A stretch of 59,933 nucleotides of DNA from Candidatus Bathyarchaeia archaeon (GCA_037481775.1 JBBFKZ010000010.1:1-59933); one strand, 5' to 3'. Positions 1-59,933 are shown, counted from the stretch's first letter. Made by a program: numbers and translations. The notes: generated by a model from the sequence alone, not told the origin.

Positions 1-5
1 GAATA

Positions 6-326
6 TTGGAAAACGAAACTAAAAACTTTCACTTCATGGAGTTAGATTGGCTAATCTATTTTCCTAAATATGGCAATAAAGGTAAATACCTCAACTATTA
101 TGTAGCATTCATAGACAGAAAAAAAGGAAATGCGCAAGAGGCGAAACTTGTTAAATTGAGTGAAATCGTGGAAAGCCCGGAATTTGAAAATACTTATCCC
201 CATACAGTAGGCTTCTACAAAGGAGACGCAGGTGAAGGCGCAAAATTCAAGCCAGAATACTTAGAAATAAGAAAAATAAACAGTGTGGAAGAGTTCTGGC
301 TGTTCTTAAACTCTTTGGACATATAA
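6..326 (+). CDS. hypothetical protein
   Basis: 106-aa ORF with TTG start; no recognised motif; may extend beyond the window edge. Confidence 0.65.
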   Translation: MENETKNFHFMELDWLIYFPKYGNKGKYLNYYVAFIDRKKGNAQEAKLVKLSEIVESPEFENTYPHTVGFYKGDAGEGAKFKPEYLEIRKINSVEEFWLFLNSLDI

Positions 327-353
327 ACGCCGCCGAGAAGCCCACCGCATTGT

Positions 354-1151
354 TTAAAGCCTATTTCTATGCTTGAACAATGCCATTGCGAGTACTATTG
401 CAGCAATTGCCACCGCCACAGCGTAGCCAGCCTCAGCGGGTACGCCGCTGCTGCTTGAAGACGATGACGATGGCGAAGGCTGCAAGGGCACAGTAGAATT
501 TACATAAGAGGAGGAAGGCAAAGGCTCAGCAGTAGGCGTTGCAGTCAACGGCGGATATGATGGAACGCTATTTGGCAGTAAAGGCTCGCCTATACCTGGT
601 TCGCTTGAGGATATCTCGGCATCGTCAGAGTAGCCTCTGCTTTCCCAAAAGCCGAGAAAATCGTAGTCAACAAGCTCAATACGGGAGAGCTGATTTATCC
701 ATTTGTATCCCCATTTTCCCGGAACCACTAAGCGTAAAGCGTTAAGCGCTTCTCCGTCCTTCTCGTATGCTACGATTATGTCGTCGCGCATAACAGCGTC
801 CAAACGCAGATCTGTGGAGTACCCGTCAGCAGCGTAGAAAGCAACTTTGACGGCTTCTGCCAGAGGTTGTGCGGCTTCCAGCAGAGTCCGCAGTTTTACT
901 CCAACCCAATTGCCTTGTGCAACAACATGGCCTGGAAAATCTACACAGATTATGGCGGCGTTAACTGCGCTTTTTGGCATAGCGTCAAGTTCCGCGCGGC
1001 TTAGGTTAAGGGGATTAGCTACCAAGCCAGTTATGCTTAGCTGGACGTTAGTCGTGTTTTCCGCGAGGGCATAGCGCACATTAACCGAGACGGATACGGA
1101 ACTTAGTATAATTATTAGCAGGGTGATAGGTATTGTAAAAGGTTTTTTCAA
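354..1151 (-). CDS. molybdopterin-dependent oxidoreductase (sulfite oxidase/MsrP-like Oxidored_molyb domain), membrane-anchored
   Basis: Mo-ligand Cys region IICVD, W.GV.L, ADGYST.L, LRLVVPGKWGYKWI motifs; N-terminal signal peptide, P/S/T linker, C-terminal TM helix plus basic tail. Confidence 0.85.
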   Translation of the reverse strand: MKKPFTIPITLLIIILSSVSVSVNVRYALAENTTNVQLSITGLVANPLNLSRAELDAMPKSAVNAAIICVDFPGHVVAQGNWVGVKLRTLLEAAQPLAEAVKVAFYAADGYSTDLRLDAVMRDDIIVAYEKDGEALNALRLVVPGKWGYKWINQLSRIELVDYDFLGFWESRGYSDDAEISSSEPGIGEPLLPNSVPSYPPLTATPTAEPLPSSSYVNSTVPLQPSPSSSSSSSSGVPAEAGYAVAVAIAAIVLAMALFKHRNRL

Positions 1152-1284
1152 ATTAATTCCAGCTTGTTTCTAAAGAAGAACATGGCATGCGTCATATTAA
1201 AGAGTGCTGCCAAATACGCTAGAAGCAACTTGAGGGGTTAAGTACCACAGCGTATTTGCCTAAACCTGCAAGTGTTTACGCTCA

Positions 1285-2088
1285 TTATTTGATTAGCCTC
1301 TTTTTCATCAAGTTTATGCTTAAAACGAAAAGGGCAATTGCGACAATAGCAATCCATACTAAGTTAAGCAGCATGAAAACTTCAGTTCTGCCTAAAACTA
1401 ATCCCCGGATAAGGTTCACCAAATGAGTTAGCGGTAGAAAAATTAGCGCTACTGCCTGTGCTATTGGAGGCAAATGTGAAAGCGGAAAGAAAGTTCCGCT
1501 AAGCAGAAACATCGGCGTTACAAGCAGAAACGCGGGATAGTTAAAGAAGTCTATATTGGGAGCGATTGCCGTAAAGCACATAGCCAGAGCTGCAAATAGC
1601 AAGCCGCCCAAAAGCGATATCAGAGGCACTAAAAGGACGAGCGGGCTTGAAACTAAACCAAAAGCCGCTATTACAACCAACACTGTTGTGGAGTTTATTG
1701 TAGCGCGGGTAGCGCCCCAGAACAGTTCACCAGCTACGACTTCTTCCACGCTTACGGGAGTGGCTATTATAGCGTCGAAGGTTTTCTGAAAGTACATGCG
1801 CACAAAAGAGGCATAGGTGCACTCGAAGAAGCTACCATACATGACGGAGATGGCTACTAAGGCAGGAGCAATGAAGTTGATGTATGATACTCCCTCGATG
1901 GGCTGAATAAAGCCGCCTAGACCTAAGCCTAAGGCGACCAGATATAGGATTGGCTCTAAAAGTGAAGGAAAAAAGTTGACTTTTATGGTTTTCATGAACA
2001 CATCAAAGTTTCGTTGCCAAACCTTCCACACCCGATAAGTTAATTTTGGCAAAGCAAACTTTACCGGAGAATCAGTTGTCTTCGTCAA
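1285..2088 (-). CDS. ABC-2 type transporter permease (NodJ-like)
   Basis: six hydrophobic segments; PMFLLSGTFFP and LPLTH motifs; overlaps the ABC ATPase gene. Confidence 0.9.
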   Translation of the reverse strand: MTKTTDSPVKFALPKLTYRVWKVWQRNFDVFMKTIKVNFFPSLLEPILYLVALGLGLGGFIQPIEGVSYINFIAPALVAISVMYGSFFECTYASFVRMYFQKTFDAIIATPVSVEEVVAGELFWGATRATINSTTVLVVIAAFGLVSSPLVLLVPLISLLGGLLFAALAMCFTAIAPNIDFFNYPAFLLVTPMFLLSGTFFPLSHLPPIAQAVALIFLPLTHLVNLIRGLVLGRTEVFMLLNLVWIAIVAIALFVLSINLMKKRLIK

Positions 2089-3008
2089 TCTCTAAGCCTC
2101 CGCCCAGTCAATTTAAGAAAAACGTCTTCTAAGTTGGCGTTTCGAATCGTAACGTTTGTTAGCGAGTTTTTTTCGAGAAAGCGCTCGAAAACGCCGTGCG
2201 GCTGCATGGTGAAAACATGAATGCGATCACTAAAGGTTTCAAAACTTGCCTCTGGGAACTCTGCCTTAAGCGTTTGCAAAAGTTTCTCATCGCGGTCTAT
2301 TTCCAGCACCTCTGCGCCCACATACCGCCGGATCAATTCTGATGGGCTGCCTTGCTCAATTATTTTGCCGTTATCCATAAGCAGAACTCTATCACAAAGC
2401 GTAGCCGCCTCTTCCATGTAATGCGTTGTTAATATTACCGTAACGCCGCGTTTTCTCAAGCTACGCACTTCATCCCAGACTATATGACGCGCTTGTGGAT
2501 CCAGCCCCGTAGTTGGTTCATCAAGAAGCAAAATTTGCGGTTCATTAATCAGAGCTCTGGCTAAAATGAGGCGCCGTTTCATGCCAGTGGACAATTCTGA
2601 GATGGGCACATTCTGTTTTTCCTCTAACTGGAAAAATTTCAGAAGGTTTCTAGCACGTTTTGTAGCTTCAGCTTTTGGGATGTCAAAGTAGCGGGCGTAA
2701 ACCTGAAGATTTTTTATAACTGTGAAATCGGGATCCAAGTTGTCCTCTTGAGGTGCCACGCCGACTATTCGCTTTATTTCGCGTGCTTGCGTAGAAACAT
2801 TTAGCCCTGCCACGTATAGTTCGCCTTCTGTTAAGGGCAAAAAACAGTGAATCATCCGTACGGTTGTTGTTTTTCCAGCGCCGTTGGGACCCAAAAAACC
2901 TACACACTCACCTTTGTAGACTTCAAAGTTTATATGGTCCACTGCTGTGAAGTTACCGAATTTCTTGGTTAAGCTGCGGGCTTTTATGAGGACTTCGGAG
3001 GAAAACAT
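2085..3008 (-). CDS. ABC transporter ATP-binding protein (NodI/DrrA-like)
   Basis: Walker A GPNGAGKT, signature LSTGM, Walker B LLLDEPT, H-loop TTHYMEEA; start moved to ATG at 3008 (MFSSEVLI). Confidence 0.92.
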   Translation of the reverse strand: MFSSEVLIKARSLTKKFGNFTAVDHINFEVYKGECVGFLGPNGAGKTTTVRMIHCFLPLTEGELYVAGLNVSTQAREIKRIVGVAPQEDNLDPDFTVIKNLQVYARYFDIPKAEATKRARNLLKFFQLEEKQNVPISELSTGMKRRLILARALINEPQILLLDEPTTGLDPQARHIVWDEVRSLRKRGVTVILTTHYMEEAATLCDRVLLMDNGKIIEQGSPSELIRRYVGAEVLEIDRDEKLLQTLKAEFPEASFETFSDRIHVFTMQPHGVFERFLEKNSLTNVTIRNANLEDVFLKLTGRRLRD

Positions 3009-3114
3009 GTGCCTTTCAGAGTTTATCACAGCAAACAATAACTTAAAATTAGCTCTTTGAAGTTCAAGGGGAAAAGTGCGCAAGTGGGCGGGACAGGCAT
3101 TCACAGCAGCATTG

Positions 3115-3444
3115 TTACTCTTCAGGCTTTATTCGTTTTCCGCATTCATGACAGAAAACCGCACCGCTCGGGTTTTTCGCGCCACAGCCAGGGCAATCCA
3201 CGGGTTCTTTTTGAAGTGACTTCTTAATGTTTTTGCTTGCAGTTTGAAAGGCAATACTTATTTCCTTAGCTGCGACGGCGAACGCCTTCTCTAGCTCTTA
3301 GCTCATCTTCTCAAGTGCTTCCCTCAATTCATCTGAGACCGCCGACGACACTGTTTCCACATCCTTAATTGCTTTGGTGCCGCATTTTGGGCAAAAATTA
3401 GCATCTTTTGGAATCTTTTCGCCGCAATTCGAGCAATAAACCAT
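3115..3444 (-). pseudogene. double zinc-ribbon protein with in-frame TAA
   Basis: hand translation: MVYCSNCGEKIPKDANFCPKCGTK...EKMS*ELEKAF...DCPGCGAKNPSGAVFCHECGKRIKPEE*; stop at 3298-3300 is in frame with both zinc ribbons. Confidence 0.8.
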
Positions 3445-3568
3445 AAACACTCACACATCTATCAAATGTGGATCTGGAGATTTAACTGTATCGGCGGGAA
3501 GTCCCCTTGCGAAAGCTGGGGGATGAGAGCTGAAAGATATTTATAGTTTCCAAGAAAATTTAGTAACT

Positions 3569-3976
3569 ATGAAATATAATCTCGATAGGGGCGCTCATTC
3601 AGTTTATGCTCTTCAATATCACCTGGTTCAAGTGGTGAAGTATCGCAGGCAAGTGTTTGAAAATGAGAAGATTGTGGATTTCCTGAAACAGAAAGTGAGG
3701 GAAATAAGTGAAAGCTTTGATGTGGAAGTTCTAAACATTGAGTGCGATAAAGACCATTTCTACATGATTTTCAAGGCAAAACCTACTTTGAATATACCAA
3801 AATACGTCAACGCAATAAAAACCATAACATCAAGGGAAATTCAAAGAAACTTTCCAGAAGTAAAAGAAAAGCTGTGGAAGGGAGTTTTTTGGTCTCCATC
3901 ATACTTTCTTGCCACGACGGGACAGGTAACCCTTGACGTTCTAAAGAAGTATGTTGAGGGACAAGCGGATGCTTAG
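3569..3976 (+). CDS. tnpA: IS200/IS605 Y1 (HUH) transposase, HUH motif altered
   Basis: YHLV.V.KYRR, FWSPSYF, catalytic YxxxQ (KKYVEGQ); HUH reads DHFY. Confidence 0.92.
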   Translation: MKYNLDRGAHSVYALQYHLVQVVKYRRQVFENEKIVDFLKQKVREISESFDVEVLNIECDKDHFYMIFKAKPTLNIPKYVNAIKTITSREIQRNFPEVKEKLWKGVFWSPSYFLATTGQVTLDVLKKYVEGQADA

Positions 3977-5087
3977 TTATAAGTTCAGACTTTATCCAAA
4001 GAAAATACAAGAAGAAAGATTGTTGGAGAACTTGGAGTTATGCAGACAAACTTATAATTACTTTTTAGCTCATTGGAGCGGAAAAAATAAGATACCAAGC
4101 AGAATGGAGCTTCAAGCCCAATTGCCTAAGCTGAAAGTTGAAAAAACTGAGTTGAACAAAGTTTACTCAAAAGTCTTACAGATGGTTCTCTATCAGCTAT
4201 ATTCAAACTTGAAGGCTTTATCACAACTGAAGAAGAATGGTAAAAAAGCGGGACGACTGAGGTTCAAGGGTAAAGGATGGTATAAAACTTTCGTCTACAA
4301 CCAAAGTGGATTCAAGCTTATAAAGACTGGGAAAAGGTTTGATATACTACGTCTATCTAAAATTGGAGACATACCCATAAGGGTTCACAGGGCTGTTGAG
4401 GGGAAAATAAAGCAAGTCATCATCAAGAAGCATAATTCTGGGAAGTGGTTTGCCTGCGTATGCGTTGAAAAAGAAATGAACGTAACTCGAAGAGAGCCTA
4501 AGAGGGCTGTGGGCATAGATGTTGGGATAAAACACTTCCTCACCGATAGCGATGGAAGACAGATTGAGAACCCAAGGTTCTATGAGAGAACACTTGAGAG
4601 GATAAGGGTTCTCCATAGAAATCTGTCGAGGAAGAGAAAGGGTTCAAGGAACAGGGAGAAGGCAAGGATAAAACTTGCAAAAGCTTACGAGAAACTTGTA
4701 AACCAGAGAGGCGACTTCCTGCATAAACTTTCAAGATTCTACGTGAACAATTATGATGTCATCAGCGTTGAAAACTTAAACATAACAGGCATGGTTAGAA
4801 ACCATAACTTAGCCCAAAAAATACTCGACGCCTCTTGGAGTAAATTCCTTCAGATGTTGTCCTACAAAGCTGAAAATGCTGGTGGAACATTTCTGAAGGT
4901 AAATCCAAGAGGAACAAGTCGGGAGTATAAACACGGCAAACTTGACCGTGACTATAACGCTTCGCTCAACATTTTAGAGCGAGGTTTAGCGGGGTTGGGA
5001 CGACCCTTTGAGCCTGTGGAGATAAAGCCTCTACCCGTAGTTATACGGGCAAGCGTTATCGTTGAAGCAGGAAGCCCCTTCCGATAG
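3969..5087 (+). CDS. tnpB: RNA-guided endonuclease TnpB
   Basis: N-terminal YKFRLYP, RuvC-I GIDVG, RuvC-II VENLN, RuvC-III DRDYNASLNI; ATG at 3969 overlaps the tnpA stop. Confidence 0.93.
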   Translation: MLSYKFRLYPKKIQEERLLENLELCRQTYNYFLAHWSGKNKIPSRMELQAQLPKLKVEKTELNKVYSKVLQMVLYQLYSNLKALSQLKKNGKKAGRLRFKGKGWYKTFVYNQSGFKLIKTGKRFDILRLSKIGDIPIRVHRAVEGKIKQVIIKKHNSGKWFACVCVEKEMNVTRREPKRAVGIDVGIKHFLTDSDGRQIENPRFYERTLERIRVLHRNLSRKRKGSRNREKARIKLAKAYEKLVNQRGDFLHKLSRFYVNNYDVISVENLNITGMVRNHNLAQKILDASWSKFLQMLSYKAENAGGTFLKVNPRGTSREYKHGKLDRDYNASLNILERGLAGLGRPFEPVEIKPLPVVIRASVIVEAGSPFR

Positions 5088-5298
5088 GGAGGGGTAGTTC
5101 ACCGGCACTTAATTCGGGGTTAATTCTGAAAAATCTTTTAATAGCTTCTTGCCGCTGACAAATAAGCCGAAAAGAAAAAGGAGACAGCGACAATAGATAA
5201 AAGCAAAACCACAAAATTGCTGTCAACAGCGGTTATTTCTCAACTGATACGCAGATTTTTTATATGTAAAAACTTGTCAACTAAATGAGGGTATAGAT

Positions 5299-6240
5299 AT
5301 GCCAGAGAAAGATGAGCAGAAAAAAGAGCGCTCGAAGATTTCATTGCGAATAGGCGAAGTTCAAATTGAAATGGAAGGAACACCTGACGAAATCGAAAAG
5401 CTAATGGGCAAAGGCCTACTCGAGTTCACAAAAGAAATACAGGAACAAAAAAAGCTCTTAGCACCTTCAACCTCGATTACACAAGTTCCACCTAAAGCTC
5501 CAGAAACCACCATGAAAACCGCGGAAAGCACGCCAAAAGAGAAAACAATAACGCCTGCCGCGAAACCTTCAACCGAAGTTTCTGCCCCATCGCAATCCGC
5601 CCTCGCAATAGGAAAGACACCTGATAAAAAGCTGCAAAAGAAGACTTTCAGTAAAACAATAGTAATTGCGTTGGGATTGATATGCATTGTTCTTGCAGCT
5701 GGCTTAATTGGTTCAATCGTAGTTTACATGCCAATGGTAAGCTCTTTGGAAGCTCAAATAATAGAAAAAGACAGCACAATTTTGTCCCTGAACTCGCAAA
5801 TTTTATCCTTAAACTCGCAAATCGCCTCCTTAAACTCGCAGGTGTTATCTCTTCAAGAAAGCCTCAACCAAACCAACACAAACATAGCGACTCTGCAAAC
5901 AGCAATATCGGCCTACCGCAGCATAGTTTACCTTAACGAGTCACAGTATCTATTTTCAGCTCGAACTATAACTCAAGAAGCAAACACAACCACCGTCGTT
6001 TATGAGGGAGAATTGGTTTACGCTGGTTACATTTCTGTTGGCGTTGAATCAAACAGTGCAACAACATACGTTCGAGTAGTTTATTCCTACGCTGAAGTTA
6101 ACTACGACCAAAGTGTAACTGTAGGCACAAATGGTGCAGCAGCATTTCCAGTGCTACCTGGACCCATCCAGATTACAGTAGGTAACACAGAAGCCAATAA
6201 TTCAGTTACTGCAACTTTAACAGCACGCTATCGTTACTAA
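5299..6240 (+). CDS. membrane-anchored coiled-coil protein
   Basis: cytoplasmic N-domain, P/T/K linker, single TM helix, heptad repeats, beta-rich C-terminal domain. Confidence 0.8.
   Translation: MPEKDEQKKERSKISLRIGEVQIEMEGTPDEIEKLMGKGLLEFTKEIQEQKKLLAPSTSITQVPPKAPETTMKTAESTPKEKTITPAAKPSTEVSAPSQSALAIGKTPDKKLQKKTFSKTIVIALGLICIVLAAGLIGSIVVYMPMVSSLEAQIIEKDSTILSLNSQILSLNSQIASLNSQVLSLQESLNQTNTNIATLQTAISAYRSIVYLNESQYLFSARTITQEANTTTVVYEGELVYAGYISVGVESNSATTYVRVVYSYAEVNYDQSVTVGTNGAAAFPVLPGPIQITVGNTEANNSVTATLTARYRY
5779..5841 (+). repeat. 3 x 21-bp in-frame tandem repeat (ILSLNSQ/IASLNSQ heptads)
   Basis: ATTTTGTCCCTGAACTCGCAA / ATTTTATCCTTAAACTCGCAA / ATCGCCTCCTTAAACTCGCAG. Confidence 0.85.
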
Positions 6241-6450
6241 TTTGCTCGTAAGTGCTCTCTTGCTAATTACTGACAAACGATTCACCAATTACAGCTTGCT
6301 AACATTAACCGAGTTTCTAGTAGAACCAAATAGTTTCCATCAGCGCCCTCAAAGGGCAGCGGAAGCGCATAGCCACCAGTTAACGGAAAGGTATATTTAA
6401 ACGAAAAACATGGATAGTTCTAAATCAATAGCTAATTTAAGGAGAAAGGT

Positions 6451-6741
6451 ATGGTGGCACAAGAAGACTTTAACCAACTGATGAAAGAAAGCCGAGATGA
6501 ATTGGTAAATCTGAGAGCACAATTGCAAAATTTAATGGTTAAGTTTGGTTTACGTGCATTAAAAACATATCAAGCAGCAAGAACCGAGCCTCTTCGACCA
6601 ACAGAAGTTAATTCGTTGATCAAATATGAATTAGACAACATAATCCAAGATCTATCTGAACCAAGAAACATAGAGGCAATAATCACTCAAACCACACAAG
6701 AATGGACAAAACAACAAGAAGCAAAACAAAAGAAACAATAA
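6451..6741 (+). CDS. hypothetical helical protein
   Basis: 96-aa ORF with AAGGAG RBS and upstream TATA-like TATATTTAAA. Confidence 0.75.
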   Translation: MVAQEDFNQLMKESRDELVNLRAQLQNLMVKFGLRALKTYQAARTEPLRPTEVNSLIKYELDNIIQDLSEPRNIEAIITQTTQEWTKQQEAKQKKQ

Positions 6742-6750
6742 CAAACACAC

Positions 6751-7296
6751 CTAACCAAGCAAATCAGCAGACTTAAAAATTTCGTTTCGCCATTTCCGCT
6801 CCCAACTCGCCCAGCCCGTCTTTACAAGGCATTCTCTCAAACGAGGTTTTTCAGCAACCCACTTCAACATAGCCCAAAATCTTTTCTTGTCAGTCAACAC
6901 TTCTTCTGGGACGCCAACTTCACTGCACCATCGCACATAACCTCGTTCAACCATGTGATGAAGTTCACCTGTATCTTCCACTTTTTCAACTTTAAATCCA
7001 CGATTTTGCAAGTACTTACACACGCCTGAAAGGACATAAGCTGTGGATACCTTGAAACGAGTTTCTTCATCAGGACGCATAACTTCAATTATCTCGCTGG
7101 CGATTTTCACGGCATCTTGCAGATACCTTTTATTTTTAAAATTTGGTTGTTGAAAAGATGATGTAGGAATCCGACGTTCCATGTACCTTCGGTCTGGGGG
7201 CTTAAGCGCCCCGATTACAACACCTAAGAGAAGCTCGCTCCAGCCTGCAGCATCTATTAAAATCTCTTTTTGAAGTAAGAAGTGATCCAGCGTCAA
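6751..7296 (-). CDS. hypothetical protein
   Basis: 181-aa ORF, TTG start preceded by AGGTGAG RBS. Confidence 0.7.
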   Translation of the reverse strand: MTLDHFLLQKEILIDAAGWSELLLGVVIGALKPPDRRYMERRIPTSSFQQPNFKNKRYLQDAVKIASEIIEVMRPDEETRFKVSTAYVLSGVCKYLQNRGFKVEKVEDTGELHHMVERGYVRWCSEVGVPEEVLTDKKRFWAMLKWVAEKPRLRECLVKTGWASWERKWRNEIFKSADLLG

Positions 7297-7449
7297 GGCG
7301 GCTCACCTGCTTATACGGCAAGTGATAATAAAGCGGAAGCCACGTATAAATGAATTCTAAGCTCAAGCGAATACCATTAAAGAAAAACTTAAAAATAAAC
7401 AAGAAGTAAATGTTTACATCTAATTATATAACCTTTTGAGGAATGAAAT

Positions 7450-8568
7450 TTGAAAGGCCAAACTATCTGGATATCAGGCTTCTTAACCTTTCTGGCAGGA
7501 TTGTCTGCAGTGCACGCGATAGTTCTGTGGGCGGATGTAGGGCTGACCGGTGTCTTTCAGCCGTTCTTGAGCAGCGGTATAAGACTGGGAATCCCTGTAT
7601 GGCTGTACCTCTTAATCACTATAATTGCAACGTTGGCTCTCCTTGGAGCAACTACTCACTTAATAATAAGCGAGCTATCAACTAAGAAATTGCTTGCCCA
7701 GATGGATGCAAGAATGAACAATGTAGAAAGCACACAAAAGGTACAACAACAGTTTCTGGAAAGCTTGCAGGCAAGAGTTTTCCTAGTTGACGAAAGCTTG
7801 AACAGCATGAGAAAAGACGTTTCGAAAGCTTTTAGTAAACAAGAAGAGATGCTCAAGCAGGCGCATGAGGATTTGGCTAAAAAGTTTGACGGTGATTTAG
7901 CGGCTGTAAAAGCAAGTATAACACGGCAGTTTACTGAGCAAAGTGAAGAGATGAAAAAGATTAACATGAACTTAACTAACATGTTTACTAAAAACTTGGC
8001 TGATGCTAAAAGTGAATTAGCGGGGCAGCTTGCAAGAATCGAAAACGTCATGGATAGACATGAAGAGAGAAACAAGAAAACAGAAAAAGCCATTCTAAAC
8101 CAAGAAGACAAGATAGGAGAAGTAAAATCGAAGATAGAACGGTTGGAAGCAGAGTTCGTTGGGCCCAAACCCCAGTTGGCAAGTCAAAACAGCATAGAAG
8201 ACGTTAGAGGCATAGGGGAGAGCACAGGAAAAGACTTGCGAGCGATAGGAATAACGACGGTAGGCGAATTGGTTACGACTGACCCATCATTAATTGCAGC
8301 GAAAACAGGCATGTCTGAGAAAATAATAGAGAAGCTACAAGGAAGAGCGCAGCTTGCGATGGTTCCAGGCATAAAGGAGAAAGACTTAATTTTGTTGGAA
8401 GAAGCAGGCGTTACGAATAGGCGAGAGTTGGCGGCGCAAGATCCCTTTGAACTCGGCAAGAAAATAAATTTGATTGCCAAGTCTTATGTTGCGGAAGGAA
8501 AGATGACTGAGGCTGACAAGCCGACATTGGAAGCAATAGATTCTTGGATAAGATTCGCAAAAACCTAA
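7450..8568 (+). CDS. membrane-anchored coiled-coil protein with C-terminal HhH/DUF4332-like domain
   Basis: two N-terminal TM helices, long coiled coil, HhH-like VRGIGE..G..L...GI and VPGI......LLEEAGV, ending ..WI..AK. Confidence 0.8.
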   Translation: MKGQTIWISGFLTFLAGLSAVHAIVLWADVGLTGVFQPFLSSGIRLGIPVWLYLLITIIATLALLGATTHLIISELSTKKLLAQMDARMNNVESTQKVQQQFLESLQARVFLVDESLNSMRKDVSKAFSKQEEMLKQAHEDLAKKFDGDLAAVKASITRQFTEQSEEMKKINMNLTNMFTKNLADAKSELAGQLARIENVMDRHEERNKKTEKAILNQEDKIGEVKSKIERLEAEFVGPKPQLASQNSIEDVRGIGESTGKDLRAIGITTVGELVTTDPSLIAAKTGMSEKIIEKLQGRAQLAMVPGIKEKDLILLEEAGVTNRRELAAQDPFELGKKINLIAKSYVAEGKMTEADKPTLEAIDSWIRFAKT

Positions 8569-8953
8569 GTTTAAGCATAGCCGTATCAAAAACACAATTT
8601 TCCTTCTTTTTCGTTGGCAAAATCGCGCTTACTTTAGTTGTAAGGCTTTAAGACAGAAAAACTTAAGCCCTCTGTGGACTTATGTTTAACATAAGGCGAA
8701 AACAGGTGCAGGTAAACACTGAAAGCGATGATGCACTTGCTTTTGTTATCGCGTTCATTTTTGTAACAGCGAACTTTTTTGCGGTGAGTTCAACTTTAAA
8801 CGTAACTGAGAAAACGGGTTACCAGCGTCTTTTCGCTTTTAACTTTGCACACTTTTGGGATAATAAACGCATGTATCTTGGCGGTTATGGTCGTCCCGCT
8901 TCGCCAGTCTGGAAAGGTAAATGCAATAACGCAAAAGGAAGGAAGAACTGATT

Positions 8954-9331
8954 GTGAACGAGAAAAAAGTATTGCTAAGCATACTTAGGGAGATGTGGCA
9001 GCAGGGTGATTCGCCTTTGCACCGCATATACTCCTCTTGGGAAGAACTGGAGCGACATGTAGAAGTTAAAACGGCAAGAGCAAAACGAAACGAAAAGTTC
9101 ACGGTGCAGCGATGCCCAAATTGTGGAGTGAAGCAGAAAGTAACGAAGCCGTTGGAAGAACTTTTTCCTTATCAAACCTGCAAAGCGTGCAGACAAGTGT
9201 TTTACGTTAACAGAGATTTGACGGTGCGGAGCTTAACGGCGGATGAAAAAGAAGCCATGCCTGCTGCGTGGGTGCATGTCGTCGAGGACTTGAGCAGAAA
9301 AAAGCTTGCAATAGTTTTCAAGTTAGAATAA
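8954..9331 (+). CDS. zinc-ribbon domain hypothetical protein
   Basis: CPNCG...CKAC pair; GTG start. Confidence 0.7.
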   Translation: MNEKKVLLSILREMWQQGDSPLHRIYSSWEELERHVEVKTARAKRNEKFTVQRCPNCGVKQKVTKPLEELFPYQTCKACRQVFYVNRDLTVRSLTADEKEAMPAAWVHVVEDLSRKKLAIVFKLE

Positions 9332-9356
9332 GCCGCTTTTGCAGCTACAAGCTTAG

Positions 9357-9408
9357 TGGGCTTTGACGTTAACGCCTTTTTTCTCCTTGCTCCTCCAACA
9401 TGGCTATT
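9357..9408 (-). other. 3' arm of pre-16S rRNA processing stem (BHB)
   Basis: complementary to 10975-11026; includes a 16-bp perfect helix TGGGCTTTGACGTTAA. Confidence 0.9.
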
Positions 9409-9417
9409 TCTTTTCTT

Positions 9418-10912
<1,495 letters not shown>

Positions 10913-10974
10913 TACGCACACTATGCGTCTCCGTGCTGATCGTGCACGGCGTTTATTTCTGGAGGTACTTCCGC

Positions 10975-11026
10975 AATAGCCAAGTTGGATTTGGAGGGAG
11001 AATACCCACATTAACGTCAAAGCCCA
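10975..11026 (-). other. 5' arm of pre-16S rRNA processing stem (BHB)
   Basis: transcript UUCUCC-CUCC-AAA-UCCAAC pairs with GUUGGA-GGAG-CAA-GGAGAA: two 3-nt bulges around a 4-bp helix. Confidence 0.9.
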
Positions 11027-11192
11027 TTTCAGACCTAACAGCGTCAGGTCCACATACATGTCCCCGCAATTGGAGGCCAACTCCGTCATCCCTATAAGGC
11101 AAAGCGCCGTTCTGGTTGGGGTTGAGCCGCCGCCGTGTGTGAATTGCGGGGCTAGCTAATTGTAGCTGAATTATAGCTGAAGCGACATCAGC

Positions 11193-11206
11193 AAATATAA
11201 ACATTA
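11193..11206 (-). promoter_or_regulatory. putative TATA box of 16S rRNA promoter
   Basis: TTTATAT on the minus strand about 170 nt upstream of the processing stem. Confidence 0.45.
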
Positions 11207-11376
11207 TGTTCGGGGAGAAATAAATGTTGCTCTATGAATAAGGGCACGGTTCGGCTTAGTAATCATGTCAGTGGGAAAGCAAAGTAATGGTGTTTGGGGG
11301 TAGTAAATTATTTTTGAGTGCTTTGGAGAGGTGTTTGCAAGTGTAGGCGATGTAGCTTGGTCGTTTTTCACTTTTT

Positions 11377-11387
11377 AAAAAAAAAAA
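11377..11387 (-). terminator. oligo-T terminator candidate
   Basis: T11 on the minus strand downstream of the beta-helix gene. Confidence 0.35.
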
Positions 11388-11406
11388 CCTTGTGATGCAG
11401 CAGGGG

Positions 11407-11458
11407 ATAGCCCCTCTATAGGTTTCTGCAATGAATCGCTAATAGGCGCCAAATATGA
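11407..11458 (+). repeat. 52-bp dispersed repeat, copy 1
   Basis: ATAGCCCCTCTATAGGTTTCTGCAATGAATCGCTAATAGGCGCCAAATATGA; 50/52 identical to 48806-48857. Confidence 0.9.
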
Positions 11459-11611
11459 AGGTTTTGGTGCTGGTGTAATCAGCGGGTTCTTGGCTTTAAT
11501 ATTTAAGGGTTGAGTAGGGGGCGTGCTTTCTCTTCATAGTTGCCGCCTAATGTGCGGTAAAGAAGCTGGCTGAAGCGGGGAAGCTGCTGTGGTAGATGGT
11601 TCTGGTAGGGC

Positions 11612-12925
11612 TTATTTTTTAATTAGATAGATTAGTAGGCTTAAGCCTGTGACTAATACTACTATCACGATGATTGAGCCTATAATTGCTGTAGTCTGGT
11701 CTTTTTGTTGAATTTCTGGATTAGGCGTTGATGTTTCCTGCTGTGAGGTAGGTGCGGGGCTATGTGGTGTAGGCGTTGTTGTGGTCAAGTCTTCTTCTTC
11801 GATATAGGGTGGCTCGGGTGTTTCTCCTGGAAAAAGAGGCTCGTAAGACTGGAGAAACTCGATCCTAGTGCGTGGTTCCGGCGCTTGCGGGTTCGGGGCA
11901 GTCAAAAAAGGTTTGAATGTAACTGTGCCCAGGTTGAAGTCGTATTTGCTGTCGTGGATTCTTTTACTTATTTTTTGCTCATCAGTGGTTCCCCACCAGT
12001 TGTAAGTAGCGTTGATATCAGAAGTTTGAGAAGGATACTTTAATTTAACGAGTTCTTGCATACATCCTATTATGTTGTTGTAATGAATCTCCCCAGTGCC
12101 TTCCTCCGAATAAAATCCAATCATGGGATCAATTATTGTATTGTTTTGAATCAAGCAGCGTCCCCCTGTTATCTCTATTCCATACGTGCCACTTGCCACA
12201 ATCAAGTTCCATTCAATTGTTCCACTAAATATTTTTATCCCCCCTTTTATAATGTTGCCCGAGATACGCGCGCTCATAACATTAATTGGACCACCAATAG
12301 TGTTGTTCAAAATAGTTCCCCCTCCGGAAATGCCATTACCCATTGTGTTGTTTATAAAATAGGCTGAACCACTGCAACCACCCGACATGGTGTTGTTTAT
12401 TATTTTATTATGCGCGTTCGAGATGGAGCCTCTTATGATGTTGTTCGTTACAATTGCGCGTCCAGCGTCTATTTTACCTATAATATAATTGTTGCTTATC
12501 TTTGGTTCTGGACTACTATAATTGTAGTATATAATTGGTGGTGAAAAATTAATTTTCAACAGTTTTAGGTCAAGAAATGCATTCTCTATTATGCTGCCTG
12601 AACCTGTCTGCTCATCCCAACTAGGGCTGTCTTCTGTAAATCTTAACTCATTCCCACTTATGCGAACCAGATCATCGCTACGGCCTATCGCCCGCAATGT
12701 GCCATTCACTTGTATGTAATACTCGTTAATGTTTACTGTAGCGCCAGCCTCAATCGTTAAAGTCACACCTTTCTTTACAAGCAGAGGTCCTGTAAGGTTG
12801 TAAGGGCTTTTTGCCTTAGTCCACTTAGTGTCCGAGCTGATTACACCGATAACCTCCGTAGCCGCATGCGCCACACTAAAACACGCAGCGCAGACTAACG
12901 CTTGCCAACCAACCAGTATAACCAC
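11612..12925 (-). CDS. surface-anchored right-handed beta-helix (pectin-lyase/NosD-like) protein; N-terminus probably frameshifted
   Basis: TKWT..SPY.L...V..GVTLTIEAG cap, repeated I.NN.I units, NATYNWWG motif, P/T linker, C-terminal TM; RBS-supported ATG at 12956 is 1 nt out of frame. Confidence 0.8.
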   Translation of the reverse strand: MVILVGWQALVCAACFSVAHAATEVIGVISSDTKWTKAKSPYNLTGPLLVKKGVTLTIEAGATVNINEYYIQVNGTLRAIGRSDDLVRISGNELRFTEDSPSWDEQTGSGSIIENAFLDLKLLKINFSPPIIYYNYSSPEPKISNNYIIGKIDAGRAIVTNNIIRGSISNAHNKIINNTMSGGCSGSAYFINNTMGNGISGGGTILNNTIGGPINVMSARISGNIIKGGIKIFSGTIEWNLIVASGTYGIEITGGRCLIQNNTIIDPMIGFYSEEGTGEIHYNNIIGCMQELVKLKYPSQTSDINATYNWWGTTDEQKISKRIHDSKYDFNLGTVTFKPFLTAPNPQAPEPRTRIEFLQSYEPLFPGETPEPPYIEEEDLTTTTPTPHSPAPTSQQETSTPNPEIQQKDQTTAIIGSIIVIVVLVTGLSLLIYLIKK

Positions 12926-13136
12926 GAAGAATAAAACAAAAAAAAGGTCGAAGCATTCCGTGGCTCACCAAGAAAATATTACGTACATGGATTTTTATTG
13001 TTTGCTCTTTTGTGGAAGCCTCCTCGTGGCATTAGAGTAGGGATAGAAGCCCATACTTACATATTTATACAATCATCTCTTTTGCTCAAAGCAGAGAAGC
13101 TGAGTCCAGAAGCCAAAAGAAGATAGAAAAAGGAAG

Positions 13137-15095
13137 TTATTTTGCCAGTTGCCTGCGCAACTCTTCGTATGTAGCTTTGATGTCTTCCACCGAAGCCTCG
13201 TCCTCCAGAGTGGAGGTATCACCAAGCGGTGCTCCAGTAAGCACTGCTTTGAGGAGGCGGCGCATGATTTTTCCGCTGCGTGTCTTGGGCAGCTTGTTCG
13301 CGATTACGATGGCATCTGGAGTGGCGATGGGGCCGATGGTTGTTCTAATATGCTTAATTAGGTCGGCGCGTAGCTCATCCGATGGCGAGAAGCCAGCGCG
13401 CAATACGACGAAGGCTACGGGTACTTCGCCTTTCACAGGGTCTTCTTTGCCCATAACTGCGGCTTCTGAAACTGCGGGATGCGCAACTAATGCGCTTTCA
13501 AGCTCCACTGTGCCGATGCGGTGGCCCGCCACTTTGAGCACCTCGTCAGCTCTGCCGAGAAGCCAGAAGTAGCCCTCAGCGTCTTGAACAGCGTAGTCGC
13601 CTGTGTAGTAAACGCCTTGCCATCTTCCGAAGTAAGTTTGCTTGAAGCGCTCCGGATCTTTCCACAAGGTTTGGAGCATGCCAGGCCAAGGCGTCTTCAC
13701 CACGAGGAAACCTTTGTTTTCCACTTTCGCAGGCTGCCCTTTCTCGTCATAAACTTCTGCATGAATGCCAGGCAGCGGGTATGTTGCTGAGCCAGGTTTA
13801 AGCGGCACAAGCTCGATGCCCGAGAGCGGCGAGATCATGAAGCCTCCTGTTTCGGTCTGCCACCAAGTGTCGATTATGGCTAAGCGCTCTTTGCCGATTA
13901 CGCGGTAGTACCATTTCCACGCTTCGGGGTTTATGGGTTCGCCAACGGTTCCCAGCAGCCTCAGCGTGCTTAGGTCGTGCTTGTTTATCCATTCTTCGCC
14001 GAACTTCATGAACATTCTCACAGCTGTCGGCGTGCTGTAAAGTATTGTTACGCCATGCCTTTCAATGATGCTCCACCAGCGATCCTGCGCTGGATAATCT
14101 GGTGTGCCCTCAAAAAGCAGCGAGGATATGCCTAAGGATAGCGGCGCATAAACGTTGTAGGTGTGACCTGTAATCCAGCCGATGTCGGCAGTGCACCACC
14201 AGAGATCCTCATCTGTGGGGTTGAACGCCCATTTCAGAGTCCAGTAAGCCCAAACTAAATATCCGCCTGTGCCATGCTGGACCCCCTTGGGCTTGCCAGT
14301 GGTGCCCGATGTGTAAAGTATGAACAGCGGATCCGTGGCCTGCATGGGTTCCGGCGGAACATAAGCATTGACACTTACACCTGCCAAAGCCTCATGATAC
14401 CAGATGTCGCGTCCCTCTTTCATGTTCACACTTTGACCTGCCCGCTTTACCACTATGACTTTTTCCACAGTTGGCGTGCTCTGCAAGGCACGGTCAGCGT
14501 TGTCTTTTATTGGAACTACCTTTCCGCGTCGGTAGGAGCCATCAGCGGTTATGAGGATTTTTGCTTTACAGTCGTTAATGCGGTCAGCAAGCGCTTCAGC
14601 GCTGAAACCTGAGAAAACAACCGTGTGAATTCCGCCTAAGCGGACTACTGCGAGCAAGGCTATAGGGAGTTCAGGAATTACGGGCAGGTAAACGGCTACT
14701 CGATCACCCTTCTTAAGGCCTATGTCTTTAAGAACATGCGCAAGCTTGTTTACTTCCCTGTAAAGCTGATAATAAGTGTAAGTTTTGACTTCACCGAGCT
14801 CGCCTTCCCAGATGTACGCGAGCTTGTGTTTTCGCGGCGTTTTCACATGCCTGTCTAAAGCATTGTAGGCTACGTTGAGGACGCCGCCGACAAACCATTT
14901 GTAGAATGGTGGATTTGAGTCGTCCAGCACTTTGTCCCATGGTTTAAACCAGTCAATTGCCTTTGCTTTTTCAGCCCAGAACTCTTCCGGGTTCTTTAGG
15001 GATTTCTCTCGTTCATGTTGAAGTTTTTCTCCAGAAGATACATGTGCAGCCTTTGGATAGATTTTCTCGCCAAATGGCAAATTTGCCTCAGACAT
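13137..15095 (-). CDS. acs: acetyl-CoA synthetase (AMP-forming)
   Basis: YTSGTTGKPKG, DTWWQTETG, LPKTRSGKIMRR motifs; start moved to MSEANL. Confidence 0.96.
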   Translation of the reverse strand: MSEANLPFGEKIYPKAAHVSSGEKLQHEREKSLKNPEEFWAEKAKAIDWFKPWDKVLDDSNPPFYKWFVGGVLNVAYNALDRHVKTPRKHKLAYIWEGELGEVKTYTYYQLYREVNKLAHVLKDIGLKKGDRVAVYLPVIPELPIALLAVVRLGGIHTVVFSGFSAEALADRINDCKAKILITADGSYRRGKVVPIKDNADRALQSTPTVEKVIVVKRAGQSVNMKEGRDIWYHEALAGVSVNAYVPPEPMQATDPLFILYTSGTTGKPKGVQHGTGGYLVWAYWTLKWAFNPTDEDLWWCTADIGWITGHTYNVYAPLSLGISSLLFEGTPDYPAQDRWWSIIERHGVTILYSTPTAVRMFMKFGEEWINKHDLSTLRLLGTVGEPINPEAWKWYYRVIGKERLAIIDTWWQTETGGFMISPLSGIELVPLKPGSATYPLPGIHAEVYDEKGQPAKVENKGFLVVKTPWPGMLQTLWKDPERFKQTYFGRWQGVYYTGDYAVQDAEGYFWLLGRADEVLKVAGHRIGTVELESALVAHPAVSEAAVMGKEDPVKGEVPVAFVVLRAGFSPSDELRADLIKHIRTTIGPIATPDAIVIANKLPKTRSGKIMRRLLKAVLTGAPLGDTSTLEDEASVEDIKATYEELRRQLAK

Positions 15096-15191
15096 TTCAT
15101 CATCTCGTAATTTTATTTTAGAAAATAAAATCGAATTAAGCATATAAAGTTAATTAGAACTCGAAGCTGGAAAATAAAAAAATGAAAATTT

Positions 15192-15785
15192 TTAGCTTGT
15201 TGGGCATATAGGGAGAATTGTTTTTCCATAGGTTTCGTTTAGCACTTCTGCTATTGCGAGGTAAACAGCGCTTAAACCGCAAATAACACCTTCAATGCCG
15301 AGCATGTTGTTCAGCGTAAACGTTCCAAACAACACAGGGTTGCCGGTTAATTCCCGAATTGCGAGTAAAAAGAACAGTAACGCGAGGCTTAAGAAGACAA
15401 ACTGTAGGGCGCGGTTCTTCCTTAAGGTTCCAAAGAACATTGCGAAAGTGAACAGGCCCCACATAAGGAAGTAAGCGGCCATAGCTGTTTCAGTCGGAGC
15501 GGCTAAACCATTAAGCAGTGAAGTTTTCGGTAACAAGAGTAGCAGTACAAGAGACCACCAGAACAGGCCGTAGCTGGTGAATGCCACGGTTCCGAAAGTG
15601 TTGCCCTTCTTGAATTCCATTATGCCCACTATAACTTGGGCTAAGCCGCCGTAAGCCAAACCCATCGCCAGAATCATTGTGTCCAACGGGAACAAGCCAG
15701 CGTTGTGCAAATTCAGCAGAACAGTTGTTAAACCGAATCCAAGCAGACCAAGCGGTGCAGGATTAGCCAATTTTTCGCTCATCAT
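15192..15785 (-). CDS. satP: acetate uptake transporter (SatP/GPR1/FUN34/YaaH family)
   Basis: family signature [11 protein letters not shown] and SYGLFW; adjacent to acs. Confidence 0.93.
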
Positions 15786-15848
15786 TTTACGCTCTCCACT
15801 GTTAGAGCTCCTTTGAGGCAGGTATGTTTTAAATTTTTTCTATAGGAG

Positions 15849-18689
15849 TTACTTCCACTTCCAGAGTTTCCTGTTCATCGTGAATTCAGGCAGCACCAGC
15901 AACGCTAAACTAGCCACTCCGATGACATACGCTAGATCTGTCATGCTTAGGGCTGTCAAATGGAACAGTTGCTGCGTTATGGGTATGTAAGTAATCCCGA
16001 GCGTCAAAGCTATTGACACCATTTCGGCTATCACGAAGAACTTGTTTTTGAATGCGTCTTTGCCCATTCGCCAAACGCTGCGTTTCTCTGAACGGCAGTT
16101 CCATACTACGAGCAGCTCGAACATGGCTGCTTGCACAAATGCTGTTGTCGTTGCCTCTTGATACGTAAGTTTACGCGCTATCTCGTCGATAGTGCCGTTC
16201 GGCAGCATCCATGGATGTGATGGCCAGATATAGTACTCTAAACAGAACACGAGGACGGTTCCAATTGCTTGAAGCAGAAATGACAGCACAATGAATCTGC
16301 CCATGCCATGTAGTATACCTTCATCTGGTTTTCTAGGTGGTCTATCCATCACATCTACATCAGGCGGATCAGTGGCGAGCGAAACCGCGGGCGCGCCATC
16401 AGTAACCAAGTTTATCCACAGAATCATGGCAGGCAACAGTGGCAGCGGGAAGAGTTCAGAACCGAAAATGCCGCCTAGAATAGCGAAAGAGCCTATAACG
16501 AGCAGTTCGTCAAAGTTGCATGCTATTAAGAAGCGTGCGTACTTGCGGATATTGTCGTAGATGACGCGGCCTTGTTCGACGGCTTTGACTATTGTGGCGA
16601 AGTTGTCATCTGTGAGAATTATATCTGAGGCTTCTTTGGTAACGTCTGTTCCGGTTATGCCCATGGCAACGCCTACATCAGCGGCTTTTACCGCTGGCGC
16701 GTCGTTTACACCATCGCCTGTCATGGCTACTATGTGGCCCTTTTTCTTCCAAGCGTTTACGATTTTGAGTTTTTGCTCAGGTAAAACGCGCGCGTAAACG
16801 CTGACTTTCTCCACTTGCTGCTCAAACTCGGCGTCGCTTAGCTGCGCCAATTCAGGGCCAGTAAGCACTAAATCGCCTTCCTTGAAAATACCAACTTCTT
16901 TAGCCACCGCCACAGCAGTTAGCTTGTGGTCGCCAGTTATCATTACTGCTCTAATGCCAGCTTTCTGGCATGTCTTATTCGCTTGGATTGCCTCTTCTCG
17001 AGGCGGATCAATCATACCTTGTAAACCTACAAAAACCAAATCGTTTTCAATCGTTTCATCATCCAATTTTTCTATGGTGGCAGGCAACCGTTTATATGCC
17101 ATTGCAAGAACACGCAAAGCGTTCCCAGCTAGCTGCTCGTTTACCATCAGAATCTTGTCGCGTTTAACTTGAGTTAGTTTGGTTTCTTTGCCGTTCTCAA
17201 GAATATGCGTGCACCGCTCAAGAATAACTTCAGGTGCGCCTTTAACGTAAGCAACAACGTCATTCTCTGGTGTCTTATGTACGGTGGTCATGCGTTTTCT
17301 TTCAGAAGTGAAGGGGATTTCACGTATGCGCGGGTAAACTTCGTCCCATTCTTCTCTGCTGAATCCGGCTTTTTCAGCAACAACAATCAGAGCGCCTTCG
17401 GTTGGGTCTCCGAGAACTTCCCAGCAATTCTCTTCATCTTTCTTTCGAAGCTGTGAGTTATTGCATAAGGCGCCTATTCTAAGCAGAAGCTCAGCGTCGC
17501 CTTCAACTTTCAATGGAGCACCGTCTAGCTTACATTCACCTTTAGGCTCGTAGCCTACGCCTGTAACCTCCAAGAATTTCCCGTCAACATACAGCTGGCG
17601 CACGGTCATTTCGCCCTTGGTTATGGTGCCCGTCTTGTCGGAACAGATAACCGTGACAGCACCCAAACTTTCAGCTGAAGACAGCTTCCGCACAAGTGCG
17701 TTCCTCCTTGCAAACTCGCGTGCGCCAAGAGCCAAGGTCACCGTTACTATGGCTGGTAAGCCTTCGGGAACCGCGGATATAGCCAAAGAGATTGAAGACA
17801 TAAAAGCTTGAATAAAGCCTTCAATGTTTAACACACCAGAGGCCGCGACCTCAAATGCTTCCAGAGCGAAAATGATGACACAAACAGCTACCACAACCTT
17901 GGCGATTTTGCTTGCAAACTTATCTAACTTCTTCTGCAACGGGGTTTCTTCTTCCTCGGCTGTCTGAACCATCTCGGCGATTTTGCCAAACTCCGTGTTC
18001 ATGCCGGTGGTTGTAACGACAGCTTTCCCGCGGCCATAAACAACATGCGTCGCTGTAAATAACATGTTATGCCTTTCGGAAATCGGAGCATCAACCTTAA
18101 CAGGAGATACACTCTTATTTACAGGCGCTGATTCACCCGTTAAAATTGCTTCATTTGCTTTAAGTTCTATGGCTTCAATAATTCGAGCATCCGCAGGAAC
18201 ACGGTCACCTGCTTCTAAAATGAGAATATCGCCTGGAACTATTTCCTTGGCAGGTATAATTTTTTCTTCACCATCACGAAGGACACGTGCTTTAGGTGCA
18301 GTCAACTTTTTCATGGCTTCTACTGCTTTCTCAGCACGATACTCCTGGATAAAACCGGTGACTGCAACCATTATCACAATGGCGCCAATAATTATGGCGT
18401 CGGCCATAGCTTCCATGAAACCTTCAGCTTCTCCAGTCATAACTTCATAGTAGCCTATAATACCAGACAGGATGGTGGCTGCAATTAGAAGGAGAATGAA
18501 GATGTCCTTGAACTCGTCTAGAAACATGCTGAGGGCGGATTTGCGCTTTTTTGCTATTAATTCGTTATAGCCATATTTTTTCAGTCTTTCTTGAGCTTCT
18601 TGGGAGGTTAATCCTTCATGTGTAACCGCTAACTCGCGCATTACATCGTCAATTCCCTGCGCATGCCACTCCTTGGACACTACCGCCAT
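15849..18689 (-). CDS. P-type cation-transporting ATPase (type IIA, Ca2+-ATPase-like)
   Basis: TGES, PEGL, phosphorylation motif DKTGT, KGAPE, MITGDH, GDGVNDAPA, LWINLVTDG. Confidence 0.95.
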   Translation of the reverse strand: MAVVSKEWHAQGIDDVMRELAVTHEGLTSQEAQERLKKYGYNELIAKKRKSALSMFLDEFKDIFILLLIAATILSGIIGYYEVMTGEAEGFMEAMADAIIIGAIVIMVAVTGFIQEYRAEKAVEAMKKLTAPKARVLRDGEEKIIPAKEIVPGDILILEAGDRVPADARIIEAIELKANEAILTGESAPVNKSVSPVKVDAPISERHNMLFTATHVVYGRGKAVVTTTGMNTEFGKIAEMVQTAEEEETPLQKKLDKFASKIAKVVVAVCVIIFALEAFEVAASGVLNIEGFIQAFMSSISLAISAVPEGLPAIVTVTLALGAREFARRNALVRKLSSAESLGAVTVICSDKTGTITKGEMTVRQLYVDGKFLEVTGVGYEPKGECKLDGAPLKVEGDAELLLRIGALCNNSQLRKKDEENCWEVLGDPTEGALIVVAEKAGFSREEWDEVYPRIREIPFTSERKRMTTVHKTPENDVVAYVKGAPEVILERCTHILENGKETKLTQVKRDKILMVNEQLAGNALRVLAMAYKRLPATIEKLDDETIENDLVFVGLQGMIDPPREEAIQANKTCQKAGIRAVMITGDHKLTAVAVAKEVGIFKEGDLVLTGPELAQLSDAEFEQQVEKVSVYARVLPEQKLKIVNAWKKKGHIVAMTGDGVNDAPAVKAADVGVAMGITGTDVTKEASDIILTDDNFATIVKAVEQGRVIYDNIRKYARFLIACNFDELLVIGSFAILGGIFGSELFPLPLLPAMILWINLVTDGAPAVSLATDPPDVDVMDRPPRKPDEGILHGMGRFIVLSFLLQAIGTVLVFCLEYYIWPSHPWMLPNGTIDEIARKLTYQEATTTAFVQAAMFELLVVWNCRSEKRSVWRMGKDAFKNKFFVIAEMVSIALTLGITYIPITQQLFHLTALSMTDLAYVIGVASLALLVLPEFTMNRKLWKWK

Positions 18690-18845
18690 CTCCTTACATA
18701 ACGTTGCTATTGAGTTCCACTATTTCTACGCAAAACAGTTTTAACCTTTTCCTTTTTGCATTTGCAATAAAACAAAGGCTAATAAACAAGTTTGTATAGA
18801 ATTCCACGAACAATCTGAAAAGACAGAGAGAAGGGAAGCTAAAAA

Positions 18846-20915
18846 ATGTTTGATCCATGGCTTATAGCACCAATATCTGCAGCGCTGTCAATCTTAATCG
18901 GGCTATACTTCTATCATTACATCAACAAACAATCTTCTGGAACAGAAAAAATGCAAGAAATCTGCGGAGCAATCAGAGAAGGCTCAAGGGCATTCTTGAA
19001 ACGAGAATACAAAATCCTCGCCATCTTCGTAGTAATCGTCGGCACCCTTATCGGCGTTTTCCTGCCGCAGCCCGTTTGGACCAACGCTAACCCCATACAA
19101 AACCTTAGTTTAACCTTAGCCTACATGTTCGGCGCTTTCTGCTCAGCATTGGCAGGCTACTTCGGCATGGAAGTCGCAACAAAGGCCAACGCGAAAGCAG
19201 CATACGCAGCACGTAGCGGCCTGAACAAGGCTTTCCCGGTGGGATTTCGCGGCGGCGCAGTTATGGGGCTCGCCGTGGTCGGTTTCTCACTGCTTGGCAT
19301 AAGCATAGTTTACGCCATCACAGGAATGCCTGAAGACATGGAAGTCCCGCCAGTCTTAGCATTCAGCTTCGGCGCAAGTGCGCTGGCGCTTTTTGCGAAA
19401 GCAGGCGGCGGCATCTATACGAAAACCGCTGATATAAGCGCTGATCTCGTGGGCAAGGTTGAGTTGGGCATACCTGAAGATGACCCGAGAAACCCCGCGG
19501 TAATAGCGGACAACGTAGGCGATAACGTGGGCGACTGCGCAGGCATGGGCGCAGACCTTGCAGACTCGTACATTGCTAGCACAGTGGCCACAATGATTCT
19601 AGGCGTTGCATTAGGGAAAACAGAGATTGCATTGATTTTCACAGGTATAGGCATAATTGCCTCCATAATCGGCGCACTTACGCTACGCATAGGTGCGAAG
19701 GGTAATCCTGGAAAAGCGCTTAACATGGGAACCTACATCACATGCATACTGTTCTTGGCAATGACGTTTGTTGCTGTGTACTACCTTAATTATCCGCTTC
19801 AGTTGTGGGGCGCCGCTCTGGTTGGCTTAGTTGCGGGCATAGTAATTGGCACAACGTCGGATTACTTCACATCAGAGGATAAGAAGCCAGTTGCGAAGAC
19901 TGCTGAATCCGCAAAAACAGGTGCTGCAACAACAATTATCACAGGCTTCTCCTATGGGCTGCAAAGCGTTTTTCCGCCGCTGATTGGCATAGGCGCTGCT
20001 TCGGCAGTTGCATACTACCTCTGTGTACCTCTTGGCACAGGCTACGCCCTGTTCGGCATCAGCCTGGCGGCAGTCGGTATGCTCTCGATAGTAGGCATGA
20101 TAATCGCTAACGATGCTTACGGGCCAATAGTGGATAACGCACGTGGAATCGCGGAGCAGGCAGGCTTAGGCGAAGAAGTAATACGCGTAACCGACCAGTT
20201 AGATGCTGCGGGTAACACGGCTAAAGCGATTACAAAGGGCTTTGCAATAGGCGCGGCGGGCTTAACCGTTATCGCACTGCTTGCGGCGTTCCAAGAAATC
20301 GCAGCGAAAGCCGGCTACATGGTGACGTTTGACGTCATGAACCCCCTTGTGCTGATGGGTGCACTGATAGGCGTAGGCATGCCTGCAGTGTTTTCAGCTA
20401 TGCTCATGCTTGGTGTTGGACGCAACGCAGAACGAATGATAGCGGAGATCCGCAGGCAGTTCCAGGAAATTCCGGGATTACGCGAAGGCAAGCCGGGCGT
20501 CAAACCAGATTACGCGAAATGTGTTGACATAGCCACTACGGGTGCTCTGCGCGAATTACTACCCGCAAGCGTCCTAACGTTAGTTGTGACTTTGGTGGTG
20601 GGCTTTGTCGGCGGCATTCCAGCGCTAGGCGGCTACTTGGCAGGAAGCATATTCTCCGGTTTGCTGCTGGCGCTACTCATGGCGAACGCAGGCGGCTTAT
20701 GGGATAACGCGAAGAAACTCATTGAAACTGGAGTGCATGGTGGCAAAGGTTCAGAAGCACACAAAGCCGCTGTGGTAGGCGACACAGTCGGCGATCCATT
20801 CAAAGATACGGCTGGTCCATCGTTGAACACAATGATTACGGTTATGTCGCTGGTAGCTTCATTGTTTGCAGCGCTGATTGTCCAATACAACTTGTTGGGC
20901 CTGTTAGGGCTTTAG
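18846..20915 (+). CDS. hppA: membrane-bound ion-translocating pyrophosphatase (K+-independent signature)
   Basis: GGGIYTKTAD.SADLVGKVE, PEDDPRNP..IADNVGDNVGD, GNTAKAITKG, GDTVGDPFKDTAGP. Confidence 0.96.
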   Translation: MFDPWLIAPISAALSILIGLYFYHYINKQSSGTEKMQEICGAIREGSRAFLKREYKILAIFVVIVGTLIGVFLPQPVWTNANPIQNLSLTLAYMFGAFCSALAGYFGMEVATKANAKAAYAARSGLNKAFPVGFRGGAVMGLAVVGFSLLGISIVYAITGMPEDMEVPPVLAFSFGASALALFAKAGGGIYTKTADISADLVGKVELGIPEDDPRNPAVIADNVGDNVGDCAGMGADLADSYIASTVATMILGVALGKTEIALIFTGIGIIASIIGALTLRIGAKGNPGKALNMGTYITCILFLAMTFVAVYYLNYPLQLWGAALVGLVAGIVIGTTSDYFTSEDKKPVAKTAESAKTGAATTIITGFSYGLQSVFPPLIGIGAASAVAYYLCVPLGTGYALFGISLAAVGMLSIVGMIIANDAYGPIVDNARGIAEQAGLGEEVIRVTDQLDAAGNTAKAITKGFAIGAAGLTVIALLAAFQEIAAKAGYMVTFDVMNPLVLMGALIGVGMPAVFSAMLMLGVGRNAERMIAEIRRQFQEIPGLREGKPGVKPDYAKCVDIATTGALRELLPASVLTLVVTLVVGFVGGIPALGGYLAGSIFSGLLLALLMANAGGLWDNAKKLIETGVHGGKGSEAHKAAVVGDTVGDPFKDTAGPSLNTMITVMSLVASLFAALIVQYNLLGLLGL

Positions 20916-21012
20916 TGCCTTCAACAACTACTCTTTTTTTATTCGCCACTTCTCCATGGTGTCCGCCAAGTGCTGTTGAGATTTACGGCTCAATGTTGAA
21001 GCGAGTGAAAGG

Positions 21013-22296
21013 TTATGGGTAGAACCTGCGTGTGGTTCTTGGAAATGGAATGGCGTCGATTATGTTTTCTAAATCAAGCATCCACGTTAACAGTCTTTCA
21101 AGCCCTAAGCCGAAACCGACGTGGGGCACAGTGCCATAGCGGCGGAGGTCTAGGTACCAGTTGTAATCCTCTTCTTTCAAGCCCATTTCGCGTATTCGCC
21201 GAATCAGCGTGTCCTTGTCATCTTCTCTAGCGCCGCCCGTGGAGATCTCGCCTATTCTGGGAACCAGCATGTCTACGGACATGGCGATTTCAGGGCGGTC
21301 CCGGTAAGTTTTGCAGTAAAACGCCTTCACAGCCGCGGGGTAATCATAGATGAAGAATGGTTTGTCGAATTCTTCAGCCAATGCTTTTTCCTCATCGTAA
21401 CCAAAATCGTCGCCCCACTTGAGGCTGGATCCCTTCTTGGCGAGCCTTTCAATCGCTTCAGTATAGGTAATTCTCGGAAAAGGTGTTTTAACAGAACCTA
21501 TCTTGGCAGCGTCAACGCCTAGCTCTTCAAGCTGCTTTTTGCATTTTTCAGCGGTTTGCTGGCAAATATGCGCTAATAGCTCCTCTTCGAAGCGCATGAG
21601 GTCTTGCATGTTAGCGAAGGGCCATTCGCCTTCGATATGCCAGTATTCGGTTAAATGCCTGATTGTGCGGCTTTTTTCAGCGCGGAAGGAAGGTGCAATA
21701 CAGTAAACCTTCTCTAACGAGTAAATTAGAATTTCAAGGTAAAGCTGCGAGCTCTGTGTTAAATAGAGGTCTTGGTCAAAATATTTTAAGCCAAAAAGAG
21801 TGGAGCCGCCCTCCACAGCTGCTGAGATAAACATGGGCGGTGAAACTTCTGTGAAATCTTGGCTTTTGAAGAACTCGCGAGTGAAGTCCAGAACGTTAGC
21901 TCTGATTTTCATGATTAGATTCATTCGGCGGCTGCGCAGCCACAGGTGGCGGACATCTCGTATGAATTCTTCGCTTTTGTCTTTGGTTATCGGGAAAAGT
22001 TCCGCCAACCCGATAATGGAGATAGCTTCAGCGGCGATTTCGTAGCCGCCTGGCGCGCGCTTGTCAGGCTTAACTATGCCCTCAAGCATTAAGGAAGATT
22101 CAATAGTCAAACGTTCCGCTTCGTTCCAAGCAGGGCTGTCCTTTCCGACAGTACATTGGACAAAGCCTGTTGAGTCTCGAACTAGAAGGAAAATCATTGT
22201 TTTTCCTTCGCGCTTGCGGTAAACCCATCCTCTAACAGTAACTCTTTTACCGTCACAGCAGCCATCAAGGACTTCGCGAATCTTCACCAGAGTCAT
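21013..22296 (-). CDS. asnS: asparagine--tRNA ligase
   Basis: N-terminal OB fold, YLTQSSQLY, FRAEKSRT.RHLTEYW, YGTVPH.GFGLGLER. Confidence 0.9.
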   Translation of the reverse strand: MTLVKIREVLDGCCDGKRVTVRGWVYRKREGKTMIFLLVRDSTGFVQCTVGKDSPAWNEAERLTIESSLMLEGIVKPDKRAPGGYEIAAEAISIIGLAELFPITKDKSEEFIRDVRHLWLRSRRMNLIMKIRANVLDFTREFFKSQDFTEVSPPMFISAAVEGGSTLFGLKYFDQDLYLTQSSQLYLEILIYSLEKVYCIAPSFRAEKSRTIRHLTEYWHIEGEWPFANMQDLMRFEEELLAHICQQTAEKCKKQLEELGVDAAKIGSVKTPFPRITYTEAIERLAKKGSSLKWGDDFGYDEEKALAEEFDKPFFIYDYPAAVKAFYCKTYRDRPEIAMSVDMLVPRIGEISTGGAREDDKDTLIRRIREMGLKEEDYNWYLDLRRYGTVPHVGFGLGLERLLTWMLDLENIIDAIPFPRTTRRFYP

Positions 22297-22505
22297 GTTG
22301 CATCAACTGCTTCCTTTAGGTATCACGTTCAAACCTAAATTCCTATCTATTTTAGGCTTTAAACTTAACGTGAAATAAACGTGACTCTGTAAGGAGCAAC
22401 TAGTAGCCATTTAGAAACTGGAAACTGTACGCGCTCCAGAATCCTTCGCTTCCTAAATATTAGAAACAGAAAAAAGGAGGAAAAAGAGTTTCCCGTATCT
22501 GCTGT

Positions 22506-25055
22506 CTAAGAGCGCTTTCTAAGCACCAGTATGTTTATGATTGTAGCTACGATGATCACAACGATTATGCCAATCACTGCAGGCACAAAGTATATATCCG
22601 CAATAGATTCAGCCGGTGGAGTCGCTGCAGGTGTAGCGGCTGGCGCTTCTTCTACGAATACAGCGGTTTCAGCATAAGATCCATAGTAAGCCTTAGAGCC
22701 GCCAAAGCGGGCAACAATCGTATACTTGCCAGGAACAGGCGGATCAAAAGCTGCGCTGTAGAAGCCGCTACCATCCGTAGTGGTTCGGGCAACTTCATAG
22801 TAGTTGTTGTTAGGATCCAGCACCTCAACGACGACTTCGACGCCCTTAACGTTTGCCGGACACGGGAACTGCTTATACACGTAAAGCATCCAATCACTCA
22901 TCGACTCATCCGCCACGGCTGGCACACCATTCGGGAACCGCATAGTCAAAATCGGGTCTTTTGTGCCTGGCGAGATGTCTGTTATCATGCCTTTTACGAG
23001 GACTTTGCTGCCGTGGACTGCGATTTCAGGCGAGGCTTCAACAGTGGTTTTACTTGGACCCTTGCCGATGGCGTATATGCGCTGGTCATACGTGTCCATA
23101 GTCGCGATGATGCTATCACCTATAATTGCTGCGCCTCCCCAGCGGGTCTGACGGAACAAGCCGTTTACGCGCCATATTACGTCGCCTGTTTCAGCGTCGA
23201 GGCATACGAAGGGTGCGCCTCGGGGCATTGGGTTTTCCGCTGAGTGCTCAGTGTGGCCCATGTAGATTTTGCCGTCTGCGATTACGGAGATCCATGCCCA
23301 CCAGTAGTTGCCTGTTACTGGCTCGGTGTAGGGGTCGTCTAGTTTGTATGTCCATAGGGTGTTGCCTGTTTTGAGGTCGTAACAGTATAGTATGCCCGCA
23401 ACGCCTGTCGAGTAGAGTCTGCCGTAGGCAAAGAACCATGAGTGCTCGATGGCGCCGGCGCCGTAAGCGTTCAAGAAATGTTCAGAATCAGTTTCCCATA
23501 GGAAAGATCCGGTTTCTGTGCTGAATGCATAGTGCTTCCTAAGCTCTTTAGCCCATAACGCGATAACACCGTTTTCAGCTTCATTGGTTGCGCCTACAAA
23601 GTGCAACGTAACTTGCCCCTCGCTCCAGACAGCAGGCGCTTTCCACCATTTATCGAATAATGTTGAGGTGGAAGTGGATTTAGAATTCAAGCCTTTGAGG
23701 TTTAATGCCCAAACGCGAACATCGGTCTGATTGAAGGATATTGTAACTACTCTGTCTTCTGGATAGATCTTAGTTGTCGTAGCGAAGAGACCAACGCTGA
23801 AAGGTGTTAAACCTGCTGGAATAGTTACGTTCCACGAATAGCACCTAGGGTCAGACGCGTCGATAGTTGAGCCGGAAACGAGGGGACCTCCCCAGAAGTT
23901 GCTCCAACTGCCATATGTTGTGGGATCAATCGCAAAGCCTGGCGCGGTTTGTCCCGCTGCGGTCTGATTCCAGAGGGCCATCCAGCGATTAGCGTAGTCT
24001 ATTTGGTAGATGAGGATTTCACCGCTTGGACCGAAGACGCGTGTGCCAGAAGGCATGTTTATCATCGTGTAAGTCCATTCGCCAGTGAATGGATCATAAG
24101 CTTTCCATGTTGAGCCAGCGCTTGTGTCCCAAAGGTAAGTGTAGACTCCGTCGTAATTGAAGCTATTGAAGTAGAATACTTGTCCGAAAGATAGGTAAGT
24201 GTTGTTTCTGAACCACAGTTCTTCTCCTGTATGCAGATCAACTGCGATGATACCTTTTTGGCCGGCGTAATCGTCGTCTCTGTTATAGTATAGCACGCCA
24301 TTGAGTATGACTGAGTTTATGAATTTGCCAGCGTATGCGTCGCCTGTTTCAGATGACGCTGGAACGCCTGTCAATAGTCCGCCAGCTAATCCTCCGGTGG
24401 TAAGCGGTTTCACCCATAGCACATGTGCGGTCTCAGGTGCGTCGTCATTATAAAGGGCAAGCGAATTATCGGGTCGCTGAACCCAGTTTCCAGAGACTGC
24501 GTACCATTCGCGTAGTTGTGGGTCAATGGGGCGTGTCCAGTATTCCGATGGAAGAGGCATGCCAGGATGTTCTTGCCGTGGCTGCTCGGTGACAACAAGG
24601 TCTATTGTGTCACTTGTAGCAGCTCCGACCACGGTACCCGCAAAAATTAGAATGCCTCTTTCATAATCAAAGAATGTCTGCGGAACTGCCTGCTCAGGAA
24701 AGTGCGCGGTTAGCTTGTATGTACCCGCTGTATTAGGTATGAACGTTATGGCGGTTCCACCTGTGGAGTCTGTTCTATATGGGCCTAAGGTTTGGCTGGT
24801 GCCGTCTGGCTTGACAACTGTTACTGTTAAGCCTGTCCACCCATCTTGTGGGTAGCCTAATGCTTGAAAAACGCCGAATCGTATCAGCACTTCTTGGCCG
24901 ACGCCTACGGGGTTAGGCACGGCGTCTACAAAGGCGAAAGTTTTCATTCTTGCCGCTTGCGCTTTAATCGGCAGGACCGCAAATCCGGCGGCCATGATCA
25001 GCAGCAGAAACAAAGCAACTGCAGCAGTAGCAATTCTCCTTCTCCTATAAGTCAT
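22506..25055 (-). CDS. secreted PQQ-binding-like beta-propeller surface protein
   Basis: signal peptide, Ig-like N-domain (PNPVGVGQ), repeated D..TG...W blades, C-terminal Ig domain and TM anchor. Confidence 0.88.
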   Translation of the reverse strand: MTYRRRRIATAAVALFLLLIMAAGFAVLPIKAQAARMKTFAFVDAVPNPVGVGQEVLIRFGVFQALGYPQDGWTGLTVTVVKPDGTSQTLGPYRTDSTGGTAITFIPNTAGTYKLTAHFPEQAVPQTFFDYERGILIFAGTVVGAATSDTIDLVVTEQPRQEHPGMPLPSEYWTRPIDPQLREWYAVSGNWVQRPDNSLALYNDDAPETAHVLWVKPLTTGGLAGGLLTGVPASSETGDAYAGKFINSVILNGVLYYNRDDDYAGQKGIIAVDLHTGEELWFRNNTYLSFGQVFYFNSFNYDGVYTYLWDTSAGSTWKAYDPFTGEWTYTMINMPSGTRVFGPSGEILIYQIDYANRWMALWNQTAAGQTAPGFAIDPTTYGSWSNFWGGPLVSGSTIDASDPRCYSWNVTIPAGLTPFSVGLFATTTKIYPEDRVVTISFNQTDVRVWALNLKGLNSKSTSTSTLFDKWWKAPAVWSEGQVTLHFVGATNEAENGVIALWAKELRKHYAFSTETGSFLWETDSEHFLNAYGAGAIEHSWFFAYGRLYSTGVAGILYCYDLKTGNTLWTYKLDDPYTEPVTGNYWWAWISVIADGKIYMGHTEHSAENPMPRGAPFVCLDAETGDVIWRVNGLFRQTRWGGAAIIGDSIIATMDTYDQRIYAIGKGPSKTTVEASPEIAVHGSKVLVKGMITDISPGTKDPILTMRFPNGVPAVADESMSDWMLYVYKQFPCPANVKGVEVVVEVLDPNNNYYEVARTTTDGSGFYSAAFDPPVPGKYTIVARFGGSKAYYGSYAETAVFVEEAPAATPAATPPAESIADIYFVPAVIGIIVVIIVATIINILVLRKRS

Positions 25056-25295
25056 CTTTATTTCTCTCCTAAACTTTATTTGGCGTCTCCCATCGCCATT
25101 TCTACTCTTTTGTAATGATGGATTATTAAACTTTTCTTGCGATACCCATTTTCGATTTTGAAATGGAATTTAACTCGCATCACCAACATTATTTTTTAAA
25201 AAACAAAAGGTAAAACGCGTTTCTGAGCAGTGCGCTTTTGCCATTAACATGGCCGTAAACAAAAAAGAGGGGGGAATTGAGTGCGTCTTTGCTGT

Positions 25296-27854
25296 TTACC
25301 GCTTACGAAGCATCATAATTATTATCAATCCAACGACGACTATTGCCACAATTGCTGCCGCACCAATGCCCAAAACGTACGTGTCAGTCATCGGTGCAGG
25401 TGTGGGGGTAGCTTCAGGCCCAGGTGGTGCTTCCTCAACATATATGGCAGTTTTCGCGAACGATCCATAGTAGGCTTTAGAGCCCGGGAACCTGGCTATT
25501 ACGGTGTACTCTCCGGGAACAGGCGGTTCAAACGTCAGCCTGAAGAAGCCACTGTCATCAGTTGTGGTTCGACCAACCTCGTAGAAGTTCTTGTTAGGGT
25601 CATATACCTCAACGACCACTTCAACGCCTTTCACGTCAGTGGGACGCGGGAACTGCTTGTAGACGTACAGCATCCAGTCACTCATCGACTCATCCGCCAC
25701 GGCCGGCACACCATTCGGAAACCGCATCGTCAACGCTGGGCTCTTTGTGCCAGGCGAGATATCGGTGACCATGCCTTCCACGAGGACTTTGCCGCCGTGC
25801 ACTGAAATCTTCGGCGACGCCGAAACAGACGTGGCGCTCGGACCCTTGCCTAACGCGAATATCAGTAGGTCGTAGGTGTCCATTTTTACGATGATGCTGT
25901 CCCCTATGAAGCCGCGGCCACCCCAATCGGTTCCACGGACAAGACCATTAACTCGCCATATTACTTCTCCTGTAGTTGCGTTGAGGCAGACGTATGGCGC
26001 GCCGCGTGGTAGTGGGTTGTTGTCAGAGTGCGCACTGTGCCTTAGGTATATTTTGCCGTCGACAATGAAGTCGACACGGATGTTCCAGTTGTTGCTCCAT
26101 AGGATTTCATTGTAGGGGTCATAGGCCTCGTAGCTCCATAGTTTCTTGCCTGTTTTTGCATCGTAACAGTCTACTATGCCCTTAGTGCCGTGCGTATAGA
26201 CTTTGCCGTCGTGTATGATGGTCCACGTCTCGAGGTAGCTTAGGTAATGTTCAGGGGGTTCAGTTGGACCCCACATGTACTCGCCCGTATCCAAGTTGTA
26301 GCAGTAGTTTGTGCCCAGTTCTTTCATGTGCACGACGAAAACGCGGTCTTTCACGCCGACGCGTGTATAGCCAACAGTTACGTTGCCCTGCGGCACGTTA
26401 TGGGTTTTGTTGTACAGTAAGCGTCCTTCATCGCCTGGTTTCAAACTTATCGCCCAAATTGTGAAGGGCGGATTATTGAATGCTTCGCCACCGAATCCAT
26501 ACGTATTCCTGTAATAGCCGATTACCAAGTCTAGTGCTATGTAGTAGCTTGGGCTTCCTGGTAAGCCTGTGGGTATTGTCTTGTTCCATTGATAGCCATT
26601 CAACCCCAGAGGCGTGGCGCTTGTTACTGGAACAGAGCCTACAGCGTTGATCACTTTACCTTGGGGTCGCCATGACCCGAATTGAGGGCTGTTTTCTGTT
26701 GTGCCCCAGTAAGCGCTAATAACCGCAGTGGAATTCCACATGGCTATCCAACCTGCTGCTTGGTTAATTTGGTATCTCAAAAGCTCGCCCATTGGACCAA
26801 CAACCGTGGTGCCGCTTGGAATGTTTGTCATTGTAAATAGCCAGCGTCCGTCTGTGATATCAAAGGCGTGCCAGTTAGTAACGCCTCCAACTGTTTCTGA
26901 TGTCCACAGGTAGGCGAATGCTCCCTGAACGTTGTAAGAGTTAAACTCCATTACTTGACCGAAAGATAATGTTTGTCGGGTACCATTAGGCGGAATAAGC
27001 GGTCTCTTCCACAGTTCTTCGCCAGTGTGAATATCAACAGCCACAACGTAATTGTCGACTGCGGTACCGCCTATAGTGTTAAACTTATTGTAGAAGACTT
27101 TGCCGTTAATGATTACTGTGCCAGAGAATTTGCCTTCGTAGGCGTCTCCACAGAAATATGAGTAATCACCAAGCGGTGCTCCAACGAGTCCGCCTTCTTC
27201 TATTGGTTTTGTCCAGAGCACATGTGCTGTTTCTGGTGCATCTTCATTGCCCGGTTCTATTGACCCAGCTAATGTATCTTGGAATTGGTATATTCCCAGC
27301 CAGTTTCCGCAGATGTTCTTCCATTCTCTGAATTGTGCGTCAACTGGTCGTGTCCAGTATTCTGTTGGAAGCGGGGCGCTAGGGTAGATGGGTATCGGCT
27401 CAGGTAAAACCTCAAGCTCTAACACGGGGCTGTCGCTGGCTTCAAAATATATATTATACCGCTGACCGCCAGCAGTAAAGTTGTACCACTGAGCGGGGAA
27501 ATGCGTTTGAAGCTTGTAGGTGCCAGGCACGCTGGGTACGTATACTGTGCCTGTGCCGCCTGTTGAGTCTGTGCGGAATGGGCCAAGCGTCTCAGTAGAG
27601 CCATCTGGCTTCGTCACCGTAACAGTCAAGCCCACCCAGCTGTCCCGTGTGATTTGCAGTTGCTGAGTGATGCCGATGTGAAGCAATGTCTCTTGACCTA
27701 CGCCAACGGGGTTAGGTGTAGCACCAATGAAAGCGTAGGTTTTTTGATTGCCCACAAGTTGACCAGCAACGGGGAAAACCACAAGCGTTATTGACAATGC
27801 GAGTATTAGAAACAGAGAAAGGGCAGCTGCAGCAGTCTCTTTCGAGATTTCCAT
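25296..27854 (-). CDS. secreted PQQ-binding-like beta-propeller surface protein (paralog of 22506-25055)
   Basis: same architecture, with near-identical C-terminal block (MRFPNGVPAVADESMSDWMLYVYKQFP); start at 27854 chosen from RBS spacing. Confidence 0.88.
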   Translation of the reverse strand: MEISKETAAAALSLFLILALSITLVVFPVAGQLVGNQKTYAFIGATPNPVGVGQETLLHIGITQQLQITRDSWVGLTVTVTKPDGSTETLGPFRTDSTGGTGTVYVPSVPGTYKLQTHFPAQWYNFTAGGQRYNIYFEASDSPVLELEVLPEPIPIYPSAPLPTEYWTRPVDAQFREWKNICGNWLGIYQFQDTLAGSIEPGNEDAPETAHVLWTKPIEEGGLVGAPLGDYSYFCGDAYEGKFSGTVIINGKVFYNKFNTIGGTAVDNYVVAVDIHTGEELWKRPLIPPNGTRQTLSFGQVMEFNSYNVQGAFAYLWTSETVGGVTNWHAFDITDGRWLFTMTNIPSGTTVVGPMGELLRYQINQAAGWIAMWNSTAVISAYWGTTENSPQFGSWRPQGKVINAVGSVPVTSATPLGLNGYQWNKTIPTGLPGSPSYYIALDLVIGYYRNTYGFGGEAFNNPPFTIWAISLKPGDEGRLLYNKTHNVPQGNVTVGYTRVGVKDRVFVVHMKELGTNYCYNLDTGEYMWGPTEPPEHYLSYLETWTIIHDGKVYTHGTKGIVDCYDAKTGKKLWSYEAYDPYNEILWSNNWNIRVDFIVDGKIYLRHSAHSDNNPLPRGAPYVCLNATTGEVIWRVNGLVRGTDWGGRGFIGDSIIVKMDTYDLLIFALGKGPSATSVSASPKISVHGGKVLVEGMVTDISPGTKSPALTMRFPNGVPAVADESMSDWMLYVYKQFPRPTDVKGVEVVVEVYDPNKNFYEVGRTTTDDSGFFRLTFEPPVPGEYTVIARFPGSKAYYGSFAKTAIYVEEAPPGPEATPTPAPMTDTYVLGIGAAAIVAIVVVGLIIIMMLRKR

Positions 27855-28171
27855 CTTCTCCATTCTCCTACAGTTTATGCGATTTAAATCGCAATTTCCT
27901 CATTTGCACTTATTTACCTATTAAATTTTTCCAATGTGCAACAAGCCCTGTGGAATTTCACTTTGGCTTATATACAACAGACAATTCCGGAAAGACTAAA
28001 ATGAGGCACGATTCAACGGTAACTTAGGGGTTTACTGCCTAATGGACTTTTGCATAAAATAAATTAGCCCTTGTTTGCTATACTACTGTATAATGACCCA
28101 AATGGAAGCGCTACCTGTGATTCGTAAAATTAACGCGCAATGTACATACGTCATGAGGGTGTGGAAGTAAG

Positions 28172-28816
28172 TTGCCGTTTATCTATGATTTTTCGCTTTT
28201 CTTGGTGTCAATCGTTTTCATTTCACTATCTGGTGTGCTTTTGCCTGGGCCGCTGTTTGCGGTTACGGTTGCAAAGGCTGTGAAAAGTAAAACTGCCGGT
28301 GCGCTTATTGCTCTAGGTCATGGAATCGTCGAATTTCCACTAATGTTCCTGCTTTATTTTGGACTAAACCGATTTGCAGCCATACCTGAAGCAGTGCAAG
28401 TCGCGGTGGGGTTGGTTGGCGGATCGCTGATGATGCTTACCGGTGTGCAAGCTTTCCGAAACCGCAACAAAACTAATGAATCGCATAGAGGTTCAGGCAA
28501 GGATTCCATTGTGGCTGGTGTATGGACAACTGCGGCAAACGCGGGTTTCGTATTATGGTGGTTAACTATAGGTCTTGCGTTAATAATGAACGCGAAAATT
28601 TTCGGGCTAGTAGGCTTCTCCATATTCGCAGGAGTACACTGGCTCTGCGATTTCGCATGGTACACGTTCGTAGCCGTGCTAATTTTCAAATCACAACGTT
28701 TCTGGACGAGGAGAGTACATCAGGGCGTTACATTTTTCTGCGTTGCAGTATTCTTATTTTTTGGCGCATGGTTTTTTGGTTCAGCATTATGGCAAGCCAT
28801 CACAGGGGCAGCGTGA
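28172..28816 (+). CDS. LysE/RhtB family transporter
   Basis: SG.LLPGP motif in TM1, GH..VE, N..F..WW; six TM segments. Confidence 0.88.
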   Translation: MPFIYDFSLFLVSIVFISLSGVLLPGPLFAVTVAKAVKSKTAGALIALGHGIVEFPLMFLLYFGLNRFAAIPEAVQVAVGLVGGSLMMLTGVQAFRNRNKTNESHRGSGKDSIVAGVWTTAANAGFVLWWLTIGLALIMNAKIFGLVGFSIFAGVHWLCDFAWYTFVAVLIFKSQRFWTRRVHQGVTFFCVAVFLFFGAWFFGSALWQAITGAA

Positions 28817-28831
28817 AAGGAGAAAAATGAA

Positions 28832-29410
28832 ATGACAGCTGAACTTCAGGTTGGAAAAGCGTTCATACGCATAGTGAAAGGCGACATTACAGAAATGGCG
28901 ACAGATGCCATAGTAAACGCTGCAAATTCTTCGCTTATGGGAGGAGGCGGCGTAGACGGCGCGATACACCGCAAAGGAGGCCCCAAGATACTGGAAGAAT
29001 GCAAAAAAATACGGGCAACAGAATGGCCACATGGACTGCCCGCTGGAAAGGCTGTTATTACAGGCGGAGGTAACCTCAAAGCGAAATACGTTATCCACAC
29101 AGTTGGGCCTATCTGGCATGGAGGAGACCGCGGCGAAGCAGAACTTTTGGCGCAGGCTTATCAGAATTCACTGAAGCTCGCCGTAGCTAAAGGGTTGAAA
29201 TCAATAGCTTTCCCAGCTATAAGCACGGGCGCCTATGGTTATCCTATCGAAGACGCGTGCAAAATCGCTTTAACAGTGGTAAAAAAATTTCTGCAAAAAG
29301 AAGATGGCCTAAATAAGGTTGTGTTTGTCTTGTTTTCTGAAAGTGCATTTAAAGTCTATTTTAACATGATTTTTGGCAACGCAAATAAAACCTGTACCGT
29401 TCCTTTTTGA
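28832..29410 (+). CDS. macrodomain O-acetyl-ADP-ribose deacetylase (YmdB-like)
   Basis: GDIT....DAIVNAAN..L.GGGGVDGAIH, VIHTVGP, FPAISTG.YGYP. Confidence 0.93.
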   Translation: MTAELQVGKAFIRIVKGDITEMATDAIVNAANSSLMGGGGVDGAIHRKGGPKILEECKKIRATEWPHGLPAGKAVITGGGNLKAKYVIHTVGPIWHGGDRGEAELLAQAYQNSLKLAVAKGLKSIAFPAISTGAYGYPIEDACKIALTVVKKFLQKEDGLNKVVFVLFSESAFKVYFNMIFGNANKTCTVPF

Positions 29411-29548
29411 TCCTTTTAACCTGTTTACTCGAGCTTTATTTACGCCATAACACAATAAAGAAAGTATAGAATTGCCGCGTAAATTTACCATCAAAATTTT
29501 GCTCGGCATTGAAATAAGCTGCCAATACTTCCTGTTTACGAGTAAATT

Positions 29549-29623
29549 AGTGCGGGGGGTGGGACTTGAACCCACTCTTTTGGGGTCTTTTTCCATTTTA
29601 GGCGAGGTTTTGTTTTTGCTCAT
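29549..29623 (-). CDS. integrase N-terminal fragment int(N)
   Basis: MSKNKTSPKMEKDPKR runs into the att in the same frame (VGSSPTPRT) as int(C) (VGSNPTPRT); the ORF-track extension to 29309 is host readthrough. Confidence 0.8.
29550..29575 (-). repeat. att site: duplicated 3' end of tRNA-Leu
   Basis: GTGCGGGGGGTGGGACTTGAACCCAC versus GTGCGGGGGGTGGGATTTGAACCCAC at 34723-34748 (1 mismatch). Confidence 0.95.
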
Positions 29624-29649
29624 GTTTTGTCTTCCTATGAGGTAACTGT

Positions 29650-29688
29650 TAACTGTTATTTTTGTTGGGAATGTCTTAATAACAGTTA
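29650..29688. promoter_or_regulatory. 11-bp inverted repeat upstream of int(N)
   Basis: TAACTGTTATT-N17-AATAACAGTTA with an extra TAACTGTT half-site at 29643. Confidence 0.55.
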
Positions 29689-29764
29689 CTCAACTTTTGG
29701 CAAAAGTAAAAGAGATTAAGTCAATTTTTTGAGTAGCACTTTTTCATTTTTTAACCCTGTTGTG

Positions 29765-30508
29765 TTATTTCGCTTGTTGTAAAATTCTTATTTCAGGGCA
29801 GAGAGGACATTTACCTTTTAAGGGCTCACCATTTTCAACTTTTGATGCTAAAAGCAAAACGTCTCTGGCAAGTTCTGCAAATAAATCAATAACATTTTTG
29901 TTAGCTCCCTTCATGTAGAACATGTCACAAGAACGTCGTATCTCATTCTCAATATTATACTTCCATGATGAATCATTTTTGGTTATTTGTTCTGCAAAAT
30001 CACATTTGCCCATCAACAAGCCACCAATAGAAAGCCATTCCATGCGAATTCGTTCAGCCTCTTCAAATATATCGTTTTTACTTTTTTCTTGTTCTTGTTT
30101 TTTTCTTTCTTTTATGAACTCTTCAATTTTCAAGAGTTTTTCATAAATCTTAGGGTAACCTGTCTTCAAGTGCTCTTTTGCGTTATGGCAAAGATTGTTT
30201 GGTGTGTTGAAACTGGAAAAACAAAGAAGAATCAAGAATTCAGGAACTACACGTTTTGAGTGCTCTAAAGCTATATTATATTCTTGAGCGTTTTGATAAG
30301 TTCTAATGTATTCATACCATACATAATAATTACCTTCTTTTCGCACCAGTCCCCAATAAATGAGGTAATCTTTTAAGAGCCGCTCAAGTGTCTTTTTTGG
30401 AATTCCAAGCTTAAGTAGGTCGCTCCAACTTTTTTCTCCATCCTTAAGGGTCTCAATGACTAGTTTTATCCAATGTGAGATTGACACTTTCTTAGCCATT
30501 GTTATCAT
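29765..30508 (-). CDS. winged-helix protein with C-terminal CxxC (putative repressor of the element)
   Basis: HTH-wing pattern SWSDL.KLGIPKKTL.R.L...L..WGLV.KEG..Y; C-terminal GKCPLCP; divergent from the RHH gene. Confidence 0.65.
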   Translation of the reverse strand: MITMAKKVSISHWIKLVIETLKDGEKSWSDLLKLGIPKKTLERLLKDYLIYWGLVRKEGNYYVWYEYIRTYQNAQEYNIALEHSKRVVPEFLILLCFSSFNTPNNLCHNAKEHLKTGYPKIYEKLLKIEEFIKERKKQEQEKSKNDIFEEAERIRMEWLSIGGLLMGKCDFAEQITKNDSSWKYNIENEIRRSCDMFYMKGANKNVIDLFAELARDVLLLASKVENGEPLKGKCPLCPEIRILQQAK

Positions 30509-30513
30509 CTTCT

Positions 30514-30541
30514 TGACACCAAGATACTATATCAGGTGTCA
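30514..30541. promoter_or_regulatory. palindromic operator in divergent promoter
   Basis: TGACACC-aaGATActaTATCa-GGTGTCA. Confidence 0.6.
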
Positions 30542-30575
30542 TCAATATAAAGATTTGCAGAGGTGAAACAAAGAG

Positions 30576-30743
30576 ATGACTAAAGTGAAGAAGGAGCTTG
30601 TAAACCTAAACGTCAAAATACCTAAAAACATGGCTGAAGCCATACAGGGATTAATAAAAAATGAACTTTTCACAAACACCAGCGAATTTGTCAGAGAAGC
30701 AATCAGGAAACAAGTGCAAAACATAGAGACAAAAGAGGCTTAA
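30576..30743 (+). CDS. ribbon-helix-helix (CopG/Arc/MetJ) DNA-binding protein, 55 aa
   Basis: not in ORF track; MTKVKKELVNLNVKIPKNMAEAIQGLIKNELFTNTSEFVREAIRKQVQNIETKEA; GAGGTGA RBS. Confidence 0.88.
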   Translation: MTKVKKELVNLNVKIPKNMAEAIQGLIKNELFTNTSEFVREAIRKQVQNIETKEA

Positions 30744-30746
30744 GCT

Positions 30747-31001
30747 ATGGATGAAGCAAAATTTGAGCCTACCATTCTAAGCGCTGTCTGCAAGTGTGGA
30801 GCAGTCTTCCAAGCAGTCGTTAACTTGCCAATATACTGTGAGCTCTCAGACGACAAGGGCAACATCTACCACCTGAAAATCGCTGAGCATGTAATCGTGA
30901 AATGTCCATTATGCAACAGACTCCTGAATGTAGGCAATGGCAGTAAACGTGAAACTGAGCCACCTGAGAAGCACGAGAAAGGCATCTACGTTCAATATTA
31001 A
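30747..31001 (+). CDS. small zinc-finger protein
   Basis: CKCG...CPLC; 3 nt after the RHH stop. Confidence 0.7.
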   Translation: MDEAKFEPTILSAVCKCGAVFQAVVNLPIYCELSDDKGNIYHLKIAEHVIVKCPLCNRLLNVGNGSKRETEPPEKHEKGIYVQY

Positions 31002-31037
31002 GCCACTGAAAAGGAGAAGGAGAAAGGATAACTGTTT

Positions 31038-32969
31038 ATGACGTTGCAGAGCGATAAAAGCTTTGCTGAAGCAGTAAAGGAATACGACGAGTCAGGTTTA
31101 GTTAAGCGCTTACTGTGCCCTTTCTGTGGACAGGACAAACTTAGGCTAAGCCACGTTGACGACGTAGGCACGCCATTCTATAAGTGTGATAACTGTGGAA
31201 GATTCTGCTCAAATCCTAAGACTGCAGAGCGCAAACAGCTTGAGGAACAGCTTGCCCATGCAGAAAAAGTTTCAGATGAAGAGGAAGAAGAAGAGGAGAA
31301 GCAAGCATTAAACCTCTATGTTCTCGCTAAAGCCATAATCTACGACATGCCAATAATCACAGACAAGCGCACCTACCTCATGCTAAGATTCAATGGCAAA
31401 AGCTGGGAAGACGACGCAGAAAGCTACATCCAAGAGAGACTGGTAAAAGCAGAGGGAGACGCCTACAAGCCATATCACTTGACAACGCTCACGCAGATGA
31501 TTCAGGGCTTAACGTTCGCAGAGTTCCAAGAGCCAGAGCCTAACCTGCTGTGCCTCGAGAATGGAGTCTTAGACGTTCACACGATGACGCTGAAGCCTCA
31601 CAGCCCAGAATACCACTTCAGAAACATGATAAACGCAGAATACAAGCCAACAGCGAAAGCCACAGAATTCGAGCGCTGGCTTGAAGAGGTTCTACCAGAC
31701 CCAGAGGCGAGAAAATGCATCCAAGAAATTTTTGGCTACTGCCTCTACAGAGACTACCCACTTCACTACCTATTCTTCCTTGTGGGCTCAGGAAGAAATG
31801 GAAGAAGCACCCTAATGCGCACACTACAGGACATCTTAGGCAAGAAACAATGCTCAAGTGTGCCTCTTGAGCTTCTACCAGAACGTTTCCAAGTAACTAA
31901 CCTAATTGGCAAATTGGTAAACATAGTTTCAGAGCCACGCAGTAGAAAAGCATTGGACACGCCAATAATTAAGAAGCTCACAGGAGCAGACTTGATAGAC
32001 GCAGAGATAAAGGGCAAGCAGAAAACCATAGCCTTCACAAACTACGCTAAGATTATCGTTTTAGCGAATGAGCTTCCACCAGTAAGAGACACGTCATATG
32101 GATGGTGGGAGCGAGTCATAGTCATAGAGTTTCCAGTAACCATTTCTGAAGAGAAACGTGTGCCCAACATAGAGGAGAAATGGCTAAGCAATCCTGAAGA
32201 ACGCAGTGGAATACTCAACTGGGCTCTTGAAGGGCTCAAGCGCCTATTCATAAACAGGTGCTTCACAAAAAGCGAATCCATGAAAAACCAGATAGAGCAG
32301 TATAAACGATGGAGCCAACCAGCAGAATACTTCCTTGAGAAATACTGCAGGTATGCACCTAACCTATGGATAACCAAAAAAGAGCTATACGAAGCCTACA
32401 AGCTCATATGCGAAGAAGAAGGCTTACAGGTGCTTTCAGAAGAAAACTTCGCAAAAGAAGTGAAGAAGAAGCCAAGAGTAAAGGTGGAGAGAAGAAGATT
32501 AGAAGGAAGAAGAGAACAAGTCTGGGTAGGTTTAACAATAAAAGAAGAACTTTATACGCAAACAGAAAATGAAGAGAACCTGCCTACTCAGAACAGAGAC
32601 ATTTGCTCATTTATGAAAGAGAATGACCAAACTGGTCAAGGTGGTCAAGGTGGTCAAGGTATTTCCTTACCACGTGAAATGTTAAAGCCTATGGAAAATC
32701 ATGATGAAGAGAACGTAGAAGAAGATTTTAAGACAATAAGAAATCACCCTGACCACCCTGACCACCCTGACCACTTGGAGCATTCTCTGGGAGACTTGCT
32801 TAAGCAGTTTAGAGCCAAGTTTCCAGACTGCTTCAATAGCACTGAATTTTACCACTTCATGATTGCTATGCATGGATTATCTTCTGAGGATGCTGAGAGT
32901 CTGCTTAGGCGCTTGAAGGAGAGTGGAGAAGTGTTCTCTACGTATGAAGGAGTTTACAGGTGGAGTTAG
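31038..32969 (+). CDS. phage/plasmid P4-alpha/D5-type SF3 helicase (replication protein) with N-terminal Zn ribbon
   Basis: CPFC..CDNC ribbon, D5_N motif LC.ENGVLD...M.L.PHSP, Walker A GSGRNGRST, Walker B NIVSE, motif C LANELP, C-terminal wHTH. Confidence 0.9.
   Translation: MTLQSDKSFAEAVKEYDESGLVKRLLCPFCGQDKLRLSHVDDVGTPFYKCDNCGRFCSNPKTAERKQLEEQLAHAEKVSDEEEEEEEKQALNLYVLAKAIIYDMPIITDKRTYLMLRFNGKSWEDDAESYIQERLVKAEGDAYKPYHLTTLTQMIQGLTFAEFQEPEPNLLCLENGVLDVHTMTLKPHSPEYHFRNMINAEYKPTAKATEFERWLEEVLPDPEARKCIQEIFGYCLYRDYPLHYLFFLVGSGRNGRSTLMRTLQDILGKKQCSSVPLELLPERFQVTNLIGKLVNIVSEPRSRKALDTPIIKKLTGADLIDAEIKGKQKTIAFTNYAKIIVLANELPPVRDTSYGWWERVIVIEFPVTISEEKRVPNIEEKWLSNPEERSGILNWALEGLKRLFINRCFTKSESMKNQIEQYKRWSQPAEYFLEKYCRYAPNLWITKKELYEAYKLICEEEGLQVLSEENFAKEVKKKPRVKVERRRLEGRREQVWVGLTIKEELYTQTENEENLPTQNRDICSFMKENDQTGQGGQGGQGISLPREMLKPMENHDEENVEEDFKTIRNHPDHPDHPDHLEHSLGDLLKQFRAKFPDCFNSTEFYHFMIAMHGLSSEDAESLLRRLKESGEVFSTYEGVYRWS
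32633..32774. repeat. inverted pair of triple 9-bp repeats inside the helicase gene
   Basis: (TGGTCAAGG)3 at 32633-32659 and (ACCCTGACC)3 at 32746-32772; reverse complements except one position. Confidence 0.9.
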
Positions 32970-32971
32970 AA

Positions 32972-33340
32972 ATGGGAAACGAGGATTTCATGATTTTCCT
33001 TGAAGACTTCTGCAATTTCCTGAATGACTTGGAAGCCTCTATTGTCGAAATGAAACAGCAGATTGCTAAGCTTACGTCTGGAGAGCAAGTGTGGACATGG
33101 AATCCTGAGGCTATTCGCTGGGAAAGGGCTGAGGGCGCTAATGGCGAATATGAGAAAAGCGTGGACTATAATAGCAGAGACTTCAAGGCTTTACTGAGGG
33201 ACTTGTCTGCGCATGGTGGAAAGCTTATTCGTGAAGGCTTCTTTTACTGGCTTTTCAGGAATGGCTTAACTGTAGGTAGAAAACGTAGGGTAAAAGACGC
33301 AGAAAACAAGTGTGTTACAAGGAGAATGGATAATCCATGA
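32972..33340 (+). CDS. hypothetical protein of the integrated element
   Basis: AGGTGGAG RBS; short coiled coil then WNPE.I.WE..EG..G.YE domain. Confidence 0.7.
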   Translation: MGNEDFMIFLEDFCNFLNDLEASIVEMKQQIAKLTSGEQVWTWNPEAIRWERAEGANGEYEKSVDYNSRDFKALLRDLSAHGGKLIREGFFYWLFRNGLTVGRKRRVKDAENKCVTRRMDNP

Positions 33341-33399
33341 TTAAGTCTGCTCTGTTTTTTCTGCTCATTCTTTTTGCAGTCATACTTCACGAAACAGGT

Positions 33400-33493
33400 T
33401 TCTCTGAAAACTATGGGTGTCTGTGAGGCTTGAGAAATTGAGAAATCTGAGAAATTGAGAAAAGGCTTCTCTGAAAACTATGGGTGTCTGTGA
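33400..33493 (+). repeat. 27-bp direct repeats enclosing 4 x TGAGAAA(T): iteron-like array
   Basis: TTCTCTGAAAACTATGGGTGTCTGTGA at 33400-33426 and 33467-33493; AT-rich TATATATATTAATTA follows. Confidence 0.88.
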
Positions 33494-33824
33494 AAGTGGT
33501 GAAATGGTATATATATTAATTACAGTGTGGAAAGAGGCTTTTTTCTGGCTCTTTCAGTGTCTAAAACATGCTTATTTCATCTTATTATGGAAAGATGAAG
33601 TTAGAATGAGTTAGCCATGAATGCTTAACCTGACTTTAACATATTGCTATAAGTTAAAGTGAGATGGAAAAAGCACCTTATCTGCATGAAAACTTGGTAG
33701 AAAGCAAGGATTCAATATTAATTGAAAATAAATATATACGCAACTCAGACATATACGCAAAAAGACATATGAAACTGAAACGTTAACTTCAGAAATCCAA
33801 ACCAATCAAGTGTAGCCTTTAGGT

Positions 33825-34748
33825 TTACGTAAGCATTTTTGGCTTTCTCAGACAATAACCCCACTCAGTCTTAGCCACAAACTCATAACCATCACTGAGA
33901 TATTTCGCAAGCTCTTCTTTTTCCACAGCATAAACAACATCAAACTCGTTTTCCCTAACCCAACTTTTCACTATGTGCACATACCTAAGCGTATTTTGAA
34001 TGTTGCAGTGCCTCGCAAAACGCTGAGTCTCCACAATATCTTTAGTCTTGAAGTATTTCCAGCTAATCGCAAAATGTCTGAACGTGTGGAAATGAATTTT
34101 CAGAAAGTCAGAGTTTCCAGTTTCCTCAGCTAAAATTTGCCTATAACGCCATAAAGCGTTATTAAGGTATTTTACATTTTTAAATTTGAAGATTCTCTCA
34201 GCTTTTTTAGGAATCTTCATTAAAAGAGTTGTAAGCTCTTCGCTTATGGGATACTGCATTGTTCTATGTCCCTTAACTCCAGTTATTGTTATGGTTCTGT
34301 TTTGAAGGTTCACGTCTTTCCATGTTAAGCACCAAACCTCTGAAGCTGAAGCCCCAGTTTCCACAGCGATTAAAACGCAAGCTCTGAACTGAAGGTTTCT
34401 AATCCTGTAAATTAGCTGTTTAACCATTGAGGGAGTGGGAACATAAAGCTCTGTGTTATTGTAAGCTCTGAATTTTGGCTTCTGAACCTTCAACCCTAAG
34501 AACTCTGCATATTGCCTAATAGTTTCTAAAGCGCATTCTTTGCTTTTTTCACTCCAATTCTTAGCCAAGACTTGACTGAACATGTTTTCAATTGGATAGT
34601 TCAATTTTTTGAGGTATTTCAGCTTCCTTTGAACAGTGCTTTCTCTGTTGCCTTTTCTAAGCAACCATAAACCAAACTCGACAAGTTTAGCATCATTGAA
34701 AACTGCAATAGGTTCGATATAGGTGCGGGGGGTGGGATTTGAACCCAC
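33825..34748 (-). CDS. tyrosine recombinase/integrase C-terminal part int(C)
   Basis: HTFRH (HxxR), RH.NI..TLRY (H...Y), GVKG (K); frame opens inside the att/tRNA T-arm; the first catalytic Arg position reads Ser (ETGASASE). Confidence 0.92.
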   Translation of the reverse strand: MGSNPTPRTYIEPIAVFNDAKLVEFGLWLLRKGNRESTVQRKLKYLKKLNYPIENMFSQVLAKNWSEKSKECALETIRQYAEFLGLKVQKPKFRAYNNTELYVPTPSMVKQLIYRIRNLQFRACVLIAVETGASASEVWCLTWKDVNLQNRTITITGVKGHRTMQYPISEELTTLLMKIPKKAERIFKFKNVKYLNNALWRYRQILAEETGNSDFLKIHFHTFRHFAISWKYFKTKDIVETQRFARHCNIQNTLRYVHIVKSWVRENEFDVVYAVEKEELAKYLSDGYEFVAKTEWGYCLRKPKMLT

Positions 34749-34808
34749 GAACCCCTGCGGGATAGGCTCCTGAAGCCTACGCCTTTGGCCAGGCTCGGCG
34801 ACCCCCGC
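34724..34808 (-). tRNA. tRNA-Leu(CAG)
   Basis: acceptor GCGGGGG/CCCCCGC, discriminator A, anticodon arm TAGGC-TTCAGGA-GCCTA, long variable arm, GGTTCAAATCC. Confidence 0.97.
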
Positions 34809-35004
34809 GCTTGCACGCCATCTTTTGGTAGTTGTTGAAAATAACTCTTACTGAATAAATATGTTGCCAAGTTTTACGGGCTGCTCATTTTTGCCTAGAA
34901 AACGAGCGCCTATATTTGGCTGAATTTTACCTTTTCACGGATGGGTATGCAAAAAAGTTAAATGTATTCGTCAACGAGATATACCTTGCAAAAAGTGATT
35001 TCGT

Positions 35005-35571
35005 ATGAATAAAAAAGCAGTATCAACGCTTTTGATTGTAGGCGTAGTGGTTATTGTTGTAGTCGTCGCTGGCGTGGCAGCCTATTGGATGTTGACTAAT
35101 CCTGCTGGAATAGGCGAACAAACTGGTGGTGAAGAAACTGGCGGCGAAGAGACAGGTGGTGGAACGGCGCCAAATGTTGCAGGTGCATCAAGCTTGCAGT
35201 TTGATGTAATCGCCACAATGGAAGGCGTCCAAGAAAAATACACATTTATGGCTAAAAACATAGGGACCTCCAACCTGATGATGCGTGTAGACCAGACTGA
35301 TGCGCAGGGCAACGCTTTCAAGTACATAATTAACTCTGTTGAACAAAAAGTGTGGGTTTATTACGACGGCCAGTGGGTGGATATGTCTGACCAATTCTCA
35401 ATGTACTGGGATCAATGGAAACCCGCCTTTGATGGATATAAGAGCAACCTCGAAGGCTGGTCAGGAACAGGCGATTATGAATACACCGCTAATGGCAATT
35501 CGTTCAAAATCACTAACATACTTGTGAATCCAACCCTTCCAGATTCCCTGTTCCAACCCGGAACTCACTAA
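35005..35571 (+). CDS. membrane-anchored exported protein with class III (pilin-like) signal peptide
   Basis: MNKKA|VS followed by a hydrophobic helix; GGEET linker repeats; beta-rich domain ending NPTLPDSLF. Confidence 0.75.
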   Translation: MNKKAVSTLLIVGVVVIVVVVAGVAAYWMLTNPAGIGEQTGGEETGGEETGGGTAPNVAGASSLQFDVIATMEGVQEKYTFMAKNIGTSNLMMRVDQTDAQGNAFKYIINSVEQKVWVYYDGQWVDMSDQFSMYWDQWKPAFDGYKSNLEGWSGTGDYEYTANGNSFKITNILVNPTLPDSLFQPGTH

Positions 35572-35640
35572 GCAAAAAACAATGTAGTTCATCTTCCTTC
35601 TTTTTCTGTATAACGTGAAGCGGAAAGCGGAAAACAACAT

Positions 35641-36573
35641 TTACAAGATTTTATTATATGGTTCTCTCAATTGGTTTGCGCGTACAAAAAGCTCTTTCAA
35701 CTCTTTGTCGCCTGCGCCTCGGCGCATAGGCGTCAAAACATCAACTAAGTTATCGTTCCGCATAAGACAGGTTTTTAGCTTACCGTCGCTTGTAACTCGC
35801 AGTCTTGTGCAGTGAGCGCAGAACTCGCCGTTCTCAGTGGGATGCACCACTTCCACTGTTACGTCAGGCAGATAATAGATGTGCCGGTTATTCATGAAAC
35901 GCCTAGTTTCTATCTTCACGGCTTTCTGGCGTAGCATCTCCTCATGCTCATTCAAGAAGTTGTGGTAAACTGAAAAATATGTTTCGTCAACGTTCACAGG
36001 ATCAAGCTCGATTAGTTGTAGTATTGTGCCGGTTTGCCGCGCGAAATCCATCATTTCCGGCACATCATCAAAGTTGACGCCGTTCAAAACAACCATGTTA
36101 AGTTTAACAGGCTGGAAGCCTGCTTCAACCGCAGCTTTGACGCCGTCTAAAACATTTTCAATTTGCCCTTCAGTAAGCTTACGATAAACTTCCTTGTTTA
36201 GCGTGGGCAAACTAATGTTAACGCGCCTTAAGCCGCAAGCGCGAAGTTCCTGCGCTCGAGCACCAAGCATACTGCCGTTGGTCGTCATCGAAAGATCTTT
36301 CACGCCAGGTATTGCGGAGATACCTTTGACAATTTCGCAGAGGTCTTTCCGCATGAGCGGTTCTCCGCCTGTAAGCTTAATTCGGCTGATACCTAGCTCA
36401 ACAGCGATTTTCGCAATTCTCACAATTTCTTCAGCAGTCATTTCCTCAGTAATGCTGTTTGCGCTGCATTCTTCGCCTTCTTTATGGCAGTAATCGCAGC
36501 GCAGGTTACATCTCGGCGTTACTGCTATCCTAAGATTAAGCAGAGGTCTACCGTATCGGTCTATCAAGGTCAT
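35641..36573 (-). CDS. moaA: GTP 3',8-cyclase
   Basis: radical SAM CNLRCDYC, LTGGEP, C-terminal FC..CTRLRVT.DGKLK.CL. Confidence 0.95.
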   Translation of the reverse strand: MTLIDRYGRPLLNLRIAVTPRCNLRCDYCHKEGEECSANSITEEMTAEEIVRIAKIAVELGISRIKLTGGEPLMRKDLCEIVKGISAIPGVKDLSMTTNGSMLGARAQELRACGLRRVNISLPTLNKEVYRKLTEGQIENVLDGVKAAVEAGFQPVKLNMVVLNGVNFDDVPEMMDFARQTGTILQLIELDPVNVDETYFSVYHNFLNEHEEMLRQKAVKIETRRFMNNRHIYYLPDVTVEVVHPTENGEFCAHCTRLRVTSDGKLKTCLMRNDNLVDVLTPMRRGAGDKELKELFVRANQLREPYNKIL

Positions 36574-36575
36574 CG

Positions 36576-37106
36576 TTATTCCCGCGCGTGCCTAACGATA
36601 TGAGGCGTCTCGGGCAAAATAAGCTTTTCTACAGAAATCTGCACAGCATCAGGGGACCCCGGGATACAAAACAGCACCTTGCCCTTTGCGACGCCGGCGG
36701 CTGCGCGGGACATAACCGCTGCAGAACCCAGTTTGTCATAGCTTAAGCGCCGAAAAATCTCGCCAAAACCAGGCAGCGCCTTCTCAAAAAAAGGCGTGAC
36801 AGTCTCGATGGTGACATCTTTGGGAGTGATTCCTGTGCCGCCGCAGAATATTGCCGCATCCAACTCTGCGGAACCCAAAACATCGTCAACTGCTTCTTTA
36901 ATCATGCGCGCGTCGTCTGCGATTATCTTTTTGAAAAGCACCCTGTGCCCAGCGTTCCTCAATAAAGTCTCTATCGTGTCGCCTGATACGTCGCTTATTT
37001 TCTCGCCTTTCCGCAGTTGCTGATAACGCGAAGTGCTGCAAACAAAAACTGCAAAATTCAGCTCCTTGGGCGCAGATGCCTTGTGCTGCTTTGTGCTCTC
37101 GCTCAT
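36576..37106 (-). CDS. moaB: molybdopterin adenylyltransferase MoaB/MogA
   Basis: GGTGI.PKDVT.E, LPGFGE.FR, SRA.AG, PGSP.AV. Confidence 0.92.
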   Translation of the reverse strand: MSESTKQHKASAPKELNFAVFVCSTSRYQQLRKGEKISDVSGDTIETLLRNAGHRVLFKKIIADDARMIKEAVDDVLGSAELDAAIFCGGTGITPKDVTIETVTPFFEKALPGFGEIFRRLSYDKLGSAAVMSRAAAGVAKGKVLFCIPGSPDAVQISVEKLILPETPHIVRHARE

Positions 37107-37110
37107 GCGG

Positions 37111-37563
37111 TTACACCTGCTTCAACTTCCTAACAACGTGAATGTTTTCTATTGACGTTGTTGGATACTGGCCAGCAGCGTCTTTCTCATACTGCTTCAC
37201 CATATCCCAAATTGTCAGCAGTGCCGCGGAAACTGCAACAAGCGCCTCCATTTCCACGCCTGTCTGCGCTTTACTTTTCACTGTTGCTGTAACTTCCACA
37301 GTATTGCTATCCAGAATTTTAGTTTCAACTCCCACGTTCGTTAAAGGCAACGGATGACACAGCGGCACTAACTCGCTTGTTTTTTTAGCCGCCAAAATCC
37401 CCGCAATTCTCGCCGTGTAAAGCGGGTCGCCTTTGGCGATTTTTCCTTCTATAATCAAGTTTACAGTTTCGGGTTTCAGCTTAATCTTCCCTTTTGCAGT
37501 TGCCTCACGTAGTATCTCCGCTTTGTCAGACACATCCACCATCGTCACGAGATTTTCCTCCAA
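37111..37563 (-). CDS. moaC: cyclic pyranopterin monophosphate synthase
   Basis: MVDVS.K, PLCHP, TGVEMEAL, IWDMVK. Confidence 0.95.
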   Translation of the reverse strand: MEENLVTMVDVSDKAEILREATAKGKIKLKPETVNLIIEGKIAKGDPLYTARIAGILAAKKTSELVPLCHPLPLTNVGVETKILDSNTVEVTATVKSKAQTGVEMEALVAVSAALLTIWDMVKQYEKDAAGQYPTTSIENIHVVRKLKQV

Positions 37564-37586
37564 CGATTTGGATAAGATGTCGCCAC

Positions 37587-37853
37587 CTATTTATTCTGTT
37601 CCCAAACTTCTATCAGGTTTTGAACAGCCTTAGCCTTAGGCGAGGTTTCATTGAACCTGTACATGTGAATTCGCCCATAGATCCTATGCGTCAGTATCCC
37701 CTCTGTCTCCAACAGTTTCAAATGCGCATTAGTTGCAGAATAATTCAGGTTAATACGACGGGCGATGTCAGAAACATTAAGCGCACCCAACTGTGCAACA
37801 AGCTTGATAATTTTCAGCCGTGGTTTCGAAGAAAAAACTTCCTCTATTTCCAT
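37587..37853 (-). CDS. winged-helix (ArsR-like) transcriptional regulator
   Basis: LNVSDIARRINLNYS....HL..LE..GIL wHTH pattern. Confidence 0.8.
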   Translation of the reverse strand: MEIEEVFSSKPRLKIIKLVAQLGALNVSDIARRINLNYSATNAHLKLLETEGILTHRIYGRIHMYRFNETSPKAKAVQNLIEVWEQNK

Positions 37854-37867
37854 GATATTTTCCCTTT

Positions 37868-39076
37868 TTATCTTTTTTCTAAAGTAGCGCTTAATTCTTT
37901 TTCCAGCTCGTAAGCAGAAATAGACGGTAAAGAAACACGTGTTGATCTGCCTCGTGCGCCAGTTGCTGTAACTTCAGTTTTCAATATGCCAAGTGCAGAG
38001 AAAAATTGAACGTACTTCCAGAGTTGAGTGTAACTGCGCGGTTTTTCACCGAATTCCTCGCATACTACCGCATACAGTTGCTCCACCTCTGACAGCGAAG
38101 CATAAGCGTTTTGATTTTCTTTGAAAAACCGGGCAACTCCAAGCAAAAACAGTTTCTCATGAAGCCCCAACGACGCTATCTCGCTTTTTCTAACAGCGGG
38201 AATTATGCTGGAAACTGCTTTTCGAACGCATTCAGGCGTAACTGAGCCAAGATTTTCTGCATCAGCATATTTCCCGGCGCGCCACAAGAGCTCAATAGCA
38301 AAGCGGGCGTTTCCACTTTCAGAAAAGCCCAGCTCAGCTATAAGACTGATTGTGTCTTCTGTAACTGTTAACGGCGCAAAAGCCATGGCAACCCTTTCGT
38401 TCAAGATATCTATAAGCTCGCTTTTTTGGTACTTTTCGAGTCTAATTACGTTGTGCTGCAATGTGCTTCTCGAGCTTGCATCTAGCTTCTCTATCGCTTT
38501 CAAATCACGCAGAATGAAAATAAGCGACATTCTCTGCGGTTCGCCAGATCTTATTTCTTGCAGTCGCGTCAGCTTATAGACGGTTTCTGAACCTTCACGC
38601 TCAATGAGCGCGTCAAATTCATCCAAAGTTAAAATGACGTATGCGTTTTCTTCGTCTAGAACCTGTACCAACGCTTTCAACAATTCTTCTGCGGAATAAC
38701 CGCGCTTCGGAAAAGTCGGGCGGAAAACAGCAAGCGCATGCTGCATTATAAGAAAGAATTTGCCGCGGTATTCGCGACAGTTTACATGTACATAGTGAAA
38801 GTTTAGCCCCCTCTTGTTTGCCTCTGCAGTCATGTCTGCTCCGAAGCGCTGGGCAAGCACCGTTTTTCCCGTGCCAACTTCGCCTGTTATGATAACTCTT
38901 TGCGTCATTTTTCCTGGAGATTGTACCAGAAAATTGAAAAATTCCATCAATAAGCGATGTTCCCTTTCTCTATGTGGCAAGCGGCGTGGAACGTAGTTAA
39001 TGTCAAGCTTTGTCTCGTCTTTGAATACGCTTTGAGGAGGCACCACAGCAGTTAAACCTCGTTTAGTTATATTCAA
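37868..39076 (-). CDS. cdc6: Orc1/Cdc6 replication initiator
   Basis: YVP..LPHRE, Walker A GEVGTGKT, Walker B LTLDEFD, sensor GNARFAIELL, C-terminal wHTH; true start may be ~39043. Confidence 0.93.
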   Translation of the reverse strand: MNITKRGLTAVVPPQSVFKDETKLDINYVPRRLPHREREHRLLMEFFNFLVQSPGKMTQRVIITGEVGTGKTVLAQRFGADMTAEANKRGLNFHYVHVNCREYRGKFFLIMQHALAVFRPTFPKRGYSAEELLKALVQVLDEENAYVILTLDEFDALIEREGSETVYKLTRLQEIRSGEPQRMSLIFILRDLKAIEKLDASSRSTLQHNVIRLEKYQKSELIDILNERVAMAFAPLTVTEDTISLIAELGFSESGNARFAIELLWRAGKYADAENLGSVTPECVRKAVSSIIPAVRKSEIASLGLHEKLFLLGVARFFKENQNAYASLSEVEQLYAVVCEEFGEKPRSYTQLWKYVQFFSALGILKTEVTATGARGRSTRVSLPSISAYELEKELSATLEKR

Positions 39077-39169
39077 ACTGGTTCATTCTTTTCATTTGCT
39101 GCTTAATCATTATTTTTGAAGCAAAAGGCTAATAAATGCATAGTGTAATTCGTATTTGCGATATAAAAA

Positions 39170-39754
39170 ATGATACCAAAATACTTCTTCCTAACGAAGG
39201 GCGTCGGAAAACACAAAGAGCAACTTCAAAGCTTCGAATTAGCGTTAAGAAACGCTGGTATACATCATTGCAATCTCGTCAACGTTTCCAGCATTGTTCC
39301 GCCTGGATGTGAAATGATTTCACGAGAACAAGGCTTGAAAATGGTGCAGCCTGGAGAAATCACTTTTGTGGTCTTAGCCAGAAACGCCACTAATGAACCA
39401 CACAGGTTGGTCGCCGCATCTATTGGTGTGGCTATTCCTTCTGGCAAAAACCAGTACGGTTACCTATCAGAGCATCATTCGTTTGGGCAAACAGACGAGG
39501 TAGCTGGCGATTACGCGGAAGATTTGGCTGCAACAATGCTTGCCACCACGATGGGCATCGCCTTTGATCCTGAAACGGCATGGGATGAAAGAAAAAAGCT
39601 GTTCAAAACCAGCGGGCTAATAATCAAAACAACCAACATAACGCAGTCAGCAACAGGAGACAAAAATGGCTTGTGGACAACCACAGTTGCCGCGGCTGTT
39701 TTTGTGCCAGCGAAAAACCATAAGCTCTTAGAAGGTAAAAAGAAAGCCACTTAA
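39170..39754 (+). CDS. pdaD: pyruvoyl-dependent arginine decarboxylase
   Basis: SFELALR.AGI...NLV.VSSI.PP self-cleavage motif, YGYLSEHH. Confidence 0.93.
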
Positions 39755-39961
39755 ATTTTTACGCTTATGCCTTCTTTTTCTTGATTGCTTTCAAGAATTT
39801 TTGGCAGCTTGCCTTTTTGCAGCTACAAAACTCTTAGTGAGCACAGCATTTGCCATAGCATAGCTATTGTATGATTATTCATTCTTTAGGATGCATAGCT
39901 CTATTCCAATACTATTAAATTGGAGAATGAAAATAACGGCTTAGCTAAAGGAGCATATGTA

Positions 39962-40396
39962 ATGAAGTTTACAGGCAGAACCACGACCGCCATCATACCT
40001 TTCAAGTCAAATAAGATTTTGCTTGTCAAACGGCGCACCGTGCCTTTCCGCGGATTCTGGGCTTTACCTGGCGGAAGAGTCGATCAAGGTGAAACTGTTG
40101 AGCAAGCAATAGTACGAGAGGTGAAGGAAGAAACAGGACTTTATGTGGAAATAGTGAATAAAATAGGCGAGTACCATGAGCAGGGAGTGCAGGATAATAT
40201 AGAATATGATTATTACCCAGCATGTTTTCTAGTGAAGGTTGTTGGCGGAGAAATCAAAAGGCAGGAAAGCGAAATTGAAGAAATCAAACTTTTCGATTTA
40301 AATGAACTGCCAGAAGTACTGGCCTTTGAGCATGCCCAAATGATTAGGGATTACCTTGGAATGCGCGAGAAAAACGTGAAAAAACACCCTGCTTAA
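39962..40396 (+). CDS. NUDIX hydrolase
   Basis: Nudix box GG.V..GET.EQA..REV.EETG; LAFEH. Confidence 0.92.
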   Translation: MKFTGRTTTAIIPFKSNKILLVKRRTVPFRGFWALPGGRVDQGETVEQAIVREVKEETGLYVEIVNKIGEYHEQGVQDNIEYDYYPACFLVKVVGGEIKRQESEIEEIKLFDLNELPEVLAFEHAQMIRDYLGMREKNVKKHPA

Positions 40397-40501
40397 GATT
40401 ATGCGGACGCTTGTTCTCCTTTAATTAATTGCCATCATTGACTTTGTTGTTAGTTAAAGGCAAATGATATTAACATTCTCTGCTTACCATAGCTTTGGTG
40501 A

Positions 40502-41191
<690 letters not shown>

Positions 41192-41213
41192 TAATAGTTA
41201 CGTGTGAGAAGCC

Positions 41214-42095
41214 TTGAAAGTTGAAGCTGAATGTGCTTCCTGTTTGCTTGCAAGGGCAACTGTGGAAGTTTATGAAGCCACAACAAACCCTGCATTACGC
41301 TTTAGAGCCATACAGGAAGTTATAAAACTACTAAACAAGGAATTCGGTCCAACAGTTATTCCAGCAGAAATAGGCACAAAACGAGATCGCCTAATAAAAC
41401 GGTTGACAGGGAACAATGATCCCTACAAACGCAGTAAAAAAATGAGCAACGAGAAAGCTTTGAAGCTACTGCCTTATGCAAGAAAGATCGTGGAATCAAG
41501 TTATACACAGCAGGAACGGTTTAAGAAAGCGTGCTTATGCGCCATAGTAGGTAATATAATGGAATTTGACATCCCAGGACACAAGTTTTCCTTCAAAACT
41601 TTAACTAAAAGCTTCAGAGAAGCCGCGAAAGACTTGGTGGTGGATGACATTGACAAGACCTATGAAATCACGAAAAAGGCAAGAAGCGTTCTTTATTTGG
41701 CTGATAATGCTGGTGAAATCGTTTTTGACACGTTGTTGGTTGAACAGCTGAAGAACATGGGCTTAAAAGTGACGTATGTTGTTAAAAGCGGACCAGTTAT
41801 TAACGATGCTACTCTAGAAGATGTGGAATTTTCTGGCATGAATAAAATTGCAGATAATATATTAACTACAGGCACAGACGCGGTTGGACTACTGAAAAAA
41901 GAGGTCTCGCCAGAATTTCTGAAAGTTTATGACGAGGCAGAACTTGTCTTCGCTAAGGGCATGGGTTACGCTGAAACCTTAACTGAATATAAGCTTATGA
42001 AGCCTCATTTGCTTTTATTCAGGACTAAATGTAACCCAGTAGCAAACTATTTCTGTGCACCACGCAATAAGAACATCGCGAAGCTGATGCCATAA
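41214..42095 (+). CDS. ARMT1/DUF89 damage-control phosphatase
   Basis: N-terminal ECxxC, GN..EF, DNAGE.VFD, NDAT, AKGMG..E, KC.PVA. Confidence 0.9.
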   Translation: MKVEAECASCLLARATVEVYEATTNPALRFRAIQEVIKLLNKEFGPTVIPAEIGTKRDRLIKRLTGNNDPYKRSKKMSNEKALKLLPYARKIVESSYTQQERFKKACLCAIVGNIMEFDIPGHKFSFKTLTKSFREAAKDLVVDDIDKTYEITKKARSVLYLADNAGEIVFDTLLVEQLKNMGLKVTYVVKSGPVINDATLEDVEFSGMNKIADNILTTGTDAVGLLKKEVSPEFLKVYDEAELVFAKGMGYAETLTEYKLMKPHLLLFRTKCNPVANYFCAPRNKNIAKLMP

Positions 42096-44156
42096 ATGAA
42101 GTTGCCCGCCATAAGCTTCACCAACAAAGAGCTTGAGCATTTTGATGACGCCATCCAAAGGGAATGGCTTATAACAAATGGGTTAGGCGGCTACGCAGCC
42201 AGCACCGTGTTGGGTTTAAACACAAGAAAATATCATGGCCTCCTTGTGGCTGCGTTACATCCTCCGGGCAACCGCACCGTCTGCCTCGCAAAACTGGATG
42301 AAGAAGTTCAAGCAGGTAACGTTGTGTATCCGTTTGGCGCCAACGAATTTCACGGCAAGATTTTCCCACAAGGTCATCTGTTCTTAAAGGCGTTTTCGGT
42401 TTCCCCTTTTCCAAGCTACACTTATGGCGTGCATTCTATCAAAGTTAAAAAAACGATTTTCATGCCTCAAGAGAAAAACGCTGTGGCAGCGCTTTATAAA
42501 GTGTTAAATGGCAGCGATTCTGATGTTAAATTTAGAATTTTTCCACTTCTCACCTGCAGACATTTTCACTCAGTTATAGATAGATGGAGAACGCCGCTGT
42601 GCTTTAGTCAACAGCAACATGGCAGCGAAGTAAAATTAGCCTTTGACATGCCGAAAGCTGCTATTGCTATCCGTGCTACAACAGGCAGGTTCATTGAAAA
42701 CCCGGCTTGGGTCGAGCGGCTGTACTATCGTGAAGAAGCGAACCGAGGCGAAAGCAGCACAGATGACTGTTATCAGCCAGGATACTTCGAAGTAATAGTA
42801 CCGCGTAATCGTGAAGAAGAATTCGCCATAGTGACGGCGGCAAGCGAAAACAGCCAAGAATGCACTGCAATACTGCACACAGTTGGCAGTACAATAGCTG
42901 ATGTTAAAAGGCAGTTTAAAACGACGATGGCGACCCGTGAGCGCATGTTAGCCGCATTTTATGCTTCTCTCAGTCAAGTACCACCAAGCGACTGGTTAAA
43001 TTGGCTTCTTCTATCTGCAGATACGTTTATTGTTAAAGGCGCCGAGGGGAGGATATCTGTTTTAGCAGGTTATTTCTGGTTTGAAACATGGGGCAGAGAC
43101 ATGTTTATTTCATTACCAGGCCTGCTATTGACGACGGGCAGGTTCGAAGAAGCACGCCGAATTCTTTTACATTTCATGTCATACTGTAAGCGGGGGTTAA
43201 TCCCCAATTACGTTGACGATAAGTCAGGCGAAGCAGCCTACAATACGGTTGACGCAACGTTATGGTATGTTAACGCTGTCTTGCAGTTTTTGAAGTATAC
43301 GGGCGACTTCAAGTCTGTTCAGAAGCAATTATGGGAAGGGCTGAAGACCATTATTTCCTATCATGAACGAGGCACTGACTTTGACATACGCGTGGACAGC
43401 GACGGATTGCTTGTGCATGGGCCGCGACTGACTTGGATGGACGCTGAAGTGGATGGCAAAGCTGTTACGCCGCGGGCCGGAAAAGCCGTGGAAATCCAAG
43501 CTTTATGGTATAACGCTTTAAAAACGATGAAGTTGCTGGCAAGAAAGTTTGAAGAGCCAAGTTTGGCAGAGAAATATGAGGAGATGGCTCAAGTAGCTGA
43601 AAAGAGTTTTAACGAGAAGTTTTGGAACCACAAAAACTCATGCCTATTCGATGTAGTCGAAACGGCCTATGCTGACGCAACACTTAGACCTAATCAGATA
43701 ATCGCGGTGGCTTTAGATTTCACCATGCTTGACCAAGACCGATGCATGAAAGTAGTTGATGCCACACGCCGAGAACTTCTAACACCTTTCGGTTTAAGAA
43801 CACTCACACCAAAAGCGCCAAGCTACAAGGGAATGTACGTGGGGGATAGACAAAGCAGGGATCAAGCGTATCATAACGGTACTGTTTGGCCCTGGCTTTT
43901 GGGGCCATATGTAACGGCGCTTCGTAAAGCGGAAAGCTGCAACACACATGATTTGAAAAATTTTTTAATGCCTTTATTCACTGAGCAGCTTACTCAAGCA
44001 GGACTAGGCACTTTAAGCGAGATTTTTGATGGCGACCCACCGCATCTGCCGCGAGGCTGCATCGCACAGGCATGGAGTATCGCTGAACCTTTGCGTGCTT
44101 ACATAGAAGACGTGCTTTGTGTTAGACCTAAATATGAAGATATGTTGCTGGTCTAA
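42096..44156 (+). CDS. glycogen debranching enzyme / amylo-alpha-1,6-glucosidase (GH133)
   Basis: EWLITNGLGGYA, AGY.WF..WGRD, LTWMDA, RPNQ, YHNGTVWPWL, GC.AQAWS. Confidence 0.93.
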   Translation: MKLPAISFTNKELEHFDDAIQREWLITNGLGGYAASTVLGLNTRKYHGLLVAALHPPGNRTVCLAKLDEEVQAGNVVYPFGANEFHGKIFPQGHLFLKAFSVSPFPSYTYGVHSIKVKKTIFMPQEKNAVAALYKVLNGSDSDVKFRIFPLLTCRHFHSVIDRWRTPLCFSQQQHGSEVKLAFDMPKAAIAIRATTGRFIENPAWVERLYYREEANRGESSTDDCYQPGYFEVIVPRNREEEFAIVTAASENSQECTAILHTVGSTIADVKRQFKTTMATRERMLAAFYASLSQVPPSDWLNWLLLSADTFIVKGAEGRISVLAGYFWFETWGRDMFISLPGLLLTTGRFEEARRILLHFMSYCKRGLIPNYVDDKSGEAAYNTVDATLWYVNAVLQFLKYTGDFKSVQKQLWEGLKTIISYHERGTDFDIRVDSDGLLVHGPRLTWMDAEVDGKAVTPRAGKAVEIQALWYNALKTMKLLARKFEEPSLAEKYEEMAQVAEKSFNEKFWNHKNSCLFDVVETAYADATLRPNQIIAVALDFTMLDQDRCMKVVDATRRELLTPFGLRTLTPKAPSYKGMYVGDRQSRDQAYHNGTVWPWLLGPYVTALRKAESCNTHDLKNFLMPLFTEQLTQAGLGTLSEIFDGDPPHLPRGCIAQAWSIAEPLRAYIEDVLCVRPKYEDMLLV

Positions 44157-45184
44157 ACGGTTATGGCTTTTCTGAGTTCGGCCGCTGTATTTTCAGGCTT
44201 GACGGTGTTTATGTATACTCCAGTGTTTTTTTCGAACCCTGCCCAAATTGCTAGTTTTGGATATACTTCTAGATGCCAATGATAATAGTCTTCTGCGCTT
44301 TGATTGAGTGCAAGATGGAATCCGTAATTGTAGGGCGGATCGTTCACAACGTCTTTTAGCGCTTTTAAGCTTGTTTTCAACGTTTCAGCGAACACGGTGA
44401 TTTCTGTGTCTGTGAGATTAAGGATGTTCATGTCATGCTTCTTAGGGAGTATCCAGAACTCTAGCGGATGCACGCTGGCGTAAGGTGCAATAACCACAAA
44501 GCATGGGTTCTCAAGGATCAACCTCGGGCTTTTTGATTCTTTTTCTATTATGTCACAAAAGGCACATTTTTTATGTTGCTTATAGAAACTTCTGCTTGCT
44601 GTCATCTCTTCTTCAACTATTTTTGGGATAGTGGGTGTGGTTATTATTTGACTATGAGCATGCGAGAGCGAAGCACCTGCCTCTTTACCGTAGTTACGGA
44701 AGATTGAAACATACTTTACGTAGGGTTTTGCCGATAGCTCTCGTAACCTGTCGATGTAGGCATTAATCAGATGTTTTAGTTGCGGTAGCGTAGCATCAGC
44801 TGGATCTTCGTCGTGATTCGGCGATTCAACTAAAACTTCGTGATGCCCAACAGCGTAGCCGAAATTATCGCTTTCCATTATTTGCACTTGCTCCTTTGGC
44901 GGGATAAACGCGGGATATAGATTGGGGATAACGCGAATAAGCCAGTTCTTAGGGCGCATGTCATTGTAATCTTTGCCTTTTTCTATTTCTCCATTTGGCT
45001 GTTTAAGGTAAAGTAAAACAGCCGGCGGCGTCATATGCTCGTTGCCAACGCAGAGGGGACAAACGCTATCTTGCGCTGCGGTGGTTTTTTGTTTGGCGAA
45101 ATCGGTGGGTCTTCTGCTGCGTTCAGTGGCAATCACAACCCAGCGGTCTAACAAATAATCTTTCCTTAACTCATTGTAAACCAT
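44153..45184 (-). CDS. galT: galactose-1-phosphate uridylyltransferase
   Basis: ER..RP, CPLC.GNE, NLYPA, GASL.HAHSQ, HWHLE..P. Confidence 0.9.
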   Translation of the reverse strand: MVYNELRKDYLLDRWVVIATERSRRPTDFAKQKTTAAQDSVCPLCVGNEHMTPPAVLLYLKQPNGEIEKGKDYNDMRPKNWLIRVIPNLYPAFIPPKEQVQIMESDNFGYAVGHHEVLVESPNHDEDPADATLPQLKHLINAYIDRLRELSAKPYVKYVSIFRNYGKEAGASLSHAHSQIITTPTIPKIVEEEMTASRSFYKQHKKCAFCDIIEKESKSPRLILENPCFVVIAPYASVHPLEFWILPKKHDMNILNLTDTEITVFAETLKTSLKALKDVVNDPPYNYGFHLALNQSAEDYYHWHLEVYPKLAIWAGFEKNTGVYINTVKPENTAAELRKAITV

Positions 45185-45800
45185 TAAGGTAAGCACCTAT
45201 CGAATTAAAAGAAATGTGCATGCAGCATTTTAGCGTTTCCGAAAGCACTAAAGTGCTTGACAGATCCTTGAACGGGAAGTGTGAATTTAGAGGCATGTAA
45301 CCAAACTTGGTAGCGGTGTGAAAATGAAGCTAAGATGTTTGGGCGAGTTGACGGCGGTGTTAAGTGAATTCTGGAGGATTTGCCCTTTTCCGCTAGTCAA
45401 CTTCGCCCGATTGGCCCAAACGCATCTTTTTGTCTTTGGAGGTCGTTTGTGAGGGTGGGACACAAATGCCCTTCGGTTTCATTTCTTTTTCTGCATATCT
45501 TTAATAAAATGTTTAGGAAAGCAAAATAAGTAGTTTTAGTCACCCGTATTCGGAATAAAAGCCAGAATAAAATGCTAAATAAGATTTAAAGCCCTTTTTA
45601 TTCACGATAAACGAACAAAAAATAAGGAACACAGAGTTCAAAGAACATGTAAAGGCCAAGTCATTTTAACTTCAATAGGCATGTAAAATGCAGAAACCTG
45701 ATATGTGTCTTTGGCATTTTCGGTTCAGAAAGGCTTAGAACTGTAATAAAAAGTATAAGAAAGGTTCAGGTTTATTTTACGCTTTAGGAGAAAGCTTGCA

Positions 45801-46118
45801 ATGCATCTGGAAGAGATGAAAAAAGAAATTGAGGCTCTCGTTATAGAAAAGGGCTTCTATAATAAACCTGAAGACATCCCCAAAAAGCTCCTTTTCGCTT
45901 TCATCGAACTGGGAGAGGCAAGTGACGCATGGAAAAAAGGCGAAACAGAAGAGAAAATCGCAGAGGAACTCATGGACACCATATTCTACATTTTAGACGC
46001 AAGCCGGTTGGCATGTCCAACAATAAACATGGACGAAATGTTCAAAAAGAAACTCGCCAAAAACCGCAACAGACCATATCAGTACGGTGAGGGCCACAGA
46101 AAATTCGTGAAAGGTTAG
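45801..46118 (+). CDS. MazG-like nucleotide pyrophosphohydrolase
   Basis: ELGEA.DAW.K and EEL.D..FY acidic motifs, KN..R. Confidence 0.8.
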   Translation: MHLEEMKKEIEALVIEKGFYNKPEDIPKKLLFAFIELGEASDAWKKGETEEKIAEELMDTIFYILDASRLACPTINMDEMFKKKLAKNRNRPYQYGEGHRKFVKG

Positions 46119-46219
46119 GCAGTTTTGCCGAAAAGCTTATGCCACCCACATGTATGACACTGGGCTGCCTTCTGTTTTGCATCGACATCTAACTTGCCAC
46201 TGCAGACCGGACATTTCAT
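46115..46219 (-). CDS. 34-aa zinc-finger microprotein
   Basis: not in ORF track; MKCPVCSGKLDVDAKQKAAQCHTCGWHKLFGKTA; AGGAG upstream; stop overlaps the MazG stop. Confidence 0.7.
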   Translation of the reverse strand: MKCPVCSGKLDVDAKQKAAQCHTCGWHKLFGKTA

Positions 46220-46388
46220 GTTTAACTACGTCCTTCTCTCCTTACTGTGATAAAGACGAGTGCGGGTTAATAACGGGTTATTTCGAATTTTGCAATATAA
46301 CCTACCACAAAGCATGATAATAGGGCAATGAGTCGCTGTTCAAGTTTTTATGACAGCTTAGCAAATTATAGACTTGTTGAGACAAAAA

Positions 46389-46838
46389 ATGAGCTTTGAT
46401 TATCCTGCTTTAGTGCGCTTTCGATGTATAAAATGTGGGCTATGTTGCGGCGATACGAAAGAAAAGACACGTCACATACTGCTTTTGAAGGCAGAGGCGG
46501 AGCAAATTGCTAAGGTAACTTTGAAGCCCATTTCGCTGTTTGCTTTTAAAAATAGTGGTAACGCGCCTTACATTTACGAAATGAGAAAAACGAAGGATGG
46601 AAAATGCGTGTTTTTAGAAGGCACCAAGTGTACCATTTACTCTGTGAGACCTTTAATCTGCAGGTTTTATCCTTTTGAACTTAAAGTTGATGACGACGGA
46701 AAGTACACGTTTTTTTACACGTCTGAGTGTTTAGGATTAAACGTGGGTTCCGTGTTGAGTAAGAATTATTTTAGGAAATTGTTTCGCATGGCGTGCCTAA
46801 GAGTTGGTAGCAGCGCGTGTGAACGAAACTTTGCTTAG
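46389..46838 (+). CDS. YkgJ family (CxxCxxCC) Zn/Fe-chelating protein
   Basis: CIKCGLCC, C.FL...KC.IY..RPLICR.YPF. Confidence 0.9.
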   Translation: MSFDYPALVRFRCIKCGLCCGDTKEKTRHILLLKAEAEQIAKVTLKPISLFAFKNSGNAPYIYEMRKTKDGKCVFLEGTKCTIYSVRPLICRFYPFELKVDDDGKYTFFYTSECLGLNVGSVLSKNYFRKLFRMACLRVGSSACERNFA

Positions 46839-47146
46839 TAGGTTGTAACTGGAAAGCCAGTTTGATCTCTGCAAGTAGGATAAACGGTTTTGTGGGTGCT
46901 GCACACTATTGGTCGTGTTTGCTTGTATTTATAGCCACATTCGCATTCGAAGCCTGTGATTTTTCCGTTTTTGAGTGAAATTGGGCGCCATTTGTGACTT
47001 TTGCAGTTGGTGGTTTTTTTGTGGATTTTCCATAGTGTTTTTGCTTCGTCGTGTGTGATTGTTGCGTTTTGTTTGGCTGCTGTTACGTACCATATTAGGT
47101 AGGCTGCGAATGAGATCCATATTGCGGACAGGGCGATTATTATCAT
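46835..47146 (-). CDS. small membrane-anchored protein with Cys/His motif
   Basis: N-terminal TM helix, LWK.H...C, FECECGYKY; start moved to MIIIALS. Confidence 0.65.
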   Translation of the reverse strand: MIIIALSAIWISFAAYLIWYVTAAKQNATITHDEAKTLWKIHKKTTNCKSHKWRPISLKNGKITGFECECGYKYKQTRPIVCSTHKTVYPTCRDQTGFPVTTY

Positions 47147-47275
47147 GTTTTTCACCTTGTGTATTTTTGTTTTACACTTATACAATATGTCTGAATATAG
47201 ACATATTATTGATTTTAGAATATAGCATCTTACGATATAAACTTTACTGTGTATTCCGAGTGTAAAACAACCCAA

Positions 47276-47740
47276 TTAAAGCTGCTGCAGCACATCCGCC
47301 TTTTCCAAAAGGTAACCACAATAATGACACTTCAAAGACAAGGGTTCTTCGTTCTGCACATAGAATTTAGAAGCCGCAGGTTCATTACTATTGCTTATAC
47401 ACGCCGGGTTAGCGCATTTTACTATGCCTTCTATTATTTTTGGCAATTTAACCTCCAACTTCTCCACAACACAATAATCGCGGATAATATTAATGGTGGC
47501 GTGAGGAGCCACCAACGCGATTTTGTTAACTTCAGCGGTGTTAAGCGCTCGCCCCTCAATTTTCACGATGTCCTTCACTTTGAAGCGTTTGCTTGGAACG
47601 TTAATAGCTATGGTCATAACTCTCTTTTCACGGCCGGTTATCCCCAAAATTTTTACAACATCCAACGCGTACCCGCCGCTTATATGATCAATAACAGTAC
47701 CATCCTTAATTTTTGATACACGCAGCTCCTTCTCGATCAT
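47276..47740 (-). CDS. pyrI: aspartate carbamoyltransferase regulatory subunit
   Basis: L.V.KI.DGTVIDHI, KDIVKIE, C.NP.CI and C.YC zinc site. Confidence 0.95.
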   Translation of the reverse strand: MIEKELRVSKIKDGTVIDHISGGYALDVVKILGITGREKRVMTIAINVPSKRFKVKDIVKIEGRALNTAEVNKIALVAPHATINIIRDYCVVEKLEVKLPKIIEGIVKCANPACISNSNEPAASKFYVQNEEPLSLKCHYCGYLLEKADVLQQL

Positions 47741-47929
47741 TTTAAAATTCCCCATTAAGAGCCTATGCCGCAAGTAATAAATAAAAATTTTACATAAGCG
47801 CACTATTTTTCTGCTGCAAACTTAGCGCAAGATGACTTGCACACTTGTTTTAAATCAGAAGCGGATCCAAAGAAAAACTCAAAGAGCCTGATGTTTCGAC
47901 GCGACTGGAAAAGACTAAGTCATGATGTT

Positions 47930-48169
47930 TCAGTGTTTCGTTGAGTCTAAGACTATATAGAGAATGTTGTTTCCGCGTAGCAGTACATTTCCATAGTTTG
48001 TGAGGGGCTGCTCATCTTTGCTTTCAGTTGCTCCTTCCAGAAGAATGTTCATGTGCCCATCACACTTGATCATCTTTCCCTTATATTCACAACCGTTCTT
48101 AAGCACAACTTCAATGTTCCCGTGCAACTGTTTGATGAGGACATTTAGAGGTTTTTTACTTGGTTCCAT
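47930..48169 (-). CDS. Sm-like archaeal protein (SmAP/Lsm)
   Basis: Sm1 V.LK.G.EY.G.M...D.HMN..L, Sm2 LLRGNNI. Confidence 0.93.
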   Translation of the reverse strand: MEPSKKPLNVLIKQLHGNIEVVLKNGCEYKGKMIKCDGHMNILLEGATESKDEQPLTNYGNVLLRGNNILYIVLDSTKH

Positions 48170-48383
48170 TATAGCACCATGTTTTATTGGCTAATATATG
48201 CATATGCAAAACCCATCATATATAAAAATTTTTATGGAAATAAACAGAATACAGTAGAAAACCATCAAGTAACGAAATAGTTCTATATGACTAAAACTGT
48301 ACCAGCGCCGCTGCACGCAGTTACTTTTACCCCTACTCTTTTCTTGTTTTTTTAGGAAACGCGACTATGGCATCTTTTCTAAA

Positions 48384-48665
48384 ATGTGAAGCAAAACCTA
48401 TGGGAAAAATGGAAGAACAAAAGATGATTTAGCAACTTGGGTTATTACTTCTGATGACGGCTTCGCTACAGCTGGTTGTATAGGATTCTTGGGCACTGGT
48501 TCTGGCGATTTTTGGCTAGTTAGGACGAAAAGTGTGCATCCCGCTCGCGGCGCTGCCACTCGCGCCTTTCTTGATGGTGTTAATCGCGGGCGCTTTTGGT
48601 GTAGCAATACTGCAATTGATGCTTGCTCAGTTTATCTCTCCAGAAAGCATAAATCCAAGTCATGA
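48384..48665 (+). pseudogene. degraded C-terminal fragment of a beta-propeller repeat surface protein
   Basis: M*SKTYG...DD.A.WVITSDDGFATAG..GFLGTGSGDFWLVRT resembles W.KTYGG...V.QTSDGGY..AG...SFG.G..DFWLVK blades; frameshifted TM anchor and basic tail. Confidence 0.6.
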
Positions 48666-48805
48666 AATGCGACAACAGTGCTCAAATTCCCTCTTTTTCT
48701 CGCCATTTTAAGTCAGACACGTAAAAAGATGGTGATCGCGAGTTTATCCGGGTATAACCATTGTTTAAGTTGAAGAATGGCTACTGGCCTTCTGCTACTG
48801 CGCGA

Positions 48806-48857
48806 ATAGCCCCTCTATAGGTTTCTGCATTGAATCGCTAATATGCGCCAAATATGA
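48806..48857 (+). repeat. 52-bp dispersed repeat, copy 2
   Basis: ATAGCCCCTCTATAGGTTTCTGCATTGAATCGCTAATATGCGCCAAATATGA. Confidence 0.9.
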
Positions 48858-48959
48858 CGGCGGCACAGTGCATTGAAAGCAAGGCTCGTTGTAAGTAGCA
48901 AGCATTGTGCAATGATTTCAAAATGTTTTCTATAAGAATAGAAAAGGACTTATACTAAG

Positions 48960-49448
48960 CTAAACCATACGTTTTATTAGTTCGTTTATTGCTTCTCCGC
49001 GGTATCCTGCTTCTCCGCCTGAACTATAGCTTTTCTTGATTTTCCCTTTAAACCCCTTGCTTGGAGGAGGTAACCTTAAAACAGGTTGAATGCTAGGTAG
49101 TTTCTGATACTCCACTTTGCAGTTTGCGATTGCTTCGGCAAGCGCGTCTAATGATGCGTATCCGATTTTCTGAGCGTACTCATCAGTCAGTTTCTTGTTA
49201 CCAGCCAAGCGACCGCGTTTTTTCAGTAGCAAAGCTACAGTTTCTTTTGAAACTTCTCCCCATGTTACATAATTCTGCACTCGGCTCAGCATGCCCAAGT
49301 ATGATGGGCGATTATCGATAAGCACGGCATGGTTAATTCTAACCAAACGGAGCATCTCAAGGGTTTCGCGTGCTTCACGCTGGGCGCTGATTACACCTCT
49401 CACCCTTACAACAGCTAAACACTTGCGCGTAGCGGCTTTTTCAGTCAA
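48960..49448 (-). CDS. rpl30: 50S ribosomal protein uL30
   Basis: AVVRVRG, YVTWGE, RL.PP.KG, GYRG..INELI.RM. Confidence 0.95.
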   Translation of the reverse strand: MTEKAATRKCLAVVRVRGVISAQREARETLEMLRLVRINHAVLIDNRPSYLGMLSRVQNYVTWGEVSKETVALLLKKRGRLAGNKKLTDEYAQKIGYASLDALAEAIANCKVEYQKLPSIQPVLRLPPPSKGFKGKIKKSYSSGGEAGYRGEAINELIKRMV

Positions 49449-50099
49449 CTATCTCACCCAATCCTCTTGCGTTATAAGACCGTATGTCTTTCGTAAACCA
49501 TCAAAAATTGCACAAGCATAGGAAGGCACAGTTCTCGTTGAACCGCGACTTCTCACCCAAAGATCCTTCACGCCTGCCAAGTTCAAAATAACTTTTGCTA
49601 CTTCGCTTGCTACAAGCCCCAAGCCTCTTGGCCCTGGCACGATAACTACTCTTACGCCACCGCATTTGCCTTCAACTTGGAAGGGAATCGAATGGGGTTT
49701 TCCGCAGCCGCATTCCCAGCTACCGCATCCACGCTTGACAGGAACAATGTTTAGGCGCGCTACTGCAGCAGCTTTTTCTATTGCAGTTCGAACTTGGCTA
49801 GCTTTTCCAGATCCTAAGCCTACGTAGCCGTCTCTATTTCCAACAGCTACGATAGCTTTAAACCGCGATTTTTCGCCTGCGTCAGTTTGCTTTTGAACCA
49901 AGTTAACATTTATCACTTCTTCTTGCAAGTCAGGAAGTAAGGCATCAACAATTTGAGGTTCCGCAATTTTCAAGCCGCTCAAGAAAACCTCATCCATGGA
50001 CGTTATTCTGCCTTCTTGAATTAGTTTTCCTAAACGGGTTTTAGGAACCCAGTTTTCCAAGCTTGTTCCTCGTTCAACTTCACGGTAACTGCTGCTCAT
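49449..50099 (-). CDS. rps5: 30S ribosomal protein uS5
   Basis: W.PKTRLG, VQKQTDAG, RGCGSWEC, PRGLGLVA. Confidence 0.97.
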   Translation of the reverse strand: MSSSYREVERGTSLENWVPKTRLGKLIQEGRITSMDEVFLSGLKIAEPQIVDALLPDLQEEVINVNLVQKQTDAGEKSRFKAIVAVGNRDGYVGLGSGKASQVRTAIEKAAAVARLNIVPVKRGCGSWECGCGKPHSIPFQVEGKCGGVRVVIVPGPRGLGLVASEVAKVILNLAGVKDLWVRSRGSTRTVPSYACAIFDGLRKTYGLITQEDWVR

Positions 50100-50698
50100 G
50101 CTTTCTTTTCACCCTTTTTAAATGAATTAACGATGTTAGCTTTTGTTTTGGTAAAATGATCAGGAAGTTTTTCAGGTGAAATCTTCTGCTCCAAATACTT
50201 GGAGAATTTGGCTGCGTAGACTTCAGGGTTAGAAGCCAAACTCTTGCCGTACGCGGCTATGTGCTTGCCTTCTATTCGTTCCGCAACGATTTTTTCTTCA
50301 GAACAAGGAACTTCAATACCAGCATCCAAAACACCTTTCAAGGCCGTGAAAACCCTGGCGCCTTTAGTTGGCGCAGCTAAGCCCATATCCAAAATAGCTT
50401 CTGTCACTCCTTTTGCTTTGGCTTTCAACCCGCAGAGCAAACCTGTCAAGTAGGCTGCTGGGACATTGCCAGTTGGAGCTTTCCAACCATACTGCATTAA
50501 TTCTCGGCTGTGCGCTGAAGCCAAAACCTCGTCACCGTGCGGTTTAGCAATAACAATTTGCACAGTAACGTTCTTGAGCGAACAACGCGTAACAAGCCGT
50601 GGCTTCTCGGAGAGAATCAACGCCTTACGCGCCCTGTAGTCAGTTTTTCCTTCTCTTCTCCGCCTAAGCGGTACTCGATAAACGGAACTACGTGCCAT
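50096..50698 (-). CDS. rpl18: 50S ribosomal protein uL18
   Basis: RRRREGKTDY, N.PAAYLTG. Confidence 0.96.
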   Translation of the reverse strand: MARSSVYRVPLRRRREGKTDYRARKALILSEKPRLVTRCSLKNVTVQIVIAKPHGDEVLASAHSRELMQYGWKAPTGNVPAAYLTGLLCGLKAKAKGVTEAILDMGLAAPTKGARVFTALKGVLDAGIEVPCSEEKIVAERIEGKHIAAYGKSLASNPEVYAAKFSKYLEQKISPEKLPDHFTKTKANIVNSFKKGEKKA

Positions 50699-51153
50699 CA
50701 ACGCTTCCTCCATAAATCATGAGCTCTCAAATAACGTTCCAAATCAGCAACTGATCCGAACCTTCCGCTGCTAGCTGCTCGGTACATCTTTCTGTAAGTG
50801 TCTTCTGTGATAGCGCGGGTTGCTTTCAATTCGCGAAGCCTCTTCCTCAAAGAACGAATCCGACTAATCCATGCTTCTTTCTTGGGAATCTTCGCGTAGC
50901 CAGTACCGGATCTGCTACCTGGACCTTTACGTCGACCTCTCTTTTTCTTTTCTTGAATTGTTTTTGCCCGAGCGCGGCTTACACCTTTTTCCGGCAAAGC
51001 TTGGATTACTTTTTCATGAATAAGCTTTCTAACTTCTTCTCTGGTTATGGCGGCCTCTACATCCTCCATTCGCTGAGGGTCAATCCATACCCTATTTTGA
51101 CCTACTTTCAGTATCTGAGCGGCCAACCGTCTTTGATTACTAAGATCAGTCAT
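50698..51153 (-). CDS. rpl19e: 50S ribosomal protein eL19
   Basis: QRRLAA.ILKVG..RVWIDP, GRRKGPGSR.G. Confidence 0.96.
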   Translation of the reverse strand: MTDLSNQRRLAAQILKVGQNRVWIDPQRMEDVEAAITREEVRKLIHEKVIQALPEKGVSRARAKTIQEKKKRGRRKGPGSRSGTGYAKIPKKEAWISRIRSLRKRLRELKATRAITEDTYRKMYRAASSGRFGSVADLERYLRAHDLWRKR

Positions 51154-51758
51154 TGCTCCTCATCTCCTTTCGCGTGCTTAGCTTTCGCGCGTGCACTTCT
51201 CGATTTCGCTTCTTTATCCTTCGTTTCAGCTTCCTTCTTCTTTTTAGCGGCAGGCTTCTTTTGCACCGTCTTACTCTCAACCGCTGGAGCCTTTTCAGTT
51301 TCCTTCTCAGTCGGCTGCTCAGCGGTTTCCGCTGGTTTCACCTCTTCTTCTGGCGTTTCTTTAGCTGGCTTGAAATTCAAAATTAAAACCTTACGCTTCT
51401 TAGCTTCAGCGACAATTTGAACACGTTTTTTCTTGCCAACTGTGTGGGCAATCCGTGCCGCCTCGGTTTTAGGATCAATCTTGGCTATGTCTTCAGGTTT
51501 ATACACCAAGATTTCTTTGTACCCAGAAGGATGAAGACCCCTAGCTTCTTTGGGTCCACGGTAGCCAGTGTTTACTGATGGCGGCCAACCCTTTACTTTC
51601 TGGCGCATTTTGTTGTCTATTCCACGAGGTCTACGCCATTTTTCTTTCAACTTCAAATAGCGCCAGCTTTCTGACTTAACAAAGTCAGGTTTCTTCTTTT
51701 TAACGCGTTTTCGCGTTTTCAGCGCTTTCTGTAATGCTAATACATCTTTTTCGGCCAT
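51150..51758 (-). CDS. rpl32e: 50S ribosomal protein eL32 with K/E/A-rich C-terminal extension
   Basis: KP.F.K.ESWRY, WRRPRG.DNK.R, RGLHPSG. Confidence 0.95.
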   Translation of the reverse strand: MAEKDVLALQKALKTRKRVKKKKPDFVKSESWRYLKLKEKWRRPRGIDNKMRQKVKGWPPSVNTGYRGPKEARGLHPSGYKEILVYKPEDIAKIDPKTEAARIAHTVGKKKRVQIVAEAKKRKVLILNFKPAKETPEEEVKPAETAEQPTEKETEKAPAVESKTVQKKPAAKKKKEAETKDKEAKSRSARAKAKHAKGDEEQ

Positions 51759-52303
51759 TACTCAATTCCCTCACTTCGTTCATACACGTATATGCCGTCA
51801 AGGAAAACACGCGGATCTTTCCGCTTAACCTTTGTTGCCTGTTCAATGTTTGCGGCGGTTTGACTTACATCTTCTAAGTTTATGCCTTCAACAACTATGT
51901 CTTCGCTTTGAACTTTGACTTTAACGTCACCAATTATCTTGGCTTTTCTTGGGCGCCTTTCACCAGTGAAGTTTTCAATCACAACAGTTTTGTCTTGAAC
52001 TTTAACGGTTATTGGAAAGTGAGAAAATACTATTTTCAGCTTATATGAAAAGCCTTTTTCTACACCAGTGATCATGTTTTGGATATGCGAGTGAGCCGTG
52101 CCCACCATTGCCGCTTCTTTCTTACGAGGCCATTTAGCCCAAACTCGAACGATTTTACCGTTACTTTCAATTGATATTGGAGTGGAAGAGAAGTCGCGTG
52201 TCAAAGTGCCCTTTGCGCCTTTAACTGTAACTTTACGTCCTTCAACGGTTACTTCAACATTGTCTGGAACTTGAATAGTTTTGGAAATTTCTGGCAACCG
52301 CAT
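51758..52303 (-). CDS. rpl6: 50S ribosomal protein uL6
   Basis: NMI.GV..GF.Y.LK...SHFP, D.RVF.DGIY. Confidence 0.96.
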   Translation of the reverse strand: MRLPEISKTIQVPDNVEVTVEGRKVTVKGAKGTLTRDFSSTPISIESNGKIVRVWAKWPRKKEAAMVGTAHSHIQNMITGVEKGFSYKLKIVFSHFPITVKVQDKTVVIENFTGERRPRKAKIIGDVKVKVQSEDIVVEGINLEDVSQTAANIEQATKVKRKDPRVFLDGIYVYERSEGIE

Positions 52304-52315
52304 TAGAAACACCCA

Positions 52316-52708
52316 TCAATAAACGAAAGCTAACAGTCTTCCTCCAATATTTTTTTCTTCAGCTTCACGGTGAGATATTACGCCTGACGATGTTGAAACA
52401 ACAAGTATCCCCACATCTCTTGAGGGTAGGAATTTCTTTTCCCACTGCTCAAATTCGCCTACCTTAACGGGAAAGCGAGGCCTGATAGCACCGCACTTAT
52501 TTATCCTACCCAGCAATTGTACTTTGAACTTACCTGAACGCCCATCATCAATGAATTCAAATTCTCCGATGTAACCATTCAATTGCATTATCCTCAGCAC
52601 GCGACCTAAAAGCTTGGAAGCAGGGCTAATTACACACTCGCGCTTATTGCGAACCTCATTATTTATTATTGTTATTAGACCATTTGCTAACGTATCCATT
52701 GCTTTCAC
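52316..52708 (-). CDS. rps8: 30S ribosomal protein uS8
   Basis: [30 protein letters not shown]. Confidence 0.97.
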
Positions 52709-52711
52709 GCA

Positions 52712-52876
52712 CTATTCATATTTTTTAAATCCAAGTTTCGGCGCTGCTTCCCTAAAACAGTGCCTACATAAATATAAATTGTAACGTCTAATAATAGGCC
52801 CATACGCGCCGCATCGAATGCAAGGTCGCGAACCTTTGCCGAATTTTCTTATTTTCTTAATCTGCTTTTTAGCCAT
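52712..52876 (-). CDS. rps14: 30S ribosomal protein uS14 (Zn-binding)
   Basis: not in ORF track; [54 protein letters not shown]. Confidence 0.96.
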
Positions 52877-52896
52877 ATCTTCTTATTCCACCTATT

Positions 52897-53436
52897 TTAT
52901 ACTATTTCAACTCCTAAAGTTTGTTTTACAAAGGCAATAGATTCGTCAGGTGTAAGCAAATGCTGGCGGCCAATTCGCGCTTTCTTTTTTCGTCTAATTT
53001 TAACCCGCTGACCAGGCCTATTCACGGAAACACATACGTCCATGCCGAATATGCCAATATTAGGGTCGTACTTTACGCCTGCTATTTCAATGTGTTCTTT
53101 TATGCCGAAAGCAAAGTTACCTTGCTTATCAAACGATGAACGAGACAGTTTGTTATCAACAACTGGTAGAACTTTTTTAAGGAAGTCGATGGCCGCTTGT
53201 TTTCTCAGAGTCACAATACACGCAGTTGACTCGCCTTTTCTTATTCCAAAATCTCTTATGGTTTTTTTGACTTTTCTCTTAGCAGGTGTCTGATTGGTCA
53301 ACTCCTTCAATACAGCGGACGCCTTCTCTAATGGCTCACCTGATTTTCCAACGCTGATGTTGACAACAACCTTTTCTATTCGGGGTTTAAGCATAGGCTG
53401 CTCTTCCCACATCTTGAAAAATTCTTCCTCAGACAC
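52897..53436 (-). CDS. rpl5: 50S ribosomal protein uL5
   Basis: IEKVVVNI.VG.SG, FGI.EHI, YDP.IGIFGMD. Confidence 0.97.
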   Translation of the reverse strand: MSEEEFFKMWEEQPMLKPRIEKVVVNISVGKSGEPLEKASAVLKELTNQTPAKRKVKKTIRDFGIRKGESTACIVTLRKQAAIDFLKKVLPVVDNKLSRSSFDKQGNFAFGIKEHIEIAGVKYDPNIGIFGMDVCVSVNRPGQRVKIRRKKKARIGRQHLLTPDESIAFVKQTLGVEIV

Positions 53437-54196
53437 TGGCTGTTACCTCCGGTAGAGATATTAGGGGACTGGTTTCACCGACTACAAAAACAAAGTCCAA
53501 AACTGTCTGGTAGAGATTGCCCTTTTCGTCTTTGATTACCACTAGAGCTTGCCTTCGCTTTTTTGATTTAGTCTTCTCGATTTCGACTATCCTGCCGTAC
53601 TTTCCAATGTTTTTTCCGCCAGTTATGACTGCTAAATTGCCTTCTTTGATCTTCAACTGCGCAAGAACGTTTCTTCCCGGAATCTCAAGCTTCAAGGTAT
53701 CAAAGGTTTCGTAAGCAACTGTCTGTGGGCTTTCAGACTGCTCATTTTTTACAAGTAAGTTTGAGCCGTCGTGGAGAGCAATTTGTATGGCTCCGTTTTT
53801 AACTAAAGTTTTGTCTTCAACTCTGAACAATTTGAAGCTAGCTTCCTCTTTACTAATTGGATTAAGGATCAACCCTTTGTGTGAAGGCAAGACTCTGTAG
53901 AACTTTTCCATGTCCGGAATTGCAATTACATCCATCAAACCAACTGGAAAGTCATCTCTGCGCCTGACCTTGCCGTCAACGTAAACTTTGCCCTGCGCAA
54001 CAATGAATCTCGCTTCCTTGCGATTCTCAGCTACTCCAAGAATATCGCGGAGAACAAGTGAGAGTGGTAGACACTTTTCAAGTGAGTGAGGACCAGCTGA
54101 GGGTCTTACTGCCCAATAAAATTCTTTTTTATGAATAGGCCAGAATCTTGGAGCAACCTTTCGCTTTAATCTTCCTGCTTTTCCTTTTTTACCCAA
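53429..54196 (-). CDS. rps4e: 30S ribosomal protein eS4
   Basis: LKR..AP..W, GPH, VDGKVR....FPVGLMDVI, TGG.N.G..G. Confidence 0.96.
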   Translation of the reverse strand: MGKKGKAGRLKRKVAPRFWPIHKKEFYWAVRPSAGPHSLEKCLPLSLVLRDILGVAENRKEARFIVAQGKVYVDGKVRRRDDFPVGLMDVIAIPDMEKFYRVLPSHKGLILNPISKEEASFKLFRVEDKTLVKNGAIQIALHDGSNLLVKNEQSESPQTVAYETFDTLKLEIPGRNVLAQLKIKEGNLAVITGGKNIGKYGRIVEIEKTKSKKRRQALVVIKDEKGNLYQTVLDFVFVVGETSPLISLPEVTASV

Positions 54197-54198
54197 AA

Positions 54199-54912
54199 CT
54201 ACGTTCCTCCTTTCTTAACACCACTTTCCCTTTTTGCTGATGTTTTTTTCACCTTTTCAGGTTTCGTTTCTTTTTTAACAGGCTTTTCTTCAGTCGCTGC
54301 GGCTTCTTTCTTTTTCCTTTTTGCCGGCGCCTTTTCCTCCGCTGTTGACCCTGATTTCGCCTTCTTTTCCGCAGACTCTTGCCGCGCTACTTTAGGTTTG
54401 GCTTCTGTCACTTTCTTTGAGGGCTTCTTTTCAGTAGCAACTGCAATTTCTGGTTCGGCAACAGCCTTTTCTTTTTCAACTTCAGCCGCTTTTTCTGGAA
54501 GCTTCTCTACCTTCTTGGGCTCTTTTTCTTTTTTAGGCAACGCCAGCTTCTTTCTTTCAACAATTTCTTGCCGCCGTTTGTCATCAAGCTTCAAATTTTT
54601 AAGAATAACCTTTGAGGGATGCACTGGAACAAATATTGTTGTTCCATCAACTTTCTCCCGTGTTAAACCTTCGATGAAGATACGCTGTCTCTTTAAATCT
54701 ACACGGTTGACTTTACCTTCGAATCCCTTGTGATCGCCTCTAATTACCTGTACGGTGTCGCCCTTCCTAACGGGAAGCGACTTGACACCCTTTGACGAAG
54801 CAAGTTCCTGTGAGAGAGGAGCACTCATGAATTTGTGACGCAAATGTGCTGGTGCAGTGTAGAGTTGTTTTCGCTGTTTTCTCGGAGACTTTACGGGTCT
54901 TGTTACTTGCAT
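54199..54912 (-). CDS. rpl24: 50S ribosomal protein uL24 with long K/E-rich C-terminal extension
   Basis: PRKQRK..Y.AP.H, KGD.V...RG..KG KOW motif, HPSKV; start moved to ~54912 on RBS evidence. Confidence 0.94.
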   Translation of the reverse strand: MQVTRPVKSPRKQRKQLYTAPAHLRHKFMSAPLSQELASSKGVKSLPVRKGDTVQVIRGDHKGFEGKVNRVDLKRQRIFIEGLTREKVDGTTIFVPVHPSKVILKNLKLDDKRRQEIVERKKLALPKKEKEPKKVEKLPEKAAEVEKEKAVAEPEIAVATEKKPSKKVTEAKPKVARQESAEKKAKSGSTAEEKAPAKRKKKEAAATEEKPVKKETKPEKVKKTSAKRESGVKKGGT

Positions 54913-54923
54913 GCACATTTCAC

Positions 54924-55364
54924 CTACACTATTATACTTGCGGCACTCGCTATTCTCGGCCACCTTTCAGCAGCTTCTTTTGCTACAGGACCACGAATTT
55001 CGGAACCTTTCATTTCGCCATCAGGCGTTATAATCACCGCGGCGTTATCTTCAAACTGAATCCAGACGCCGTCGATTCTTCTATAGGCTTTCTTTTGTCT
55101 TATTATCACGGCTTGGAAAATTTTCTTCCGCATGTCCGGTGAACCTTGCCTTACGGACACGGTAACTCTGTCGCCCACGGTAGCGGTGGGATAACGTCTC
55201 AAGCGACCCTTATATCCGATGGATTGGACTAAGCGTAAGACTCTTGCGCCAGTGTTATCAGCGCATCGTAATATTGAACCAGCTAGCAATCCTCGCGTAA
55301 TCTTCTGACCATGGGAAAGCATACCCTTTGCGACAAGTGCTCTCTGTTTCGCCTTAGCTGCCAT
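54924..55364 (-). CDS. rpl14: 50S ribosomal protein uL14
   Basis: CADNTGAR, FEDNAAVI, GPVAKEAAERWP. Confidence 0.97.
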   Translation of the reverse strand: MAAKAKQRALVAKGMLSHGQKITRGLLAGSILRCADNTGARVLRLVQSIGYKGRLRRYPTATVGDRVTVSVRQGSPDMRKKIFQAVIIRQKKAYRRIDGVWIQFEDNAAVIITPDGEMKGSEIRGPVAKEAAERWPRIASAASIIV

Positions 55365-55365
55365 T

Positions 55366-55683
55366 TCACTTCTCCTCCAGTCTCTCCACAACAACAAAGG
55401 ATACTGTTTTGCTTATTGGGCGACACTCTGCAATTCGGACTCTTTCACCTTCTTTCGCGTCAATACACGGCGGATTGTGCGATGGAATATGCCCACTCCT
55501 TCGCTCATAGCGCACATATTTAGGTGAGAATTGCAGGTATCCGCGTTCTACAACAACAGTTTTATCCATTTTCGCGCTTACCACGACGCCTTCTAAAACG
55601 CGACCTCTTATAGCTAATGTACCATGGAAAGGACAATTTCTATCATTGCAGGATTTTTTTGGTTTCTTAAAAGTCAGGGACAT
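55366..55683 (-). CDS. rps17: 30S ribosomal protein uS17
   Basis: C.D..CPFHG, KM.KTVVV, ECRPISKT. Confidence 0.97.
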   Translation of the reverse strand: MSLTFKKPKKSCNDRNCPFHGTLAIRGRVLEGVVVSAKMDKTVVVERGYLQFSPKYVRYERRSGHIPSHNPPCIDAKEGERVRIAECRPISKTVSFVVVERLEEK

Positions 55684-55684
55684 G

Positions 55685-55966
55685 TCACCACAACCTCTTC
55701 ATGCCTTTTTTAAGTCGATCTTCAGGTCTTCCAACTAAAAGTCTGCCGTCGATTTCAACAACAGTTCCGTCAGCAAATTTGAAATGGAAAACTGCCATGT
55801 TTTTTATCACCTGTTTTGGCTTTCCTTTATGCAGAATCATGAAGGTGTTTTTTGTTTCATCAATTACTTTGCCACTTAGCCCCACGTAGCGGGTATGTGG
55901 GCTCTTTGCGATTTTCCCGTCAGCGCCTATAAACTCGTGACGTATTATGTCAGAAGTTACTTTCAT
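55685..55966 (-). CDS. rnp1: ribonuclease P protein component 1 (Rpp29/Pop4)
   Basis: HEFIG, G.VIDETKNT, GRPEDR; canonical position between uL29 and uS17. Confidence 0.93.
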   Translation of the reverse strand: MKVTSDIIRHEFIGADGKIAKSPHTRYVGLSGKVIDETKNTFMILHKGKPKQVIKNMAVFHFKFADGTVVEIDGRLLVGRPEDRLKKGMKRLW

Positions 55967-56220
55967 TTGGCCTTAGTCTCCTTTTTGCTTTTAACTTCTT
56001 TTGTCTCCTGTTTTCTAATGCCGAGTTTGCTTTCGTTTTCAATGGTAAGTATCTGTGCGATTGCCTTCCGCAGTTCTCTTATTCTAGCAGGATTCTCCAC
56101 GGCACCGCCTGCTTTAATCATGGTTTTCAATTTTGCTAACTCTAACCTTAACTCAGAAAGCTTGGTTTTCCGTTCTGCAGATGACATAGCACGGATTTCT
56201 TTGAGTCGCAATAGGGGCAT
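55963..56220 (-). CDS. rpl29: 50S ribosomal protein uL29
   Basis: LR.KEIR.MS, ENP.RI.ELRK.IA.ILT. Confidence 0.95.
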   Translation of the reverse strand: MPLLRLKEIRAMSSAERKTKLSELRLELAKLKTMIKAGGAVENPARIRELRKAIAQILTIENESKLGIRKQETKEVKSKKETKAK

Positions 56221-56958
56221 TTATTCCTTTGCCTCCTTGCTTTCTTCAACCTCTTTCGAGGCAGACTCAACTTGCTCGTTAGCAGACTCTTTGAGCGGCT
56301 CTTCGGACACTTGCTCCTTTAATGGGGGCTCCTCTATTTTTTCCTCGACCTCTTCAGGAGGTAACGCATCTATAATTTCTATTTTATCTGGAAACTTGGC
56401 GTCCGGCGGCATTATCTTAACTTTCACGCCGAAAATGCCGGGTTTAAGCTGAACGTGAACTTCGGCTTTCCTCGTGTATTTCAATGCGGGATCACCGCAC
56501 CGCGGGAAGTAGCCAGCACGGAATTTTTCGAAATGTGCACGTTCAGTACGCAACTTGCCGCTTATCACTATTTCGATACCTAAAGCGCCGGCAGCCATGA
56601 CTTGGTTTATAGCCCAAAAGCCGGCACGCCTAAAGTGAACACCTCTCTCGAGCGCTGAGGCAATGCGAGAGGCAACTACAAACGCGTTAAGTTCAGGAAC
56701 TTCAATTTCTGAAACAGAAATTTGCGGGTTAGAAACCTTGAAATGCTGCTCCAAAGTCGTGGCGAGCTCCTTTATTGTTTCTCCGCCGCGACCGATCACG
56801 AGACCTGGGCGCATGGCGTAAATGACAACGTGAGTGCCCAAAGGCGTCTTGGATATGTCAACTCCGCCATAGCCAGCGCGTTCAAGTTTTTTTTGCAGAA
56901 ACTCGTCTATTTCGGTTCTTTTGATTGATTCGCTAATAAAACGTTTAACAATGGACAT
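56221..56958 (-). CDS. rps3: 30S ribosomal protein uS3
   Basis: KH domain RPG.VIGRGG, G.EI.ISGKL, acidic tail. Confidence 0.97.
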   Translation of the reverse strand: MSIVKRFISESIKRTEIDEFLQKKLERAGYGGVDISKTPLGTHVVIYAMRPGLVIGRGGETIKELATTLEQHFKVSNPQISVSEIEVPELNAFVVASRIASALERGVHFRRAGFWAINQVMAAGALGIEIVISGKLRTERAHFEKFRAGYFPRCGDPALKYTRKAEVHVQLKPGIFGVKVKIMPPDAKFPDKIEIIDALPPEEVEEKIEEPPLKEQVSEEPLKESANEQVESASKEVEESKEAKE

Positions 56959-57446
56959 TAAAGCGCTCCCCCTTGCGCAGGCTTTTCTTCTAAAACGATT
57001 TCAATGTGCGTTGTGGTTTCATACTTCGGTGAAGCTCGCCCATGTGCTCTGGGCATGTACCTCTTTATCTTTACACCTGGATAGGCAGCAGCGTGAAGTA
57101 TGCGAAGTCTGTCTACATCTAAACCCTTGTTTTCCGCGTTTGCCTCTGCAGATTCAATCACGCGTAAGATTTGTTCCGCTGCTTTCACAGGGTATCTTCC
57201 CGCGTAAGCTTTTGTAAGTCCGGCGCGGTGTCCAAGCTTCTTTTTATATCTTTTGAAGGGAACTGCCTTCTTTTTTGCCACAACTGCTTTAAGATATGCC
57301 TTAGCATTGGCAAGCATCATGCCCTTAATGGTGCGGCATACTTCGCGAGATGCCTTATGAGATACTCTGAGCTCTCGACCGCTGGCTTTCGCTGTCTTTT
57401 CAGGATCCAGCTCTTCTTCGATTATGGAGTATCCCCATTTTGGCAT
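56958..57446 (-). CDS. rpl22: 50S ribosomal protein uL22
   Basis: GRYP.KA, NAE.KGL, PRAHGRA; start moved to MPKWGYS. Confidence 0.96.
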   Translation of the reverse strand: MPKWGYSIIEEELDPEKTAKASGRELRVSHKASREVCRTIKGMMLANAKAYLKAVVAKKKAVPFKRYKKKLGHRAGLTKAYAGRYPVKAAEQILRVIESAEANAENKGLDVDRLRILHAAAYPGVKIKRYMPRAHGRASPKYETTTHIEIVLEEKPAQGGAL

Positions 57447-57761
57447 TTTTGTATCTTCTCCAACTGTGCAATTCAACTGCGCAATTGCGATTTATATGGC
57501 TTTCCGTAGCAAAACTAGTTTAGCTAGTTCGAAGTGTGCGAAGTCCCAATTCTGGGACGCAGGCGTGTACGTGAGGTGTCAAGAGAGTATTTTCGATTTT
57601 TGCCTTTTATAGTTTTTTCTAAAATGCTTAGAGCTACACGGTTTTTGATGATGCAATATTCGCGTGCTTTCTCTGCTTTAGCAGGGCAGTGTGTGTCATG
57701 TTTAAATATGTGCGGCTGGTTCTTGTATTTTCACGTTCTAATTCAGGGAGGCATAAAAAGG

Positions 57762-58040
57762 ATGCCCGCTATAGAAGTTGGCAGAATATGCGTAAAACAG
57801 TTTGGTCGCGAATCTGGAAAGAAATGCGTCATAGTCGATGTCGTAGATAAGAGCTTCGTTCTGATAACTGGACCGAAGAAGCTCACGGGTGTAAAAAGGA
57901 GACGCGTCAATATTAACCATATTGCACCCACCGAAGACACCATCCCGATTACGAGAGGTGCTTCCGACGAAGAAGTAATTCAGATGTTAGAGGCCGCTGG
58001 CAAACTGAAAGAGCCGGCTGCAACTGCAAAGCCGATGTAA
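57762..58040 (+). CDS. rpl14e: 50S ribosomal protein eL14
   Basis: [30 protein letters not shown]...TGVKRRR.N..H; GGAGG RBS. Confidence 0.95.
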
Positions 58041-58088
58041 ACTCTTAATACTTCAAACTTTCTTTTTCTACTTCAAGGAGAGCCAAGT

Positions 58089-59099
58089 TTGCCGAGGACA
58101 GCTGCCCCATGGGAAGTCAAGCGAGAATTGTTTATAAAAGCAGAGGACACAACAGACCCCGCTTACGGCCATAAACCTGCTGAGAGGCCGGCGGAAGAGT
58201 ACATACGCTACGGCGTAATAAACTTGGACAAGCCTGCTGGACCAACAAGCCATGAAGTCGCTGCTTGGCTAAAGAAAATCATGCACTTAACAAAAATAGG
58301 GCATGGCGGCACATTAGATCCGAAGGTCACCGGCATCCTACCGATTACGCTTGAAGATGCAACAAAAGTTGTTCAAGCACTTCTTTACAGCGGCAAAGAA
58401 TATGTCTGCGTTATGAAACTTCACGGTGACGCTGAGGAAGCACAGATCAAAGGAATCCTCAGAGAGTTTGAGGACTTGATTTATCAGCGTCCTCCATTGC
58501 GTGCTTCAGTTAAACGTCAACTGAGAACACGTCGCATATACTACATTGATTTTCTAGAAAAAGATGGACGAAACGTGCTCTTTAAGGTGGGCTGCGAGGG
58601 CGGAACATACATTCGCAAACTTTGCTATGATATAGGCGAAATCCTTGGAACTGGCGCACACATGCAAGAGCTTCGTAGAACACGCGCAGGACCATTCGTG
58701 GAGAACGGCAACGACAGAGTCACGTTACATGAGGCAGCATACTGGTTTGCCGAGTGGGCGGAGAAAAAAGACGAGAAAATTCTGCGGAAATTTATTCAGC
58801 CCATGGAAACAGCGCTATCTTTGGTTCCCAAAATTGTGGTCAGAGACTCCGCAGTTGATGCCTTATGTCACGGTGCAAGCTTGACTGCGCCTGGCATTTT
58901 AGCGGCCGAAACAGGCATAACGAGGGGAGCAATGGTTGCGTTGCTAACCTTAAAAGGTGAAGCAGTGGCTTTAGCGAAATCGCTTCTTTCCACAGAAGAA
59001 ATTTTGGACATGGAGCATGGAAGCGTAGCGGTGCCGCAGCGCGTGCTTATGCCCCGCGGAACCTACCCAAAAGCGTGGAAAAGCGGTAGCGCAAAATGA
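58089..59099 (+). CDS. truB: H/ACA pseudouridine synthase Cbf5/TruB
   Basis: LDKP.GPTSHE, GHGGTLDP, GTYIRKLC, C-terminal PUA domain. Confidence 0.96.
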   Translation: MPRTAAPWEVKRELFIKAEDTTDPAYGHKPAERPAEEYIRYGVINLDKPAGPTSHEVAAWLKKIMHLTKIGHGGTLDPKVTGILPITLEDATKVVQALLYSGKEYVCVMKLHGDAEEAQIKGILREFEDLIYQRPPLRASVKRQLRTRRIYYIDFLEKDGRNVLFKVGCEGGTYIRKLCYDIGEILGTGAHMQELRRTRAGPFVENGNDRVTLHEAAYWFAEWAEKKDEKILRKFIQPMETALSLVPKIVVRDSAVDALCHGASLTAPGILAAETGITRGAMVALLTLKGEAVALAKSLLSTEEILDMEHGSVAVPQRVLMPRGTYPKAWKSGSAK

Positions 59100-59713
59100 T
59101 TGAAAAACAAAACCGCCTAGAGCATTACTTCACTGCTGCGCCAAGGTCGCAAGAAAAACTTGGCTTGATTAAGGCAACTTTGCGGGGCAAATCATTAGCG
59201 TTTCTAACATCCTCAAGTGTTTTTTCCAAAAAGCGAATAGATGCTGGAACACATTTGCTCATCAAGGAAATGGTTCTTCCAGAAGCGGGCACCGTTTTAG
59301 ATGTCGGCTGCGGCTACGGCGCCGTGGGAATAGCGGCCGCCACATTTAACCCAAAACTACGTGTAGTCATGACAGACGTGAACCAGCGTGCAGTCCAACT
59401 TGCCAGACGCAATTTAGAGATAAACAAGGTGCTTAACGCTGAGGTCCGACATGGTTACCTGTATGAGCCCGTGAAGGATTTAGTTTTCGATTGTATAGTC
59501 ACAAATCCGCCAGTAAGCGCAGGCATTGAAACCATAAAAGCCATGATAACTCAAGCACCGCAAGTCATGGCAAGTAACGCTGCGTTCCAGATGGTAATTC
59601 GATCAAAAATAGGCGCAAAAACACTGCCAGCCATCTTCAATAAAACCTTTGGTGAATGCAAAGTCCTCGCAAGAAGGAGCGGTTATCGCGTGCTAATGGC
59701 GGAGAAACATTAA
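59096..59713 (+). CDS. class I SAM-dependent methyltransferase (RsmC/MTS-like)
   Basis: VFS...D.GT.LL, LDVGCGYG, TNPP. Confidence 0.9.
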   Translation: MIEKQNRLEHYFTAAPRSQEKLGLIKATLRGKSLAFLTSSSVFSKKRIDAGTHLLIKEMVLPEAGTVLDVGCGYGAVGIAAATFNPKLRVVMTDVNQRAVQLARRNLEINKVLNAEVRHGYLYEPVKDLVFDCIVTNPPVSAGIETIKAMITQAPQVMASNAAFQMVIRSKIGAKTLPAIFNKTFGECKVLARRSGYRVLMAEKH

Positions 59714-59796
59714 CTTTATTTTGAAGATTACAGCTGCAAAGTTTAAGTTTTATGAAGAAACTATAATAAAAGCACATGGCAGAGTAAACGCGTAAT

Positions 59797-59903
59797 GCCG
59801 GGATCTCCTAGCCAGGTAGGGAGCAAGCCTGGAGTTGCCCGCATAGGCACCTGGTAGCTTGTGGCCTTTCGGGGCCGCGTGGGTTCAAATCCCACTCCCG
59901 GCG
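59797..59903 (+). tRNA. tRNA-Ser(GGA) with 21-nt intron at position 37/38 (59835-59855)
   Basis: acceptor GCCGGGA/TCCCGGC, discriminator G, anticodon stem CAAGC/GCTTG, long variable arm, GGTTCAAATCC, T-run downstream. Confidence 0.92.
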
Positions 59904-59933
59904 CTTTTTTTGGTTTTGGGTTATTTTTGTGTG

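Follow-up and report, generated by a model that had tools for sequence, protein, structure and literature searches.

The window, meaning the whole 59,933-nt stretch of DNA from a Candidatus Bathyarchaeia archaeon that was analysed (GCA_037481775.1 JBBFKZ010000010.1:1-59933), contains six intact genes enclosed between two att copies and adjoining a tRNA-Leu(CAG) gene. The att copies form a direct repeat (D8) of 26 nt with one mismatch at 29550-29575 and 34723-34748, and their spacing of 5,173 bp confirms the size of the excised circle predicted in an earlier sequence-only reading of this DNA. The compact, capsid-less replicon integrated in a tRNA-Leu gene of a Bathyarchaeia host that was described there is supported, and its gene list (integrase, wHTH protein, RHH protein, zinc finger, SF3 helicase and one unknown ORF) was recovered in full. 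The features are as follows:

29550-29575, attL, displaced copy of the final 26 nt of tRNA-Leu with T-loop variant GGGACTTG (repeat D8)
29576-29764, (-) strand, integrase upstream region with an 11-nt inverted repeat and 2 x TAACTGT
29576-29623, (-) strand, within the preceding region, integrase 5' piece (codons 1-16), in frame through attL
29765-30508, (-) strand, ORF247, DNA-binding protein with a winged helix and a long helical C-domain (homologues, AlphaFold model)
30509-30575, divergent intergenic region with TGACACC-N14-GGTGTCA at 30514-30541, putative promoter/operator
30576-30743, (+) strand, RHH (CopG-type) protein of 55 aa (PF01402 RHH_1)
30747-31001, (+) strand, ZF84, small zinc-finger protein (CxC...CxxC read from the sequence)
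31038-32969, (+) strand, primase-less SF3 helicase of 643 aa (Pfam, PHROG and PDB matches)
32972-33340, (+) strand, ORF126/122 (122 aa; 126 aa if started at 32960), conserved, with no family match
33341-33824, non-coding region of 484 bp, candidate replication origin
33825-34748, (-) strand, integrase C-part (PF00589), 307 codons starting at an in-frame GTG within attR
34723-34748, attR, the att core forming the present 3' end of the functional tRNA and overlapping it
34722-34808, (-) strand, tRNA-Leu(CAG), intact target (ARAGORN; Rfam RF00005, 52.6 bits)

The tRNA was the sole match in an Rfam scan of the element. On another contig (C3) of the same genome, a tRNA-Leu(UAA)-like gene with an intron has a 3' end that matches attL at all 26 positions. 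In the congener G118 the tRNA-Leu(CAG) site is empty, and the 12-13 nt to the left of attL resemble the sequence downstream of it; because the flanks at the site are not syntenic in G118 or in a second congener, G139, the empty-site comparison is limited to ~13 nt. The site is filled by a different element in G241, whose integrase is 35% identical.

The att core lies near the 5' end of the integrase reading frame, which is unbroken from the ATG at 29623 through attL and attR into 33825-34748. The ORF at 29309-29623 (-) starts with MSKNKTSPKMEKDPKR-VGSSPTPRT, in the same frame via attL as VGSNPTPRT-YIEP via attR, so a circle would encode a 323-aa integrase. The recombination site is thus inside the integrase ORF, as in SSV-type integrases, with only 16 codons separated, and the gene-splitting design implied by the earlier assignment of an SSV-type integrase holds up. 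As the arrangement of the att copies shows, the integrase recombines a 26-nt core lying in the 5' part of its gene with the identical 3' terminus of tRNA-Leu genes; this rebuilds an intact tRNA-Leu(CAG) and separates the integrase gene from the promoter and from codons 1-16. According to the integrase passages of PMC8371274, the suicidal integrases of SSV, pTN3 and pT26-2 likewise have attP inside the int ORF and target the 3' part of a tRNA gene. The pTN3 C-part lies downstream of tRNA-Leu, co-oriented and with an in-frame start codon; the C-part here is arranged in the same way, having the orientation of the tRNA and following it directly. The element differs from those described in these passages in that only 16 codons plus 9 att-encoded codons are split off and the att core is 26 nt rather than the usual 40-50 bp.

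The C-part matches PF00589 at 59 bits (cut-off 27.1) as well as PHROG integrase families. PF16795 (Phage_integr_3) was not among its Pfam matches at E<=0.1, while the related elements L022, L036, L029 and L190 do match it, and in place of the SSV-type consensus R...KxxR...Y (PMC8371274) the protein has S...HxxR...Y, within a signature of S/T...HxxR...Y. Of the catalytic residues, the protein has K (VKGH), HTFRH, H (ARH) and Y (LRYVH). The first catalytic arginine (R-I) is replaced by serine, leaving the tyrosine-recombinase set incomplete. This position is Ser, Thr or Cys in 121 of 121 integrases compared within the clade and in 5 of the 17 locus integrases; the column was checked with phmmer alignments to XerA (4a8e) and HP1 (1aih) and with hhalign against 11 Arg-bearing relatives. 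Against the near-identical copy on metagenome contig L034, pN/pS is 0.06, and by this measure purifying selection on the integrase is strong. It might be inactive without R-I and be served in trans by other elements; if it is active, the clade would touch the textbook catalytic set of tyrosine recombinases. Decayed integrase remnants occur at tRNA-Leu(CAG) in G389 and G390. Short high-identity matches in the family-wide DNA search corresponded to the HTFRH-coding stretch of the integrase or to low-complexity sequence.

ORF247 itself has no Pfam match. Its homologues in two related elements (L188:5945-6685 and L178:6870-7733) match MarR/HxlR/ArsR wHTH families, and 218 representatives were found at E<=0.001. 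The AlphaFold model (pLDDT 86.4) places the winged helix at residues 10-64, and matches to PDB chains are confined to this wHTH part. H83, H113, C234 and C237 are conserved, and amino-acid identity to the L034 copy is 100% (tblastn). A PsiA-like assignment was rejected, as the ESM Atlas feature matches (0.80-0.83) fell under the trust level. The RHH protein matches PF01402 with E 1.5e-5 (25.2 bits, cut-off 20.5). ZF84 has no Pfam or PHROG family, and its homologues are found upstream of Rep genes in L178 (75%), L188 (44%), L189 (47%) and L047 (35%). ORF126 has four close homologues and more copies in related elements, plus two elsewhere in the same genome. Its model (pLDDT 79.3) consists of a long N-terminal helix, a small beta domain and a basic tail. 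Fold searches (PDB Foldseek, BFVD and a wider PDB search) gave no informative match, the best Z of 5.0 covering the N-terminal helix only and a Ku-core-like match reaching Z 4.7 over 63 residues. Complex prediction of ORF126 with helicase residues 575-643 scored 0.00 in a run made without controls. Homologues of ZF84 and ORF126 flank Rep in L188/L189, and this recurrence beside Rep in primase-bearing relatives points to replication or regulatory accessory roles, as judged from gene neighbourhood; since these relatives are larger and carry primases, the earlier suggestion of both as candidate helper-interference factors finds no backing.

The helicase combines an N-terminal CxxC...CxxC zinc ribbon, D5_N, a DUF5906 P-loop and an RFX/Pox_D5 winged helix with a repetitive linker and a C-terminal domain. 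Its D5/P4 core is recognised by PF08706 (55 bits) and PF19263 (56.9 bits), and it matches phrog_864 at E 1.8e-99 and, best among PDB entries, 7ola_A at 9e-21. Residues 1-147 have no Pfam match and a fused primase domain was not found there; PHROG families named 'DNA primase' align to residues 66-514 only, via their helicase part. The relatives P0008, P0010, L059, L029 and L188 carry PF09250. Short helicases (P0002-P0006) are 57-63% identical, and the primase-less state is, from their alignment, conserved among them. Alignment-based scans were required to detect these relatives, single-protein scans of genome contigs and viral contigs having found nothing. Over its last 67 aa the helicase shares 51% identity with the Rep C-termini of L188/L189, and its pN/pS against the L034 copy is 0.43. 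The Walker A motif, GSGRNGRST, has Arg in place of the Lys of GxxxxGK[ST], a change common to 7 of 44 aligned relatives, the other 37 having Lys. With this substitution the helicase may lack activity, its function being supplied in trans by other elements, and the conservation of the Arg raises for the helicase subclade a catalytic question similar to that of the integrase.

Upstream of the integrase start is a perfect 11-nt inverted repeat, TAACTGTTATT/AATAACAGTTA, at 29650-29660 and 29678-29688, and the whole of 29576-29764 is 100% identical in L034 and in a second metagenome contig, L035. This inverted repeat is stronger than the TGACACC palindrome at 30514-30541, which had been put forward as the operator of the divergent regulators; the palindrome is present, its 7-nt arms being only weakly beyond chance (~0.1 expected, by rough estimate). 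Both repeat arrays reported earlier were recovered in the 484-bp non-coding region, the first as 2 x 46 nt at 33393-33505 enclosing 4 x TTGAGAAA at 33430-33462, and the second as 2.2 x 17 nt at 33734-33770. Within the conserved block 33628-33757 lie an AT-rich run and the inverted repeat ACTTTAAC...GTTAAAGT; over 33628-33743 its identity is 92% with G151 and 74% with G490, which exceeds the conservation of the neighbouring genes. The iteron block occurs three times in L178. Rfam has no family in 33341-33824. Scans for sigma-70 promoters and terminators, whose models do not apply to archaea, stayed at or below the shuffled level.

Two metagenome contigs carry the element in other surroundings at 98.7-98.8% identity. 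L034 (63.9 kb) matches the window solely at 29549-34808 and L035 at 29549-31994, and the flanks of both are unrelated to those of the window. To the left of the element, L034 has a CRISPR array; on the right, its flank resembles the tRNA-Leu(CAG) neighbourhoods of G386/G389 (~67% identity) and gives no blastn match in the window's genome, and the L034 host appears to belong to another genus than the window's host. The element is intact, the six ORFs being uninterrupted in both copies. Because 98.7%-identical copies have different flanks, one of them in a host apparently of another genus, the element is recently mobile between hosts and not a remnant.

In the Logan contigs of three further sequencing runs, the element is at 5-57x compared with 0-5x for the window flanks; in the probable source run, the depth of the element-internal contig is 9.8 against 8.2-8.3 for the flanks. 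Logan contigs break at the att ends. The signs of a circle and the raised coverage suggested as a check did not appear, as no circle junction, episome or empty-site joint was found in the contigs of the four runs, which cannot show rare forms. The contig joints that were listed were rejected, since their sides are 22-24 nt long and lie in low-complexity sequence. Among the runs listed as containing the element there was no RNA run.

Searches for helicase and integrase kin in Bathyarchaeia genomes and metagenomes, also suggested by the sequence-only reading, returned compact relatives of 3.8-13 kb. Those delimited by att sites measure 3,761, 5,122, 5,789, 6,450, 7,602, 7,841, 8,015, 8,268, 9,956, 10,026 and 11,107 bp, and circular contigs 7,024, 10,007 and 13,091 bp. 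In L188/L189 the shared backbone reads wHTH / small ORF / ZF84 / Rep / ORF126 / ... / integrase. Most annotated relatives carry their own primase. Of 131 ORFs scanned with Pfam (82 + 49, with circular L069 and L092 left out), none matched a terminase, portal, head-tail capsid or conjugation family, and the sole structural hint was a match to His1_capsid (spindle capsid) in L103, below the cut-off. Larger homologues with structural or conjugation genes, which would have marked the element as a deletion product, were thus not what the searches returned, the relatives being small and free of recognised genes of this kind.

The element is probably a 5,173-bp integrative plasmid-like element ("cryptic integrated element", CIE) of a Bathyarchaeia archaeon that replicates with the host primase. 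It has an integrase and att bounds and no virus, conjugation or casposon signature genes, which is the definition of a CIE in PMC6563490; as had been stated earlier, no capsid, conjugation or primase-polymerase family was matched by its proteins in Pfam or PHROGs. Excision would yield a circle that restores the 323-aa integrase under the operator-bearing promoter, and in the integrated state the C-part might be expressed through read-through from the tRNA promoter. The state could be set by the divergent regulators, ORF247 on the integrase side and the RHH protein on the other. The putative replication module would be an operon of RHH, ZF84, helicase and ORF126, the helicase loading at the 484-bp region rich in iterons and inverted repeats and, lacking a primase, drawing on host primase and polymerase. 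We infer the origin, the operators and the use of host primase from sequence. Transfer between cells would depend on a vehicle that the element does not encode, the possibilities including vesicles, transformation and a helper virion.

The pRN plasmid family is characterised by CopG, PlrA and a PrimPol-helicase; set against these features, the element has no PrimPol domain and no protein match beyond RHH. Closer in layout is pSSVi of Saccharolobus solfataricus, an integrative pRN-like plasmid of ~5-6 kb and satellite of SSV fuselloviruses, which combines an integrase, CopG and a primase-less SF3 helicase that, to go by a paper's title, reportedly interacts with the host primase. The pSSVi-type layout proposed for the element is borne out in general plan, by its small size, tRNA integration, att inside the int gene, CopG/RHH protein and primase-less SF3 helicase. 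It differs in its archaeal class and in its integrase, which belongs to PF00589 rather than PF16795 and lacks the first catalytic Arg; moreover, helper packaging, which has been shown for pSSVi, is hypothetical for the present element. The CIE of Thaumarchaeota, as described by Krupovic et al. 2019 (PMC6563490), are integrase-defined, lack viral, conjugative and casposon signature genes, and start at 2.6 kb; among their genes are wHTH/RHH regulators and AEP/SF3 helicase Reps, and in one of them, NitEve-E3, integration splits an SSV1-like integrase. The element shares the integrase-based definition, the absence of such genes, the wHTH/RHH regulators and the SF3 helicase. It differs from these CIE in host class and integrase clade, and its backbone of wHTH / RHH / ZF84 / helicase / ORF126 is common to several Bathyarchaeia elements.

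The sequence-only reading favoured a helper-dependent virus satellite, which would spread only if a co-infecting spindle-shaped or head-tailed virus packaged it, with replication and integration either autonomous or aided by helper factors. Fuselloviruses package pSSVi and pSSVx in this way (passages in PMC3543421 and 10.1101/2025.02.15.638363), and pSSVi is described as mostly integrated with rare episomes (passage in PMC8371274). The likeness to pSSVi in size and layout, the lack of a primase unlike most relatives, and the absence of any vehicle of its own in an element with near-identical copies in hosts apparently of different genera would fit such a satellite. So would the head-tailed provirus-like regions of the same assembly (C3 at ~44.5-60 kb, C32 and C42) and the spindle-virus-like capsid proteins of L103 and L083, which are distant relatives by their helicases; the L103 capsid-like protein has no homologue in the window or genome. 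We nevertheless consider a satellite unlikely. Among the six proteins only integrase and helicase have viral homologues, and Pfam and PHROGs gave no helper-morphogenesis homologue (AAA+ ATPase or hydrophobic capsid) of the kind typical of pSSVx and haloarchaeal SRCE. In the virome search, the closest IMG/VR helicase relative was 33-35% identical, and the scans showed no relative of the integrase or ORF126. Coverage is at chromosome level, and the element shares no DNA of at least 20 nt with the rest of the genome, tRNA-Leu 3' ends excepted, and therefore no cos/pac site with the resident proviruses. The CRISPR matches suggested as a further check were absent, as none of 71 spacers (three genome arrays plus the L034 array) has a protospacer in the element or its relatives; the best match covers 22 of 40 nt, and a 20-nt match in helicase genes amounts to 21 of 36 over its full length. 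P4, PICI and PICMI, with which the element had also been compared, are bacterial satellites defined by cos/pac sites, a small terminase, and capsid-size or interference genes. No helper exploitation genes of this type were found in the element, and the P4 alpha protein carries a primase that the helicase here lacks. The comparison therefore stands as a layout analogy only (integrase, divergent regulators, D5/P4 helicase and nearby origin in a few kb at a tRNA or similar site).

Rather less credible is a joint reading in which the element is an active member of a large, undescribed population of minimal Bathyarchaeia replicons and a genus-crossing satellite with an active gene-splitting integrase lacking Arg-I and a primase-less Arg-Walker-A helicase that borrows host or helper functions. 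If true, it would imply a new catalytic variant (Ser/Thr for Arg-I), and the "suicidal" design might have arisen independently outside PF16795. It is very unlikely that the element is a defective remnant, derived by deletion from a larger plasmid or provirus, chromosome-trapped and decaying or domesticated. Compatible with decay are the lack of the primase and of ~2.4 kb of further genes that the backbone relatives L188/L189 have, the integrase gene left promoter-less after integration, the substituted catalytic residues of integrase and helicase, and the decayed integrases at the same tRNA in G389 and G390; but every ORF is intact, purifying selection on the integrase is strong, and near-identical copies occupy two other contexts, one of them in what appears to be another genus. 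The substitutions are clade-wide (121/121 and 7/44), not private lesions, and elements equally small or smaller exist. That the element is a very small virus with unrecognisable structural proteins, such as ORF126 or ZF84 as nucleocapsid protein, is hardly plausible: dsDNA archaeal viruses of ~5 kb exist (Clavaviridae), the helix and basic tail of ORF126 match no known fold and the 7-kb relative L103 resembles a spindle virus, but ORF126 is not hydrophobic, unlike spindle and clavavirus capsid proteins, recurs beside Rep in elements of varied content and thrice in one genome, and has no relative in the IMG/VR scan.

Bathyarchaeia are a very abundant class of sedimentary archaea with no genetic system. 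Sulfolobales, Thermococcales and Thaumarchaeota are known to harbour small integrative plasmids whose integrases split their own gene, and none has been described for Bathyarchaeia in the searchable literature; the relevant passages of a Bathyarchaeia virome paper (PMC10848311) mention plasmids only in passing. As a plasmid-like 5.2-kb replicon with defined att sites, a candidate origin and recent transfer, the element offers a natural starting point for a vector and for the study of DNA movement in this class. The cargo of its relatives comprises restriction-modification and toxin-antitoxin systems, TGT/QueT and a Cas4-like nuclease.

The 5,173-bp element integrated at the tRNA-Leu(CAG) gene is probably a self-replicating integrative plasmid. 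Its G+C content is 0.33-0.39 at both ends, compared to 0.45-0.50 in the flanks, and ordinary genes lie on either side of it.

Features of the element and its surroundings (window coordinates)
28832-29410: Macro-domain gene, an ordinary flanking gene
29550-29575: att direct repeat (attL)
29765-30508, minus strand: ORF247, a wHTH protein
30747-31001, plus strand: ZF84, a Zn-finger protein
31038-32969, plus strand: SF3 helicase
32972-33340, plus strand: ORF126, a conserved small protein
33341-33824: non-coding stretch of 484 bp, with two copies of a 46-nt repeat around four TTGAGAAA units
33628-33757: conserved non-coding block, 92% identical in genome G151 and 74% in G490
33825-34748, minus strand: the integrase's C-terminal portion
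34722-34808, minus strand: tRNA-Leu(CAG), the sole tRNA of the window by ARAGORN (Rfam, 52.6 bits)
34723-34748: att direct repeat (attR), the last 26 nt of the tRNA, with one mismatch to attL, 5,173 bp away
35641-36573: MoaA-type radical-SAM gene, an ordinary flanking gene

The gene content listed by the sequence-only reading was confirmed with Pfam and PHROG. The integrase matches PF00589 (59 bits) and the RHH protein PF01402 in Pfam, which also places D5_N, DUF5906 and RFX/Pox_D5 winged helix domains in the helicase. Neither database identified a primase domain in the helicase, and three element proteins have no family in either. The 24-nt att pattern, allowing one mismatch, occurs at six sites in the genome, comprising both att copies and four others. 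A tRNA-Leu(UAA)-like gene on another contig (C3 ~76995-77109, minus strand) was missed by ARAGORN and was read as intron-interrupted. Because its last 26 nt match the attL variant exactly, the attP of the element may be derived from this isoacceptor or may additionally target it.

The att site lies within the integrase gene. The integrated ORF has 307 codons and starts with a GTG within attR, while an ORF on the same strand at 29309-29623 opens with MSKNKTSPKMEKDPKR and continues as VGSSPTPRT across attL. The frame through attL is the same as that through attR (VGSNPTPRT), so that the excised circle would bear a 323-codon integrase gene with a 140-bp upstream region; these 140 bp contain an 11-nt perfect inverted repeat (29650-29688). 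Integration strips the gene of this promoter region and 16 codons, and the remaining part could conceivably be expressed by read-through from the tRNA. The att-in-gene design is shared with the archaeal "suicidal" SSV/pTN3 integrases as described in the accessible portion of a review (PMC8371274), but the element loses far less protein. The C-terminal part in the element sits immediately downstream of the tRNA-Leu gene in the same orientation and retains an in-frame start codon, an arrangement that the same portion notes for pTN3; PF16795 is said there to mark all known suicidal integrases. The element integrase has no PF16795 match at E<=0.1 in Pfam despite its PF00589 match.

The element has moved recently. 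In metagenome contigs, an alignment-based scan identified 139 helicase relatives among 180 candidate stretches, with 80 kept. The same element is present on a 63.9-kb contig (L034), where the match to the window is confined to 29549-34808 (98.7%), and on L035, where it is confined to 29549-31994 (98.8%); the flanks of both are unlike those of the window and unlike each other. In L034 the left flank consists of a 23-repeat CRISPR array that adjoins the tRNA-Leu(CAG) target (L034:1-1815). Its 37-nt repeat closely resembles that of an array in the window's genome (contig C5). The right flank of L034 shows no blastn match to the genome from which the window comes, but is ~67% identical to the tRNA-Leu(CAG) neighborhoods of genomes G386 and G389; this host appears to belong to another genus. 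In L035 the left flank, 130 nt long, ends in what looks like another integrase's C-terminus.

Both the window and L034 copies keep all six ORFs open, with pN/pS of 0.06 (integrase), 0.43 (helicase) and 0.46 (ZF84), and ORF247 is 100% identical in amino acids (tblastn). Differences between the copies cluster near 30810-31100 and 32815-32882. Within the window's genus, the tRNA-Leu(CAG) site is empty in G118, where the 12-13 nt past the tRNA resemble the left junction of the window, and in G241 it is taken by a different element with a 35% identical integrase. The evidence for an empty site is thin, since synteny across it is broken in G118 and G139. Frameshifted and fragmented integrase genes of the same clade adjoin tRNA-Leu(CAG) in G389 (L181:4729-5635) and G390 (L183:10153-10921); other genera thus carry decayed remnants at this target.

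The element is present in four public runs from four studies, and in three of these it is covered ~5-57x versus 0-5x for the window flanks. In these three runs, contigs break off precisely at the att ends even though the core falls short of the 31-letter word sampled by the run index; we infer that more than one sequence is joined to the ends, reflecting a circle or several insertion contexts. An element-internal contig of the probable source run has a depth of 9.8 versus 8.2-8.3 for contigs that include the flanks, equivalent to roughly one copy per chromosome. Among the assembled contigs of the four runs, in which rare forms are lost, there was no circle junction.

Relatives of the helicase numbered 726 at E<=0.001 among 7,996 scored candidates, a match was present in 43 of 401 genomes sampled from the class, and the named sequences among the closest were from Bathyarchaeia or Bathyarchaeota MAGs. 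Of the two sources in which the sequence-only reading would look for helicase and integrase, MAGs of the class contained helicase relatives; in IMG/VR, no helicase relative was closer than 33-35% identity, and a scan with the integrase found none. Related elements were delimited via att repeats or terminal overlaps.

Related elements and contigs
L182, integrated: 3,761 bp
L184, integrated at tRNA-Cys: 5,122 bp
L096, integrated: 5,789 bp
L190, integrated: 6,450 bp
L029, integrated: 7,602 bp
L189, integrated: 7,841 bp
L188, integrated at tRNA-Leu(TAG) in G525: 8,015 bp
L036, integrated: 8,268 bp
L178, integrated, from the window's genus: 9,956 bp
L022, integrated: 10,026 bp
L024, integrated: 11,107 bp
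L103, circular contig: 7,024 bp
L092, circular contig: 10,007 bp
L069, circular contig: 13,091 bp
L059, contig: 7,028 bp, wrapping around a ~5.6-kb unit

L059:1-7028 repeats itself at a spacing of 5,573-5,605 bp with small indels and looks like a ~5.6-kb replicon, either a circle or a concatemer of variants. It encodes a C2H2 zinc-finger protein and a 927-aa PrimPol-helicase whose core is 50% identical, with no integrase match in the eight ORFs scanned. In G525, a second element of 3,657 bp, with tRNA-Ala 3' repeats at its ends, sits next to the 8,015-bp one and comes after it (L188:5846-17691).

A Pfam scan covered 131 ORFs (82 plus 49) of relatives other than L069 and L092. These encode integrases, (primase-)helicases and wHTH/RHH proteins, and the cargo includes restriction-modification, PIN/MazE, TGT/QueT, a Cas4-like nuclease and a Schlafen/AlbA protein. 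Terminase, portal, head-tail capsid and conjugation families were absent from the 131 ORFs. The one structural hint came from L103: as in spindle-virus capsid proteins, each of its two 90-aa paralogues (6460-6732 and 6748-7032) has a pair of hydrophobic helices plus an N-A-T motif; one has a below-cut-off His1_capsid match, and a similar ORF is present at L083:5678-5818. This metagenome contig (L103:1-7150), which looks like a very small spindle-shaped virus, additionally encodes an integrase and an SF3 helicase 37% identical to that of the window.

A compact backbone is shared with larger relatives. By all-against-all comparison, L188 and L189 have the order wHTH (minus), small ORF, ZF84 homologue, 147-aa ORF, Rep with a PrimPol domain, ORF126 homologue, six ORFs and integrase (minus). 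L178 encodes an ORF247 homologue, ZF84 (75% identical) and ORF126 (58%), together with a 732-aa Zn-ribbon protein, a separate PriS-PriL-like primase, a methylase and a PLD nuclease, and has the TGAGAAATTGAGAAA iteron in common with the element. Further ORF126 homologues are found in the window's genome at C3:73485-73778 and C6:11489-11770, each close to an integrase. These loci (C3:73485-76764, abutting tRNA-Arg(CCT), and C6:7147-11770), with ORF126 homologues 46-48% and integrases 29-31% identical, probably represent additional integrated elements of broadly this kind; no ends were found for either.

ZF84 and ORF126 accompany Rep genes in plainly non-minimal elements, and for this reason they are more likely accessory parts of a replication or regulation module than factors of helper interference. 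The model of ORF126 (pLDDT 79.3) has a long helix and a small beta domain, and a fold search matched no informative known fold. The ORF247 family has 218 representatives, with homologues matching MarR/HxlR/ArsR wHTH families; its model (pLDDT 86.4) places a helical domain after a winged helix, and H83, H113, C234 and C237 are conserved. The non-coding stretch at 33341-33824 is most simply read as a candidate replication origin, with an antisense promoter or integrase arm sites as alternatives. Block 33628-33757 is better conserved than the adjacent genes and combines an AT-rich run with an inverted repeat (ACTTTAAC...GTTAAAGT); Rfam matched no family in the 484 bp.

A helper-dependent virus satellite, as the sequence-only reading proposed, is unlikely. 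The element encodes no vehicle of its own yet has apparently crossed genera, and its layout resembles that of pSSVi. Packaging of pSSVi by fuselloviruses, as described in the accessible parts of PMC3543421 and 10.1101/2025.02.15.638363, also favors a satellite, as do head-tailed provirus-like regions in the same assembly (C3 ~44,500-60,000, L212; C32, L215; C42, L216). A further such region lies at C3:97,173-97,805 (L214). The genes of these regions encode large terminase, major head protein, neck, tape measure, protease and scaffold; large terminase was matched four times overall, one of the matches being partial, and a PF05065 search gave no match. Against a satellite, only the integrase and helicase among the element proteins have viral homologues, morphogenesis genes of the kind marking pSSVx and haloarchaeal SRCEs are absent, and IMG/VR yielded neither a close helicase relative nor any relative in scans with ORF126 or the integrase. 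In addition, the element has no DNA of at least 20 nt in common with the rest of the genome except tRNA-Leu 3' ends, and none of the 71 CRISPR spacers from this genome and the L034 array matches it, which leaves the spacer check suggested earlier without a hit. These points do not decide the matter, and the element cannot be filed as a satellite. A defective remnant is improbable. Among the relatives examined, the pattern that the sequence-only reading had named as refuting its own proposal, larger elements with structural or conjugation genes, was not seen. An unrecognised virus is highly improbable.

In how it works the element resembles pSSVi and the thaumarchaeal cryptic integrated elements, and it fits the definition of the latter in the accessible part of PMC6563490. 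At the sequence level it falls outside both the SSV-type integrase family and the primase-helicase Reps. The accessible part of a Bathyarchaeia virome paper (PMC10848311) describes head-tailed, filamentous and one spindle-shaped virus, with no mention there of small elements of this kind. The element type is one that specialists expect; three things add value, namely signs that it has passed from host to host, a compact backbone shared within an abundant class that is uncultivated, and an Arg-less integrase clade.

In the element integrase, Ser is opposite the first catalytic arginine when aligned to P. abyssi XerA (4a8e) and HP1 integrase (1aih), within the codons for ETGASASE (34330-34350), while K, HxxR, H and Y are kept. 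Among 17 integrases from the loci, the five closest have Ser/Thr at this position and the other 12 have Arg. Across the clade (n=121; the window sequence and 120 database clusters, P0275-P0394, at 50% identity or more), the column contains Ser (80), Thr (37) or Cys (4) and never Arg, and ten residues upstream all 121 have Arg or Lys. The substituted column was confirmed when profiles were aligned with those of 11 Arg-bearing relatives. The clade is mostly from Bathyarchaeia and matches PF00589, not PF16795, although its own gene is split upon integration. Recent mobility and strong purifying selection suggest that the clade is probably active, which, if true, would be unusual for a tyrosine recombinase.

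The helicase Walker A motif (GSGRNGRST, 31785-31811) has Arg replacing lysine. Of 44 aligned helicases, 7 share this and form the closest subclade, while the remaining 37 have Lys (GRNGKGT). The Arg group includes two long proteins, P0005 and P0021, the latter with a PrimPol domain. Neither substitution was reported in the literature searched, a non-exhaustive set. In the linker preceding the helicase C-terminal domain, QGG and HPD repeats are encoded by two perfect 9-nt tandem repeats, at 32633-32660 (3.1 copies) and 32745-32774 (3.3 copies).
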